A DNA stretch of 63,722 nucleotides, the filler included, from Folioceros fuciformis (Eukaryota), in NCBI GenBank assembly GCA_049999805.1. It is 11 parts of 11 records of this genome, joined end to end, with 100 filler letters (N's around TTAATTAATTAA, not from the genome) between each part and the next. Parts side by side here need not be neighbours in the genome. Positions count along the whole stretch, not along the records: positions 62,323 to 63,722 come from JBNGIO010001204.1; 10 more parts are not named here. One strand, given 5' to 3'. The notes under the pieces are model-generated. The model made no database searches and was not told the origin of the DNA. It was given only the letters and a program-made list of their open reading frames with translations. Shown here piece by piece: positions 1 through 63,722 of the stretch (positions are counted from its first letter, which is position 1; each line of letters starts with the position of its first letter). Both the position numbers and the translations under genes were made by a program.

Positions 1-213
1 GTCATACACTCACCAAAGGAAAAGCTGAGTTGGGGTTGCGGCTGTTCTTATTCCTCTGAGCTTCATGCTTTTGCGAGCTTGTCGCTGGGAAGGTCGAAAA
101 GGAATGGTGATCACACAGGCAGCTCTGGTTTTGTGTTGCAAGTGGAGGCTCCTCTGGAACATCTCAGGAGGGCTTCGTTCTCCGTTCAATTGAATAGCGG
201 TGTGGAGTTTTAG
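1..213 (+). CDS. 3' end of a conserved uncharacterised plant protein (resembles the Arabidopsis 'Epstein-Barr nuclear antigen'-annotated family); 5' truncated
   Basis: Frame 1 is open from base 1: VIHSPKEKLSWGCGCSYSSELHAFASLSLGRSKRNGDHTGSSGFVLQVEAPLEHLRRASFSVQLNSGVEF*. The SLGRSKxNG...SFSVQLNSGxEF terminus matches my recollection of this family. It is absent from the ORF track because there is no ATG. Confidence 0.6.
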   Translation, partial: VIHSPKEKLSWGCGCSYSSELHAFASLSLGRSKRNGDHTGSSGFVLQVEAPLEHLRRASFSVQLNSGVEF

Positions 214-673
214 TGAAGTCTTGCTACGTGCTTATGAAAATTTATCTGCCAGCTATTTTCTTGGTGCATGGGAGATGTGGTTTCTGAGGGCGTCTAGTGT
301 AAATATAAGGTAAAGTGTGCCATTATGTGACTTGTAGGTAGCTTGGTACTTGCTGTACAGAGGTCAATTTACATGTATCTGTAGATGCTGTGCCGTAGCC
401 TTATTGTACATCAAGCAACAGACTTACTCACTTCGTGTGTACTTCCAAGTATTACCAGCCCGAATGCAGCCATTTTAGGAAATTGACGCTGGGCATGGCA
501 GATGCCAAAAGCACACCGAACCATCACCTCTGCGGAGGAACTGATGGATATCCAACGTGGCTCAGACATAAGAGTCATCTTGGAGACAGCAAGTAGAAGA
601 AGAAGCAGTGCCTGTGTGCAACGAACTTGTCGTATATTCACATTGATAATACAGGAATGTCCAAACCTACGAT

Positions 674-1348
674 CTACCATTTCCAGAACACATTAGATCC
701 ACACTTGTACTTTTCTTTGCCTTCACACTCGAGCTCCAAATCTTCGCTCAGGAACTTAACTTTCTGTACACCAAACACATTCGAATGAGCATACAGAGGC
801 ACATACTGTGGAAGGGAGTGACCACAAGGCCTTAGTTGCGTCGAATCGTTACCTTGAGCTTGGCAAGATCCTGGCATCCGGTGAAGTTCTCAGGGAATTT
901 ACAGGTTCCAAAATGGACAGTGTAAGCACGGGCAGTGTTGGCTCCGCTGGTGGCCAACCTCTTCTTGTCGTTCAATTCCTGTGAAGAAGAGACACGAAGT
1001 GCATGGGATGAGCGCTAGATGGAAGACGAAACGTTGCAAAAGATTCTCTTGTGCGCAACACGTGACACGAACCTTGTTTTCCGCGCTCTTCGCCAGCAAG
1101 TCCTCGATCAGACCAGCCTTGGCCTGCCCCGCGGACAGAACGCCTCCGGCCACAGTTAGAGCCGCCAAGCCTAGCAAGCGCCTCCTGCTTGCAGTCTCCT
1201 CCTGCTGGCCTGCGCTGGCCCTGACGGAAACACGGGCCGGGGCCGACACAACGGCGTGCGACGACGCGACACTAACATCGCGCGCAGAAGAAATCGCCGC
1301 GGACGACGAGATGGCGGCAGTCGATCCGAGGAAGGTGGTGGAAGCCAT
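674..1348 (-). CDS. PSAN: Photosystem I subunit N precursor; 3 exons (1348-1073, 978-853, 763-674)
   Basis: Transit peptide, twin-Arg signal (SRRRLLGL...AKA), then GLIEDLLAKSAENK|ELNDKKRLATSGANTARAYTVHFGTCKFPENFTGCQDLAK|...ECEGKEKYKCGSNVFWKW*. Both introns are GT-AG. Confidence 0.95.
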
Positions 1349-2589
1349 GGCAGCAGATCTTGTGTCGTGCAAAGGCTTAGACGCGTAGTATAGCACCTTG
1401 CATTGCCTTGCCGCGGGCGTGCCATGACTAAAGAGCACTCTTCCACCGGAAAGCGCCGGTCAGAGCATCAGCCAATGGACGCGCCACTTTCAGGATAGGC
1501 CTATCTCCCTCCGTGAGGTGCGCAACCGTGGCTAAGGCTTGTCACTTTTTGACTTGTATTATGTCCAGTTTCAGTGGATGCTTGCGAGACTGATCTGAGA
1601 ATAGAAATCATACTGTAAATTCTTCTTCCTACGATTTTACTCGACAGGTTTTCGTCCATGGCTATCTTAAGAGTGTTGAAAAAATTTCTCCTTGCTAATC
1701 AATGGACCGGGGCGAGAGGAAAGGCCGGGAACATGGGGCACCAATCTTTAAATTGACTATCTACGGATGCTTTCGATACAGTTTGTTTACGAGCATGTGC
1801 GATTGAGCTCGTCTCTCTTGAGATCATGTTGCTAGATTCTAGGAGGCTGGAGTTGGGAAAAGGAGGACTAGGAATTTTGCAAACACCTACGCAATTCCTG
1901 TGAAATTGCAAAGGGGAACGAAGAGTTTTGTAAAGCATTTGCTTGCGACTTTGTAAACGTTATGGGTCCGCAAAGTGGAGCAACCCAGTGCTGCTGATCA
2001 GAGTATGAGAAGGAAATTGACCTTCTTCCCAACCCTGATCTCCCAGCCCCTTGCCCTCAACTGCTTCAGCCAACTTCTGTTCTTGACTGGATCACCACTC
2101 ACTCCTGGCGCTTGTTTAACAGACTCCGTATCTGCAGCTGCCATCAGAAAGAAACAAATTGAAGTCATGCTTGAAGGGTGTGATCTGGAGGCGGTGTCAA
2201 TTCTGGACCGTCATCGAGATCTGGGCCCATCAAGCGGAGTACTGAACAGCGAAGCAGTAATCCACATAAAATTGCAGAACAATGCATCCTTGACATTGTC
2301 TTGAGCTCTCTCAAAGCAGAAGGATACTAGCTCCTGTGTTTTGGGACCTTTTGCAGTGGTGATCGACTTCTTTGCTTGGGGTTGTTGTTTAGGCCAGTCA
2401 CCCGCTTCAAGGGGAAAAGGATGCGAGCCCACCACCACCTCTGAAAAATTTGAATAGCTCCAGAATAGCATCGCTGTGTACGACGTGCTACTAAGAAACA
2501 TCTGCGAGCTGCATGCAGTAGCTAGCTCCTAGTCTCTTACTAGCCCTGATGCCGCCTTGGTCCACGGTATTCGACTTCTTGTGGATGGC

Positions 2590-3119
2590 CATCATCTTTG
2601 CTGTCTCAATCCACACAAAGTTTCGGTATTCGTTGGACAAGATTCCTCTCCAGGTGCCAGGGGCCCCACCTTCCTTCTACCTGCTCCTCCATCCACACAT
2701 CTGACAGCAAGTGGACGGCCAAATGTCAGTCTCCCATTCATCCGAGCTTTGGCAGTTTCTCCATCCTGCAGAACGTTCTTTTAAGAGGCTGTCATCGAAT
2801 GAGAATGCAGTGACGACCTCAAAACAAATTCATTGCTAATTACCTCTCGTTTAGAGAACTCCACAAACGCAAATCCTCCGGGCTCTCCCCGCCTAGGACC
2901 GCGAGTGTGGCACACGAAGCTGTTCAAGCCTGGTCCTGCCGAAGGGGGAGACATGGTATGACATCTGTGCAAATCCATTGAGGAGTAACAAGCATGAGCT
3001 TACAAGAACCATGAAATCCACTCATCAAGCAGCAGAACAGAAACTAACTCTGTCACACGGCAGTCCAAATTGCCAACATGCATCTTGTTCTCACGGTTCT
3101 CCCGCTCAAAATCAGAGTT
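2590..3119 (-). pseudogene. RBM18-like RRM RNA-binding gene, apparently degenerate; outer exons uncertain
   Basis: Exons encode KMHVGNLDCRVTE (RNP2), HTRGPRRGEPGGFAFVEFSKRE (RNP1) and AKARMNGRLTFGRPLAVR. A compensating -1/+1 indel pair lies at about 2916-2954, and the likely upstream exon contains an in-frame TAG. Confidence 0.6.
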
Positions 3120-4659
3120 CTGCAAGCTGCACACAATCCATGCCAAGTTGGTGACGCAGACCCCACATTTCTGACCAGCTTAGAACCAACACCACTCACC
3201 CGGACTCGATTCAAAGAATTATCCCCCTTCTTAGACGATTGCTCCTATCTTCTGAGAAGGGGAAGCATCATTCCTCAGTGACTGATCGCCGGCAACTTGC
3301 ACCGGATTCAGCACAAAGGAAAGGAGGATACTAACCTGACGCCGGCATGCCTACTGCCAGCCCAGCCCAGTGCACCCGATCTTGCCTCACTTCATGATCA
3401 GCAGCATTAAGAGAATCCTAAGGCCCAGGACTGCTCTCACCGCTCAAAGGCCGTGGGCATAAAAGAGAGAGCTCGGGGACGTGAGGGACCATAGTCTGTG
3501 CAGGATTGTGCTAGACCAGCTACCCGAGAGTTAGGAATGGCGCGTCTGGCCGCGTTTGTGTTCTGATTGGCATCTTTGAGCTTGTGAGGGATTATGACCA
3601 GACCAGGAGAGCCAAAAAGAGCAATCAATGCCGGTCTGGATGCGAGAAACTTTACACTGCAAGGAAGACATTATTGAGCATACCGACCGACAAGACAGTC
3701 ACGGCCATGCCAGTGAGCTCATTGGTTCCTCCTGAATACTCCGTGTTCGCTTTCCGACAAGCTTTTGCACATGCTGCACCTAAGTTGTCTGAAGCCGTCC
3801 GCAACAAAATGATTAGCCTTGGAATTCATGGGAAACAGGTCATATGTATCTTTATAGAAGAAATCAACAGTTGGCATCAGGTAGATGGATTGAACTGACA
3901 TTCATGTACAGGGCTGACTACCTACTTCTTGTGTGCTTTCCAGCAACAGATTCAAAGGTTGTCACGAAATCTGCTGCAAAGCTGCTCGAACGCAGCCATA
4001 TCACAACAAGTTGTCTAGCACAACTGCACATAACGATTTGCTGATCACATAGCAAAGCAGCAGCACCAGCTAGCCTCTTGTCTCATGAAGTTCGGGAGGA
4101 GCTCGCACACCTGATGCTGTGCTGTATGCTTCACTGAGAAACTGAGCAGCGCGGAATATTCAGAGAAGCACAAGGCATCATGTCCTGCTGACTCAGCCGC
4201 TGTCCATGGCAGTGAATTCTCAGCTATTTGCTTCCACAGCAAATGGCCGAAGAACAATGCGGATCGGTTCTCACGATTTACAACAGCTGGAGAAGCGTTG
4301 GAAGGTTGGAAAGTACAAGAGAGTTTTCAAGGTGAGCAACAACGAAGTCGTTGGCCATCGAGATCACAGAAAGCTGGCGAACGGCAACGAAGTGCGCAGG
4401 TTCCATGGCAAAGCTGTGTGTGGTGCAGTTTGGGTGCCAATTCAAAAACCAGGCTCTGTAACACCATTCAATCGCTCACTTCTTGACACTGGCCGGCTCG
4501 AAGCCGGCCAGTGTCAAGAAGTGAGCGGTTGAAGTCATTTGTGCTGCATCAAACTCAAATGAAGTCCTAACCTCGTTTGACGTGAATGCCAAGGCCTCCA
4601 GGCAAAGCAAGAGCCCTTCTGCTGGCGTCGGTCACAACGGTTCATCTGCAATAGTTCGA

Positions 4660-6097
<1,438 letters not shown>

Positions 6098-6197
6098 NNN
6101 NNNNNNNNNNNNNNNNNNNNNNNNNNNNNNNNNNNNNNNNNTTAATTAATTAANNNNNNNNNNNNNNNNNNNNNNNNNNNNNNNNNNNNNNNNNNNN
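6098..6197. other. Artificial contig spacer
   Basis: N44-TTAATTAATTAA-N44; the 12-mer gives stops in all six frames. Confidence 0.99.
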
Positions 6198-6201
6198 TTA
6201 A

Positions 6202-6247
6202 TTAGACTAATGTGATTAGTCTAATTAGACTAATCACATTAGTCTAA
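6202..6247. repeat. Perfect 46-bp nested palindrome
   Basis: TTAGACTAATGTGATTAGTCTAA followed directly by its reverse complement. Each half is itself a 10-bp-stem hairpin. Confidence 0.9.
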
Positions 6248-6277
6248 GCACATTGGGCTTTAATAACCCTACAGCCT

Positions 6278-6885
6278 AGAGAGAGCGGGGTATACTCTTC
6301 TTACAGGTTGTTCAATTAGAGCGGACTTGTACCTTGTCTGTGGCGACCAGGTTGTGGTGGCAGATGTAGTGGTTACTGACCCCGCATGTGACACTACCTC
6401 CGCTTAGGTCATCACCAACCGTCCGAGCTGGGCTGCTGCTCGTGCAGCGGCTCTCAAGGTCCACAAATATAGCAGGATGCAAGTGGGCCACCTCTTTATC
6501 CCGCTTGCGCTAGAAACATATGGGGCAATGGCGGAGGACTTTGACAAATTCGTCAAGTCCTGCGCCAAAGCATACCATGCGTGCATGCATAACACAAGGC
6601 TATCCCTCTCATACTTCACAGCAGATTTTCGACAACGAATTTCTATCACCCTTCAATGAGCGCTCGCAACGGCGATCCTTCACAAGGCAGCGACTGCAGG
6701 TGACGCAGTTTCCTCTACCCCCACGGTTTGCAGGCCATTTATTCTCCCTCCATATGACATTGTGGGTGCAGTCTGTGACTTCCGGTAGGGAGTCCAATTG
6801 CTCCTCGTCATCTCGACCTCCGGGTCCCTTTTTGGTTTAAACCCTCCTAGATGGGCCCCTCCCATCGTTCTTTATCACAATAAAT
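6278..6885 (+). mobile_element. 5'-truncated CRE-like non-LTR retrotransposon relic (restriction-like endonuclease domain and 3' UTR)
   Basis: One frame reads IRADLYL...VADVVVTDP...ALKVHKY...FIPLALETYG...FRQRISITLQ with two internal stops. Homologous to 49567-50282. Confidence 0.8.
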
Positions 6886-7582
6886 CACATTGTAGCTTTT
6901 TCCAGCATGTATCTCTCATCCTCATTAAGGCAAATTCTTCTTGCAATAGCAAATTCTTCAATAAATATTTACATGTGATGTTGCTTCCTCTTCCACTCTA
7001 CTTTGTAGAGCACTTTGTTCTCCATGCCTGAAATATTTGAGGAGCATTAGCTTCCCTCCAATGGCAAACTTTACATACTCCTATCTATATATCTTGACCA
7101 TTGGTCTTTATCTTTTGATTATATTTTATTACTTCATTCATTATATTTTTCCGAATCAAAAATTTGAGTACCTTTAAATGTACTAGTAATGAAACAAGCG
7201 GAAAATCTCGTTTCCAAGGACACCGACAGGGGTTAAAATCCGCATAATTCATCGCATCCTTGCCTAGTAGCGGGCTCCACAAAACTATTCTTCCACCACA
7301 TCGAGGAAGCCTACTCAGATTTGAACCGGGTGTAGACGTTACTGAATGGAGAAACCCCAATCTGCCAATGAACTTTAACAGGAAGCAAAACCTCCTTAGC
7401 CAAAATTGGACCTATACAGATAGAACCGGGATACAATTTTTTGACTTGACGGATTAGGTACTGACTTTTCTCGTTCTTGACCCCTTTCCTAATCATAAAC
7501 TGCTGCACCACTAAATGAGGTCGGACCGGTGCAAATGAAGAACCAGAAAAAAAAGAGAGTAGAACACACATCAAATCTGCTC

Positions 7583-9771
7583 TCAAACAGGTATTCCGTA
7601 GCTGGCAATCTTCGTTATGGTTTTGTTCAATTCCAGCCTCTGTTCCTTCACTTCAGCAGCCATGGAAGCCACCTGTCACAAGAAGCTAAGTCTGAATATA
7701 CCGGAACCCTTTACCAAATTCGAAGATGGTCAGAAAGCCTGGTCTCACCTCGGCGCGCAACTTCAAAGCTTCCCGTCCTGGCAATTCTCTCAAATTCGAC
7801 ATCAGTCCTGCGAAGACCATAACAAGCCCTCCTTAGTTCACATTCACTAAACAACGCAACCATAGGTTCTATTGGGATAAGGCCAAGCTACCAGATGCGC
7901 CGCTTTCAGTCTTATACACGTTCTTCACCAGGGCAGCAAGTTGACCACCTGTGCTCCTGGACACCCAGGCCAAAATGTAAGGACTCGATACACTCAACCG
8001 TATGGTTCCACCACGCATAGGAGAGGTCCACAAGGGACAGTATTTCATCGTTGATAGGCTATCACAGCGAAAAAGATATCTGAAGAGGCACACGTACAGG
8101 CCACAAGGCTTTACACCACCTACTTGAGCTTGGAACGCCCTCTTTGGAATTCTTCTTCAGCAAGCTTTGCTCTCTCCTGTACGAGGACCCGATCCAGACA
8201 GGAATTACACTAGGCCCCCTAATGATAGCAGGAGTAGAACACAATTCGCAATATGTGGACACCAAGCTTTCCAATGAGAAGAATCGCAACTAACAACCAA
8301 AGAAGGACGCTTGCTCACAAGGTGATACTAAAACCTCAAGTTTCTTGGTTTCATTCTTCAACAGGTCAACGGACTGCCGCATCTCCTTGACTTTGTTCTC
8401 TGCATTAGCAAGCATGGCCTGAAAGATGGAGAGAAACAAAATTACATAAGCCGAACCCTACTGTTCAAAAGACAGCGCAACCAGCTTCACAAAATCAGCT
8501 TAAATTAGACGCAAGAAGAAATTGTGTAAATCAAGTTCAGGAGCCCTATAATGGCGGGACACCAAAACAAAAGATCAGAACTGGTCACACACGACTGTGC
8601 TCCCAATCAACGGAACATCAGTACATGCCTCCGCCCACCCTACCGCTAGAGAAACCGTGTGCTAGGGATTGCATACCTCCTCACTTCGGAAACGTCCAAG
8701 AGTAATTCGAAACAGGAATCTCCTTGGGGCTGCCAACATCAACAAGGCCTGAGTGATGTAACATTGGTCAACTGCAAGAAACTCTCTCAAACACCTGCGA
8801 ACAGGAAGGTGGGAAGAAGGTAGGAAGTAAACCAGGGGCGGAATCTACTCCTGAATAGCGTGAATTGACGAAAAGAGAAAGCCCACACTTATCAGAGAGT
8901 CTTAACATACTTCGCATGAGAAGGAGAGCTCCTGCAGTTGCTACTGCTCCAGTCACTGTCGGGTGGTTACTTGCAATCCGAATGCCCTCTGATATACATT
9001 GACGAATGCAGATGTTCAGCCGGCTAACACAGGGCAGACGATGCAAATGAAGACATGTCCAACAGACGATTTTTCCTAGTTCACCATAATTCTCCTGGAA
9101 AGCTCTATACCTTTAATGTGATCGAAGAATATGTCCTCATACTTCCTGTAGTGATGAGCACCTGTATGAACAATACTCTGGACCACAGCAGCAAGTTGTG
9201 TGAAGCGAGAATTACAACCCGAAGAAGTCGCAAACCCCGAAAAAGAGCAGGCAGATGCAAGCGCGCCGGCGGCTTGCCTATTTTACGGCAAGGAGCGAAA
9301 CAACGAGCACACAGAAGTCACAGGAATTTTCGCATCCACCTGTGCTGTCTCTATGTGCTCGGAGGACGCGAGGCCGATATTGCTGATCTGAGACCGAGCC
9401 GTCTGTAACGCACTGTCGGTAGTCTGGACCACACTTCGTGCCAGGTCCTCTGCTTGCGCTGAAGAGGACCGCAAAAACTTTCGCAAATCAAAATCGGAGA
9501 CTTTGGTGGCAGGACTCTCCGGCCCTGCAGCAGTGGCATTACGGTCCCCCTCATTTGACCCCTGTGCCACGGCGAGTTGAGGGGCTTCCTCTTCTGATCC
9601 TCCGATAGACAGGAGAGAACCCCCTTGAGGGACTTCCTCTTCTGATCCTCCGATTGGCAAGGGAGAAGACTCTTCAGTGCGCTCCGAGAAGAAAACGGAG
9701 GGAGGTGGGTGTGGAGGCAGCGAGGATGGAGGGGGAGCGGTGGCCGCGCCATCAGCGTCTGAATCTGCCAT
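7583..9771 (-). CDS. RHIP1: RGS1-HXK1-interacting protein 1-like, multi-exon
   Basis: Spliced exons: MADSDADG...HIETAQ|, YRKYEDIFFDHIK|, APRRFLFRITLGRFRSEE|, AMLANAENKVKEMRQSVDLLKNETKKLE|, ERAKLAEEEFQRGRSKLK|, LRELPGREALKLRAE|, VASMAAEVKEQRLELNKTITKIASYGIPV*. Confidence 0.85.
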
Positions 9772-10096
9772 GGTCCGTCCCAGTCTGCGATTCCCTGAGT
9801 TACGCACCGTCTTCCTTTGAGATTTTCAGTGTCCGCTCATAGAACGGGTCGGCTTTTTGAGAGAGGCCCCGTTAGCAAACCCGGTCTGTCTGCCCTAATT
9901 CGCGTCTGGCACTGACTGAATTGCCCGGAGCTCGTTCCTGCACTTTGTGCAAGCCAATCCATCGAATTGTGTTCGGATTGCAGTGTGTTGGAGGAGTATG
10001 CATGTGGGAAGCGTACCCACACGAGCACCATGGAGGGCATGAATTACTGCTTCGAACGAAGATAAACGGCATGGAACTAGCATGCCGGGGAAAGTG

Positions 10097-11572
10097 TCAT
10101 AGCCAATTCCTTATCAGTCGAGCTGCCGCTCGTATGATGGGCCCGCTGGATCGATTTGGTCTGGAGAAGATGCCAGAATGCACTGTCTCTGCGCCGCTGT
10201 AGAGAGAATCCCGCTCTAGCCGTAGCCTCTTCTGCAGATGCGCGTCCTTGGTCACAAGGAACAGCTGAGCCTCCAGATCCCGGTGCCTGGAGCGATGCCC
10301 AAAGTTTGAGCTCCCAATGATCGTGACGCTGGGACAGCCGGAGCCGCCGGGTCGGTCCGGCAGCGCGCACCAGGCGCCCTTGGCATGGAAGGTCCAGCCC
10401 GGCCTGTGGTATTCTTGGATGCGCACGCGGCCCTGAGCTGTGGCTTCCTGGCAACGGCTGTGGAACTGCTGCTCGTAGACGGAGTAGATGTGCGGGATGA
10501 ATCTGGAGACGCCAGCGGAGCCGTAGAAGCCGTTGGCCTGCGGGGAGGCTGTGAGGATGTGCAGGTTTTTGTCGCCTGCAGCGGCGTGGAGCGCGGACTC
10601 TAATTCTGGGGTGAGGTTGAAGTATGCGGAAGCCAGATGGATGTGTGAGCCTGTGGGCATGTTGTTGAGGAGCCAGAGAGTGCAGAGTTCATCTTGCAGA
10701 ATGGCCAATGGCCCCATCTGGAGGGTGGGCAACACCCAGGTGCTGCTCCTGTGTAGCATAGAGGCCTGTGACTGTGGTTCTTCTAGCTTCATTTCCCTCC
10801 TCACCGCATCGCCCATTCGCTTGCGAAAAAGAGAGGGGTCCTGCACCGGATCCACCATGGTTGGAGGAGGCAAGAGCTGCCCTGTCTTGTCCAGCGTGTA
10901 GGAGAATGAGGCAACGGTGTCAACCAGTCGAAAGAGCCAGCTTGCCAGATCCTTGCAGCCGGAGAAGAGCATGTACCGGTCCTGCCTGTCGGTGAAGTAG
11001 GATGTGCTCAGGTTGGCTCCGGTCATCAGCACCGTATCGTCGAAGACATAAGCTTTGATGTGGAACACCCCCATGCCCTCATTGAATCTGGCAGGCAACA
11101 CCAGCTTCACAGCCCCGGCGAGGTCCGGAGTGTGGTATAGGGACACGCTCAATCTGCCGTCGTCTCCTGCTGCTCCTGATCGCCTCCACTTGGCTTTGTT
11201 TGACAGAAGCATGTCACAGAGCATCCCTGAGCTGGAGGTAAAGCAAGGGGATTCCCTGGTGGGTCGTGTGGACCTGAGGGCATCGAACAACAAGGTGACG
11301 CGGAGTGCCGGGTTGCTAGCCAGGGCCTCTCCCACGGCATCCAGCAGTTGTTGCTCCAGCTGGCCCGTGCCCACATACAGGGACGCCATCACCACCCTCT
11401 CTCTTGCGTTTTTGATGCCATCCAGGAGGGCGCGGTAGAAATCTGCAGGAGATTCCAGAATCTTTACGCTGTCGCTGCCCACCGGAAAGATGTGGCCTGT
11501 ATCTGCGAGTCCCCGCAGTAGCACATCATGAAAGCTATTCTCCTCCATCTGCTCCAGGTTGCGGCAAGCCAT
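10097..11572 (-). CDS. PGS1: PLD-superfamily CDP-diacylglycerol:glycerol-3-phosphate phosphatidyltransferase (PGS1-type), intronless
   Basis: 491-aa ORF with SLYVGTG, HIKAYVFDD...TGANLSTSYFTDRQDRY, SAYFN, ASPQANGFYG and TFHAKG...GSSNFGHRSRHRDLEAQ, which are the two-HKD motifs of fungal/animal PGS1. Confidence 0.9.
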   Translation of the reverse strand: MACRNLEQMEENSFHDVLLRGLADTGHIFPVGSDSVKILESPADFYRALLDGIKNARERVVMASLYVGTGQLEQQLLDAVGEALASNPALRVTLLFDALRSTRPTRESPCFTSSSGMLCDMLLSNKAKWRRSGAAGDDGRLSVSLYHTPDLAGAVKLVLPARFNEGMGVFHIKAYVFDDTVLMTGANLSTSYFTDRQDRYMLFSGCKDLASWLFRLVDTVASFSYTLDKTGQLLPPPTMVDPVQDPSLFRKRMGDAVRREMKLEEPQSQASMLHRSSTWVLPTLQMGPLAILQDELCTLWLLNNMPTGSHIHLASAYFNLTPELESALHAAAGDKNLHILTASPQANGFYGSAGVSRFIPHIYSVYEQQFHSRCQEATAQGRVRIQEYHRPGWTFHAKGAWCALPDRPGGSGCPSVTIIGSSNFGHRSRHRDLEAQLFLVTKDAHLQKRLRLERDSLYSGAETVHSGIFSRPNRSSGPIIRAAARLIRNWL

Positions 11573-12082
11573 AGCCCCTGAAACTACCGGACCTAAAGAT
11601 TAGTGCTGGTATCGTGACCTAAACTCCTCCCTATCCATTGCCAGCCATCCTACAGGGTATCTGGAAGTGATTGGCCGAACTCCTGGGCTCTCCGGCGGTT
11701 GTAGTGCTGCCGCCTTCCCTGTGATTGCTGCCGGAACGACCTGAGGACAAAATTTCGTCTTCGGGATCACTCGAGGGCCTCCACAACCCCCTGACCTCAA
11801 CAAGCCAGCACTGGGAATGTCGTGGGCCAAGTGTTAATCATACACATTATCAAGAACAGCATGCAAGACCTATAGTAAGATCCCCCCTTGGGATTGGATG
11901 TCTGATTAGTAAGCGAGGGAGCTTATTAGGAGGGAGCAAGTTCTGCTGACTGACGTCCTTCCTGTTGATGCAAACTGACAATCCAATTCGTGTTACAAAC
12001 GTAACTGGACAGGGACCTTTTTGAACGTCAAATGAGGAAGCTATGCTAAAGTCCCGGCTGCATTGCTTTGGGTGCACTAGAA

Positions 12083-13660
12083 CTACTCCAACTCGTGCAC
12101 GGGGGCGATATTGTTGCCAGAGCTACTGGAGGACGGAGAGGAAGGGGAATCCCACTGATTGTCTGCCTTCGGGAGCATCTGTTCAGAGCTGTTCCTCTTG
12201 TTGAGTTTGTTGGAGAGGGGCAGAATGAGCAGCAAGAAGGCCAGAGATCCAACTCCGAAAGCAACTGCAGCAGCCCCAAGAACAATACCGGAGATGGCTC
12301 CTCTGGACAGAGTAACACCCGAGTAGCCGTGCTCATGGCCTGGCTGTGACAAGCTTGAATTGAGGTCCCCCGTGTCAAGGCCTGTTTGGGTAGGAGGAGG
12401 AGAGGATACAGAAACGGCTGCTGGGGGCACAGAAACATCCGAGATAATGTTCAACACCCTCACGTTGTCTATGACTGGCCAACATCCACCCTCAGGCGGT
12501 GTCAAGCTCTCGAAGGTGAGAGTGGTCCAATCACTCTCAGCTAGGAATGTGAACACGGGAGTGCCCCAGACAAGGTACTGACTCGAACCTGAGCCAGATA
12601 TGTTGTGTGATTGGGACTCCAAGCTGGATGGTGAGACACTGACTTGCACTGAAGCCTGGCTGACGTTAGAGCACTCTGGCGCTGCCACTTCGAAGACAAG
12701 GACGTAGAAGGATCCTGGTGTTGTGGGCACCACCTGGCTCAGAGCTCCTTTGTCTGAATTGCCATGGAGCAGCACACTTAGAGAACCCGGGCCCCCAGCA
12801 GCACCGCTGTAGACTTTGAGCGTCACTGTCCCGTTGGGGACACTCCAGAAACACAGACCGAAGATGTCATCTGAAGACTGCATCTCCACCCACAGATTAG
12901 CGTCCGTTATGCTGTCGTCCAGGTAGCTGGAAAGCTCAAATCCTCCATTTCGAACTATGTCATTCATGGTGGCCCCCGTAGTCTGTACAGAAAAGGAGCT
13001 GGAATTGACATAAGACGACCTTGGCACCACCGATACGACTTCGGTCATATTAGGCGGAAGTTCATACAATCCAGGGTCATCCATGCGGGCAAGAACACAG
13101 GAACGCCAGGGCCGCTTGGCGTCAGAATCCTGCATCCGATCTTTTGGATACAGCATGGCCAGGTAAAGGGGTCCTTTCTGACCGTTGTCACCCAAGCTGT
13201 CATGCGTCCTCACTCGCCCATCTTGAGCTCCCACCACCCAATATTGATCTGAAGAGTTTGTGCAAGCGGCTACTACAGCAGAATTGTCTGCAACGTTGGG
13301 CTGGAGGCACAGAGTCTGCTGGCTGTGGGGTTCCACGATAGTGATGCTGCTGGCGTTGTCATTCACACTCTCCACAATCCACTGCTGATTGGGTGAAGAT
13401 CCCTGGCAGCTCCCGAAGCCCACCACCTTCCCACTGTAAACCTCTGACGCGTCGGAGTCGTCCACCTCGAGACACCGACCAGGGCACGTGGGCATGGGCA
13501 CCTTGGTGTCCGCCATGAGCCAGCTCCAGCCCTCCACTTGTCTCCCAGAAATGAGCATTCCCAAAAGAACAAGCCCCCACAGGAACCCGCCCCGGGAAGA
13601 ACCGCTCCTGGGCCATGCCAGCCAGAACACTATTCCTCCGAAAGGTCCCCACGCCATCAA
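12083..13660 (-). CDS. Predicted type I membrane protein: signal peptide, ricin-B-like lectin, DUF642/galactose-binding-like domain, S/P stalk, TM helix, short tail; intronless
   Basis: Hydrophobic N-terminus; CLEV...C...NQQW and CLQ...C...DQYW (QxW ricin repeats); IVRNGGFE...LSQVVPTTPGSFYVLVF...TTLTFES...PVIDNV; TM GAISGIVLGAAAVAFGVGSLAFLLLILPL. Confidence 0.75.
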   Translation of the reverse strand: MMAWGPFGGIVFWLAWPRSGSSRGGFLWGLVLLGMLISGRQVEGWSWLMADTKVPMPTCPGRCLEVDDSDASEVYSGKVVGFGSCQGSSPNQQWIVESVNDNASSITIVEPHSQQTLCLQPNVADNSAVVAACTNSSDQYWVVGAQDGRVRTHDSLGDNGQKGPLYLAMLYPKDRMQDSDAKRPWRSCVLARMDDPGLYELPPNMTEVVSVVPRSSYVNSSSFSVQTTGATMNDIVRNGGFELSSYLDDSITDANLWVEMQSSDDIFGLCFWSVPNGTVTLKVYSGAAGGPGSLSVLLHGNSDKGALSQVVPTTPGSFYVLVFEVAAPECSNVSQASVQVSVSPSSLESQSHNISGSGSSQYLVWGTPVFTFLAESDWTTLTFESLTPPEGGCWPVIDNVRVLNIISDVSVPPAAVSVSSPPPTQTGLDTGDLNSSLSQPGHEHGYSGVTLSRGAISGIVLGAAAVAFGVGSLAFLLLILPLSNKLNKRNSSEQMLPKADNQWDSPSSPSSSSSGNNIAPVHELE

Positions 13661-14384
13661 GCCCAGCTCCAGTGTCGCAAGCTAGCAATGAGCCTAGCGA
13701 CAATTTAGTCGGTAAAGCCCTTCCTCTTCCGCGGGGCCTCAACCCATCAATTTCAATTACGTACTAGCAGTATCCGATGCTACTTCCACTCTCTGGAGCC
13801 CTTCCCCGCAGCCTGAATCCGCCATGCCACAACCTCCACTCACTACTGCTGCTGCTCCGGATTCCTACTCCTGGCATATATCACAAAAAGCAGCAAGCAG
13901 AGCACCAGCACAACCGACTGCATTTCCAGAACCAGGCAAGGAACGACGAGGAGCACAAGGAGCTCCACAAGCATGCGGAGGGCACAGCTGGCGATACACC
14001 GAGCACCAATTTCCGCACGAGGGAGATCCCTTCTCCGCCAGTCCACCGCTAGCTCACAATGCGATCTTCACGGTGAAGAAGGACGTAATGACCCACAGAT
14101 CTGGAAGCATGAGAATGCAGCTCCACATTACAGTGACGCGCAGCCCGCACGCACAGAGAGGGAAGAGCGCACAAAACAAAGGAAGGCAGAGGCGGTTGCA
14201 GAAATGGTGAGCGCTGACACTTTGAGCAGAAGTGAACAAGAGCAAAGGCGGTGGCTACCAAGCTGAGAGATATGGGGAGGTGGGGGCGCAGTTTGACGCA
14301 ATGGGGCGCCTCACGTGCAATATGCACGGTTTCCAGAAGCAGTCAGAGACCAGCTACAGGCCACGCCAAGACCAAGACCAAGAC

Positions 14385-14484
14385 NNNNNNNNNNNNNNNN
14401 NNNNNNNNNNNNNNNNNNNNNNNNNNNNTTAATTAATTAANNNNNNNNNNNNNNNNNNNNNNNNNNNNNNNNNNNNNNNNNNNN
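14385..14484. other. Artificial contig spacer
   Basis: N44-TTAATTAATTAA-N44. Confidence 0.99.
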
Positions 14485-16926
14485 AGGCAGCAGAACAATT
14501 ATGCCTCTAGCAGCAGTCAGAATGACTCAGAAAACTTGTTTGTCATGCAGCATATGCTTAACTCTGTGTCTGCTAATGGATCCAACAATGGTGAGATTGT
14601 GTGGTATGTGGACTCAGGAGCTTCGAACCACATGACATGCCATGGGGAGTGGTCCAAAGAAATGCAAGTGCTTGACAAACCTGGATATGTAGAAACTGGA
14701 GATGACACAACACATGCAATTGTGCATACAGGAACTGTACCTCTGAAGATGCAGGATGGCAAAGTGAAGTGCCTGGTAGATGTTCTTCACGTACCCAACA
14801 TCACAAAGAACTTGGTGTCAGTTGGGCAGATGGTTGAGCAAGGACTGCAGGTTAGATTTACACCTGCAGGACTCTTTGTTGAAGAGTGCAAGAAAGGCGG
14901 TCGCCTGATTGCTCAAGGACAGAAGGTTGGACGGATATTCACCTTGAACGTGGAGGTTCCTAAGCTGAAGTCAGCCATGTTTGCGAAGGGTACAAGGGTA
15001 GTGACAGACCTAGAGATGTGGCACAAACGCATTGGACATGTAAATGTGCAGAAGTTGAAGTCCATGCAGCATCAGAAGGTTGTCACAGGCATACCCAAGC
15101 TTACAGAAAATGGACTGCAAGGTATATGTGAAGCATGTCAACTTGGGAAACAGCCTAGGAATGCGTTCCCCCATGACAAACATGTCAGCAGATATGTGTT
15201 GGATGTTGTGCATTCAGATGTATGGGGTCCTACACAGACTGCATCAATCGAAGGCTGCAAGTACTATGTGACCTTCATTGACGACCACACAAGGAAGGTG
15301 TGGGTCTATTTCATGAAAGAAAAAAGTGAAGTGATCACTCATTTTCATACTTTCAAGGCCATGGTTGAGAAGCAGATAGGTAGGCACATCAAATGCCTAA
15401 GATCTGATGGAGGGGGAGAGTACTTCTCCAGAGAGTTCAGCAAATTCTTATCAGAACAGGGCATTCAACGGCAGTACTCATGTCGTTATACGCCACAACA
15501 AAATGGAGTTGCAGAGCGCAAGAACAGGCACATAGCAAAAGTGGCGAGAGCCTTGATGACAGAGAAGAAGATGCCTCACTACTATTGGGCTGAAGCTGTA
15601 AGCATAGCAGTGTACATCATGAACAGAACTCCCACAGCAGCGGTGCACAGTGTAACACCGGAGGAGAAGTTCACAGGGAAGAAACCTGACTTGTCACACT
15701 TAAAGGTATTTGGTTGCATTGCTTATGTCCATATTCCGGATGAGTTGCGGACTAAGCTTGATCCAAAAGCAGAAAAGTGTGTCTTCATTGGGTATTCTGT
15801 TACACAGAAAGGATACAGGTGCTACAATCCCAGTACACGGACTATGAGAGTAAGCAGAGACGTAGTCTTTGATGAAATGGGTAGCTGGTACTTTGAAGTA
15901 CAAGGAAGTAGTGTAGCTGATGTGCTTGAAACTGAGGTAACAAGCAATGCAGGTCAACAATCACAAGTGTTGAGTGGACCGCAAGCGTCATCAAACTCGA
16001 CAAATGTTCAGAATCCATGGAGTGGCAGGTTGCGAGGTAGTGTGAGTCCTACGAGCTGTACAACTGTGTCTCGCAAAGGGAAGGAAAAAGTCCAGGATTC
16101 AAAGATACCAGACCTAAGTGCAGGTGCGGATGATTCAAGCGACTCTGAGCAGAGCTTGGATGAGGAATTCGGTGTACCGAAAATCGAAACACCTGGTGCA
16201 AAAGAGGTTCAATCAGCCCCTGGAAGTGGTTCAATCCCACGGAGATCTGGAAGGCAGAAGGTTCCAATACAGCGGTTGACCTATGATAGCTATGTAGCTA
16301 GGCACCATGCCTATATGGCAAAGGTTGTACAGGATGTGGAACCAAGAAGCTTTGAAGAAGCTATTGGAGACACAAAGTGGGAACATGCTATGGATGAAGA
16401 AATGAATGCGTTAAATCAGAATGCAACATGGGACCTAGTACAACTACCTGAAGGCAAGAAACCAATAGGTTGCAAATGGGTGTACAAGGTCAAACACAAC
16501 GCAGATGGTAGTATCAACAGGTACAAGGCAAGGCTTGTGGCCAAGGGATATGCCCAGACATATGGAATAGATTTTGAGGAGACGTTCAGTCCAGTTGCCA
16601 AAATGGCAACAATTCGAATCGTGATCGCACTAGCGGCATCGAAAGGTTGGGTCCTACATCATATGGATGTGAAGAATGCGTTCTTACATGGAGAATTGCT
16701 GGAAGAAGTATACATGGACCAGCCACCAGGATATGAGGATTTGGATCATCCAAATCATGTGTGCAAGCTGAAAAAAACGTTGTACGGACTGAAGCAAGCC
16801 CCGAGGGCTTGGCATGAGCGTCTTGCTCAGCATCTTATTCACATCAGATTCAACATGGCAGATGCGGATCATTCGTTGTATGTGTGCAAAAGTACAAAAC
16901 GACTGGTCTTTGTGACCATTTATGTG
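14485..16926 (+). mobile_element. Ty1/Copia LTR retrotransposon pol fragment (protease, GAG-pre-integrase, integrase, RT N-half); the whole contig
   Basis: Stop-free frame across the contig: [18 protein letters not shown]...[68 protein letters not shown]. Integrase-before-RT order is Copia. Confidence 0.97.
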
Positions 16927-17026
16927 NNNNNNNNNNNNNNNNNNNNNNNNNNNNNNNNNNNNNNNNNNNNTTAATTAATTAANNNNNNNNNNNNNNNNNN
17001 NNNNNNNNNNNNNNNNNNNNNNNNNN
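16927..17026. other. Artificial contig spacer
   Basis: N44-TTAATTAATTAA-N44. Confidence 0.99.
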
Positions 17027-18129
17027 GGGAGGAATAACCCAAAGAGAGGCAAAGGATAGGGAGGAATAACCCAAAGACAGGCAAAGACCGAAAAGGGATA
17101 GTGCCCTTGAATATCATACCCAAAACTACCTGGTGCTTCTATAGTGTCGTGATGAGAAATGACAAAAGGCCTACGTACAATGTATGCCGATAAAGGCATG
17201 TGACTTGGTCGTCCTTGTTCTAAAGACTATATTGGCAAACGCCCTTTGCAAAGGGATGGATACACATTGTCAAAAGAAGGTTACCACCAACGAAAGAACT
17301 TCTTCTACTTGTACAACAATCTTCCACCTTCCATCGTGTTTGAATCCTTGAGAAGATCAATTGGTGTTGATCTTATTCTTGGGGGACTGGACTCGGGACT
17401 ATATTATCTCATGATCAAGTGATCTCCTAGTAAGGAGTTGGAATCTTTGCTAGTGGAGAGATTTGAAAATGGAGATCAGCTAATTCTTGTCTCGAATAAA
17501 GTAGGAAGACGAGACACTAGGCTATCACAACAATTTTAACAATCGGATTATTGAATATGGGTTAGTCCTTGGCCCCTAAAGATTAGCAAAAAATGACACC
17601 CACAAAACTAATTAAGCTTTTAAGGGTTAACTTGAAAAAGTAGAGGGATCTACAAAGGACACAATTGTGACTGGAAAAGCAAGAGGTTCAAAAATGATAT
17701 GTTTGAAACCTAAGGTTGTGGGATTTGAAAAAATGGGGCCTGAAAATAAAATTGTAACAACAAGAATTAAATCTAAGCATGAGAATGCGACATCTACTGA
17801 TCAACACTTGCCCTTTGTGCAGTTAAAAGTTGCTACTAGCCTTAAAGTGAGAAGGAATCCACAAAATGCTTCCTATAGCATGGCGCAAGCAAGGTGAAGA
17901 ATTTTGAAAAATTCGACCTTACTTACATTGAAGATGCCTCTATAGTGTTGTTCCACATGTCGACTTGTGCTGCTATTGGTGCTAGGAGTGCTTGTCTACG
18001 AGGGTGGTACTTTGAGCTTCTGTCATTCATGTTGGAGGGTGAATCAAAAACATGATTGAATGGACACTTTGGGAAAGCGCAAAAGAAAGAGGATTAGAGC
18101 AAACAAAATAGCAAATCTAGATAGCTATG

Positions 18130-20095
18130 TCAATAAGCCTAAGTTAAGTAATCGCCAATCGCCTTGAAGTAAGAGAGAAGTTTTTCCCTGAGTTTGGGAA
18201 CACTAAGAAGTTGGCGGATATCGTAGTAAGAGCCTTGAAACATCTGGATCTAAATGTTGCGAGTGGCCATACACTGGCCAAGGATGTGGTGACAAGTTTC
18301 TTCTGAAGGATCCCTTTTGCATTTCCGACAAAAAGGATCCACTGCAATGTTGAATCTCCTAAAGTAAGCCCCTATAGCCATATGCCCAGTCCGAAGCTGG
18401 GTGAGAAATGATCAGAGCTTACGGTCATGGAGACCAAGGCGTTGTAGCACTGAGGCCGAAGGGCCGCCAAGCACCACCCTCTTAAGCGTAGAAGCCTTAG
18501 TTGAGGAAACCCACCGTAAATGCCACTCCTATAGACTTGCAGCATGAATTTGCTAGCGAGCTCTGGACACTGATAGGATCCGGTCATCACGGGAAATGGG
18601 AAGAAGAGTGGCAGCCTTGGTGGTTACATCTGCATGCTCATTACCAACTATATTGTGATGGCCCGGAATCCAGTGGAGATTAAGGGAAACCTCCGGATGA
18701 GCAACCTAGAAGGCATGGAGAGATGTCCTAGCTTGGAGAGATATGGCTTGGGCTGGGCGAGCCGAAGTGTCCGTTAAAGACATGATAGCTGCTTGATTAT
18801 CAAGGAAAATTGTAATTGATGAAATCCCAGGGATGGAAGCAAAGAGGGTGGGCAGGTATGAAATTGCTTCGACCACAGAGAGGAGTTCTGCATCATAAAC
18901 CCCGTAGTATGTTTCTAAACCAAAAGATAATTGATGGACAATATCCCCATTGAAGTAGAAAACAGCCGCGCCCCTGGCATGACCATCTAGAAGAGAACCA
19001 TCAGTGTAAATGGCAAGCGTATCATGAGTCAAAAGATGTAGGGAATGTGAGGCAATAGCAGAAGTGCGAGATTGTAAAATTATGATGGTTGTGGGTAAAG
19101 AAAGAGGAGAGGCCTAGGGAGGCACGAGACGAGGAAAAATAGTCTCAATGGCAGTGGAGGTGGGCAGTCCTAAAACGGAGTACAGAGTACTAGGGGAAAA
19201 GAGTGTGAGGCGACTGCGGATAGCATTGTGGTAGCATTTTTTGTAGTTAGTTGTAGGAAGAAAGACTTAATGAATGGGGTGAGAGGGAGGGCAGGAGACG
19301 TTGCGGAGGAGAGAACGGAGAGAATGGCGTTGGAGGTGCAACTCCGTGGGCAGAAGAAAAGCTTCGAATTCCAGGGCATCAGTGGAGGTAATTCGAAACG
19401 CACCAGTAATGGCCCTATAGGCTAGACGTTAGACCCATTGGAGGTGTTGAATCTGTGTACAACCTCCGTTGAACCAGACATTTCAACGGTAATCGAGCTT
19501 GGGCAGGACAACACTGATGTATAATTGTCGAAGAAGCTTGGCATTGAGGCCCCAAACTGAATTCCCAAGAGAGATTATAGCTGACAAAGTACGCATTGCG
19601 GAAGCTGAAACCTGATTAACATGCGTGTTCCAAGTTAACTTGGAATCCAAATAGAAGCCCAAAAACCTAATACACTCGGGGGGGAGTGATAAGGGAACCA
19701 TCAAGTAACGAAAGAGTATATTCCTTTGTTGATTCCTTACGCTTCAGGGAAAAATGAATAAGTTCAAACTTATTAGAATCAAACTCCACGAGGTGCGTGG
19801 AGGCCCACTCCGATGCCACACGAAGCATAGCTTGAAGTTTTTTTGTAGACTTTTTGCATGAAGGAGCAGTGACATATGCCCCCGTGTCATCAATCCAGCC
19901 AGTGCCACCACCCATGGTTTGAAGTTGAGTGATGAGATCAGAAGTAAAGAATAGGAAAAGAATAGGCGAGATTGGCGAACCCTGGGGTAACTCAGAACTG
20001 ATGGGAGCAAGAGTGTCATATTGACCATCCAGGCAAAGTGTCGTCGCCCGCTGAGACAAATCGGGGAGAATATCATAGAAATCAACCAAGTTGCA
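18130..20095 (-). mobile_element. Decayed, 5'-truncated LINE with RT, RNase H and CCHC finger (Tad/I/R1-group-like)
   Basis: LPQGSPISPILF, GWIDDT, KFELIHF, IRFLGFYLDSKLTWNTHV, WGLNAKLLRQLYISVVLPKLDY; RNase H IYTDGS...VYDAEL...FLDNQAAI...HWIPGHHNIVGNEHAD; QLRTGH...CRKC...ETCHHILGQC. Contains frameshifts and stops. Confidence 0.88.
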
Positions 20096-20241
20096 AACAT
20101 GATTAACCTATAACATTATGATTGATATGAACATGATTAATGTAGACATATTTTAAAAATGCTAATGTTGCAACAACTTACAACAAAGGGATGGGGACCT
20201 GAGTTTCAAAACAAACAGCGATAACTGTTAAACACATGCTA

Positions 20242-20473
20242 AAATCCAATCTAAACCTTTGCAAGCTCAGAAGGGTACATTTGTATCTTGGTAGACTTAG
20301 ACCATGATTTCACAATTGTTTACCAACCCTAAAACATAAAACCTAAACCCCTTTGTTAAATCCAATCTAAACCTTTGCAAGCTCACAAGGGTACATTTGT
20401 ATCTTGGTAGACTTAGACCATGATTTCACAATTGTTTACCAACCCTAAAACATAAAATCTAAACCCCTTTGTT
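20242..20473. repeat. Tandem duplication, 2 x 116 bp, near identical
   Basis: AAATCCAATCTAAACCTTTGCAAGCTC...CTAAACCCCTTTGTT starts at 20242 and at 20358. Confidence 0.9.
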
Positions 20474-22272
20474 CATGCTCATCAGTATGCCACTTCTAAG
20501 AAAAAAATCGAGTAAGAAGCCTCTTGTGGTTTTTATTCAACAAGTAAGATTCATTATTAGGATTAGGCAATTTATTTCTAACTCTCACCTTTGATAGGGC
20601 CATATAAGTATGATGCTAAAGAGATGCATCAATGAAACCAATGCTAACTATGAGATTTGGATGGCATATGAAGGATGATAATCACTAGATATGTGCAAGT
20701 AGTTGCAATGGTGCTTATACAAAAGAGAAGATGGTAGAACTATGAGGGCTATTTAGATGTAAAAGGCTTCACATACAAAGCATTACAAACATTTTTCCTT
20801 ACTAGCCTATACTATCTACTTCACATACTTTGTGCCCTCTATTATCTTGTTTATATCAAGGTCCACCTCTTACATCAAGTAGAATACATACATACATACC
20901 CTCCTTGCCAACCAAGCCATATTGTATAAAGACCAACTCATAAACTTTAGAAGTATTATAAAGCAATGAATACTAGTGTTCCTCGAGTCTCAACCCATCT
21001 ATGAAAGAGCCTAAGTTACATGAAAAAAATCCTATACCTTGAACTCCAAAACCTACAAAATCTATGGCAACATACCTCTAAATCTAAGTGTGTTGGCATG
21101 CCATATGACCATAATGAGTATATGAAAAAGAACAAGATTTTTTCTCAAGATAATTTCAAACCTCTAAAATATTCCTTATAGCATGAAACATAGCACACTC
21201 ATCAATGGTGGAGGCTGCACATAAACTTTGGCTCTTGCAGGTTTTGATATCCGGAAGCCAATGATCGCATGGCTTGCATAAGGGAGACTGAGGGGACATT
21301 GTGTTTTCTACACAAGAGTCTTGACACATGCGGTGCTGTACAGCACTTTGGATTTATTTTATTTTATTTCCAGAATTATCGGCGATGCAGTTTCTCCGAG
21401 CCCTCCCACGGACTGGGGTGGAAAAGGTCCATATGGATGGTTTGACTGGGAGCCAGTGGCCTGTGTACATACATATGCGGGGATGTGGTAGCAGGACGGC
21501 GTGGTGGTGGCCAGGGCCCCAGGGAGACACACGGTCCGCGATGTCGGCTTCATTACTGTACTGTACTCATAGGGGCAAAGGTATATATTCAAACAAAATA
21601 TCTCCCGGTGCTCCAGAAATTGGCCCGCAAGATACGGCGAGGGACGAGGCCATGGATCGTGATGCAGTCGTGAGCGAAGTTGTGACCCTTCTCCAGTTTT
21701 GGTACCACATGGCCTAGTTGAGATCCAGATCATCCATGGGAGTTTAGGACTGATTGGCTGCCCCGGGGACTGTGTTTGCGCGGGCTCGCCGTGGGAGGGC
21801 CTCGGTTGAGTCTTGTTTACATGATGTTTTGTGGGCACTTAGTGTAGATGGCGGACATTTAGGTGAGGACTCGGGTGGATCCCCACACGTGGCTCGAGTC
21901 ACGCGAGGGACTGATCTCGCATTCACGACCTGGTTGCGTTTTCATGGCTACGCTGTGCGGGTGCTACTGGTGGAGAGGCTCCCTGTGAGGTGTTGAGCTC
22001 GAACCACCTGACTTGCAGTTACGGTGGCATCGCCGAGCCTGTCGTCAGGTTGCCGGGGTCAATCCGGTCGGCACAGTAGCAACAGGTTGCTTGTTACCCC
22101 TCCCTGTCTTGCGGTTTCCCTCCTGCTGTGCCACTGCTGTCTCTGAGGTAGCTCAAGAGGAGAGAGTGCGGGACAGGATTTCACCAGCTTCTCCGTCTCT
22201 CCCTCCCCATTCTTCCAGCGCCGCCCATCTGAGCGCCTGCAGGCTCCATACTGCTCCTGAGCAGCAGCAGCT

Positions 22273-24355
22273 ATGGTGCTCGCTCAAATCACCACGCCTC
22301 CGGCCGAATCCGTGGAGCGAGAGGCTGCGGGAGTAGACCCGCACAGCTGCCTCTTCGGCTCCCGTTATGTTACCGTGGGCCTTCCCAAGTAGGATTGTAA
22401 TTCTTCTATTGCTGCGTTCAACGTTGTGGTGGGTTTTCCTCATTGCTGAACATCCTGCTGCGGGAATTGTGATCATGAAGGTATGCTATGCTGCGGGAAG
22501 GGATTCCCAAGGAGGCTGCCCACCAGGTCATCAAGGATGAGCTTATGCTGGACGGAAATCCCAGGCTCAACCTGGCGTCCTTTGTCACCACTTGGATGGA
22601 GCCTGAGTGCGACAAGCTGATCCAGGACTCGCTCAACAAGAACTACATTGACATGGACGAGTATCCTGTCACAACGGAAATGCAGGTGATGGCCGATCTG
22701 GGGTTTGGTGCAGGCCTCGCCTCAGGATGTGCCTGCCTCTCCGTCACCCGCTGCCTTGTCGTCTTGGTTGGCAGGATCGGTGCGTTAACATGATAGCCCG
22801 CCTCTTCAATGCTCCCGTGGGAAACAATGAGCAGGCGGTTGGGGTGGGCACGGTGGGATCGTCCGAAGCCATCATGCTCGCTGGGCTGGCTTTCAAGAGG
22901 AAGTGGCAGAACAAGCGCAAAGCCGAGGGCAAACCGTTTGACAAGCCCAACATTGTGACCGGAGCCAATGTGCAGGTAAAGAATCGAGGTTAGCGCGCGC
23001 ATCGTGGCTGTCTGGGCTGTCTGGGCTGTGATCCAACAGGTTGAAGGTGACAGGTGTGCTGGGAGAAATTTGCCCGCTACTTCGAGGTGGAATTGAAGGA
23101 TGTGAAGCTCAGGAGGGACTACTACGTGATGGATCCAGCTCAGGCGGTGGAACTGGTGGATGAGAACACCATCTGTGTTTGCGCTATTCTAGGATCAACT
23201 TACAATGGCGAGTTCGAGGATGTGAAGTTGCTCAACGACCTACTGTCCAAAAAGAACGAGGAAACCGGGTGAGCCGAGCCTTAATTGCTTCGCTGCCGGC
23301 ACTTGTTGTGATACTCTGTCCTTGCCCTTGCACGGTTGTCGTCTCACTCACGCAATCGGCTTGAACTTGAATGCAGTTGGGACACTCCGATTCACGTGGA
23401 TGCTGCCAGTGGAGGATTTATTGCTCCATTCTTGTATCCCGATCTGGAGTGGGATTTCCGCCTGCCTCTCGTCAAGAGCATCAACGTGAGCGGGCACAAG
23501 TATGGTCTGGTGTACGCGGGAATTGGATGGGCCCTTTGGCGGAGCCGGGAGGACCTTCCGGAAGAGCTCATCTTTCATGTCAACTACCTGGGAGCTGACC
23601 AGCCCACCTTCACGCTCAATTTCTCCAAGGGTATGACTTCTGTGACAAACATTTCACACAGGCTCGGGTTATTATAGGCTCAGGGCCTTCCAATGTGATG
23701 ATCGCTGATCTAAAATTGGAGTGCAAATGACAGGAGCCAGCCAGATCATCGCTCAGTACTACCAGCTTGTTCGTCTGGGATTCGAGGCAAGTGACCCTAA
23801 GTTTGGAGCAGTGCCGGCTGGAGATGAATGAATCGTTGTGTCACTCATGGTGCACCAATCTTGCTGCAGGGATACAAGAGCATCATGCAGAATTGCAACG
23901 ATAATGCCAGGTACTTGCGGGAAGGATTGGAGACGCTGGGAAAATTCGACATCCTGTCCAAGCCCGTTGGAGTTCCTCTCGTAGCCTTCGCTCTGAAGGA
24001 TAAGCGCAGATTTAACGAATACCAGATATCCGACCACTTGCGAATGTATGGCTGGATCCTTCCAGCTTACACCATGGCCCCAGATGCGCAGGACGTGAGT
24101 CTGCTGCGTGCAGTGGTGAGAGAGGACTTCAGCCGGCAGTTTGTGAACAGACTTGTCGGCGACATCAAGAAGACTCTGGAGTATCTGGAAAGGTCAGTGC
24201 CTACAGTGGAGAGAAATCTAGTACCCAGCGACTCTGGTGCCACGGAGGAAGAAAAGGTGAAGCCGTACTCGGTCTTCGATCAGCTTCTCAGTTCCCAGCG
24301 AGCATTCAAGGTCTGGAAGAAGCATGCACTCCACAAAACCAACGGAGTTTGCTGA
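22273..24355 (+). CDS. GAD: Glutamate decarboxylase, multi-exon
   Basis: Exon 1 MVLAQ...[12 protein letters not shown] (not in ORF track), [35 protein letters not shown] lysine motif NVSGHKY and a CaM-binding-type tail [16 protein letters not shown]. Confidence 0.96.
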
Positions 24356-25249
24356 TCCACAGCGTGGCCCAGGGCCACCCATGTCTGTGATCAGGGCGTT
24401 TTGAGTATTCACCAACTTCACCACCCAGCTTCTCTCCTCCAGCCCGACAGCAGACCAGCATATACTGTAATGGTCGTCATATCAAACTATGTAGCCGTTC
24501 CACCTACCTGGCTACAAGGACCACCAGGTGCTAGCTTCACACGTTGTCTTCCAGCATGGGAATTGAGAAGTTGACGAAACTGTCCACCACCTCGTAACTG
24601 CCACCACTGACGATGGAACCCACCCCAGGTGATCTTGAAGAAACTGCCCACGTACATGGTAACCGCCCATGGTGACTGTTTGGCAGCTGCGTACGGATGC
24701 CAACCAACAGTTCATTGCCACCACCTTTCTAGTTCTCCCAGAGGAAGCCTGTTTCTCCACGCCACAGGTGAGACTCCCCAGTCCATCACATCAGAGCAGA
24801 ACTGGGGACGAACAGTTGGGGAGTCGGGGGCGATCCAGCATCGTTTTCAAATCTGGCAGACGCCAAGTCACACTGACGGATCGATCTACTCTGTCACCTC
24901 CCGCCAGCCTGAAAGCGGTCTCTTACCGGTCTTGCTCCTGCCCATGTCTTTTGCTCTTTTCCTCTGCATGTCCTTTGCATGTATGCCTGGTTCAGGCTCA
25001 ATGCCTTTGTATAGGGAAAGCCACCCATTGGCACGCTGCCATATAGCCTTCGGCACGGAGTCCCAAACTTCTAGAAGGGCTCATACCACGTATGTAAAGA
25101 CCCAACTTTTCGTGGTCATTGTAGGTGGCCAACAACTTCCGTATAACACTGGCCAACAACTTCCATATAACATCTTTCAGTGCAATGTAAAGGGAAGGAG
25201 GACTCCATTGAAAAATAAGATGGAGAATCCATGTAACTTCTTTCAAGTA

Positions 25250-26014
25250 CTTTTTATTATTGAAAAAGAGATAGAAAATTCCATCTACTCCAAAGATTGA
25301 AGAACCACCCGAGCAGGGCCAAAGACCCTTACCACCCAAGTAAGGCCAAAGATCAAAAGAGTGCTAGCTCCTTCGAACATAGTTCTCAAAAACTACCTAT
25401 TGCTCCCAAAATGTCATGATGCGGAAGAAGCCGCTTGACCTGTGCTTGTTGTTGTTCTAAAAACCATGTTGGTCAATGCTCTTTGCGAAGCAATGGATAC
25501 TGGCTGTCGAAAAAAGGCCACCGCAGAGGAAAGAGCGAGAAACCCATTCCTATTACTATGAAAAACCTTGGCGCACTCCTTGATGAACCTTGGAAAGTCC
25601 TTGCCCATGGCCCTATGAGTCTCAAGAGTAAGGGGATGAAAGCATGCTCGTCTTGCAAGAAAGAATACTTATGGACATTGGCACTTGCACAACCATCCAC
25701 CCCATCCAAGGGGGTTGATGATGACATACTCACAAGTCAAATTCTTAGTGCAATCCGTAACATCCGCATTAGCAACACAAACATGTTCCCCCCTAGCGAA
25801 AAAAAGGTCGGCTCTAAGTGAATCCCCGTTGCGCAAAGGATATGGATTCTCCCTATACGGAAGAAACCCACACTCTCTAACCATTGAGAACATGACATCT
25901 TGAACTACATCATGGGTCGGGAATGTGGTATTCCCCAATGGAACAATGTGCTAAATGGGTCCCTGTATCAACAATGGCAACTCTACAACTACATGTAGAG
26001 AGAAGTCTCATCGC
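25250..26014 (-). mobile_element. CRE-like non-LTR relic (CCHC, RLE and 3' UTR), cut by contig end
   Basis: THDVVQDVMFSM, LRADLFF, DVTD, HKYSFLQDEHAFIP. The 3' UTR (TCTTTGGAGTAGATGG...TCTCTTTTTCAATAATA) matches the one at about 50347-50390. Confidence 0.85.
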
Positions 26015-26114
26015 NNNNNNNNNNNNNNNNNNNNNNNNNNNNNNNNNNNNNNNNNNNNTTAATTAATTAANNNNNNNNNNNNNNNNNNNNNNNNNNNNNN
26101 NNNNNNNNNNNNNN
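26015..26114. other. Artificial contig spacer
   Basis: N44-TTAATTAATTAA-N44. Confidence 0.99.
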
Positions 26115-26541
26115 ACATGATGCCACTTGTCTGTCTCCTGCACCTCCTCCTTGCTGCGCTCTCCACTGATTTTCAGTACGTGCCCGTTCTCCACTTCCAC
26201 CTTCACCTCTTCCTTCTTGAGACCTACACGAATTGAAGTCACGGCCATGTCAGAAACTCTGCCTATCTCCACCACACTTCCAACCACTCCCGATGTAAGG
26301 AGTTCGCTCTTGTCAAGAAGGAGAACGTACCAGGCAAATCTGCTCTGAAGACGTGAGCCGTTGGTGTTTCCTTCCAATCAACCTTAGTGCTGGCTACTGC
26401 ACTTGCATCCCTCGCCAAAGAACGAGCAGGAGTCCGCTCGGCCAGTCCAAAGCTTTCGAAAGGATCCCACAGCCGGTGGAAAGCTAACGGATCCCATACA
26501 TCGTCATTGCCCAGGCGTGAGAAGAAAGGAGCAAGCGCCAT
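26115..26541 (-). CDS. Cytosolic class I-like small heat shock protein (HSP20), 3' truncated; intron 26224-26330
   Basis: MALAPFF...WDPF...[53 protein letters not shown]. The intron is GT-AG. Confidence 0.92.
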
Positions 26542-26822
26542 CTACAACACACGCTTCACCGTATGACAAGCTTCCCGCACGATGTAGATCGTCGAAACCT
26601 TGCACACCACTTCTGCTGCCACGAAGTCGCCTTCTTCAACTGCCCACAATGTCGCCTTCCTCTCAGCTGCCACTGGGTCGCCTTCCTTCAAGCTGCCACT
26701 GGATCGACCACCTCAGCTGCCAATGGATCGTCTTCTTCAGCCTCTAGCGAGTACCCGATTGATTGAAGTCGTTCTGAGATGCCCTTGTTCCGCAATGCGC
26801 CATTTAAGAAGTCCCAGCACCA

Positions 26823-26878
26823 TGTTCAGGAACTCTCTAGCTGTAACGGTCGGACACTCTCGGCCTGCTTCTAGAAGC
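26823..26878. promoter_or_regulatory. Putative heat-shock elements upstream of the sHSP
   Basis: TTCAGGAA (26825-26832) and TTCTAGAA (26869-26876) fit the TTCnnGAA core, about 300 bp upstream of the sHSP ATG. Confidence 0.55.
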
Positions 26879-27624
26879 TGGATAGCTAGATTGCCGACAA
26901 AGGAGCTCGGCGGTCCGGTCACGAGGCTTCTTTACAAGAGTCCAGGTACATTGAATGCCTAAGTATGTATGTACTCACGTACATCCAAAAGGCTGATGCC
27001 TGTAGATCCCTTCTGAATTTTCTTACAAACGTGGGCATGGGATTCGACCCTTCTACTCCTGCTCTCGCATGTTCTTCTATATCAATTCGTTCTCCATTGC
27101 TATGAAGCATGACAACAAGGAACGGTTTTACTAGCAAATGTGCAATATATGTTATGTGTATATTGATTAGAAAAACAATTAGTTTTTTTTAAAGAGAAAT
27201 GGTTTATTCAGTAACTAATACTATTTCATTTCGAGGGAAAAAAGAGAATTTAAAATAATATGATATACACTTTACACGTTCGTAATTGATCTAAGCTCAT
27301 TTCAAGGAAGATGGGAAACGAGGATTCTTTATACTTTTAAGACTTGAATGAGTACTAGGAATGGAGAAACGAAAGCCCAAAGAATAATCCATTTTGTAAA
27401 CACAAATCTTCGCACAATACATACATTGAAATATCTCATTAATGATTTTCCCTAGCAATAGGTTTATATTTCTTTTACAAACTATGTTAGACCAAATATA
27501 GCTTAAAATCTAGCTACTAATCCACAATAAACTTTCTTCAAGAAGCTAATAATCCCAAAGTCACAAAGTTCCAATGGAATTGAATTTAAGTTTAAGACAT
27601 CCAACAACTTAAAGGCAAGCTAAG

Positions 27625-27724
27625 NNNNNNNNNNNNNNNNNNNNNNNNNNNNNNNNNNNNNNNNNNNNTTAATTAATTAANNNNNNNNNNNNNNNNNNNN
27701 NNNNNNNNNNNNNNNNNNNNNNNN
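27625..27724. other. Artificial contig spacer
   Basis: N44-TTAATTAATTAA-N44. Confidence 0.99.
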
Positions 27725-29486
27725 TCACTGCTAGTGATTTAGCAATAGTTATTTAACATGAATGAGTGCACACAATTTTACCTTTAAATAGAGGGGAGGG
27801 CAGTTAATAGAATATCGCACAAACTAGTGGAAAATGGTGAAACAAAGATTATCCTTGTCCCAACTTATTCAAAGTTTTCTTTACAGTATTATACAGTTGT
27901 TATAAAATATGTGAATGATATGGGGTATTTGAAGCAGGTGTTTCCAGAAGCAGGTGCAAGGAGAAGCAGAAGAAGAAGAAAGCGTGTGGGTCTACTGATA
28001 ACCCGGGAAAGGCAGGCGGAAAGAGACAAAGTTGGTTGCTAGTCGATAGTGCGACACGGCAAGTTCGATAGGCCAAAAGGCAGCGAGTCTACGTATATTC
28101 TACCAGGAGAGGCCCGGCGAGGAGGTGTGAGGCGAGATGTGAGGCAATTGCTATGTGTCTTTTGGTGATGGTAGAGCGCTTATAAGTATGTCCAAACTGT
28201 TTTCATGCAATGTAAGTTGCAGGGCAGGGCAAGGGGCGATGTGGATGTGGATGTGGATGTGGATGTGCCGGTTGTCGGCTTTCAACTGTTTGTGGGCAGA
28301 GCATCATTTTGTTGGCCATGTCGAGAAGTGTATGACACTGCGCTTTTCAGCTTTTGGTGTACAGGCTGCTAGCAGCCAGACGCCGGGGTTGCCGAGCTTT
28401 TTGTGAAACGCTGGCTGCTGCTGCTGCTGTTGCAGAGCAGAGCTCCCATGACTTCTGCGGGCAGAGCAAGCTTTTAAAGCTGTGAGATCTGCTCGGTGGA
28501 GGTTGGGGTGTTGAGTGGACATGTGATGCTCTGCTCCTGTACCGAGCCTTGATTTTTGGCTGAGTTGGTGCAGACGCGGTGTAGCAGTAGTCTTGGATGG
28601 TGTGTTTTGGTAGTTCGTACCAGCATTGTGCTTGACCACAACCCGGAAAAGGTTGTCCTGCAATTGACCGTGAGGAATCTGTCCGGAAATGGGCGTGGGA
28701 CCTCGTCTCGGAAATGCTATGCCCGAGGAGTGTCCCTTACTCTTACTCTATGTGGTGAAGCCGGTGGTTGTTATTCTGAAATTTTTGTGAGCTGAGGGGC
28801 TCTCCTCAGGTGCAGAATCCACATGTGTTTGGGCTCAGGATGACGCCACGGTTCCTGTTACCGGCCAGCCATAGCTTCTGCTACTGGCCAGCCTGCTGTT
28901 ACTGTTGCAGTTGCTGTTTCATAGGGGACTTGAAACAGTGTAATCACATCCTAGGGCCAATCATGCATGTTTTGTACTGCCAGACTGGTGTCCAGACTGC
29001 ATCTCCCAATGGAAGCACACCATGCCTTGTACGCAGGAGAGCTCGTGTGACACTCATGAGGCCACTTTGTGCAATTATATCTTGGAGCACTTTGTGTATT
29101 CGTTTCGTTCGTCAGGAATTTGCGCAAGGAAGCAGAAGTGGCAGGGCTCTCTCACAGAAGGAGGGCAAAGCCTGAACACCGTCCAGCCAAAAGTGTACCA
29201 CAATAAAAATTCGGCAACCAGGTCCACCCGAACACGTTGGGCCATGGAAACATTATCCTAGGGGCTCAGGGGTTTCGGGGCCTGTGACCCGTTAGAGAGG
29301 AACACATGGCCTCGGAGGTGCGCACCGCACTGCCCCTTTTGATAGCCGGCTGTTCTCTCGACATAGACGAGGAAGCAAAAGGAGCAAAGAGGGGTTGCCA
29401 GCTAGCCAGCCAGCCACAGATATCGGCCAAAAGAGAAGGACTTGAGAATACAGAGCCCTAGGTGGCTGGCACGGCAACGGATGTCT

Positions 29487-30333
29487 CTACGTAACAGCTA
29501 GCCGGTTGATCCGACTTCGCCTGTCGGCATCTTGCACTTGGCGCCCGGCGACCTCCGGCGACGTCATCTTCCGCTTAGGACAAGCCTGACCACTGGAACT
29601 GGGCTTGGGGAGGGAAAGCGCCCGGCCCCGGCTCCGGCTCCCGGTGATGAACCCTCGCAACTTCTTCACGTCTTCTAACTGCACAGGCTTGAGGATGAAG
29701 TCTTCAGCACCCTCCGCTTTGCAACTGCACACAGCCAGCGTCCAGGAAAGAGCCAGTCAGACCAACCCAACACGACCCAGCCGTAATGTTGGCTAATTTC
29801 CTTCCACCTTCACCAGGCAGACTGGACTTCTGGCTTCCTATTCCGTGAAAAAGCCAGAACGACACTCTGCTGTGCATATCAACTCAGCATCCGGGGGGGT
29901 GGAGGGGAGGAGACTTACTCCTCTATGCGAGACGAGACGTTCTCAGACGACATGATGACCACGGGAATTTCCTTGAGGGAAGACGTTTCCTGCAGCATTC
30001 CAACAATTCGCACACAAAATGAGGCACGAGATGAAAAGCGGAAGATGCAGCACTGGCGGGCGGAGAAGGATAGCGTCCCTCACCTTCACCCGCTTCAAAA
30101 GGTCGTATCCTGTCATTGCAGGCATACAGTAGTCGGTGATGATGAGATTGATCTCAAACGGCTGCACAAGAGCACACGGCAGAACACAGAGGCGTTTCCC
30201 GCCTGTCAGTCCCAAACACAGGCCAGGCGCCTCTGCAATCGCAGCCTGCCGAAACTACCCGTATCTTGATCCTTTTCGTACCTGAGTGGTGAGCGGCGAG
30301 CGCTCATCCGCCAAACCCAGAATTTCTAACGCC
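29487..30333 (-). CDS. Type-A cytokinin response regulator, 5' truncated, multi-exon
   Basis: ALEILGL|...[46 protein letters not shown]|..[19 protein letters not shown]. Receiver domain with phospho-Asp and no DNA-binding domain. Confidence 0.92.
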
Positions 30334-30433
30334 NNNNNNNNNNNNNNNNNNNNNNNNNNNNNNNNNNNNNNNNNNNNTTAATTAATTAANNNNNNNNNNN
30401 NNNNNNNNNNNNNNNNNNNNNNNNNNNNNNNNN
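30334..30433. other. Artificial contig spacer
   Basis: N44-TTAATTAATTAA-N44. Confidence 0.99.
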
Positions 30434-31717
30434 GGGAAGGGCTGGACCTCAGCATGAGGCTACGAGCCACGCCGGCCGAGGGGCTTGCCTGCAGGCCGTG
30501 TTTGGATTTGCTGCCGCTGCATCCGCTGGCCATGGCGGCTGCCAGAGGAGCGGGGACGCACTCCATCATCACCTCCACCAACAACCTTAACACCAGCAAC
30601 AACAACAACTCCTCCGCCAGCGGGACCGGCAGCGGTGGCATCGGGATCGACGTGAACCAGATCCCTTGCACCGCCGACTGCGACGACGCCGTGCTCTCCT
30701 CTCCTAACAGCATCAATGTGAAGCGGGAGAGGGAGCGCGTGCACGCGCATGATTTCGACCTGCTGGACGCGGACCGGGATCGGGCCGGGGTCTGCGACAT
30801 GAGCTCCCGCGGCAGTGACGAGGAGGAGGGCGGCGGAGCCACGCGCAAGAAGCTGCGACTCTCCAAGGACCAGTCCGCTTTGCTCGAGGAGAGCTTCAAA
30901 GAGCACTCCACTCTCAACCCGGTACGCCTCCTCTCCCAAGCCCTTCCTTACGCTTGTACAACAGTCGCTTCGTCCCCAGCCCTCGCCCTGGCCATGGCCA
31001 TGCTGCTCTCAACACCTTCCCCTGCTGCGTCATAACCATTGATTTCTCACTCACCCTGCGCCCCCCCTGTACCTTGCAACTTGGTGCAGAAGCAGAAGGC
31101 TGCCCTCGCCAAACAGCTCAATCTGAGACCTCGGCAGGTGGAAGTGTGGTTCCAAAACCGCAGAGCCAGGTGATGCACCGTCGCTTCTCGAGCCTCTTTT
31201 TTTTTTTTTTTTTTTGCTTCTCGTCTTGCTCTTTCTCGCAAATGCGCAGCAGTCTTTGTGTTTGGCTTACATACAATAGAGCCTTGTTTGTTTAGGTCAG
31301 GATCCTTTCGCATTCTATCCTGCGCTCGCCTTTGTGCCTTGTGTGTGTGTCCATGTTTTTGAGACTTGGTGGTTGGTTGGACTCCTCCTCCCCCCCCCTC
31401 CCCCCGGCGGGCCCTTCCAAATGTTGACACCTCTTCTTCCGAAATGCAGAACCAAGCTGAAGCAGACCGAAGTAGACTGCGAGCTACTCAAGCGCTACTG
31501 CGAGAACCTGTCGGAGGAGAACCGGCGGCTGCAGAAAGAGTTGCAGGAGCTGCGGGCCATCAAGGTTCCCCCGCCCTGTGTCATTGCGCACGACTTCTAC
31601 ATGCCTCTGCCGGCGGCCACGCTCACCATGTGTCCCTCCTGCGAGCGCCTTGCTACCGTGGACAACAGGTCCACTTTAGCCTTCTCCAAGTGCACCTACT
31701 CCTCTGCTGCCTGCTAG
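30434..31717 (+). CDS. Class II homeodomain-leucine zipper transcription factor, probably 5' truncated; 3 exons seen
   Basis: GIDVN motif, [64 protein letters not shown], leucine zipper and the diagnostic CPSCE. Confidence 0.95.
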
Positions 31718-33483
31718 GCTACTCCACTTCCTTCCTTCTTTCCTTCCCTCCTTCCTCCATTAGGACACTAGTCTAGGCTTAACTTGTAGGCAAGCTTGGC
31801 TGGGATGGCGGCTCATACGCGCCTACCTAGCCTTTGTATCATTAAATTCATGCAATTCTTTGTTGCCATGTCTTCTCATCTTCCTTCCCTCCCGTCGCAT
31901 CCATCTGTCGTGCCCTTTTTTCTTTAGGGGCTCTTCCCCTCACAGTGTCAACACTTGCTGTCCTTCGCTCCTCAACGCGATGAATGGAGTTGTTTATCCC
32001 TTGATAATACTTTTGAATAAATATCAAAGATCGGTGTCATCTGATCTGTATCTTGCTTGCTCTTGCAAGTGCGCTTACATTACACGAAGGCAGATCTTGT
32101 TTACGTGTTTCTGCGTGCATGTGCAAGGTATACAGGCTTCGGGCAGGGCTGGGCTGGGCAAGGCCAGGCAAGGCAAGGCAAGAGCCGTAAGAGCAATAAC
32201 AGAGCAACAAGACACAACGGCAGGCAGGCAGGCAAAGGTGTGTGCATCAGCCAATCATGGGTAGGCAGGCCTCATTTATTGTGGGCTACTAGGCGCGACG
32301 TGCGCACAAGCCTTTGTGTCCCCAACATAGCAATGCAGCATGTGCGCTCCTGCTCTTGGCTGCCGCTCCCCCCCAATCATGCCCGCCCCCATGGCCCATG
32401 CCTTGCCCGCTACGTATATCATACGACTTCACTCCGTATCCGGAAATAGGCCACACACAACATAACAAGCTGACTCACACACTGACTGCTGTCTGCCACC
32501 CAAATATACCACCAGCGCACCATTCCAAGTTCCGTTCCGCCCACTTGTGCTTTCCAGATTAACCGCCACCGCCATCCTTCCACACATGCCTCTTGCTAAT
32601 CATCGTCCTTTGCCCAAACTCTATACTTAGCCCAACCGGGACCCTCCTTGTACAGTGCCTGCGTCACCTTTTGTTGCAACTTGTCAACCGCCGCTTCTCA
32701 CCTTTTGTCTGCGCTTCCCCCGACACTGTCGCAAACAGCCCCTTTATATATATCATATGCCCACTATCACTTTCCGTTTTTCGCACCTTGCTTGACATCC
32801 CCTTGCAAGGCCTTACCTCCCCTTGCCTTGCTTCTCCTCGTGATCAAAGTACGTACATAAATATGTATGTGTCCTCCTTCACACACTCTACTTACGATTC
32901 ATGGATGGATATTTGGATGAATACTATATGCAAATACAGCCCATTAGCTTGTGCTCCTAGTAGCTCCTCCACTTATCTACCTTCAAGCTCCCTACCAATT
33001 CCTCTTATGTCTAAATTTTAAATGGGTGAAGGGGTGTCTAGGAGCTAAAAATGATGCCCCTTCTTTCCAAGTGCTCTAAACAGGATAGAGATTTGTGGAC
33101 AACCCTGCTCCCTTTGCTAGGTGATGCAACTAGGTTGCTTGAACAAAGCCACTGCACAAAAAGAAGATGGTAGTACCATACTCGGATCAAATTCAAGCAA
33201 GTCGGAGAGATATCCATTATTATTAAAAAAATTAGATGAATACAACCAAGCCTAGAGAAAAATCTACCAATATGACTTCTACTTGTTGCTCGCCTCTCCA
33301 TGTAGTCTACATTTTTGTTCTCAATCCTATATAGTTTTAAATCTATTTTAATAACTTAAAATATACATCATATTCTTCACTCTATCACACATATACCAAG
33401 TGGGGAGTTTTTGAAAAAAGTATTTGACTCGTCCACTTACTAGTGACTTGGATCATGATGTTGGAGGATGAGTATCTCTTTAG

Positions 33484-33670
33484 GGATGGAATAGAATGAG
33501 TGGTTTAGAGGCACATCATTGTCCTCAGCTCCTTCAAATAGGATGAAATCAGTTGTTTAGAGGCACATTATTATCCTCTGCTCCTTCCAATAGGATGGCC
33601 TGAAACGAGTGGTTTAGACACACCTCATTATGCTCGGGAACCAGCCATGTAGAGGCACATAATAGTCCTC
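33484..33670. repeat. Degenerate ~55-bp tandem repeat (3-4 units)
   Basis: Recurring GTTTAGAGGCACATxATTxTCCTC and CTCCTTCxAATAGGATG. Confidence 0.6.
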
Positions 33671-34191
33671 AACGTGGAGGGAGGTTGGCCCCACTTAGGA
33701 GAATGGTGTGTCTCTAGTTTAGAGCTTGAGATGCATATGGAAGTGTCCGTCCGAAAATAAGTATCGGAGTAGGCCTTCGATCGCACACAAGACCTGTTTT
33801 CATAGTAGGTGAAGTTCTTTTTCTTTTTTACATATATACCTGTTATTCCTGATGGACCTGGACCTTTCAAAGTAGAAAGCATGCCAGACTTCACTGGTCT
33901 TCAGACTAACAGTGAGGTCAGATCATACAAGATCGGGTACTTTAACATCATGCAAAACGATGGGCGTCATTGTCCCAAACAGTTGCAAGCATACCAGGGC
34001 GGTCAAGCGTAAGTTCTTACCCTAGCACATGTCCACCAATACGCTCCACCCTCTCTCCCCCTCTCTCCCGCCATCACTTCCATTCCTCATTCCGCCTTTT
34101 GCCTTCTCCTTTGCTCGCCGTTTCTCCCCCTCCATCTTCTAGCTTCTATGATTCCCCGCCCTTCCTCTCCATTCCAGCCCCTATTCTATTC

Positions 34192-34291
34192 NNNNNNNNN
34201 NNNNNNNNNNNNNNNNNNNNNNNNNNNNNNNNNNNTTAATTAATTAANNNNNNNNNNNNNNNNNNNNNNNNNNNNNNNNNNNNNNNNNNNN
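34192..34291. other. Artificial contig spacer
   Basis: N44-TTAATTAATTAA-N44. Confidence 0.99.
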
Positions 34292-37200
34292 GCCGCGCAG
34301 CTGCGAGAGCTCCCGCAATTGAAGCCCCTGGACCAGATGAGCACCGCGGAAGACAGCTCCGCGAACTACATGCGCGTCGTGGTGAGAGGTAAGGCATTCT
34401 GCTTTCCTCCCTGCCCCATTTCCTCGTTTCAATCACACTCAAATGGGGGGATTCGGAATCCCGCCAAATGTTCTTGCAAAAGCAGGCAAGGTCGTGCAAT
34501 TGATTGCCTTCGTTTTCCCGTTGCCGCAGCGCCGCGCCTGGCCGGGCTGGCACTCCGATTTTTCTGCTGGCTCCTGGAGACGAGGATTACGGCTTCCGTC
34601 TTGAAGCCTAAATTGAAGAGGGACAACCTCATTACCAAGGTACGCCCGTGCTTTCAATTGCTCTGCTGTTCCGGACACTCGCATTGGCAAGATTGAGGGG
34701 AATTCAACGTTCTGTAAAATTGTGGTGAAACCAGTTCCTCCAGGATTCGCGATACCAGGAGCCTCCCATGTACCTGCCGCAGTTTCCATCAGGTTTGAAC
34801 ACCGCCGTCCGCTTGTTTGAAATTTCTCGTTGTGAATCGTCCCGATAGTCCAGGATGTATCTTGGACTGAATGGCACTTTCAATGTACCGCATTGCATTG
34901 TATGCTATTGCAGCCGACCGAACCTTGGCCACACTCTCACAACTTTGTTGCTTGTTAGCGCAGACGCCGACCAGCATAGTGAGCCTGCGACGTTCCGAGT
35001 GGATCCAGCCTTGCTGCCTCCGGCCCGACTCGCCTTAGCTCAGCAGGCGCTTGCGGACTGCGCTGTTACACCACCGGAGAACTCATTTCGGTATTGGTCT
35101 ATCCGAGACTATGCACAGGCTTATACTGCTGGGACAGTTACACCCACTCAGGTGCATTTTGATTTCAACAGGATTGTCTGTCCATGATTTACGGATCCGC
35201 TCGTGTGTCAACCGTGCAAATTAAAAACCGGCTGTGTAGGTGGCCAAACGATTTCTTGCAGCTGTGGAGGAAACCATTCAGTGCTCTCCAGGCATGTGCA
35301 TATTCATCGACTGCCAAGCTGAGGACATCCTGCGACAGGCAGAAAAATCGACAACCCGTTATGAGAAAGGTGAGTCCAATCCTGATCCGGCTCTACCTGG
35401 AAAGTGTCGTGTCAACTATCAAAAACCGCCAAGAGACTGTGCCTGCAAGCGCTGTGATAAAATCGCAGATGGTCCGACAGGAATTGCTTCTTGCTCTGTT
35501 GAAAGCTCGTGGACTTGACAACGTACCATCGGCAGGTGACGGTGTCATTGATGTGTTCCTGGCTTGGTAGCCCTCAAGAGTTGTAAGTGTGGACCAAGGT
35601 GGATGATGTTTCTGTACCAGATGAGCTTCTGAAATGTCATCGACATGGAATGGATGTTTGATTCCTGAGTCAAGAGATGATAGCACGTATATGATGTGTA
35701 CGAATTCCTGAATTTACTTCGTGCCACAGCCAGAATAGTCGAAGTTTGTCCCCAAGCCTCGAACTGGACTGCCAGTAACAGCGTCCAAAGTGCTCACTAG
35801 TCTATCTCTAACGCTACGCTCTCCTTCAGGGGAGCCCCTGTCTCTCTTGGATGGAGTTCCCATAGCAGTGAAGGATGAAATTGATTGCCTACCCTATGCC
35901 ACGACCGGTACGTTCTCGAAGCCCATGCGTGAAGTTGTGGCGCTCACTCAGCAAGATTAGAGTTCCATACTGATTTTGGCTGTTTTATCAGGAGGTACCA
36001 AGTGGTTGCACAAGACTCGTGTCGTGACAGATGATGCTATTTGCGTCAAGCGATTGCGTCAGTGTGGTGCTATATTAGTCGGAAAAACTAACATGCACGA
36101 GCTGGGAATGGGAACCACGGGTATCAATCCACACTATGGGTATGAAACGTAGTGGACTGCCCTGCCCTGCTGCTAACTTGGTTGTAGCGTGAACAGTGAA
36201 TAATGGGGTGCTTTTCCATCAACTGTGAAACAGCTTCATAGGACATGAGGAACGTTGACTATAGACACACTGTCCTCCACCAGTTGCCCCTAACCTGTAC
36301 CTTGATGGCAGTGCTCCACGTAATCCATACGATCTGAAAAAGATCTCTGGAGGATCATCTGGGGGCTCTGCTGTTGCCGTAGCTGCTGGGCTGTGCCCTG
36401 CAGCTCTTGGCGTCGATGGCGGAGGTATACCTAGCATTCGAATAAGCCACTGCGTGCCAAAACATTTTGCAGCTGTTTGATGTCTGCGTGTGTTTCTTTG
36501 CTACCTTGCAGGATCTGTGCGCATGCCTGCTGGACTTTGCGGGGTCGTAGGATTAAAGGCGACTTTTGGGCGGACATCAAACTGCGGGTGAGTCTTTTTC
36601 CTGCTGGATGTGATCATTTGCTCCGACAATTGGCTCTGAATTCTGCAGAGTGTTGCCTGGCTCATGGACTGTCTTTTGCAGAGTTTTGCCCTTGAACTGG
36701 ACCGTTGGGATGGTAGGGACTTTGACAGCTACAGTTGAAGATGCACTTCTTATGTACGAGTCCATGTTTCATTCTTGATGATGCACTCCTGCAGCTAGAG
36801 TGTTTGTCTTATGGATCTCATGCTGACACTTGCAGGTATGCAGCACTACATGGACATATTGCACGTGATCGCATTGTCTCTATACCAGTATGCTCTGCTT
36901 CCTCGGTTGCCCTTCTTGCTGGCGGCAGAACAGGCTGCAATGCTCCGACGTATGTAAACCTCATTTTGGCTTCCAGTCCTGATTAGCTTACACCTGTTCC
37001 TTGTAATGCAGCCGCCTGCATACCTGCCGTTTCTCAAGGATACAGAAGCAGCAGAGATAAAAGCTCTTGTCGGTGAATTGAAAATTGCTAAATACACTGA
37101 GGTATGATGCATCGGTGGACGCTGTTTTATGAAGCAAGAAAGAGCCGACAGGCAAGTCTTGAATTTTCCTTGCTGTTCTAACCTCAGTTCTGATATGTGA

Positions 37201-38535
37201 ATGCAATTACTATACCCACAGTGGTTCGATGACTCAGATGATGGGGTCAAACATGCGTGCTACAGAGCCTTGGAGCTTCTGCAGCAAGCCTATGGTTGCA
37301 AAGTAAGTACCACGGTCAGAACCTGGTGGAGATGAAGCTTCGACTTCGTCGCATCTTGAACGTTTATGGCTCGTTGTATCCAGATAGTGCAAGGATGCCC
37401 ATATTGCTACCGCTGATGATAAATAGCGCTCCGCAGATGTTGGAGGTAACTGTGCCCGAGCTGGAAGAGATGAGACTTGCCCACTTCGTCACCATCGGCA
37501 GTGAATGCTCCACCTCAATCGGTATCGAATATGAACACTAGTACGTTATCATTCATTTATGGTTTGCAATGTTTTGCGTGAAGGTCAATCATGGCATCGG
37601 TTTTCTCACCTGACAGATGGATTGTTTTGAAATAGCGGGAAGGCTTTCTCAGGAGCAGACGTACGGGTCGGCTTCTCCATCTATGAAGCTTTTACCAGCC
37701 GCGAGTTGATAACATCACAGAAGATGAGGTGAGAGTGTACGTAGAACAGGGTTTCATTTCGCTCGCGGGATGCTGTTCACACCTTATACGACGTGTCGAT
37801 AACCCGTGTGTCAACAGTAACGCTTTGCGACTGCTTGGTCAGATTTAGGCAAATGCATTACCATTTGGAAATCTTTAAGAAAGCCCACGTCCTCGTCACA
37901 CCGACTACAGGGTACGCAGGTGTAAATTTGTACCAATGCTTTGTGTGCACTATATGGAGAGCTTACAGTCTTTTGTCTCCTCAGAGCAACAGCGCCAGTA
38001 CTAGCGTCCGATGCATTGAAGTGTGGAGAAATGAATTACATAACGGGAGGTATGATGTAGCTTGGTGCTCAGGAAGGCGCTGCAGTCTGTAGCTTGTGTT
38101 TGGCTATGTATGACAGCCCCTGTTTGCTTATGTGCACACAGCCAAACTGATGCGGTTTCAAATAGCTGGAAACTTTTTGGGCTTGCCTGCAATTTCGATC
38201 CCGGTAAGTGTGCAGAGGTACACTTTGAATCTGGTTGGGGTCTGTGAATAAGCACACAGTCCAAGTACGGGTTTGAAGGGCAAGTGGTGTTGTTGTAATG
38301 TAGGTGGGCTACGATGCATCGGGCATGCCAGTGGGGATTCAACTGATTGGCCGCCCTTGGTCCGAGGCAACGCTTCTGCGGCTTGGCGCTGCAATCGAGG
38401 TAATTGTCATGCACCCAACATTTGTATTGAGCGTACGCGTCTAGCAGGTAAGCTCACAGTAGACTCTTAATTTTGCAGACACTGTGCGCACCTTTCAGAA
38501 AGCAACCAGAAGTGTTTTACGATTTACTAGCTTGA
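34292..38535 (+). CDS. FAAH: Fatty acid amide hydrolase (amidase signature), many short exons, 5' truncated
   Basis: [98 protein letters not shown] and the end [10 protein letters not shown]. Confidence 0.93.
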
Positions 38536-38691
38536 ACACTTATCTCTGAGGGTACGTACACGTCTCAAGTTGGTGCTCTCAGAGAAGCGTACACACGCAA
38601 ACAAGGTTTCCATGTGGTACTACTGTTTTGTTCGCAGGCCCTCCAATCGACGAGGGTGTGCAAAAGCCACAATACAGAGATGTAGGTAGCT

Positions 38692-40122
38692 TTACGTACT
38701 GCCAGCAGCACGATGGAATGCTTGAATGAAAGTGTTGGAGCTCTGGGCACCAGACAATTGGTAACGATTGTTTATCTGCACCCAAGGCAATATACGTCCC
38801 TAAACTAGTGAGTTCGACGTTTATCACAGATGTGGACAGATCAGCTAAAAAGGAACTGAAGCATAGAGGCAAGGCAAACGTCCAACCAAGAAATGTGGCA
38901 CGCCTGTTACGCCTCGTGCAAACTTCTGCAATTCCTGGTTAACCTGAAGAAATTGGATGGTACCCACATGTTGCAAAAAAAATGGGATGTTACCCACACA
39001 TTGCAAAAGCAATCTACAAAACTTACAGGGAGGTTCCGTGAAAACTACATACCTCTGACAAGCCCGCCGTGGGATTGTCCAGAAATTCCTTCGCATTCTC
39101 CACTTCAACCTTTTGGGCGGCATCCAAAAGCACTTGCCTGAAAGATCCATGAGCAACAGCCAAAGAGCGCTTGGAATAAATCACAGAACAAGAATTGTAA
39201 CGTGGACATGGGTCACGGCTATCACACAACGGAGTAGAAAGAGGGGGATGATGAGTACCTACCTATCACCAATGTACTTTTCCTGGCTGTGATAGTTGGC
39301 AAACAGCTCAGCCACGACTGCGTTCTGCGTTTCCCAGCCCTGCCGCCCCGCCAGATGAATCAATCTGTGGCTGTCCAGAGTGTTGCCCCTGAACATGCAT
39401 CAAGCAACCCGAAGCTCAAGCAACCAGCAGAAGAAACTTAATTACCCAGCACAAGAGAGTTCTGCAGAAAGAATGAGCAGTTCAAATGTCCAGGGTTTGT
39501 CTCACGTCAATCCTCCCAAGCTGTAGGTGAGCCCCAGATCAGCAAACACCTGCACACTTTGTGCATTCCGAATGAAATGATAAGAGTAAAGGGGGAGCAT
39601 CAGAATTGCAATTGCAACGGTGGTTTCAAGCCAACGAAAACGAACAACAGGAAGCACCAGATACCATATGCTGCCCTATGGTACGCATGCCCCATGAGTG
39701 TCAGCCCACCTTGGACATGCGCTCAAACATTGGGCCAGTACGATCCGGCCCGAACTTGCGCTCGTAATACTGACGCTTCTCCACCCCTTCCTTGGATGCG
39801 TCCGGGTTCAACATGAAAGGATGCCACCACACCTGCGCTACCCAATGCAAAATTGCAAACACCGAATTTACGAATGCCAGAAACGTGCAGAGTTGGAGCA
39901 TGCCTAGATCCCACCAGCATCCACACATCTCACTTGGAAGTCATATTGATCGCTCGTAGCAGCAATGGCCTTCTCCAGATTCTCCTTCCCGACGTAACAC
40001 CATGGACAAACTACATCAGAGGTGACATCCACTCGAATGGGCGTCTTGGCAGCCATGGCATGCACACCCCGGCACCCGGACCGCCACGCCTGTGCTGCTG
40101 CCGATAGGGAGCTCCACAACAT
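38692..40122 (-). CDS. DsbA/FrnE-like thioredoxin-fold oxidoreductase, copy 1 (alternative ATG at 40056)
   Basis: VDVTSDVVCPWCYVGK, WHPFMLNP, GNTLDSHRLI, VTGVPHFL|INNRYQLSGAQ. Confidence 0.9.
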
Positions 40123-40636
40123 CCGATTCCCTCGCTGTTGCCCTTTAAGACCTGCCGCGATTCGAGAGTGGACATGGCGGATCAAACGTGTCCTGTTCTG
40201 TCGTGCTTGACTTGCAGACCATGTTGCTAACCTGGTTGTTTCGCAGCCCATAGGAGCATTAGGAAGTAAGCACAGCGCTTTGGCTCAGTACATGGCACGC
40301 CTATCCTTTCAGAAGGAGCACGCAAGGTTGAAGGCAGGCTGCCTGTATTCCAATCCAAGCTCAATCATCTTTGAATTATGAAGTTCAATTATACGACACA
40401 AATTATCTCCACGACACTGGAGCCAATGCTTATACATACAAACAAGATAACCACTACTACGAAGACCCGGCATTCACCAAGCCTGTTATGATACACGATG
40501 CGCTGTGTGCCCCCCCTGCACTATCACTCAAGCGTCTGTCTTTCACCTGGAAGCATTGCGGTCGAGAAAAACCGTGAGCGATGTCGTCAATCCTGAATTG
40601 ATGAACTTTCGGAGGAGCAATTCAAACACAGTGATA

Positions 40637-42095
40637 TTACATCTCATAAAAGCTGGGAACTGATTTTTTGGTAGCAGCCTGATGGAATATTTCGATCAGA
40701 CGGTCTGAGCCAGCGGCGCCAGGTGAGCGGCACCACCCACTTATCTGCAATGGTTCATATACACATGGACAAACACAGTTGAGGTGCCGCTGTTGATAAA
40801 ACAATCCACTGGAGCCAACATGGCAGCAGAGTCTATCCACTCACCAAGAAGTATGGCACGCCTCTGAAGCCTAAGGCCTTCGCAGTTAGCTTTTCAATTT
40901 CCTCACGGACCTGCCAACAACGACGGGGAGTTTGTAATGAAGGCTTGAACAGATTGGCATCCAAGCAGGCATGAAGGCCAAGTAAATCAGGGAGTCGTAC
41001 TGCCAATCATGAGTAAAACGATCAGATGCTCGGTTTCACACACCAAAATTTTGGAAAAGTCAAACCACCTCTTGCAAACCTGCCGTGGGATCGGCCAAAA
41101 ACTCCTCACCATTCTCCACCCCCACTTTCCGCGCAGCCTCAAGGAGAACTTGCCTATCATCAGGACCGCAACAGATTCCCACACATGTGAGCCAGACGAA
41201 TTAAGTACCCACAAATAATACTCCAGTACAGACTACATAGAGAAGGTGAAGCCTGTACAATACACAGTACTGACACTAGGTACATACATGCGCAGCCATG
41301 TGTGTATGTTACTCCAACCTGTCACCGATGTACTTCTCCTGGGTGTGATAATTAGCAAAAAGCTCCTCCACAAGTGCAGTCTGCACTGCCGAGCTCTGGC
41401 GTCCAGCCAGATGAATCAGTCTGTGGCTGTCCAGGCTGCTGCCCCTGCACCACCACCGTCACCACCACAGCAGCAGCAGCTGCAAGTGAGTGAGCTAGCA
41501 AGGTCCAGCCTCCATACATGCTCGTTGCACAACGCACAATGCCACCATCTGGAGAGTTCTTGTGAACTCACGTCAATCCTCCGACGCTGTAGGTCAACCC
41601 CAGCTCAGCGTACACCTGCAGGCAAACCCTGATTGTCATCAGCGAATCAGGACGCGACCAAGTCATTGCAACCACATGACTGCTGCTGGTACCAAGGACA
41701 GCAAACCAGGACCAGGACTGGACCTTGGACATCTGGTCAGCCATATCATCGCTACGACTCCCAAACTTCTTAGCGTAAAAATCCCGCTTGCTGATACCCT
41801 GCTTGGATGCATGGGGCTCCAACAAGAAAGGATGCCATGACACCTGCACATGGCATGGGAAAGTGATGGCCATCTCAACTTCAGGAAGCCACTGTCCTTA
41901 TCTTGTCCCTCAGCTAGACGTGCCAAACTGGCGTGCTACGGCATCGCCAAATTCAGGAAAGGAATTGCTCACTTGGAAGTCATAGAGATCCGTGGTGGCA
42001 TCCATTGCTCTGTCCAGCTGCTTCTTCCCAACGTAGCACCATGGACACACAGTATCCACGGCGACATCAATCCGAATCAGAGGCTTAGTGGCCAT
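40637..42095 (-). CDS. DsbA/FrnE-like oxidoreductase, tandem copy 2
   Basis: IDVAVDTVCPWCYVGK, WHPFLLEP, GSSLDSHRLI, RGVPYFL. Exon boundaries match copy 1. Confidence 0.88.
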
Positions 42096-42748
42096 CCTGC
42101 TTTCAGCTTACAACTGCCAATGCGAGAATTGTCAGGGCCGTGATCCGCTGCACCTAGCTCAGATCTATGGTGCGAACTCGAGGAAACACGAACCCAACTT
42201 CAACATAAATAGTGAATTAATTCTCCCTTACCAGACCGCATCTCGGGAGAGCGGTCTCAAATCACATTTTCTCCAGCAATTCTTGCGCACATTTTTTCAC
42301 AGTGTTTCTCATCGTTTTTTAATATATATATATATATAATGTATGATGAGTAAGAATAGTAGATAGATATATATACAATGGAGACTTTATTATAGAAAGG
42401 GGATGAAAAAGAGTAGCATAATCTATGATTGCAATTCCAGTTGGCCAACAAAATAATTTCATATGTTTTAGGGTTGCTATGCATACAACACATGTTGCTC
42501 ATCTCATGCAACATAGCATTCCATCTCTATTTCAACACTCATTCATTGCTTTTAAATTACTTACAAAGTAGAATGCAAATATTCCATGTTTGCATCCCAC
42601 TTTTCATATTTGTATTTGGCTTGTCTTAAAGGATTCTCTTGGGAAGCTGTAGAGAAGAGAAAATTAGGGAGACAGATATCTATATCGAAAGGCATGCAGA
42701 TGCAATCGACAATTCAGGCATGTGAGAAATCAGAGCAAGAAACATCAT

Positions 42749-45727
42749 TCAACCTTGAGCAACACGCTGATGATGAGAATAATGTGCTTCACAATTCGAT
42801 GCTTGAGAAAATGGAGAATCAAGCCTCAACATGTCATCGTGAGCAAAATATGACCCATGTGATGATACTTGTGAAAAAGGTGATGAAAGTTGCACAGACC
42901 CACCAAGAATCAAAGATTGAGAAAATGGAAACCGAAGTTGTCTAGACTCATTATGTGTAGAATAACATCGAGCAAATGGAGACTGAAGTTGTAATGACTC
43001 CATATGGTTAGAATTACATTGAGACAATGGGGACTTGAGTCTTAATAGTGACTCGTTGTGAGTAGAATGACAATGAGAAAGTGGAGATTGGAGTCGTAGT
43101 GACTCAATGTAGGTGGAATTACATTGAGAAAATGGAGAGTTTAGTCGAATCAACTCATTGTGGGTAGAATTACATTGAGAAAATGGAGATTTAAGTCTCA
43201 ATAACTCATCCTCACGAGAACAACCATTGAGGAATAAATCATGGGTACAAGACATTGAGGGAAGCTTAGCTGTATATGTAGGATATCCAGCTAAATGGGG
43301 TCTTGACATAGGCACGGATTTGCATGGCTCAAGAGATTCAGCATAGTTTTCTTCAATAGCAGATGGAGTAGACTCATAGAGACTTATAGGGTGCTTAATC
43401 CCATGATTCAACCTTGTAACTATCGACCCAACTTCACTGGGGTGTCTGATACAACCACTCAAACTAGTCACACAAGAAGCCTGAGCCTCATTAGGATTGA
43501 GGTGTCTGACTCTACTTAACTCACTAATGTAAGGTGGAAGTTCACCACACCTAAGATAACCATCAATACTTGCCCTGGTAATGCATGAAGTTGGACAAGA
43601 TGAACTTTGGTCTATGCACATTTTCTTGCTGTTTGCTAAGTTGGTATCTTCAACACCATTCAACTGATGTTCAAAAGAATAGGTATCAAGTTGAGATTGT
43701 TGAAATGCAGATAGATCTGTGTAAGATCGTTTAGAGATTCTGTTGACCCTGGAGTTTTGGTCATGTAGCATTGGACTCACTCTTGGAATTGCTCTTGTTT
43801 GAGATGAATTCTTAACACTATGTAGTATATCTTCTTTGTCTTGGGCAAGCATTTTTTCGGCATCTTGCCTCCCCAACTCCATAAACCATACCTATTGTAT
43901 CAAAAGATTAGACAAAGATAGGTAGCAGCTATATTTAACCTTTGGAGGAGCAATTCCTTACCTCATCAAAGTTTTCGTCAGAGCCTGGATCATTTTTTGA
44001 TGTAGGGAGAACAAAGTTTTCTACAAGTAAAATGTTGCTTTGTGAGCTCAATATCTAACAACTTAGGAATCCATCCTTTACTTGTCTCTCAAGGTTAGTT
44101 AATTTGATCTAAGTTGCAAGAGTGTCCAAAGTAGATTTCATGTATTGAAGAAGAACCTACAAACCTAGTAAACCGTATCCTTAAGTGATGAATATTTTGT
44201 GCCATTATAAAATAATACTAACCTTTCATCTTATTCACCTCTTCTTCTGGAACATCCTTTCCCATTTCAAGAAATCTCTTCTTTGTTCGGTCCTTCAATT
44301 CTTGTGGAGGTGGATAGATGATTACTGCAATCTACAATAAAAGCTTATGAATAATATATTAAAATGAAGTAACGAAATTTTTTTCTCACTTTAAAATAAC
44401 ATACTCTCACTTCAAAGCAGCATACTCTCACTTTAAAATAGCATGAAGTCCTCTCCAACTCACTTTTCTATGCATGAAAAATGCTTTGAGCTTTCTCTTC
44501 CTTGCACTTTTGTAAACGTTTGTTTGATCAATTATATAATTATGAGGAATATTAGCTGCTCGTTTAAGAAGGGTATTAAAAACCACTGTGGATACGTCAA
44601 TTAGTCGAGCAAATCTCTCCCCATAATTTCTTTTTCTACCTAATCCAGGAACCTGAAGAAAGGAAGAGAAAAAACATACCCTTTTATGCACCTAAGACAA
44701 CAATGTTTTATCATACACCATCTCAAAGCCAAAGTGCAATTATGTGTAGCTAGTTAACTACCTTCATTTGGTCTAATACTAAGTTTGTTCCTAAGATAAC
44801 ATAACGTTTCTCAGGATGTTGTGCATGCCATTTTTCTGCCCATGTAGTCTTTCCTGCTCCAGGGAGCCCCACCATCATCAACAATTCACAATCTTGTTTG
44901 ATACTCCATTTGGGCCCTTGTACTCCAACTCCATCAACAATTGCTTTATCCCAAGGTTGGAAGCTTTGCAAAGGAATAAGCCCATCGTCAAAACTAAACT
45001 GCAATCTAACCACCACGTTCTTCAGAAGCACATGAGGATACAATGCCATAGGCGAACTCTGCTGCACTTGCTCTTCAAGCAACACCTCAATAGCTATTCC
45101 TAGCCACTTCCCATTCTTCGCAAAACCAATCTTAGCAGAAGACTGGCTCGACATATCAACAGCTACAGTTATGGTGTCTCCAACTCCAAACCTTTCTCCA
45201 TAGTCTCGAAACTTAGCAGCAGTGGAGAACTTGCCAGTCCCTCCATATCCAAAGCTATTCTTAGTTTCCCCCAAACATCCCACATTTACATCACTTGTTG
45301 ATACTCCTACTCGACACAAGTTCTTTTGATCATCTTGTGTATCTGGCATATAAACTTCTTGTGAACCTACAACAGTGCATGAGAAGCAATGCCGACCTCC
45401 ACAAATGGCAAGATTGGCTCGAGCACCAGACCAACAATAAGCAAACCCCTTTTCATAGAGTGCACTTCCACCTAGTCCGTCCCTCCATATGTCAAAATCT
45501 ACAACACCCACAAAAAACAAAAGGCTTAGAAGCTAGAAAGCATCAGTAACAAAGATGGTTCAAATTCTTGAGTTTCATGCACCAAGATCACAATCTGTTC
45601 AAATATATAAGATTCATGTACCAAGATTGCAATCAGCTTGATTTAGCATTACAAATGATCCTTCCAGTGATATAGGAGTTTGTAAACCTTTCGTCGTAAG
45701 TAAAGAAGACAAGTTGTTTTGTGACAT
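42749..45727 (-). CDS. hnRNP U-like protein (SPRY plus P-loop/AAA_33) with a repetitive C-terminal exon
   Basis: MLNQADCNL|DF, GFAYCWSGARA, LGETKNSFGYGGTGK, Walker A MMVGLPGAGKTTWA, ILGTNLVLDQMK|VPGL, NYIIDQTNVYKSARKRK. Confidence 0.88.
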
Positions 45728-45969
45728 ATTGCAAAGGTTTTACATTTTATATGCACACATTTGGCATTGTTGTCTTTTTACATAAATTTCATGTATGATA
45801 CACCATGTGTGCTACACTTGAGAAAGTAAGCCGTATGACAACTAAGACTCTACTTATCTAAACCCACATTAACTAAAAAGTAGTTTGATAATTATATATC
45901 TTGTTCATGTTAAGAAAAGTAAACGAGACATTTCTACAATATTTATTTATTTATTTAAAAAACAAATTA

Positions 45970-45972
<3 letters not shown>

Positions 45973-46004
<32 letters not shown>
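45973..46004. repeat. (AT)n microsatellite
   Basis: Uninterrupted AT run next to the contig end. Confidence 0.9.
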
Positions 46005-46007
<3 letters not shown>

Positions 46008-46018
46008 ACCTAATATAT

Positions 46019-46118
46019 NNNNNNNNNNNNNNNNNNNNNNNNNNNNNNNNNNNNNNNNNNNNTTAATTAATTAANNNNNNNNNNNNNNNNNNNNNNNNNN
46101 NNNNNNNNNNNNNNNNNN
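46019..46118. other. Artificial contig spacer
   Basis: N44-TTAATTAATTAA-N44. Confidence 0.99.
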
Positions 46119-46567
46119 CTGCCCTGCCCAACCCTTAACATATCCATCATCTTCTCTACACTTTTCTTAAGAAACTCATCTTCCATGTCTATACAAGCTT
46201 ATTATATTCTCATGTAACAGTCTCTCCTCTTTTATTGACACTTTGTACTTCTGCATTATTGGATACTCATAATTGTATATAACGGTGAACCTTTTAGTTT
46301 ATTGGGTGAAGTCTTTCCCTTCCTTCCTTCCTATAAGTCATCGGTGACTATGGAATACCAATGCGGGTAGGGATTATAGACTCATGTTTTTTTTGGAATA
46401 TGCATTTTAAACATGAATATTATGTGGCATATAAGGAATATTCCTCTACTCTACTATAGCAAATTTTTTTAAATATCTCTACCCTCTTTCTTTGTGGACC
46501 CAAAGGGACACAATCTTTAAAGAATCGTCCCAATTGGACAAAGTGTGTTAAGTTTCTAGCACAGCAT

Positions 46568-46637
46568 TTCGGGACAATCGAGAGCTCTCGATTGCGGACT
46601 AGTTCGGGACAATCGAGAGCTCTCGATTGCGGACTAG
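46568..46637. repeat. Exact 2 x 35-bp direct repeat, each unit holding a perfect 20-bp palindrome
   Basis: TTCGGGACAATCGAGAGCTCTCGATTGCGGACTAG twice; palindrome CAATCGAGAG/CTCTCGATTG. Confidence 0.92.
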
Positions 46638-47884
46638 AGCGGGGGCTGTTTGCAGCAGGGCTGATGACTTGTAATTGTGCAAAGGGCAACCACGTCCACG
46701 GCTCGCCTACCTTCACGACCAGGGCATCACGATGCAATGGACGTTTGGGAAATGATGTGCCAGCGGGAGTACATTGCAGGGTGGCCAATAGTTCAAACGA
46801 GCTATTGGGAATTGTTTGAGTTCCTGGCCAACCTGGAAGACCATGAGCGCCTGCCTGCAAATGGATGGCTTTCTGCCAAACGTGCCCACACTCTACTAGC
46901 TGCACAGTAGAGGGGTTGACGATGCGAAGTGGAGGTGGACAAACTACTACGACAAAGCATACCTACTGGTGGAATGTCATGTCTTCATGCATCAAGTGTT
47001 TGACACTGGGGCGCCTGGTGACTACATAGTGTATGCAGGGAGGGTGCGACCACAATCAATCCATGACCTGAGAGTGTGGTTCACGCAGTTGCATGCGTCT
47101 GGAGCAACAGCCAAGGTTGGAAGGTGGCCAGAAAGATATTATGCGTTGCTCGATTGTGTTCGTCTAGGGGAACTGCAGTGGAACAGACGAGCAGTGAAAT
47201 GGTTCGATGAGCTAAACATGCAAACCGAAAAGCATGTTTTAGACTTCCTTTCTGGCCTTCGCGAGGAGGCAGCCACATCCCAAGATATTGGGGGGTTAGA
47301 GGATTGGGGTCGGCATGCCGGAACTTAGTGTCTACAATTGGCTCTTGTAGCCATGTTGTGGTGTGCCTTGCATTCCACACACAACAAGGGAGCTGTACAT
47401 AAAGCGTACCCTAAGCCCTGAACTAGTGAACGATCTGTGGTATGTCCTGTTTGCAAGGATATCATGGCATGTACCGCCGCGGGCACGTCATTGTGGTCAT
47501 CATGTAAACCACACCCTTTTTTTCATAGACAGTTGAATGAGGCTTGTGCTTGGTGTACACCAAAGTGCAATGGCAAATATGGATGTATTGGCTTGCTGGT
47601 GAGTCTCGGGTGAACGCTGAGGTCCGAACCTAACCCCTAACTAACTAAAAAAAAGTGAGTGTGAGTGGACGATACGAGACGGACCGGGATGAGAGAAAAA
47701 ACAAAGTAGGCGTCCCGATCAAGACAACTACTTTGTGCCCTATGACCGAAGCGGGCACAAACGTTATGTCCCTTATCTTTGCACCGTATACCCTGAGAGT
47801 GGGGTCAGTCTCTTTATCCCAATTTATCAAAAATCTTGTGCTCGTCGATTACGTAAATGTTTTCAAGTATCCTCATGACCCAGT

Positions 47885-50398
47885 ATCTTCATGACACTAT
47901 ACCGCAAGATCTCCTTGACCATACGGTAAATGGAGAAGCCTTTTTGCTTGGTTGGATGAGGTTTTTTTTACTATGCACTCTATATTGCACCACGGCTTTC
48001 TTCAAGGGAGTTTGTCTAGCACAGTTTATGACCATTTTCAAGATTATTTTTCTCCTGAAGATCCCTCAAGTAGTTTTTTGGAGCTTTATACCCTAGCAAT
48101 TGCATGGCTAGAAGAGAAGTTCTCAATCAAATCTCTTAGATTTTAGCGACTATGGAGGCTACTAGTGCTGGAAAAGCCCACCTCAAGAGTGTGTCCTATT
48201 GTCATGGGGGAGGTATTTCCATGCCTTATTTGCCGAAGTATCGCAATTCGACTTCAAAAGCACTTCCAAGAGCATCTTTCACCCCACCAATTTGGGATTG
48301 CTACCCCAAGTGAGTGTGAATTTGCCACCCTCGGCATCTAGGCGGCCCTCGAGTTACATCCTCACTAGGTAGCTTTGTAGGTTGATATTAAGAATGCTTT
48401 CAACACTTTCTCTAGGGTTGTCATGTTCTCGGAGCTGAAGAGTGCTCGAGGTCAATTAGTAAGTCACATGTCTTTTGTTCACTCCTTCTATGGCTCACCA
48501 TCTAAGCTCTACTACCAACATGGCCCGACCATCAAGAGTATCTCTTTCTTTTATTTAGCAACGGGCACAATGCAAGGGGATCCGCTAGGGGACATTTCAG
48601 GAATGCCTTTTCCAATGTGTGGCTGATGACACTCATATTCTTGGGCAAGGAGTCACACTCAAAGCAGCATTTGATTTCTTCTTGTCAGAGCTCTCCAAGG
48701 TGGAGTTGAAGGTTAAGCTATTTAAATGTAAGGTTTAGTCCCCTTCAGGCATCACTTTCCTCCTTCAGTATTCAAGGAGGGAGGGGATATTGCCCTCTCA
48801 GCGGGACTTTGAGTTTTGGGTGTTCTTTTGGGACCTCTTGATTTTGTTCAAAGGTTTGTGCATGCAATGTTGGATAAAGATTTGGCTCATATCATGGACC
48901 TCTCACGAATCGATGACCTTCGTATTGCGTTTGCTATTCTTTCTTCCTATTTTGCACGGTGACCAAGTTATCTCACTAAAACTGTTGCATCTTCTCTAGT
49001 TTTCATATTAAGTCTCTTGAAGTTCGACAATCAAGTTATGTATGACGTCATAGTTCTTGGCACTTTTGAGTGTGTCGTTGGTGATTTGGTTCGGAAGTAG
49101 GCTTTCTTACTAATCGACCGGCCTTTGGAGGGGTTGGCCTTTTGGCCATGGAGGCCTTTGCCCCAACTACTGAGAAAAGTAGTTGGGCCCTCTCAACTAC
49201 AATTTTGGCCCCTAATTTTTGCTGCAAGATTCCCCTCTTCTTGAAGGTTTTATCTCAGGCATTGAGGAGGGCGTTTTCCCTTTACATGTATGTCTTAGAC
49301 AAGCGAGGGATTCTTTACCTTTGGAGGCTCGTAAGGCTCTACCTCCTTTCACCTCCTTTTTTAGGGAAGGGTTGAGGGGTCTCAAAGCCTTCCTCCTAGA
49401 AAAGCAATATGGCCAAGCAATGAGAGCCTTTCTTTCAGACTCATCCATCCCTAAGTCTTTTAGAGCTTGTATTTGCTCTTGTTTGTGTAAAGGAGCAGGC
49501 TCTTGGCTTTTGGCTCAACCTTGCATCCAGGCGTTTTGAATCGCACCAGCAATTTTTACCACTACGATGAGATTTCGCTTAGGTTTGGCCCACTCCTTGG
49601 CTATTTCTCTCTCTACATGTAGTTGTGGGGTTGCCATTGTCGATACATGGTCCCATTTGACACATTGTCCCTTTGGGAGGCCCCACATTGCCACCCATGA
49701 TGTAGTTCAAGATGTCATGTTCTCAATGGCTAGGGATTGTAGGTTTCTTCCATATAGCAAGCATCCATATACTTTGCACAACGAGGTTTCACTTAGAGCC
49801 GACCTTTTTTTCACTAGGGGGGAGGTTTGTGTCATTGATGTGGTTGTTACGGATCCCACGAAGGATTTGATCTATGAGCACATCATCATTAACCCCCTGG
49901 TTGGATGGCGGAGGGTTGTGCAAATGCCAAAGTCCATAAGTATTCTTGCCTACAAGACAGGCATAAGTATTCTCGCCTACAAGACATGCATGCTTTCATC
50001 TCCCTTGCTCTTTATACTCATGGGGCTATGGGCAAGGACTTTTCAAGGTTCATTTAGGAGTGCGCCAAGGCTTATTAGAGTCATATGAATGGTGTTCTCC
50101 CTATTTCCTCTATGGTGGCCTTCTTTCCACAACGTATATCCATTGCTCTGCAAAGAGCATTGGCCGATGCGGTTTTTCAAACAACAACAAGCGTAGGTCA
50201 AGCAACTTCTTCGGCTTCGGTGGTAGGTAGGCCTTTGATTATTCCACATCATGAAATTTTAGGAGCAGTAGGTAGTTTTTGAAAATGATGTTCTAAGGGG
50301 CTGGTACCCCTTTTAGCCTTTGGCCCTACTCGAGTTGTTCCTCTTATCTTTGGAGTAGATGGGACTTTCCATCTCTTTTTCAATAATAGAAAAGAAAA
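47885..50398 (+). mobile_element. Long decayed CRE-like non-LTR retrotransposon (RT, CCHC, RLE, 3' UTR with A-rich end)
   Basis: PIVMGEVF, HLSPHQFGIA, VDIKNAFN, TGTMQGDPLG, ADDTHILG, GAGSWL, CSCG...HLTHC...THDVVQD, LRADL, DVVVTDP. Many stops and frameshifts. Confidence 0.88.
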
Positions 50399-50438
50399 TA
50401 CTCTTTTCCATCGAGGTTACCAAAACCTTGTTTGACAA

Positions 50439-50753
50439 TTGGGTGAGTGTTTATATGCAAGTTCATTGAAAGTCTCATGCATTGATTGACATATGATAAG
50501 GTAAAAAAAGATAAGGTGTCTTCAAGTATGTTTACCAAATCCTTGCTTGTCAATTAGGTGAGAGTTTTCATGCAAGTTCATTGAAAATCCCATATATTGG
50601 GTGAGAGTTTATATGCAAGTTTATTGAAAGTCTCATGCATTGATTGACATACGATAAGGTAAAAAAAGATAAGGTGTCTTCAAGTATGTTTACCAAATCC
50701 TTGCTTGTCAATTAGGTGAGAGTTGTCATGCAAGTTCATTGAAAATCCCATAT
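50439..50753. repeat. Tandem duplication, 2 x ~158 bp, with internal sub-repeats
   Basis: TTGGGTGAGxGTTTATATGCAAG...GAAAATCCCATAT starts at 50439 and 50597. ATGCAAGTTCATTGAAA recurs within each unit. Confidence 0.88.
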
Positions 50754-51019
50754 GTTGATTGAGATACGAAAAAAAGATAAGATCCCCATCTACCTCCGAA
50801 AAGAGAGGGAAAAAAAATGCAAATGAGCAACCATGCCTAAGAGGACTAGCCTTAAGGCCATCACATGGTAAGGTTTTTAATCATGATTCATTCATGATTA
50901 TTTGGAGTTGTTATTAAATGTAAAAAGAAAATGGGTATACACCCACCCAAGTAGCTTTGTTCAAGTTTCATACGTTTTTTACAATCATGCTATCATGACT
51001 ACAAGATGAGAGTATTGAT

Positions 51020-53400
51020 ATTTATGTAGAGAAAAATATATATATGTCTACTAGATAGGTGAGGAGGAATAGCCAAAAGCGGACTAGCGCCCTCAAACAT
51101 CATTATCAAAAATATATGTTGTGCCCAAAATATCATTATATGAAACAAAAGGCCTACCTACAAGAGTTGTCAAAAACATTGCTTGGGCTTGCACTTTGTC
51201 ATTGTTTTGAAGACGGCATTGGTCAACGCCTCTACAAAGAGATGTATACGCATTGTTAAAAGAAGGCGACCACAAAGGAAAATAAGAAGAACCACATTTC
51301 TTCAACTATAATATGCCTTTGCACACTTCTTCATGAGCCTTAAAGAGTCCTTGTCAATGGTCCCATGCTTTTCTACGAGGGAGGCATGAAGACCCCTCAA
51401 CCCTTCCCTAGAGAAGGAGGTGAAAGGAGGTAAGGCATCTCTAGCCTCCAAGGTAGAGAGTCCCTCACTTGCCTGAGATACACCTACAAAAACCCCATTC
51501 TTAACACCTACAAAGACCCCATTCTTAACATCAGATACGAAGTCCTCCATAGGAGAGAAATCCTAAAGTAAAAGCAAGAGGCTAAGATTGGAGCCAAGAG
51601 AGCCCAATTAATTTGGGTAGGGGCCTCCATGGCTAGAAGGCCAACACCCTCAAAGGCAATTGGCAAGGAAGCCTACTTACATGCTAAATTACCAACAGCA
51701 CATCAATATGGTAGGACCTATGAGAGCCCCAAATGCCTACATAACCTAATAGTCGAAATTCTAGAGACTTGATAAGAAATATGGAGAAGGTACAACAATT
51801 CTCATGAGGTACCCTAGTCATTGTGCAAAGCACGACGAGAGAATAGAAAACGTAAATCGAAGATCACCAATTTGTGAGAGGTCCATGATGTGAATAAAAT
51901 CTTCATCCAATGCCACATCCATAAATTGTTTGACAAAATTAAGGCATCTCACATGAACATCTAAGACCTGTAATTTCTACGAGGAGGCAATGTCACCCTC
52001 TAAATAATGAAGAGTGGAAGTATTGCCTGAAGGAGGACAAAAACCCTATACTGAGACAACTTAACCCTTGGTCCCACCTTGGAGAGCTCTCAAGAAAAGA
52101 GATCAAAGAATGCTAAACAATGTGTCTTAGCCCGAGAATATAGGTGTCATCAGCCAGAGATGGGAAAAAGGCAATCCCAAAACGCTAATATTAGCCAATG
52201 CTCGAAAATGCGCCATGACAAAAAAAGCCCCCCCAAACAGAGCCCCTTGCCTTGTGCCTATTTCTAAATGAAATACTGAGACCTCTTTGATGGTCGGGCC
52301 ATATTGATAGTAGAGCTTGGACAAGGAGCTATAGAATGAGCAAACAAATGAAATGAGACATGCCAACTCGCCTCTTGCGTTCTTGAGCTATGAGAAGATG
52401 ACTTCTCAAGAAACAATATTGAAAGCATTCTCGATATCACCATGTAGAGCCACCTTAAGAGGATGTGAATTGAGGGTAGCTTGGATATCGAGTTTATCTT
52501 ATTCACACCCTCTGTAGGTTGTAATCCCAAATTGGTGGGGTGCAAGATGTGCTTGGAAGTGTTGCCGAAGTTGAATTGCAATGCTGTAGCTAGTGAGGCA
52601 CAAAAAATGTCTCCCCCACAACAATAGGGCACAACCCTTATGTGAGGTTTTTCACAACTGACAACCTTCTAGCCAATAAAACTTGAAAATTTTAATTAGA
52701 AACCTCACCTCTAGCCACACCAGTTACTAGTGTAAAAATCTTTGAAAAACCACTTGAAGGATCCCTGTGAGGAAAATAAGCTTGGAAATGGTCATAAGTT
52801 GTCCCAGACAACCTGCTTGAAAAAAAGGCGTAGGGTGGTGGAGAGGGCACAATCGAAGACCACCATGTCTAAACAACAGGGCTCCTCAACGACAAAATCC
52901 AGAAGATCCTACGGTATAATGTCATGAGGTTCTAGGCGAAGGGCACATAGAGCAGCTATGGTGCTCTTAGTGGCAAATGTTGTTGGCTATGGGCCGTTGC
53001 CGTTTGAGCATGTTTATCAATGATCTCTACCCAACATGACACGACGTTTAAGGTGTGCTTTAAGTGGGTCTTGGCAAACCTTGTCAACCTTAGTTGCCTC
53101 TAGTTGAGATTTTTCTGCTAATAGATCCTCCTCCTTAAGGGTTTGCCAATCTCCAAACCAAAAATGGCAAAGTCGTCAGGCCGCATCCCTATAATATAAA
53201 GGGTTGCCCCAAGAGCGCAGAAGGCATCATTCAGGGAGGAACAAGAACAAAGTCTAGGGAAGACATTGAAAGAGGTGAGGACATGGAAAATGAGCATGAA
53301 AGAGAGCCAACAACAAGGTCTAATCAAAACAGTCAGATCCCATAAAGCAAGTTTGGCGCATTCTATCATTGGTACGATGCTAGCTTTGTATCTGCTTTTT
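51020..53400 (-). mobile_element. Second decayed CRE-like copy, inverted relative to 47885-50398, with an internal deletion; 5' limit approximate
   Basis: SFYSSLSKLYYQYGPTIK, IGTRQGA and LEARDALPPFTSFSREGLRGL match the + copy. It then jumps straight to KKCAKAYY, the post-RLE region. Confidence 0.82.
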
Positions 53401-53499
53401 ACCAATTTTTGAAAACATTACGTGCATCGACATGTCTACACTGATTATTTATCCATTCTAACCAGTGCTTCAACTCCTTAATTCAAAAATAGAAAAACA

Positions 53500-53693
53500 A
53501 GCAGTCTAGGTACGCTCGTCTACCGGCACACTCCTGCAGTCCAAGTGCGCTGGTCTACTGACGCACTCCTACAATGTGGGTGCACTGGTAGACCGACGCT
53601 CTCTTGCAGTTAAGTGAGTATGTTTAAGAAAGTTTTCTTGATTGAAAATGAAGTTTTTCAAGTGCGAGTGCGACGGTAGACTGGCACGCTTGT
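53500..53693. repeat. Dispersed repeat unit, homologous in reverse complement to 62085-62222
   Basis: CTCTTGCAGTTAAG...TTTAAGAAAGTTTTCTTGATTGAAAAT...TTTTCAAGT...CGGTAGA is shared between the two sites. Confidence 0.75.
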
Positions 53694-53793
53694 NNNNNNN
53701 NNNNNNNNNNNNNNNNNNNNNNNNNNNNNNNNNNNNNTTAATTAATTAANNNNNNNNNNNNNNNNNNNNNNNNNNNNNNNNNNNNNNNNNNNN
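53694..53793. other. Artificial contig spacer
   Basis: N44-TTAATTAATTAA-N44. Confidence 0.99.
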
Positions 53794-54516
53794 GAATTGA
53801 AAAACTCTTGGGTCGTCGTTGCCCTACTTGTTGTCTGGGTTGTGCTCCTGTGTCGAAAGCGGTCACGGTGGGAGAAACGAGGTCGCACTCGCACTTGCCT
53901 CTCTCCTGGAGCATTTTCGACTGTTGCCGTGTCTTGTCTGCTTTGCCACATGTCGTCGCCTGGTTTAGTCCACCAACCATTCTAGAACCTCACGCCTTCC
54001 AGACTGTCATTGTTTCACACTAGCGTCACCCACCCTTCATGGCCTCCCAGCTACCGTATCAAGGACCTCGTCTTACTCACACCTAAATGAGCAAACGACA
54101 GGACGTACATAAATGCGTACATCTCCGTCTGTACACATGACAAAGCCACACGAGGCTGTGGAATGGAGACTCACGCTCGCGTAACTCTCGGTGTAACCAA
54201 GTTTTCACTCCGATGGATGTGGTAATACTGAAAAGTGCGGGCAACATTCTAATTCGGCTTGAATACATCCGAGCGAGATCCCAGATGTAGATGGATTCTA
54301 TTGGAGTTCAGGATGGAGGTTGGATTTCCGAATTGTCGTGCAGGCCACTCAGAGTGGAGAAAAGACTTCCGATTTATGTTGGAGTCCACTCAGGATGGAG
54401 ATGGATTTCGCCTTGCTGCCTGGTTGCTTGCACCAATTGATTTTAGCCACCCTGTCCCTGTGAGTACCGATCCAAGCGCGCTCAACCACTTTCTTATACA
54501 CGTTTGTGCATTTGGC

Positions 54517-57500
54517 CTAAGCCATTTGGTTCTGCCCAGAAGCTTTGTCCCGGTTAAACCGGAAGAAATGATGAAGCAACTTGTGGACATCTCCGTAACT
54601 CCCAGTCACGGACACCAGTCGTTCTCTGATCCAGCCAGGCAGCTTCGAAGTTGGAGTAGATTGGCCTCCCGTTGTGTATCTGGAATCAACCAGAAGGATC
54701 GCAGCATAATCTCCAATGTGCCTGATGGCCCTTCCTGCAAGACGTCCAAGATTCTCGTCATGTTCCTGCAACAGAAGCCAGGGAAAAGGTGAGAGGGATA
54801 TTAAGCCTCTTGTCTTACCGATAGACTGGTTCACAGCCTTCATGCACAGGTTCTCGTAGTACTCCTTACTCCGCTGGGTACTATGTTTTTGGTGGTCCTC
54901 GACAGGCATTTGGTCAAGGTATTTCATTCGCTCCATGAGTTCAGGGTCCCCTGGACTCGGGTATGGTAGCCCAACCATCACCACACACCTACCCATGCTG
55001 TCACTGAAGTTGATGCCTTCTGACATCTTGCCTCCAACCACGCACAGTAATACAGCGCCTCGTTTCATGCTAGCTCCTACCGCTGAGGCTGTTGTGATGC
55101 TCTCCTTGTACCTGATTAAGGTGGCCTCCACATCTACCGTGTTCCTGGGCTCTCTAAAAACTGTCTTCTTCTTCTCCATGGTACTCAGAACCCCAGAGCT
55201 TCTCCAGAATGAGAACACTTGGTTTTCATACTCGAAAGACGGAAAGAAAACTACGATTCCCTCTGGAACCACGGAACAAATATTGGACATGAGCCTTCCC
55301 AGTTCCTCAATCTGAGACGGGGCCAGGGAAGAGCTTAGTCAGGAAATTGGCTCGCAAACCACGCCACGGATGTCCTGTGCATCATCAATACAGAAGCAAG
55401 GCATAACATGTGGGGAGAAAGGCTCACCATGGTGTGAGAACCTCGGGCTTGGTAAGTGAAATCGAAGGATTTTCCTCCCGGACCTCGAGCCACAGCGATG
55501 GGGAGGATACTCTCAGGTGGGACGATGTGACCACAGGAGAACATATGTACCTTGTCGTCTGACAGACTGGGAAACAACCGGGCCCTCAGTTCAGCAACAG
55601 GCTGCAAAGTTCCTCCGGCAAGTACAACAGCCCTTGCCTGCTCCAGAACCTGGAAGCATGCCCTGCCCATCAACAGTTTTAGTTGTTGTGGAGAAAACAA
55701 CGAATCATCGGACATAAGCGTGCCAGACTTTCAATTACAGGAATGAGAGACGGGACACAAGTAGAGCACATTTGCACCTCAGCAAAGTGTTTGCCCACGT
55801 TGAGCATCATGAACTTGATAGACCCACCAGGATCATCCGAATGTGCACTTGTGCCACCAGCTGACTTGAGCAGTACGCGCCCATCACTATCGGCATTTGT
55901 AAGAGCCAGGATGAACTCAGCAAAAGAATGGAATGCAGTCATGCCACTAACTGCATGTTCTGGGAAAGTCCATCGGCCATCAATAGAGGAGGCGTGTTGC
56001 TCAAGTAGAACCCTCTCACCGTAGCTACTGACCTGGAAGAACCGTGCGAGTGTTAGGACCGCTGTTGGCTTTGGGTTGTAGAGACAAACAGAACATCTCG
56101 ATGTTTAGTTGCCCACGACGTGAAAGACCCCACCTTGTGAACAATGTTGCTTTCCTTGATGTACCGCTGCAGCTTGAAGATATTGATGTTGTCAATGGAG
56201 AGGGAGAAAAGGAAATCGTTGATGGACATAACCACTGGGCTCGCATGAGGACGTGTTTTGCCACTGAGCTTTTCATCTACGATGGTGCTCCCTGACGAGG
56301 AGGAGATGGATGAGATTCGGTTCAAGAATGCTTTTACCAGTATCAGAATGGTCTCAATATAACGGCGATTCCCAGCAGCCAGCCGGCTTCGGAATCTTCC
56401 CAAGTACTCAGACACCTGGGAGTGCACTTGCTTCAGCTGCCACATAGAGGTACAACTGTCAGAATGCAACGACGAACAATCCACAAGCTGAGCAGTGAGT
56501 CAGGAATCCACAAGCAAGGTGCGCAAGCTCCCCCACCTGCTGGAAAGAGAGCTGGCAACTGTGAAGATCAGACACCGTGTCCACCAGATTATGAGCTTCA
56601 TCAATTATGACGACAGCATTGCTCATTTTGAGCCCCAGAGATTCCCGAGTAGAAGCGTGGAGCAAGGACTGATATGGCAGTACCACGAGGTCCGCAGAAG
56701 GCAGAGCCAACCGACAACCATAGTATGGACAAGAGCCAAGTTTTGTCCCCAGCTGCACCAAGTCTTCTATATCCATTGCAGCAGACCCCGTGAGCTCCTC
56801 TTTGAATTTGGTTTGCAGCTTCTGCTTCCGCAGAAAAGGACACCCTCCGCCCTTGGACTCGTTTCGTTTCTTGTGGGCGTCCTTAGTTATCTGCATCAGA
56901 CAGGGGACACAAGCACAACCACGAGCCGGTAAGCGACACGAACGAGCATTATGATGTGGTAGCACCAGCCTGAGACCCACCCTCTCCGTTGTGTCACCTT
57001 ACCACTGGTCTTGTTTTTGAGCAACTCCAGACATCGCTCATTCATTCTGGCAGCGCTCCCGAGCTTTCTCACATCTGCATCGCAAATACATGCACAAACA
57101 AACTCAAACCTTGGGCACGAGTTCTGTCCACGTCATTCTCAAGGAGAGTGCAGCGGATACTCACCAGGATTGATGCAAAGTGTCTTCCGAGAGCCCAACG
57201 ACACCACTTGCAAGGACGAAGAGAAATGCGTCCTCTGCAATTCACCGATGAACTGCGAAAGCTGCGAGTGCGTACGACTGCAGAAAAACACCTTCAACCT
57301 TTTCTCCACGTCCGTTTCCAAATGAACTTCATCCTCCCCCTCGCTGCTGCTAGGGCAGCCTGCCGTATATGCTTTCCGCTTCCCTCCACACTGTTCATCT
57401 TCACTCTGGTAGTCATCCAGCAAGAAGCACCCATCGTCATCGTCGACGCCACTGGCAACAGCAGCTCCCTGTCGTCTGGACCCAAAACCTGCTTCTTCAC

Positions 57501-58031
57501 ACTCTCTTTCCCCATCACCCCCGTCCAGAAACGACCGCACGACGGCAGGCTTCTTCCTGACCCTGGCCAGCTGCTTCTTGGCAGGCTTCGCCTCCTCACT
57601 CTGGCTGCGGCTGAAGTCCCTCAACCACTGTGGCTGATCGGGCATGTCGCCACTGGGCGCCTTCTCCCAACCGGTCACGGCAGTCGAGCTGCTCAAACAA
57701 TGCTGCTGGTCTTCCAGCCATTGCAATGCACTACAGATGAGGCTGAGAGTCTTTCCCGTCCCTACAAGAATCAAAATCCATCAAAGACCACACGAGAGAA
57801 AAATTTGCAGTGCGACCCACAACAAACAAACAAGAGGCCTAGGGCGCTGCAGCTCGTTGCTTCCCCCATCTCACCAGTCGGACTCTCCACTACGGCAACT
57901 CCACCTTGCTGGATGGCCCGGTAGACAGCGCTCATGAATTCCAGCTGAATAGGGTACGGATGGAACGGGAAGGCGGGAAATCGGACCAATGCAGCATCCG
58001 GGCCCGGAGCCGGGCTCTGCGAGTCCACCAT
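54517..58031 (-). CDS. DDX11: DDX11/ChlR1 (Chl1) Fe-S DEAH DNA helicase, multi-exon
   Basis: FPFHPYPIQ, ESPTG|TGKTLSLIC, CSRTHSQLSQF, LGSRKTLCIN, CPYY, IIDEAHNL, LAGGTLQP, VVGGKMSEGINFSD, AVNQSIG|RAIRH. Confidence 0.95.
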
Positions 58032-58198
58032 CCGCAGGCTACGACGATCAGTGAAGAGAACTTGCTTGTTAGCATCTTGCCTATGTATATTGCGTTATTA
58101 TTCTCCAGTTAAATTGCGTATATTCTCGTCCAACTACCTCTCCCCCTTAGGCGAAGCTCCTCCTAAGCCGTTGATCCTACACTCGGACGGAGAAGGGA

Positions 58199-58945
58199 AT
58201 GGCAGGCTTGGCGATGGCGGCTGTGATGACTCTGGCGACGGTGGCCCCCGTGCGGGCCACGGAGGCGGCCCTCTCGGCGGCAGCCGCGTCCTGCTCTTAC
58301 AACAACAATGCAGCTTCGGCGATGGCCGGATGGCGGCTGCGGTCCGGGAGCAGGAGCAGCGGGGAGCCTGAGAGGTCACGGCGGGAGCTGGGATGGAGCC
58401 GGAGCTCTTGGAGCGGGGACCTGTCGATGCAGTGCGGGGCTAAGAGCGGGGAGATGAGCAGGCGGGTGAGGGCCACAGTGGAGGCGAAGCAGGGGGACGA
58501 GCTGTCGTATGTGATGGTGAAGCCGGACGGAGTTCAGCGGGGGCTGGTAGGGGAGATCATCAGCAGGTTCGAGAGGAAGGGGTTCAAGCTCAGGGGGCTG
58601 AAGCTGTTCCAGACGCCGCAGGATCTGGCGGAGGAGCACTACGCGGAGCTGAAGGAGCGGCCTTTCTTCCCCAAGCTGGTGAAGTACATCGTGTCAGGCC
58701 CCGTGGTGGCGATGGCGTGGGAGGGGCCCGGGGTGGTGGCTTCTGCCCGGAAGATCATCGGTGTAACTAACCCGCTGCTGGCTGAGCCCGGGACAATCAG
58801 GGGGGATTTCGGGATCGAGGTCGGCAGGAACGTGGTGCACGGCAGTGATAGTGCAGAGAACGGCCTCCGCGAGGTGGCATTGTGGTTCAAGGAGGGTGAG
58901 CTGGTGGAATGGGATCCCGAGCTCACACCGTGGCTCAGGGAGTGA
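58199..58945 (+). CDS. NDPK2: Nucleoside diphosphate kinase 2, chloroplast-type, intronless
   Basis: Ala/Ser/Arg-rich transit peptide, [26 protein letters not shown], catalytic RNVVHGSDS and C-terminus [11 protein letters not shown]. Confidence 0.93.
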
Positions 58946-59437
58946 GAGGGAGACTGTCCGTTCCCTTTTTGAAGCTTGCTTGTTGTTCCTTCAGTCCCTT
59001 TTTTGTGGCCCTCCCAAATCCTGCGACGTGTTGTTGCACATCCCTCTGCTGTGTGTGCATAGGCTCATTGCCATCAGGTCATTTTTGTTGTGACTGGACT
59101 CATCCAGTGATGGATTGAGGAGGAAGAGACCTTAAGTACAGGCCTCCGTCGGCTTGCTTCTTTGCATTCTTACGGCTTCATCTGGATGCAGTTCAAATCC
59201 AGAACTTTGCTCTGCACTGTACGAGATCAAGCTATTAGTATGATATGGAGCTGACTGCAGGGGTGAATAAGGGCTCTCCGTCTGGTACATTGAACCGATG
59301 CGCATGGTATGCATATCCACGATCTACAACTTTAGAAGACTACCACTCCCGAGTATACAGTATACGAGCCAAGCATGGCTCCTTGATTAAAGGAATATTC
59401 AATAATCATTCAGCTCTATTTATTATCAGCAATCTCT

Positions 59438-59543
59438 ATCCAAGCATAACCCCTTGATTATCTAATATCAAGAATCCAAGCATGGCCCCTTGATTATCTA
59501 ATATCAAGAATCCAAGCATGGCCCCTTGATTATCTAATATCAA
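59438..59543. repeat. Tandem repeat, ~3 x 36 bp
   Basis: ATCCAAGCATGGCCCCTTGATTATCTAATATCAAGA at 59438, 59474 and 59510. Confidence 0.88.
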
Positions 59544-59559
59544 TAAGCTCTATTTAATA

Positions 59560-60045
59560 TCAGCAATCTTTATCCAATCATCTGCCAAACTCTATCCAAT
59601 CGTCATGAAGCAGCTATCCACTCTCCAACCTCTATTCAACCACCATGAAGCTCTGTCCAATCACTACCAAACTGTGTTCAATCATCACGAAGCTCTATCC
59701 AATTCCTGCAAAGCTCTGTCCAATTCCCACAAAGCTTTGTCCAATTCCCACAAAGCTCTATCCAATTCCCGCAAAGCTCTATCCTCCAATTCCCGCAAAG
59801 CTATATCCAATTCCCGCAAATCTCTATTCAATAACCATGAAAATCTGTTCAATCACAGTGAAGCTCTATCCAATCACCATGAAGCTCTATCCAATCACCG
59901 TGAAGCTTCATCCAATCACCATGAAGCTCTGCTCAATCACTCTGAAGCTCAATCCAATCACCGTGAAGCTTCATCCAATCACCATGAAGCTCTGTTCAAT
60001 CATTGTGAAGCTCTATCCAATCACTGTCAAGGCCTATCTAATCCC
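59560..60045. repeat. 21-bp minisatellite (about 20 degenerate units)
   Basis: Consensus GAAGCTCTATCCAATCACCAT. It translates as HHEALSN or MKLYPIT heptads in two open frames. Confidence 0.9.
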
Positions 60046-61035
60046 CATTTTGAAGAACAAAGTTACTTGATTAAAACTTTGTATAGTTAAGCCTTGTCCA
60101 ATCATAGGTTGAAGTGAAGAATAAATTCCAGCTTTCTCATGATGAATTACTCTATACAATGTGCATACAACTCTTTTTTTTTGAAAAACCATAAATCTTT
60201 GAATTTTAAGGAAAATAAACATGATTGACTAAGGGTTAGTGGCATTGTAGTTTAAATACTTAGTTGTGAAATTTTTACTCTAATTTTATTTATTATTCTT
60301 CTATCTTATATATATATATATATATATAATATGGAGTCGTTACCATGAGGAAGAGATGGAGAGACCCATCTACCCCATAGCCAAAGAAGGAGGGTTAAAG
60401 GTGCATTTCCATGAAAGCATTTATCAAGTGTTACAAGGAATTATAATAAGTGATGCATTGCGGATCATAATAAAGCTTTACCAAGCACTAGTATTGGATA
60501 CAAGAACTTATGTCTATGGTATACATTATATACATTCGCTTGAACAATGCAACACTTAATAAAGAACCAAGCTTAGTAAGATAATTATACATAACAAGGC
60601 AACTTATTTCATTAATCTTAGTTTTTATGTTCATCAACATGCCCATTCTTAAACATTTATCGTAATCAATTCACAAAGGTTATAGATAATAGCTACATGA
60701 TCATATATAATCTCAACTTTGAAAGATATTCCCATGAATGCAATACATGAACAAAGGTGCAATTCTAAAGTGACTGTGTCTTTCCACTTGTCCTTTTACA
60801 ATACTTTCTACATCTCTTTCCTAGTAATTATAGGTCCTTTCTTTTTCAACACACACAAGTTTTTGAACGGCAGTCTCTATAAGCATATTATATAGTGCTT
60901 TTCATCTAGCCTTTGCCTATCAAAGGACACCTTTGCTTAGTGTGCTCCCAACTTTGTTCCGGGGTCAGGTTGGTGAAGTGCCACATTGGTCATGAGCATA
61001 AGGAATTCGACAAAACCACTTAGGTAGCACACGTG

Positions 61036-61149
61036 CATCTTGCTTCTTTTGAGCTACCGACTAATTCTCTTCTAGAGGAACCCCTGGGCTACATCTTGCT
61101 TCTTTTGAGCTACCGACTAATTCTCTTCTAGAGGAACCCCCTGGGCTAC
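61036..61149. repeat. Tandem duplication, 2 x ~56 bp
   Basis: CATCTTGCTTCTTTTGAGCTACCGACTAATTCTCTTCTAGAGGAACCCCTGGGCTA twice. Confidence 0.9.
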
Positions 61150-62084
61150 CCCTAGGAGCGTAGTTGTGGCTCTAAAGTTGTCGCCGGATTTGAACATTTG
61201 AAATTCATGTCATGTATCCACATTTATGTGCGTTTATTTTCAGCGATGCGTTATCATGTAGAAAAAATGTGTCGCGTAACATCGTAAGCATCATGTATTG
61301 TGTCAATATATGCGGATTTGTAGGTGTTCATAAAAACAAATCCATCATTGAACATAGTCATATGGCGAGTATCATGTTGTTCGCGCTTTATCCGATTTCA
61401 TGTTTAGTCCTAAGTGTTTGATTTATTTGTTTTCGTGTTCAGGCCGTTTCACTCAAATCATCACACTTGCGTATCTACCTTTCTTTCCAATCAATTGTTG
61501 CGTGACAATGCGCCGGTCCACCGGCGCACTATGGCAAAGTGCACCGATATATCAGCGCACAATGCCCTATTCTCATTACATGTGAATGAAAAGTTGAAAT
61601 GAACATCCATTCACAATGAAAGATAGTATATTAGTTTCAACTGAACAATTTGATCTAAACGTCTAACAAGACTTCGTCATTTTCAAGCAAAAGTGTTTCC
61701 TGGTCACGTTGCAGGCTGTACAAGTTTTTCCGAATTAGGTTGCTGGCACATGCCTTGATAAAATTAAAAATCTACATTGGAGGTATAATGTCGATGTTCC
61801 ATGGTTCTTGATTTCGAATATTTTCTTCAAGAGTGCGTCAATCTATTGGCACACTCCGCATTCACAACAAAGTGCAACGGTAGCCCTGCGCACTCTCCCC
61901 TAGGCCCATGCATTTTTTTTAGCATGAATATATAATATCAATAACATAAGTTCCAATAGGAATTGGGAATGGTGTAGTGGTTGGCATTAAGGTCTTATGT
62001 TCAACCTTTGATAAAAAATGGGAGGTTGTGTTCAACCTTCGATTCTACAAGCTCGATATCTAAATTTAAATTTTGGACCTCCAT

Positions 62085-62222
62085 TTTAAATCAGGAAAAC
62101 TTTCTTAAAAATATTCACTTAGTGCGCTGCTCTACCGGCACAACTAGACTTGAAAAGTTTATTTTCAATCAAGAAAACTTCTTAAATATACCCTCTTAAC
62201 TACAAGAGTGCACCGATCTACT
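62085..62222. repeat. Dispersed repeat unit, homologous to 53500-53693
   Basis: The reverse complement aligns by eye with the end of the previous contig. AATCAxGAAAACTTxCTTAAA occurs twice. Confidence 0.72.
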
Positions 62223-62322
62223 NNNNNNNNNNNNNNNNNNNNNNNNNNNNNNNNNNNNNNNNNNNNTTAATTAATTAANNNNNNNNNNNNNNNNNNNNNN
62301 NNNNNNNNNNNNNNNNNNNNNN
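62223..62322. other. Artificial contig spacer
   Basis: N44-TTAATTAATTAA-N44. Confidence 0.99.
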
Positions 62323-63722
62323 ATTACTCTTAAGATAAGTAATACCGAGATAGATACACCTCTAGCTACTATTACTAGTAATACTAGATACCTATCTAAA
62401 CTAGTAAAGAAATCTAATAAGTATTATAGTAACTATTAGAAGTTAGAATAGTAGATTATCTAGTAAAATATCTACTTCTATCTTAACTCTAATATTAATA
62501 CTAATAATTAAGTTATCTTAGTTACTACCTATATAAGAAAAGAAGTCTAAGACTAGATAACTTCTTTTTTTACTAAGTATATAGATAATAATATTACTAA
62601 TACTAAAAATATAAGAATATTTAAAGACTAGTTAGTCTTTAAAGACTACTTTAGAACTATCTTTAAAGTTTAGAAAAAAGAAGCTTAAACTAAATACTAA
62701 ATCTAGTACTTATAGTAGACTAAATTAGTTACTAAGTATACTATCTAATTTTAATAAATCTCTACTAGAATAAATTAGAATAATAATACTCTTAAGAAGA
62801 TATTCTATTAAGAACTTAAGCTATAAGTATACACTAAGTTTATATATAGTAGATTAAGTCTTAATATACTTAAAGAACTTCTTAATAAAAGTATCTATAT
62901 AGATAATAAGCTATATAAGTTAGAGCTTAAAGAATAAAGCTTTTATTAATAAAGAAATCTAGCTAATATAAATAAAAGAAAGTATACCTACTCTTAAAGC
63001 TCTTAAAAGGCTTATACTATAGAATACTATATCTCTAGCTAACTTAAAGTAATATACTTAGATAATATTAATTAGAAAGATAAGAAATAGAAAAAATTTA
63101 TAAAAAAGAAAGATAAGAATAATAAGAAAATATACTATAACTATAGTAAACTAGAGTACTTTACTAGAGACTATAAGTCTAAGAATAAAGTAATATATTA
63201 TATTAGTAGTATAATAAGTAGAAGAAGCTATAATATCTTTAACTAAATACTTAATATTCTTACTTAAGTAGAGAAAGAGAATAAAAGAAATTACTAGACT
63301 ATTATAATACTACTTATATCTAAATTAGATAGAAACTCTATACTAAATAGTATATTAGAACTAAATAGAAACTCTATTATAGAGATAATCTAGAGATTAT
63401 ATAATAATATAGAAATACTTAGTAATTAAGTTAACTAGATAAGAATTTAGAGTAATAATAAAAAGTATATTAAGAAAAATAAGAAAAATATTCTACTAGA
63501 TATAGATAAGTAGAATATTTCTAAAAATACTATAAACTACTAGAACTTTATATAGTAGTACTAATAAGAGAATATAGCTAAATAAAAGAAGTAAGAAAGT
63601 CTACTCTAAGAAGGCCTAGTTAATCTAGAAGATAAAGAAAAATAGTAGAAAACTTATAACTATAATAGAAATATATACTTAAGTAAAAGGCTAGTATATA
63701 GAGTATATAGAGCTTATAGACT
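62323..63722 (+). mobile_element. RIP-like hypermutated Ty3/Gypsy gag region, probably of ascomycete origin
   Basis: Extremely AT-rich, TpA-saturated and almost free of CpA/TpG. 63133-63177 reads YYNYSKLEYFTRDYK, which reverts to the zinc knuckle CYNCGKPGHFARDCK by undoing only C>T/G>A changes. Upstream remnants fit a retrotransposon gag (L.KIFY..LK, SI.IDNKLY). Confidence 0.85.

What the first reader, a model, noticed from the sequence alone, without database searches (positions are those of the whole stretch)
62323..63722. A fungal RIP-scarred Gypsy element among plant contigs
Seen: this contig has no ORF, TpA is everywhere, and CpA/TpG are nearly absent, unlike the AT-rich plant intergenic DNA elsewhere in the window. 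A hidden gag can be recovered: TAC TAT AAC TAT AGT AAA CTA GAG TAC TTT ACT AGA GAC TAT AAG becomes C-Y-N-C-G-K-P-G-H-F-A-R-D-C-K by reversing transitions only. Established: CpA-directed C>T on both strands is the signature of repeat-induced point mutation in filamentous ascomycetes, and RIP is not known in plants. Inference: the assembly contains an endophyte or contaminant fungus. The exciting but less likely alternatives are transferred fungal DNA or a RIP-like process in the plant.
Basis: partly seen in the sequence, partly recalled or inferred. Interest (0 to 1): 0.7.

Follow-up and report, generated by a model that had tools for sequence, protein, structure and literature searches.

The report
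Mutation-scarred fungal transposon in plant assembly
This short stand-alone contig is a dead fungal jumping gene riddled with the C-to-T mutations that filamentous fungi use against repeats, most likely left in a plant genome assembly by a co-sequenced fungus; it is ordinary biology, but it shows DNA that contamination filters can miss.

Summary
Observation confirmed. The 1,400-bp contig G000:C1204 has GC 0.21, TpA/ApT 1.74 and (CpA+TpG)/(ApC+GpT) 0.016 (2 sites against 113 expected). Read with X at stops, it matches intact Ty3/Gypsy gag proteins over 445 residues. C>T/G>A changes alone explain 209 of 261 differences (shuffled mean 53; reverse direction 7). The intact relatives group with a Pyrenophora element and a chromodomain-bearing element, apart from the host's own gags. 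One correction: CpA, CpG and CpC are all lost; only CpT is spared. All 20 such contigs found are 1.0-2.8 kb and scarred end to end, with no plant flank. The plant's own Gypsy loci (30 of 30) are unscarred. Five marker searches found no fungal genes or rDNA, and a sixth found no full cox1 from any source, while an angiosperm-type rDNA contig survives. Best reading: RIP-saturated repeats of a co-sequenced ascomycete that passed a filter as no-hit sequence. Depth and linkage against host contigs were not tested. The scan's notes held no earlier report of this reading. A side observation, DNMT3-bearing host Gypsy elements, was noted before in moss genomes.

The parts
62323..63722 (.). Whole stand-alone contig G000:C1204, saturated with C:G>T:A changes on both strands (CpA, CpG, CpC lost; CpT spared)
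62350..63690 (+). Broken gag reading frame (47 stops in 466 codons, all TAA or TAG) of a Ty3/Gypsy element; matches residues 1-445 of intact P0158 (41%, E 7e-113) and 8-444 of P0004
62515..62817 (+). Region aligned to the Retrotrans_gag (PF03732) capsid domain of the intact relatives; bounds approximate
   Evidence: Pfam on P0004 residues 54-154; mapping through P0158. The broken copy itself gives no Pfam hit
63127..63180 (+).
63181..63722 (+). Start of the long C-terminal gag extension typical of this lineage; the contig ends before the WCCH region and before pol
   Evidence: 131 of 152 differences from P0004 over contig residues 200-456 fit C>T/G>A
62223..62322 (.). N44-spacer-N44 joint of the window; not genomic linkage to the plant contig 53794-62222

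Best explanation
The contig is part of one dead copy of a chromovirus-type Ty3/Gypsy LTR retrotransposon from a filamentous ascomycete (probably a Dothideomycete; weak inference) whose DNA was sequenced with a non-seed land plant. In the fungus, repeated rounds of repeat-induced point mutation turned nearly every C outside CpT to T on both strands, which killed gag and removed its similarity to database entries. The assembly was then filtered, by taxonomy or organelle screening. That removed fungal contigs with recognisable genes, rDNA or RT, and kept plant-labelled and no-hit contigs, so only scarred repeats remain. Shown: the directional scar, gag identity, lineage apart from host gags, lack of plant flanks, unscarred host repeats, no fungal markers found. 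Inferred: RIP as the cause, a living fungus in the sample, and the filtering step.
For: Directional changes: 209 of 261 differing residues against P0158 fit C>T/G>A only (1,000 shuffles: mean 53.4, max 70; reverse direction 7); sister copy L007 against P0004, 157 of 166; 42 of 46 aligned stops face Gln, Arg or Trp. Lineage: the copies group with P0004/P0158 (100/100), on the side of a Pyrenophora tritici-repentis gag-pol (P0415) and a chromodomain-bearing element (L119), split from 8 host gags (100/100). P0415 is 40-44% identical to the intact gags; host gags are 21-28%. P0415's RT is 76% identical to L119's; the listed non-fungal named hits are 51% or less. No junctions: all 20 scarred contigs are 1,040-2,783 bp with no unscarred 200-nt window (max substrate index 0.27, in an adapter-bearing contig). 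Host control: 30 of 30 host Gypsy pol loci have composite index -0.25 to -1.14; 22 of 22 host gag matches have 0-2 stops. Filter signs: no full cox1 from any source; an angiosperm-type rDNA contig is kept; the runs holding the element total 213-323 Mb of contigs against an 87-Mb assembly.
Against: No fungal gene, 18S, 5.8S or ITS-primer match was found, so the fungus is not shown directly; the three Pfam searches had no positive control and one search ran with a stricter first look. The AU test did not reject a tree joining the scarred copies to host gags (p 0.185); the copies differ in composition and sit on a long branch. A Berkeleyomyces (fungal) hit was only 46% identical, and Atlas taxa were uninformative. 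Repeats break short-read contigs, so short flankless contigs would also arise from true insertions. Filtering is inferred, not documented.
Confidence: 0.85

Rival explanations
1. Same fungal origin, no filtering: the fungus was at very low coverage and only its saturated repeats assembled, because RIP drives copies towards shared words and pools their depth, giving mosaic contigs.
For: Several contigs are artefactual: 7 of 12 gapped scarred contigs are two identical halves, some join gag to upstream sequence in the opposite orientation, and one holds a Tn5 adapter. Only 0.45-0.48 of this contig's words occur in the best runs. Hundreds of variant unitigs cover it.
Against: Fungal rDNA and mitochondria are multicopy and should assemble first, yet were not found. 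Listed unitigs have depths of 3-19. The protease region was found on 1 contig against 16 with gag matches, which fits removal of conserved pol better than pooling, though one search scored only one candidate.
Confidence: 0.08
2. Fungal DNA that was already RIP-scarred has been inserted into the plant genome and is inherited with it.
For: Scarred repeats are present while fungal genes are not; the family occurs in three runs of one sample.
Against: No plant junction in 20 contigs. At least 16 distinct copies, 71-93% identical at DNA level, plus unrelated scarred sequence (L177, most of L017), would need a large block or many events. Dead copies cannot spread in the plant, and CpA has not begun to return (0-4 per kb). 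Run X3, on record as the same sample, holds 0.04 of the words and a different variant set, though contigs drop rare variants.
Confidence: 0.04
3. The plant has its own RIP-like process, perhaps through one of its many DNA methyltransferases, acting on this family.
For: The host encodes at least 52 PF00145 matches, many of them on retroelements.
Against: Host multicopy Gypsy loci, including those bearing a methyltransferase, keep an excess of CpA (substrate index 1.2-1.75). 0 of 60 evenly spaced contigs are scarred. No intact or partly scarred copy of this family was found in the assembly. The element groups with fungal relatives.
Confidence: 0.01
4. A technical or other deamination process: bisulfite-converted reads, APOBEC-type editing, or ordinary 5mC decay.
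For: C>T changes dominate.
Against: Both strands are hit, unlike single-strand conversion. TpC is not depleted (126 sites), unlike TpC-directed APOBEC editing (recalled). Host 5mC decay lowers CpG and raises CpA/TpG, the opposite of this pattern. Copies differ from one another at CpT sites (352 of 377 context-scored transitions), which a uniform lab conversion would not give.
Confidence: 0.02

Closest known systems
Repeat-induced point mutation of Pezizomycotina (Neurospora crassa, Leptosphaeria maculans, Stagonospora nodorum; PMC4352252 and PMC3017866, passages read)
   Same: C:G>T:A on both strands of repeated DNA, CpA/TpG to TpA, and loss of recognisability to BLAST (stated in PMC3017866).
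   Different: Here it is near saturation, CpG and CpC are lost too, and only CpT is spared; PMC4352252 lists CpT as a target in Botrytis, Sclerotinia and Magnaporthe. No RID gene or fungal gene space is present in this assembly.
Fungal Chromoviridae (chromodomain Ty3/Gypsy; PMC3248453, passages read), closest named member a Pyrenophora tritici-repentis gag-pol (P0415)
   Same: Gag with Retrotrans_gag, zf-CCHC and a long WCCH-bearing extension; the relative L119 has PR-RT-RH-IN-chromodomain in an overlapping frame; a sister contig runs from the gag end into a protease 48% identical to a chromodomain pol (P0442).
   Different: Only 40-44% gag identity between the intact relatives and P0415; no LTR, RT, integrase or chromodomain was recovered for this family in the assembly.

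Membership tests
RIP-mutated repeat | TpA/ApT high and (CpA+TpG)/(ApC+GpT) low | tested here: met
   1.74 and 0.016; 2 sites against 113 shuffled
RIP-mutated repeat | Directional C>T and G>A changes relative to an intact form, both strands | tested here: met
   209 of 261 against 7 in reverse, shuffled max 70 (protein-level test, intact DNA not available)
RIP-mutated repeat | Sequence is repeated, with transition-rich differences among copies | tested here: met
   21 DNA matches; transitions 110 of 117 against the closest copy and 788 of 1,245 over 11 copies; 169 of 185, 176 of 192 and 141 of 146 in runs
RIP-mutated repeat | CpA as the preferred target | tested here: inconclusive
   CpA is the most depleted across the copies, but CpG and CpC are also lost; an end state cannot give rates
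RIP-mutated repeat | Arises in an ascomycete with a RID/Masc1 gene during the sexual cycle | not testable with these tools
   No fungal genes found in the assembly; of 52 PF00145 matches, the 20 loci fetched showed DRM/DNMT3-like, CMT-like or retroelement-borne frames or none readable, judged by eye
Ty3/Gypsy (Metaviridae) | Gag capsid and CCHC knuckle | tested here: met
   Through intact relatives: PF03732, PF19259, PF00098; no direct Pfam hit on the broken copy
Ty3/Gypsy (Metaviridae) | pol order PR-RT-RH-IN | tested here: inconclusive
   Seen in relative L119; in this family only the protease was found, on L121
Ty3/Gypsy (Metaviridae) | LTRs, primer site, target-site duplication | not tested
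   Contigs are too short and partly chimeric
Fungal Chromoviridae | Chromodomain at the integrase C-terminus | tested here: inconclusive
   Present in relatives L119 and P0442; region not recovered for this family
Fungal Chromoviridae | Groups with fungal elements, not the host plant's | tested here: met
   Gag tree 100/100 and identities; the AU test against joining with host gags was not significant (p 0.185)
Plant-integrated (transferred) DNA | Physical joins to host sequence | tested here: not met
   0 of 20 scarred contigs hold an unscarred window; short-read contigs limit this test

The most novel reading that the evidence does not exclude
A block of RIP-saturated ascomycete repeats, with no fungal genes beside it, is truly integrated in the nuclear genome of a non-seed land plant; less likely still, the plant itself performs RIP-like hypermutation on this one family. 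Linkage to plant DNA was not testable here, so this is not excluded.
Probability: 0.05. Interest if true: 0.75.

Novelty: new member of a known kind. Interest (0 to 1): 0.2.

Why it matters
As biology it is expected: RIP-scarred chromoviruses are common in filamentous ascomycetes. The practical point is that RIP hides fungal repeats from similarity-based contamination screens. They can stay in plant assemblies after the fungal genes are gone, and be mistaken for plant repeats or gene transfer. A dinucleotide index finds them at no cost, and they betray an unseen sexual ascomycete living on or in the plant. Two full-text searches for this blind spot listed no paper that, by title or abstract start, describes it; the library lacks most subscription papers. 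If the DNA were integrated, it would be a striking case of fungus-to-plant transfer of non-coding DNA.

Tried and rejected
Pfam on 16 X-read frames of the contig and five sister contigs: 0 hits at E up to 1; only a profile search without a word index found the family. Scan for the DNA of P0004 in metagenome contigs: only two relatives at 41-42%. Atlas features of P0004: gag families confirmed, taxa uninformative. Pol search of the assembly with L119: swamped by host elements (48 of 1,325 candidates scored), so it says nothing on scarred pol. L119 pol and its antisense ORF against 19 scarred contigs: no hit; closer pol proteins hit only the L121 protease. Run X4 (5 Mb) had no match, which is no evidence. 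No genome-wide count of scarred contigs was obtained: 0 of 60 evenly spaced contigs, 2 of 14 and 1 of 20 numerical neighbours; one further flagged neighbour, L163 (GC 0.62, substrate index 1.13), was dropped as not scarred. The AU test was ill-posed because it left P0004/P0158 out of the forced group. Paper searches for RIP-like processes or transfer in land plants listed only fungal papers; the search for fungal contamination in a lycophyte genus listed nothing relevant; one search found nothing. Earlier-finding look-ups by place, words and sequence gave nothing relevant to the main finding.

Full report
Observation. The window is 11 contigs joined by artificial spacers. The finding is one whole contig, G000:C1204, of 1,400 bp, in an assembly of 87.2 Mb and 7,240 contigs. 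It has GC 0.21, TpA/ApT 1.74 and (CpA+TpG)/(ApC+GpT) 0.016; the other ten contigs have composite indices of -0.39 to -0.97. CpA plus TpG number 2, against 113 on average and never fewer than 84 in 2,000 shuffles, and no frame is open for more than 52 codons.

What it encodes. Pfam finds nothing in the broken frames. A profile of four X-read copies searched against 1.84 billion proteins returned 614 hits at E up to 0.001, the best being P0004 (766 aa, E 4e-132). Ten of 11 top hits scanned carry Retrotrans_gag and zf-CCHC. The contig aligns to residues 1-445 of the intact relative P0158 at 41%. Of 261 differing residues, 209 fit C>T or G>A changes only, against 7 for the reverse direction and a shuffled mean of 53 (max 70); 42 of 46 aligned stops face Gln, Arg or Trp. 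Sister copy L007 gives 157 of 166 against P0004. The first 199 residues fit P0158 better (88 of 108) and the rest fit P0004 better (131 of 152), so subfamilies are mosaic.

Lineage. A metagenome relative, L119, shows gag overlapping a PR-RT-RH-IN-chromodomain pol in another frame. By identity, its closest organism-named RT among 120 listed is from Pyrenophora tritici-repentis (P0415, 76%); named non-fungal hits are 51% or less, and one other fungal hit is 46%. P0415 shares the gag architecture and is 40-44% identical to P0004 and P0158. In a 27-row gag tree the three scarred copies group with P0004/P0158 (100/100), on the P0415 and L119 side of a 100/100 branch from eight host gags. An AU test did not reject joining the copies to host gags (p 0.185), and the copies are compositionally biased. 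Sister contig L121 runs from the gag end into a protease 48% identical to chromodomain pol P0442. Most fungal Gypsy elements are Chromoviridae (PMC3248453, passages read).

The host. Neighbouring contigs encode a PsaN-like protein and land-plant-type dihydrolipoamide dehydrogenase and NDPK II. A third protein is 51-62% identical to both liverwort and seed-plant homologues. The main rDNA looks non-seed-plant by eye. A small-genome non-seed plant such as a lycophyte is my inference, not tested.

Where the scarred DNA sits. P0004 gave 48 matches in the assembly. 26 lie on 16 short contigs with 31-52% identity and 5-55 stops each; 22 are host gags at 21-28% with 0-2 stops. No intact copy of the family was found. 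I found 20 scarred contigs in all, 1,040-2,783 bp, none with an unscarred 200-nt window. One (L177) is unrelated to the family and one (L017) barely related, so more than one repeat type is scarred. They are rare: 0 of 60 evenly spaced contigs (first 2 kb or less). All 30 host Gypsy pol loci examined are unscarred. Seven of 12 gapped scarred contigs are exact duplications and one holds a Tn5 adapter (adapter identity recalled), so this part of the assembly is poor.

The missing fungus. Searches found no Zn2Cys6, chitin synthase or Fungal_trans domain (no positive control), no fungal 18S among 9 matches or 5.8S among 4 and no fungal ITS primer site. The only cox1 match is a 61-residue fragment, so not even the host's full mitochondrial gene was found. 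An angiosperm-type rDNA contig, C6555, is present (judged by eye). This pattern fits a filter that keeps plant-labelled and no-hit contigs. RIP makes repeats unrecognisable to BLAST (PMC3017866, passages read). The filter itself is inferred.

Reads. Two runs hold 0.48 and 0.45 of the contig's words, a third from the same sample 0.04, and a small run from another sample none. Laid at 85% likeness, 201, 290 and 167 contigs cover the stretch, with transitions making up 169 of 185, 176 of 192 and 141 of 146 changed places; listed pieces have depths of 3-19, and the runs total 213-323 Mb of contigs. These runs may be the source sample, so they are not independent.

Mechanism and comparison. RIP makes C:G>T:A changes in duplicated DNA before meiosis, mostly at CpA, needs RID, and is described as fungal-specific; secondary targets vary by species (PMC4352252, passages read). 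The scar here works like saturated RIP, and the element is a fungal-type chromovirus by its relatives. A RID gene and the fungal host could not be tested. A process intrinsic to the plant is contradicted by the unscarred host repeats. Integration is contradicted by the lack of joins and the number of distinct dead copies, but is not excluded. Supplements of the cited papers were not read; none of the claims above rests on them.

Verdict. A real, well-spotted feature with an ordinary cause: a new member of a known kind, interest 0.2. The chance of true integration or a plant process is about 0.05.

Noticed in passing
G000:C5196:2209-9366 (L156), C5615 (L157), C6012 (L158), and L101, L104, L106, L110-L114, L116-L118: Host Ty3/Gypsy elements carry a DNMT3-like C5 methyltransferase in frame between protease and RT; L156 is one 2,386-codon frame ending in a PHD finger, and L158 has a 300-nt 98% direct repeat 9.2 kb apart. 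It resembles KnitGypsy-Dnmt3 of Klebsormidium (PMC5890265, passages read). Earlier scan notes report such elements in moss genomes. In the copies read, the motif IV Pro-Cys dipeptide (recalled) appears as Glu-Cys. Probably more interesting than the finding itself.
   Followed up: partly
L009 / L038 = G000:C6555: A second, angiosperm-type 18S-ITS-28S contig (judged by eye) beside the host's own rDNA: a likely second plant contaminant.
   Followed up: partly
L004 = G000:C4397; L008, L018, L019, L122, L123, L124: Scaffolds made of two identical halves around 10 Ns; L004 also holds a Tn5 adapter and a long A run: assembly artefacts.
   Followed up: yes
L099 (C5799), L100 (C4599), L102 (C6088): Host cellular methyltransferases: two long single-frame DRM/DNMT3-like genes with rearranged motifs and a CMT-like gene, judged by eye.
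   Followed up: no
L010 (C5603), L012 (C5371), L013 (C1830), L014 (C6233), L036 (C6113): Dispersed and degenerate host rDNA pieces; in L012 an 18S piece, telomere-type repeats and 28S follow a Copia-like pol.
   Followed up: no
window 12083-13681 (-): Single 532-codon frame with DUF642 and a weak beta-trefoil lectin match below the Pfam cut-off.
   Followed up: no
window 10097-11599 (-): Single 500-codon frame with PLD-like domains.
   Followed up: no
L119:4118-4858 (-): The intact relative has an antisense 246-codon Cys-rich ORF after pol with no Pfam hit; two related gags (P0012, P0163) carry a fungal Zn2Cys6 match.
   Followed up: partly
L017 (C2600), L177 (C3769), L016:1-2200 (C177): Scarred sequence largely unrelated to this gag: other repeat types of the same source, unidentified.
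   Followed up: partly
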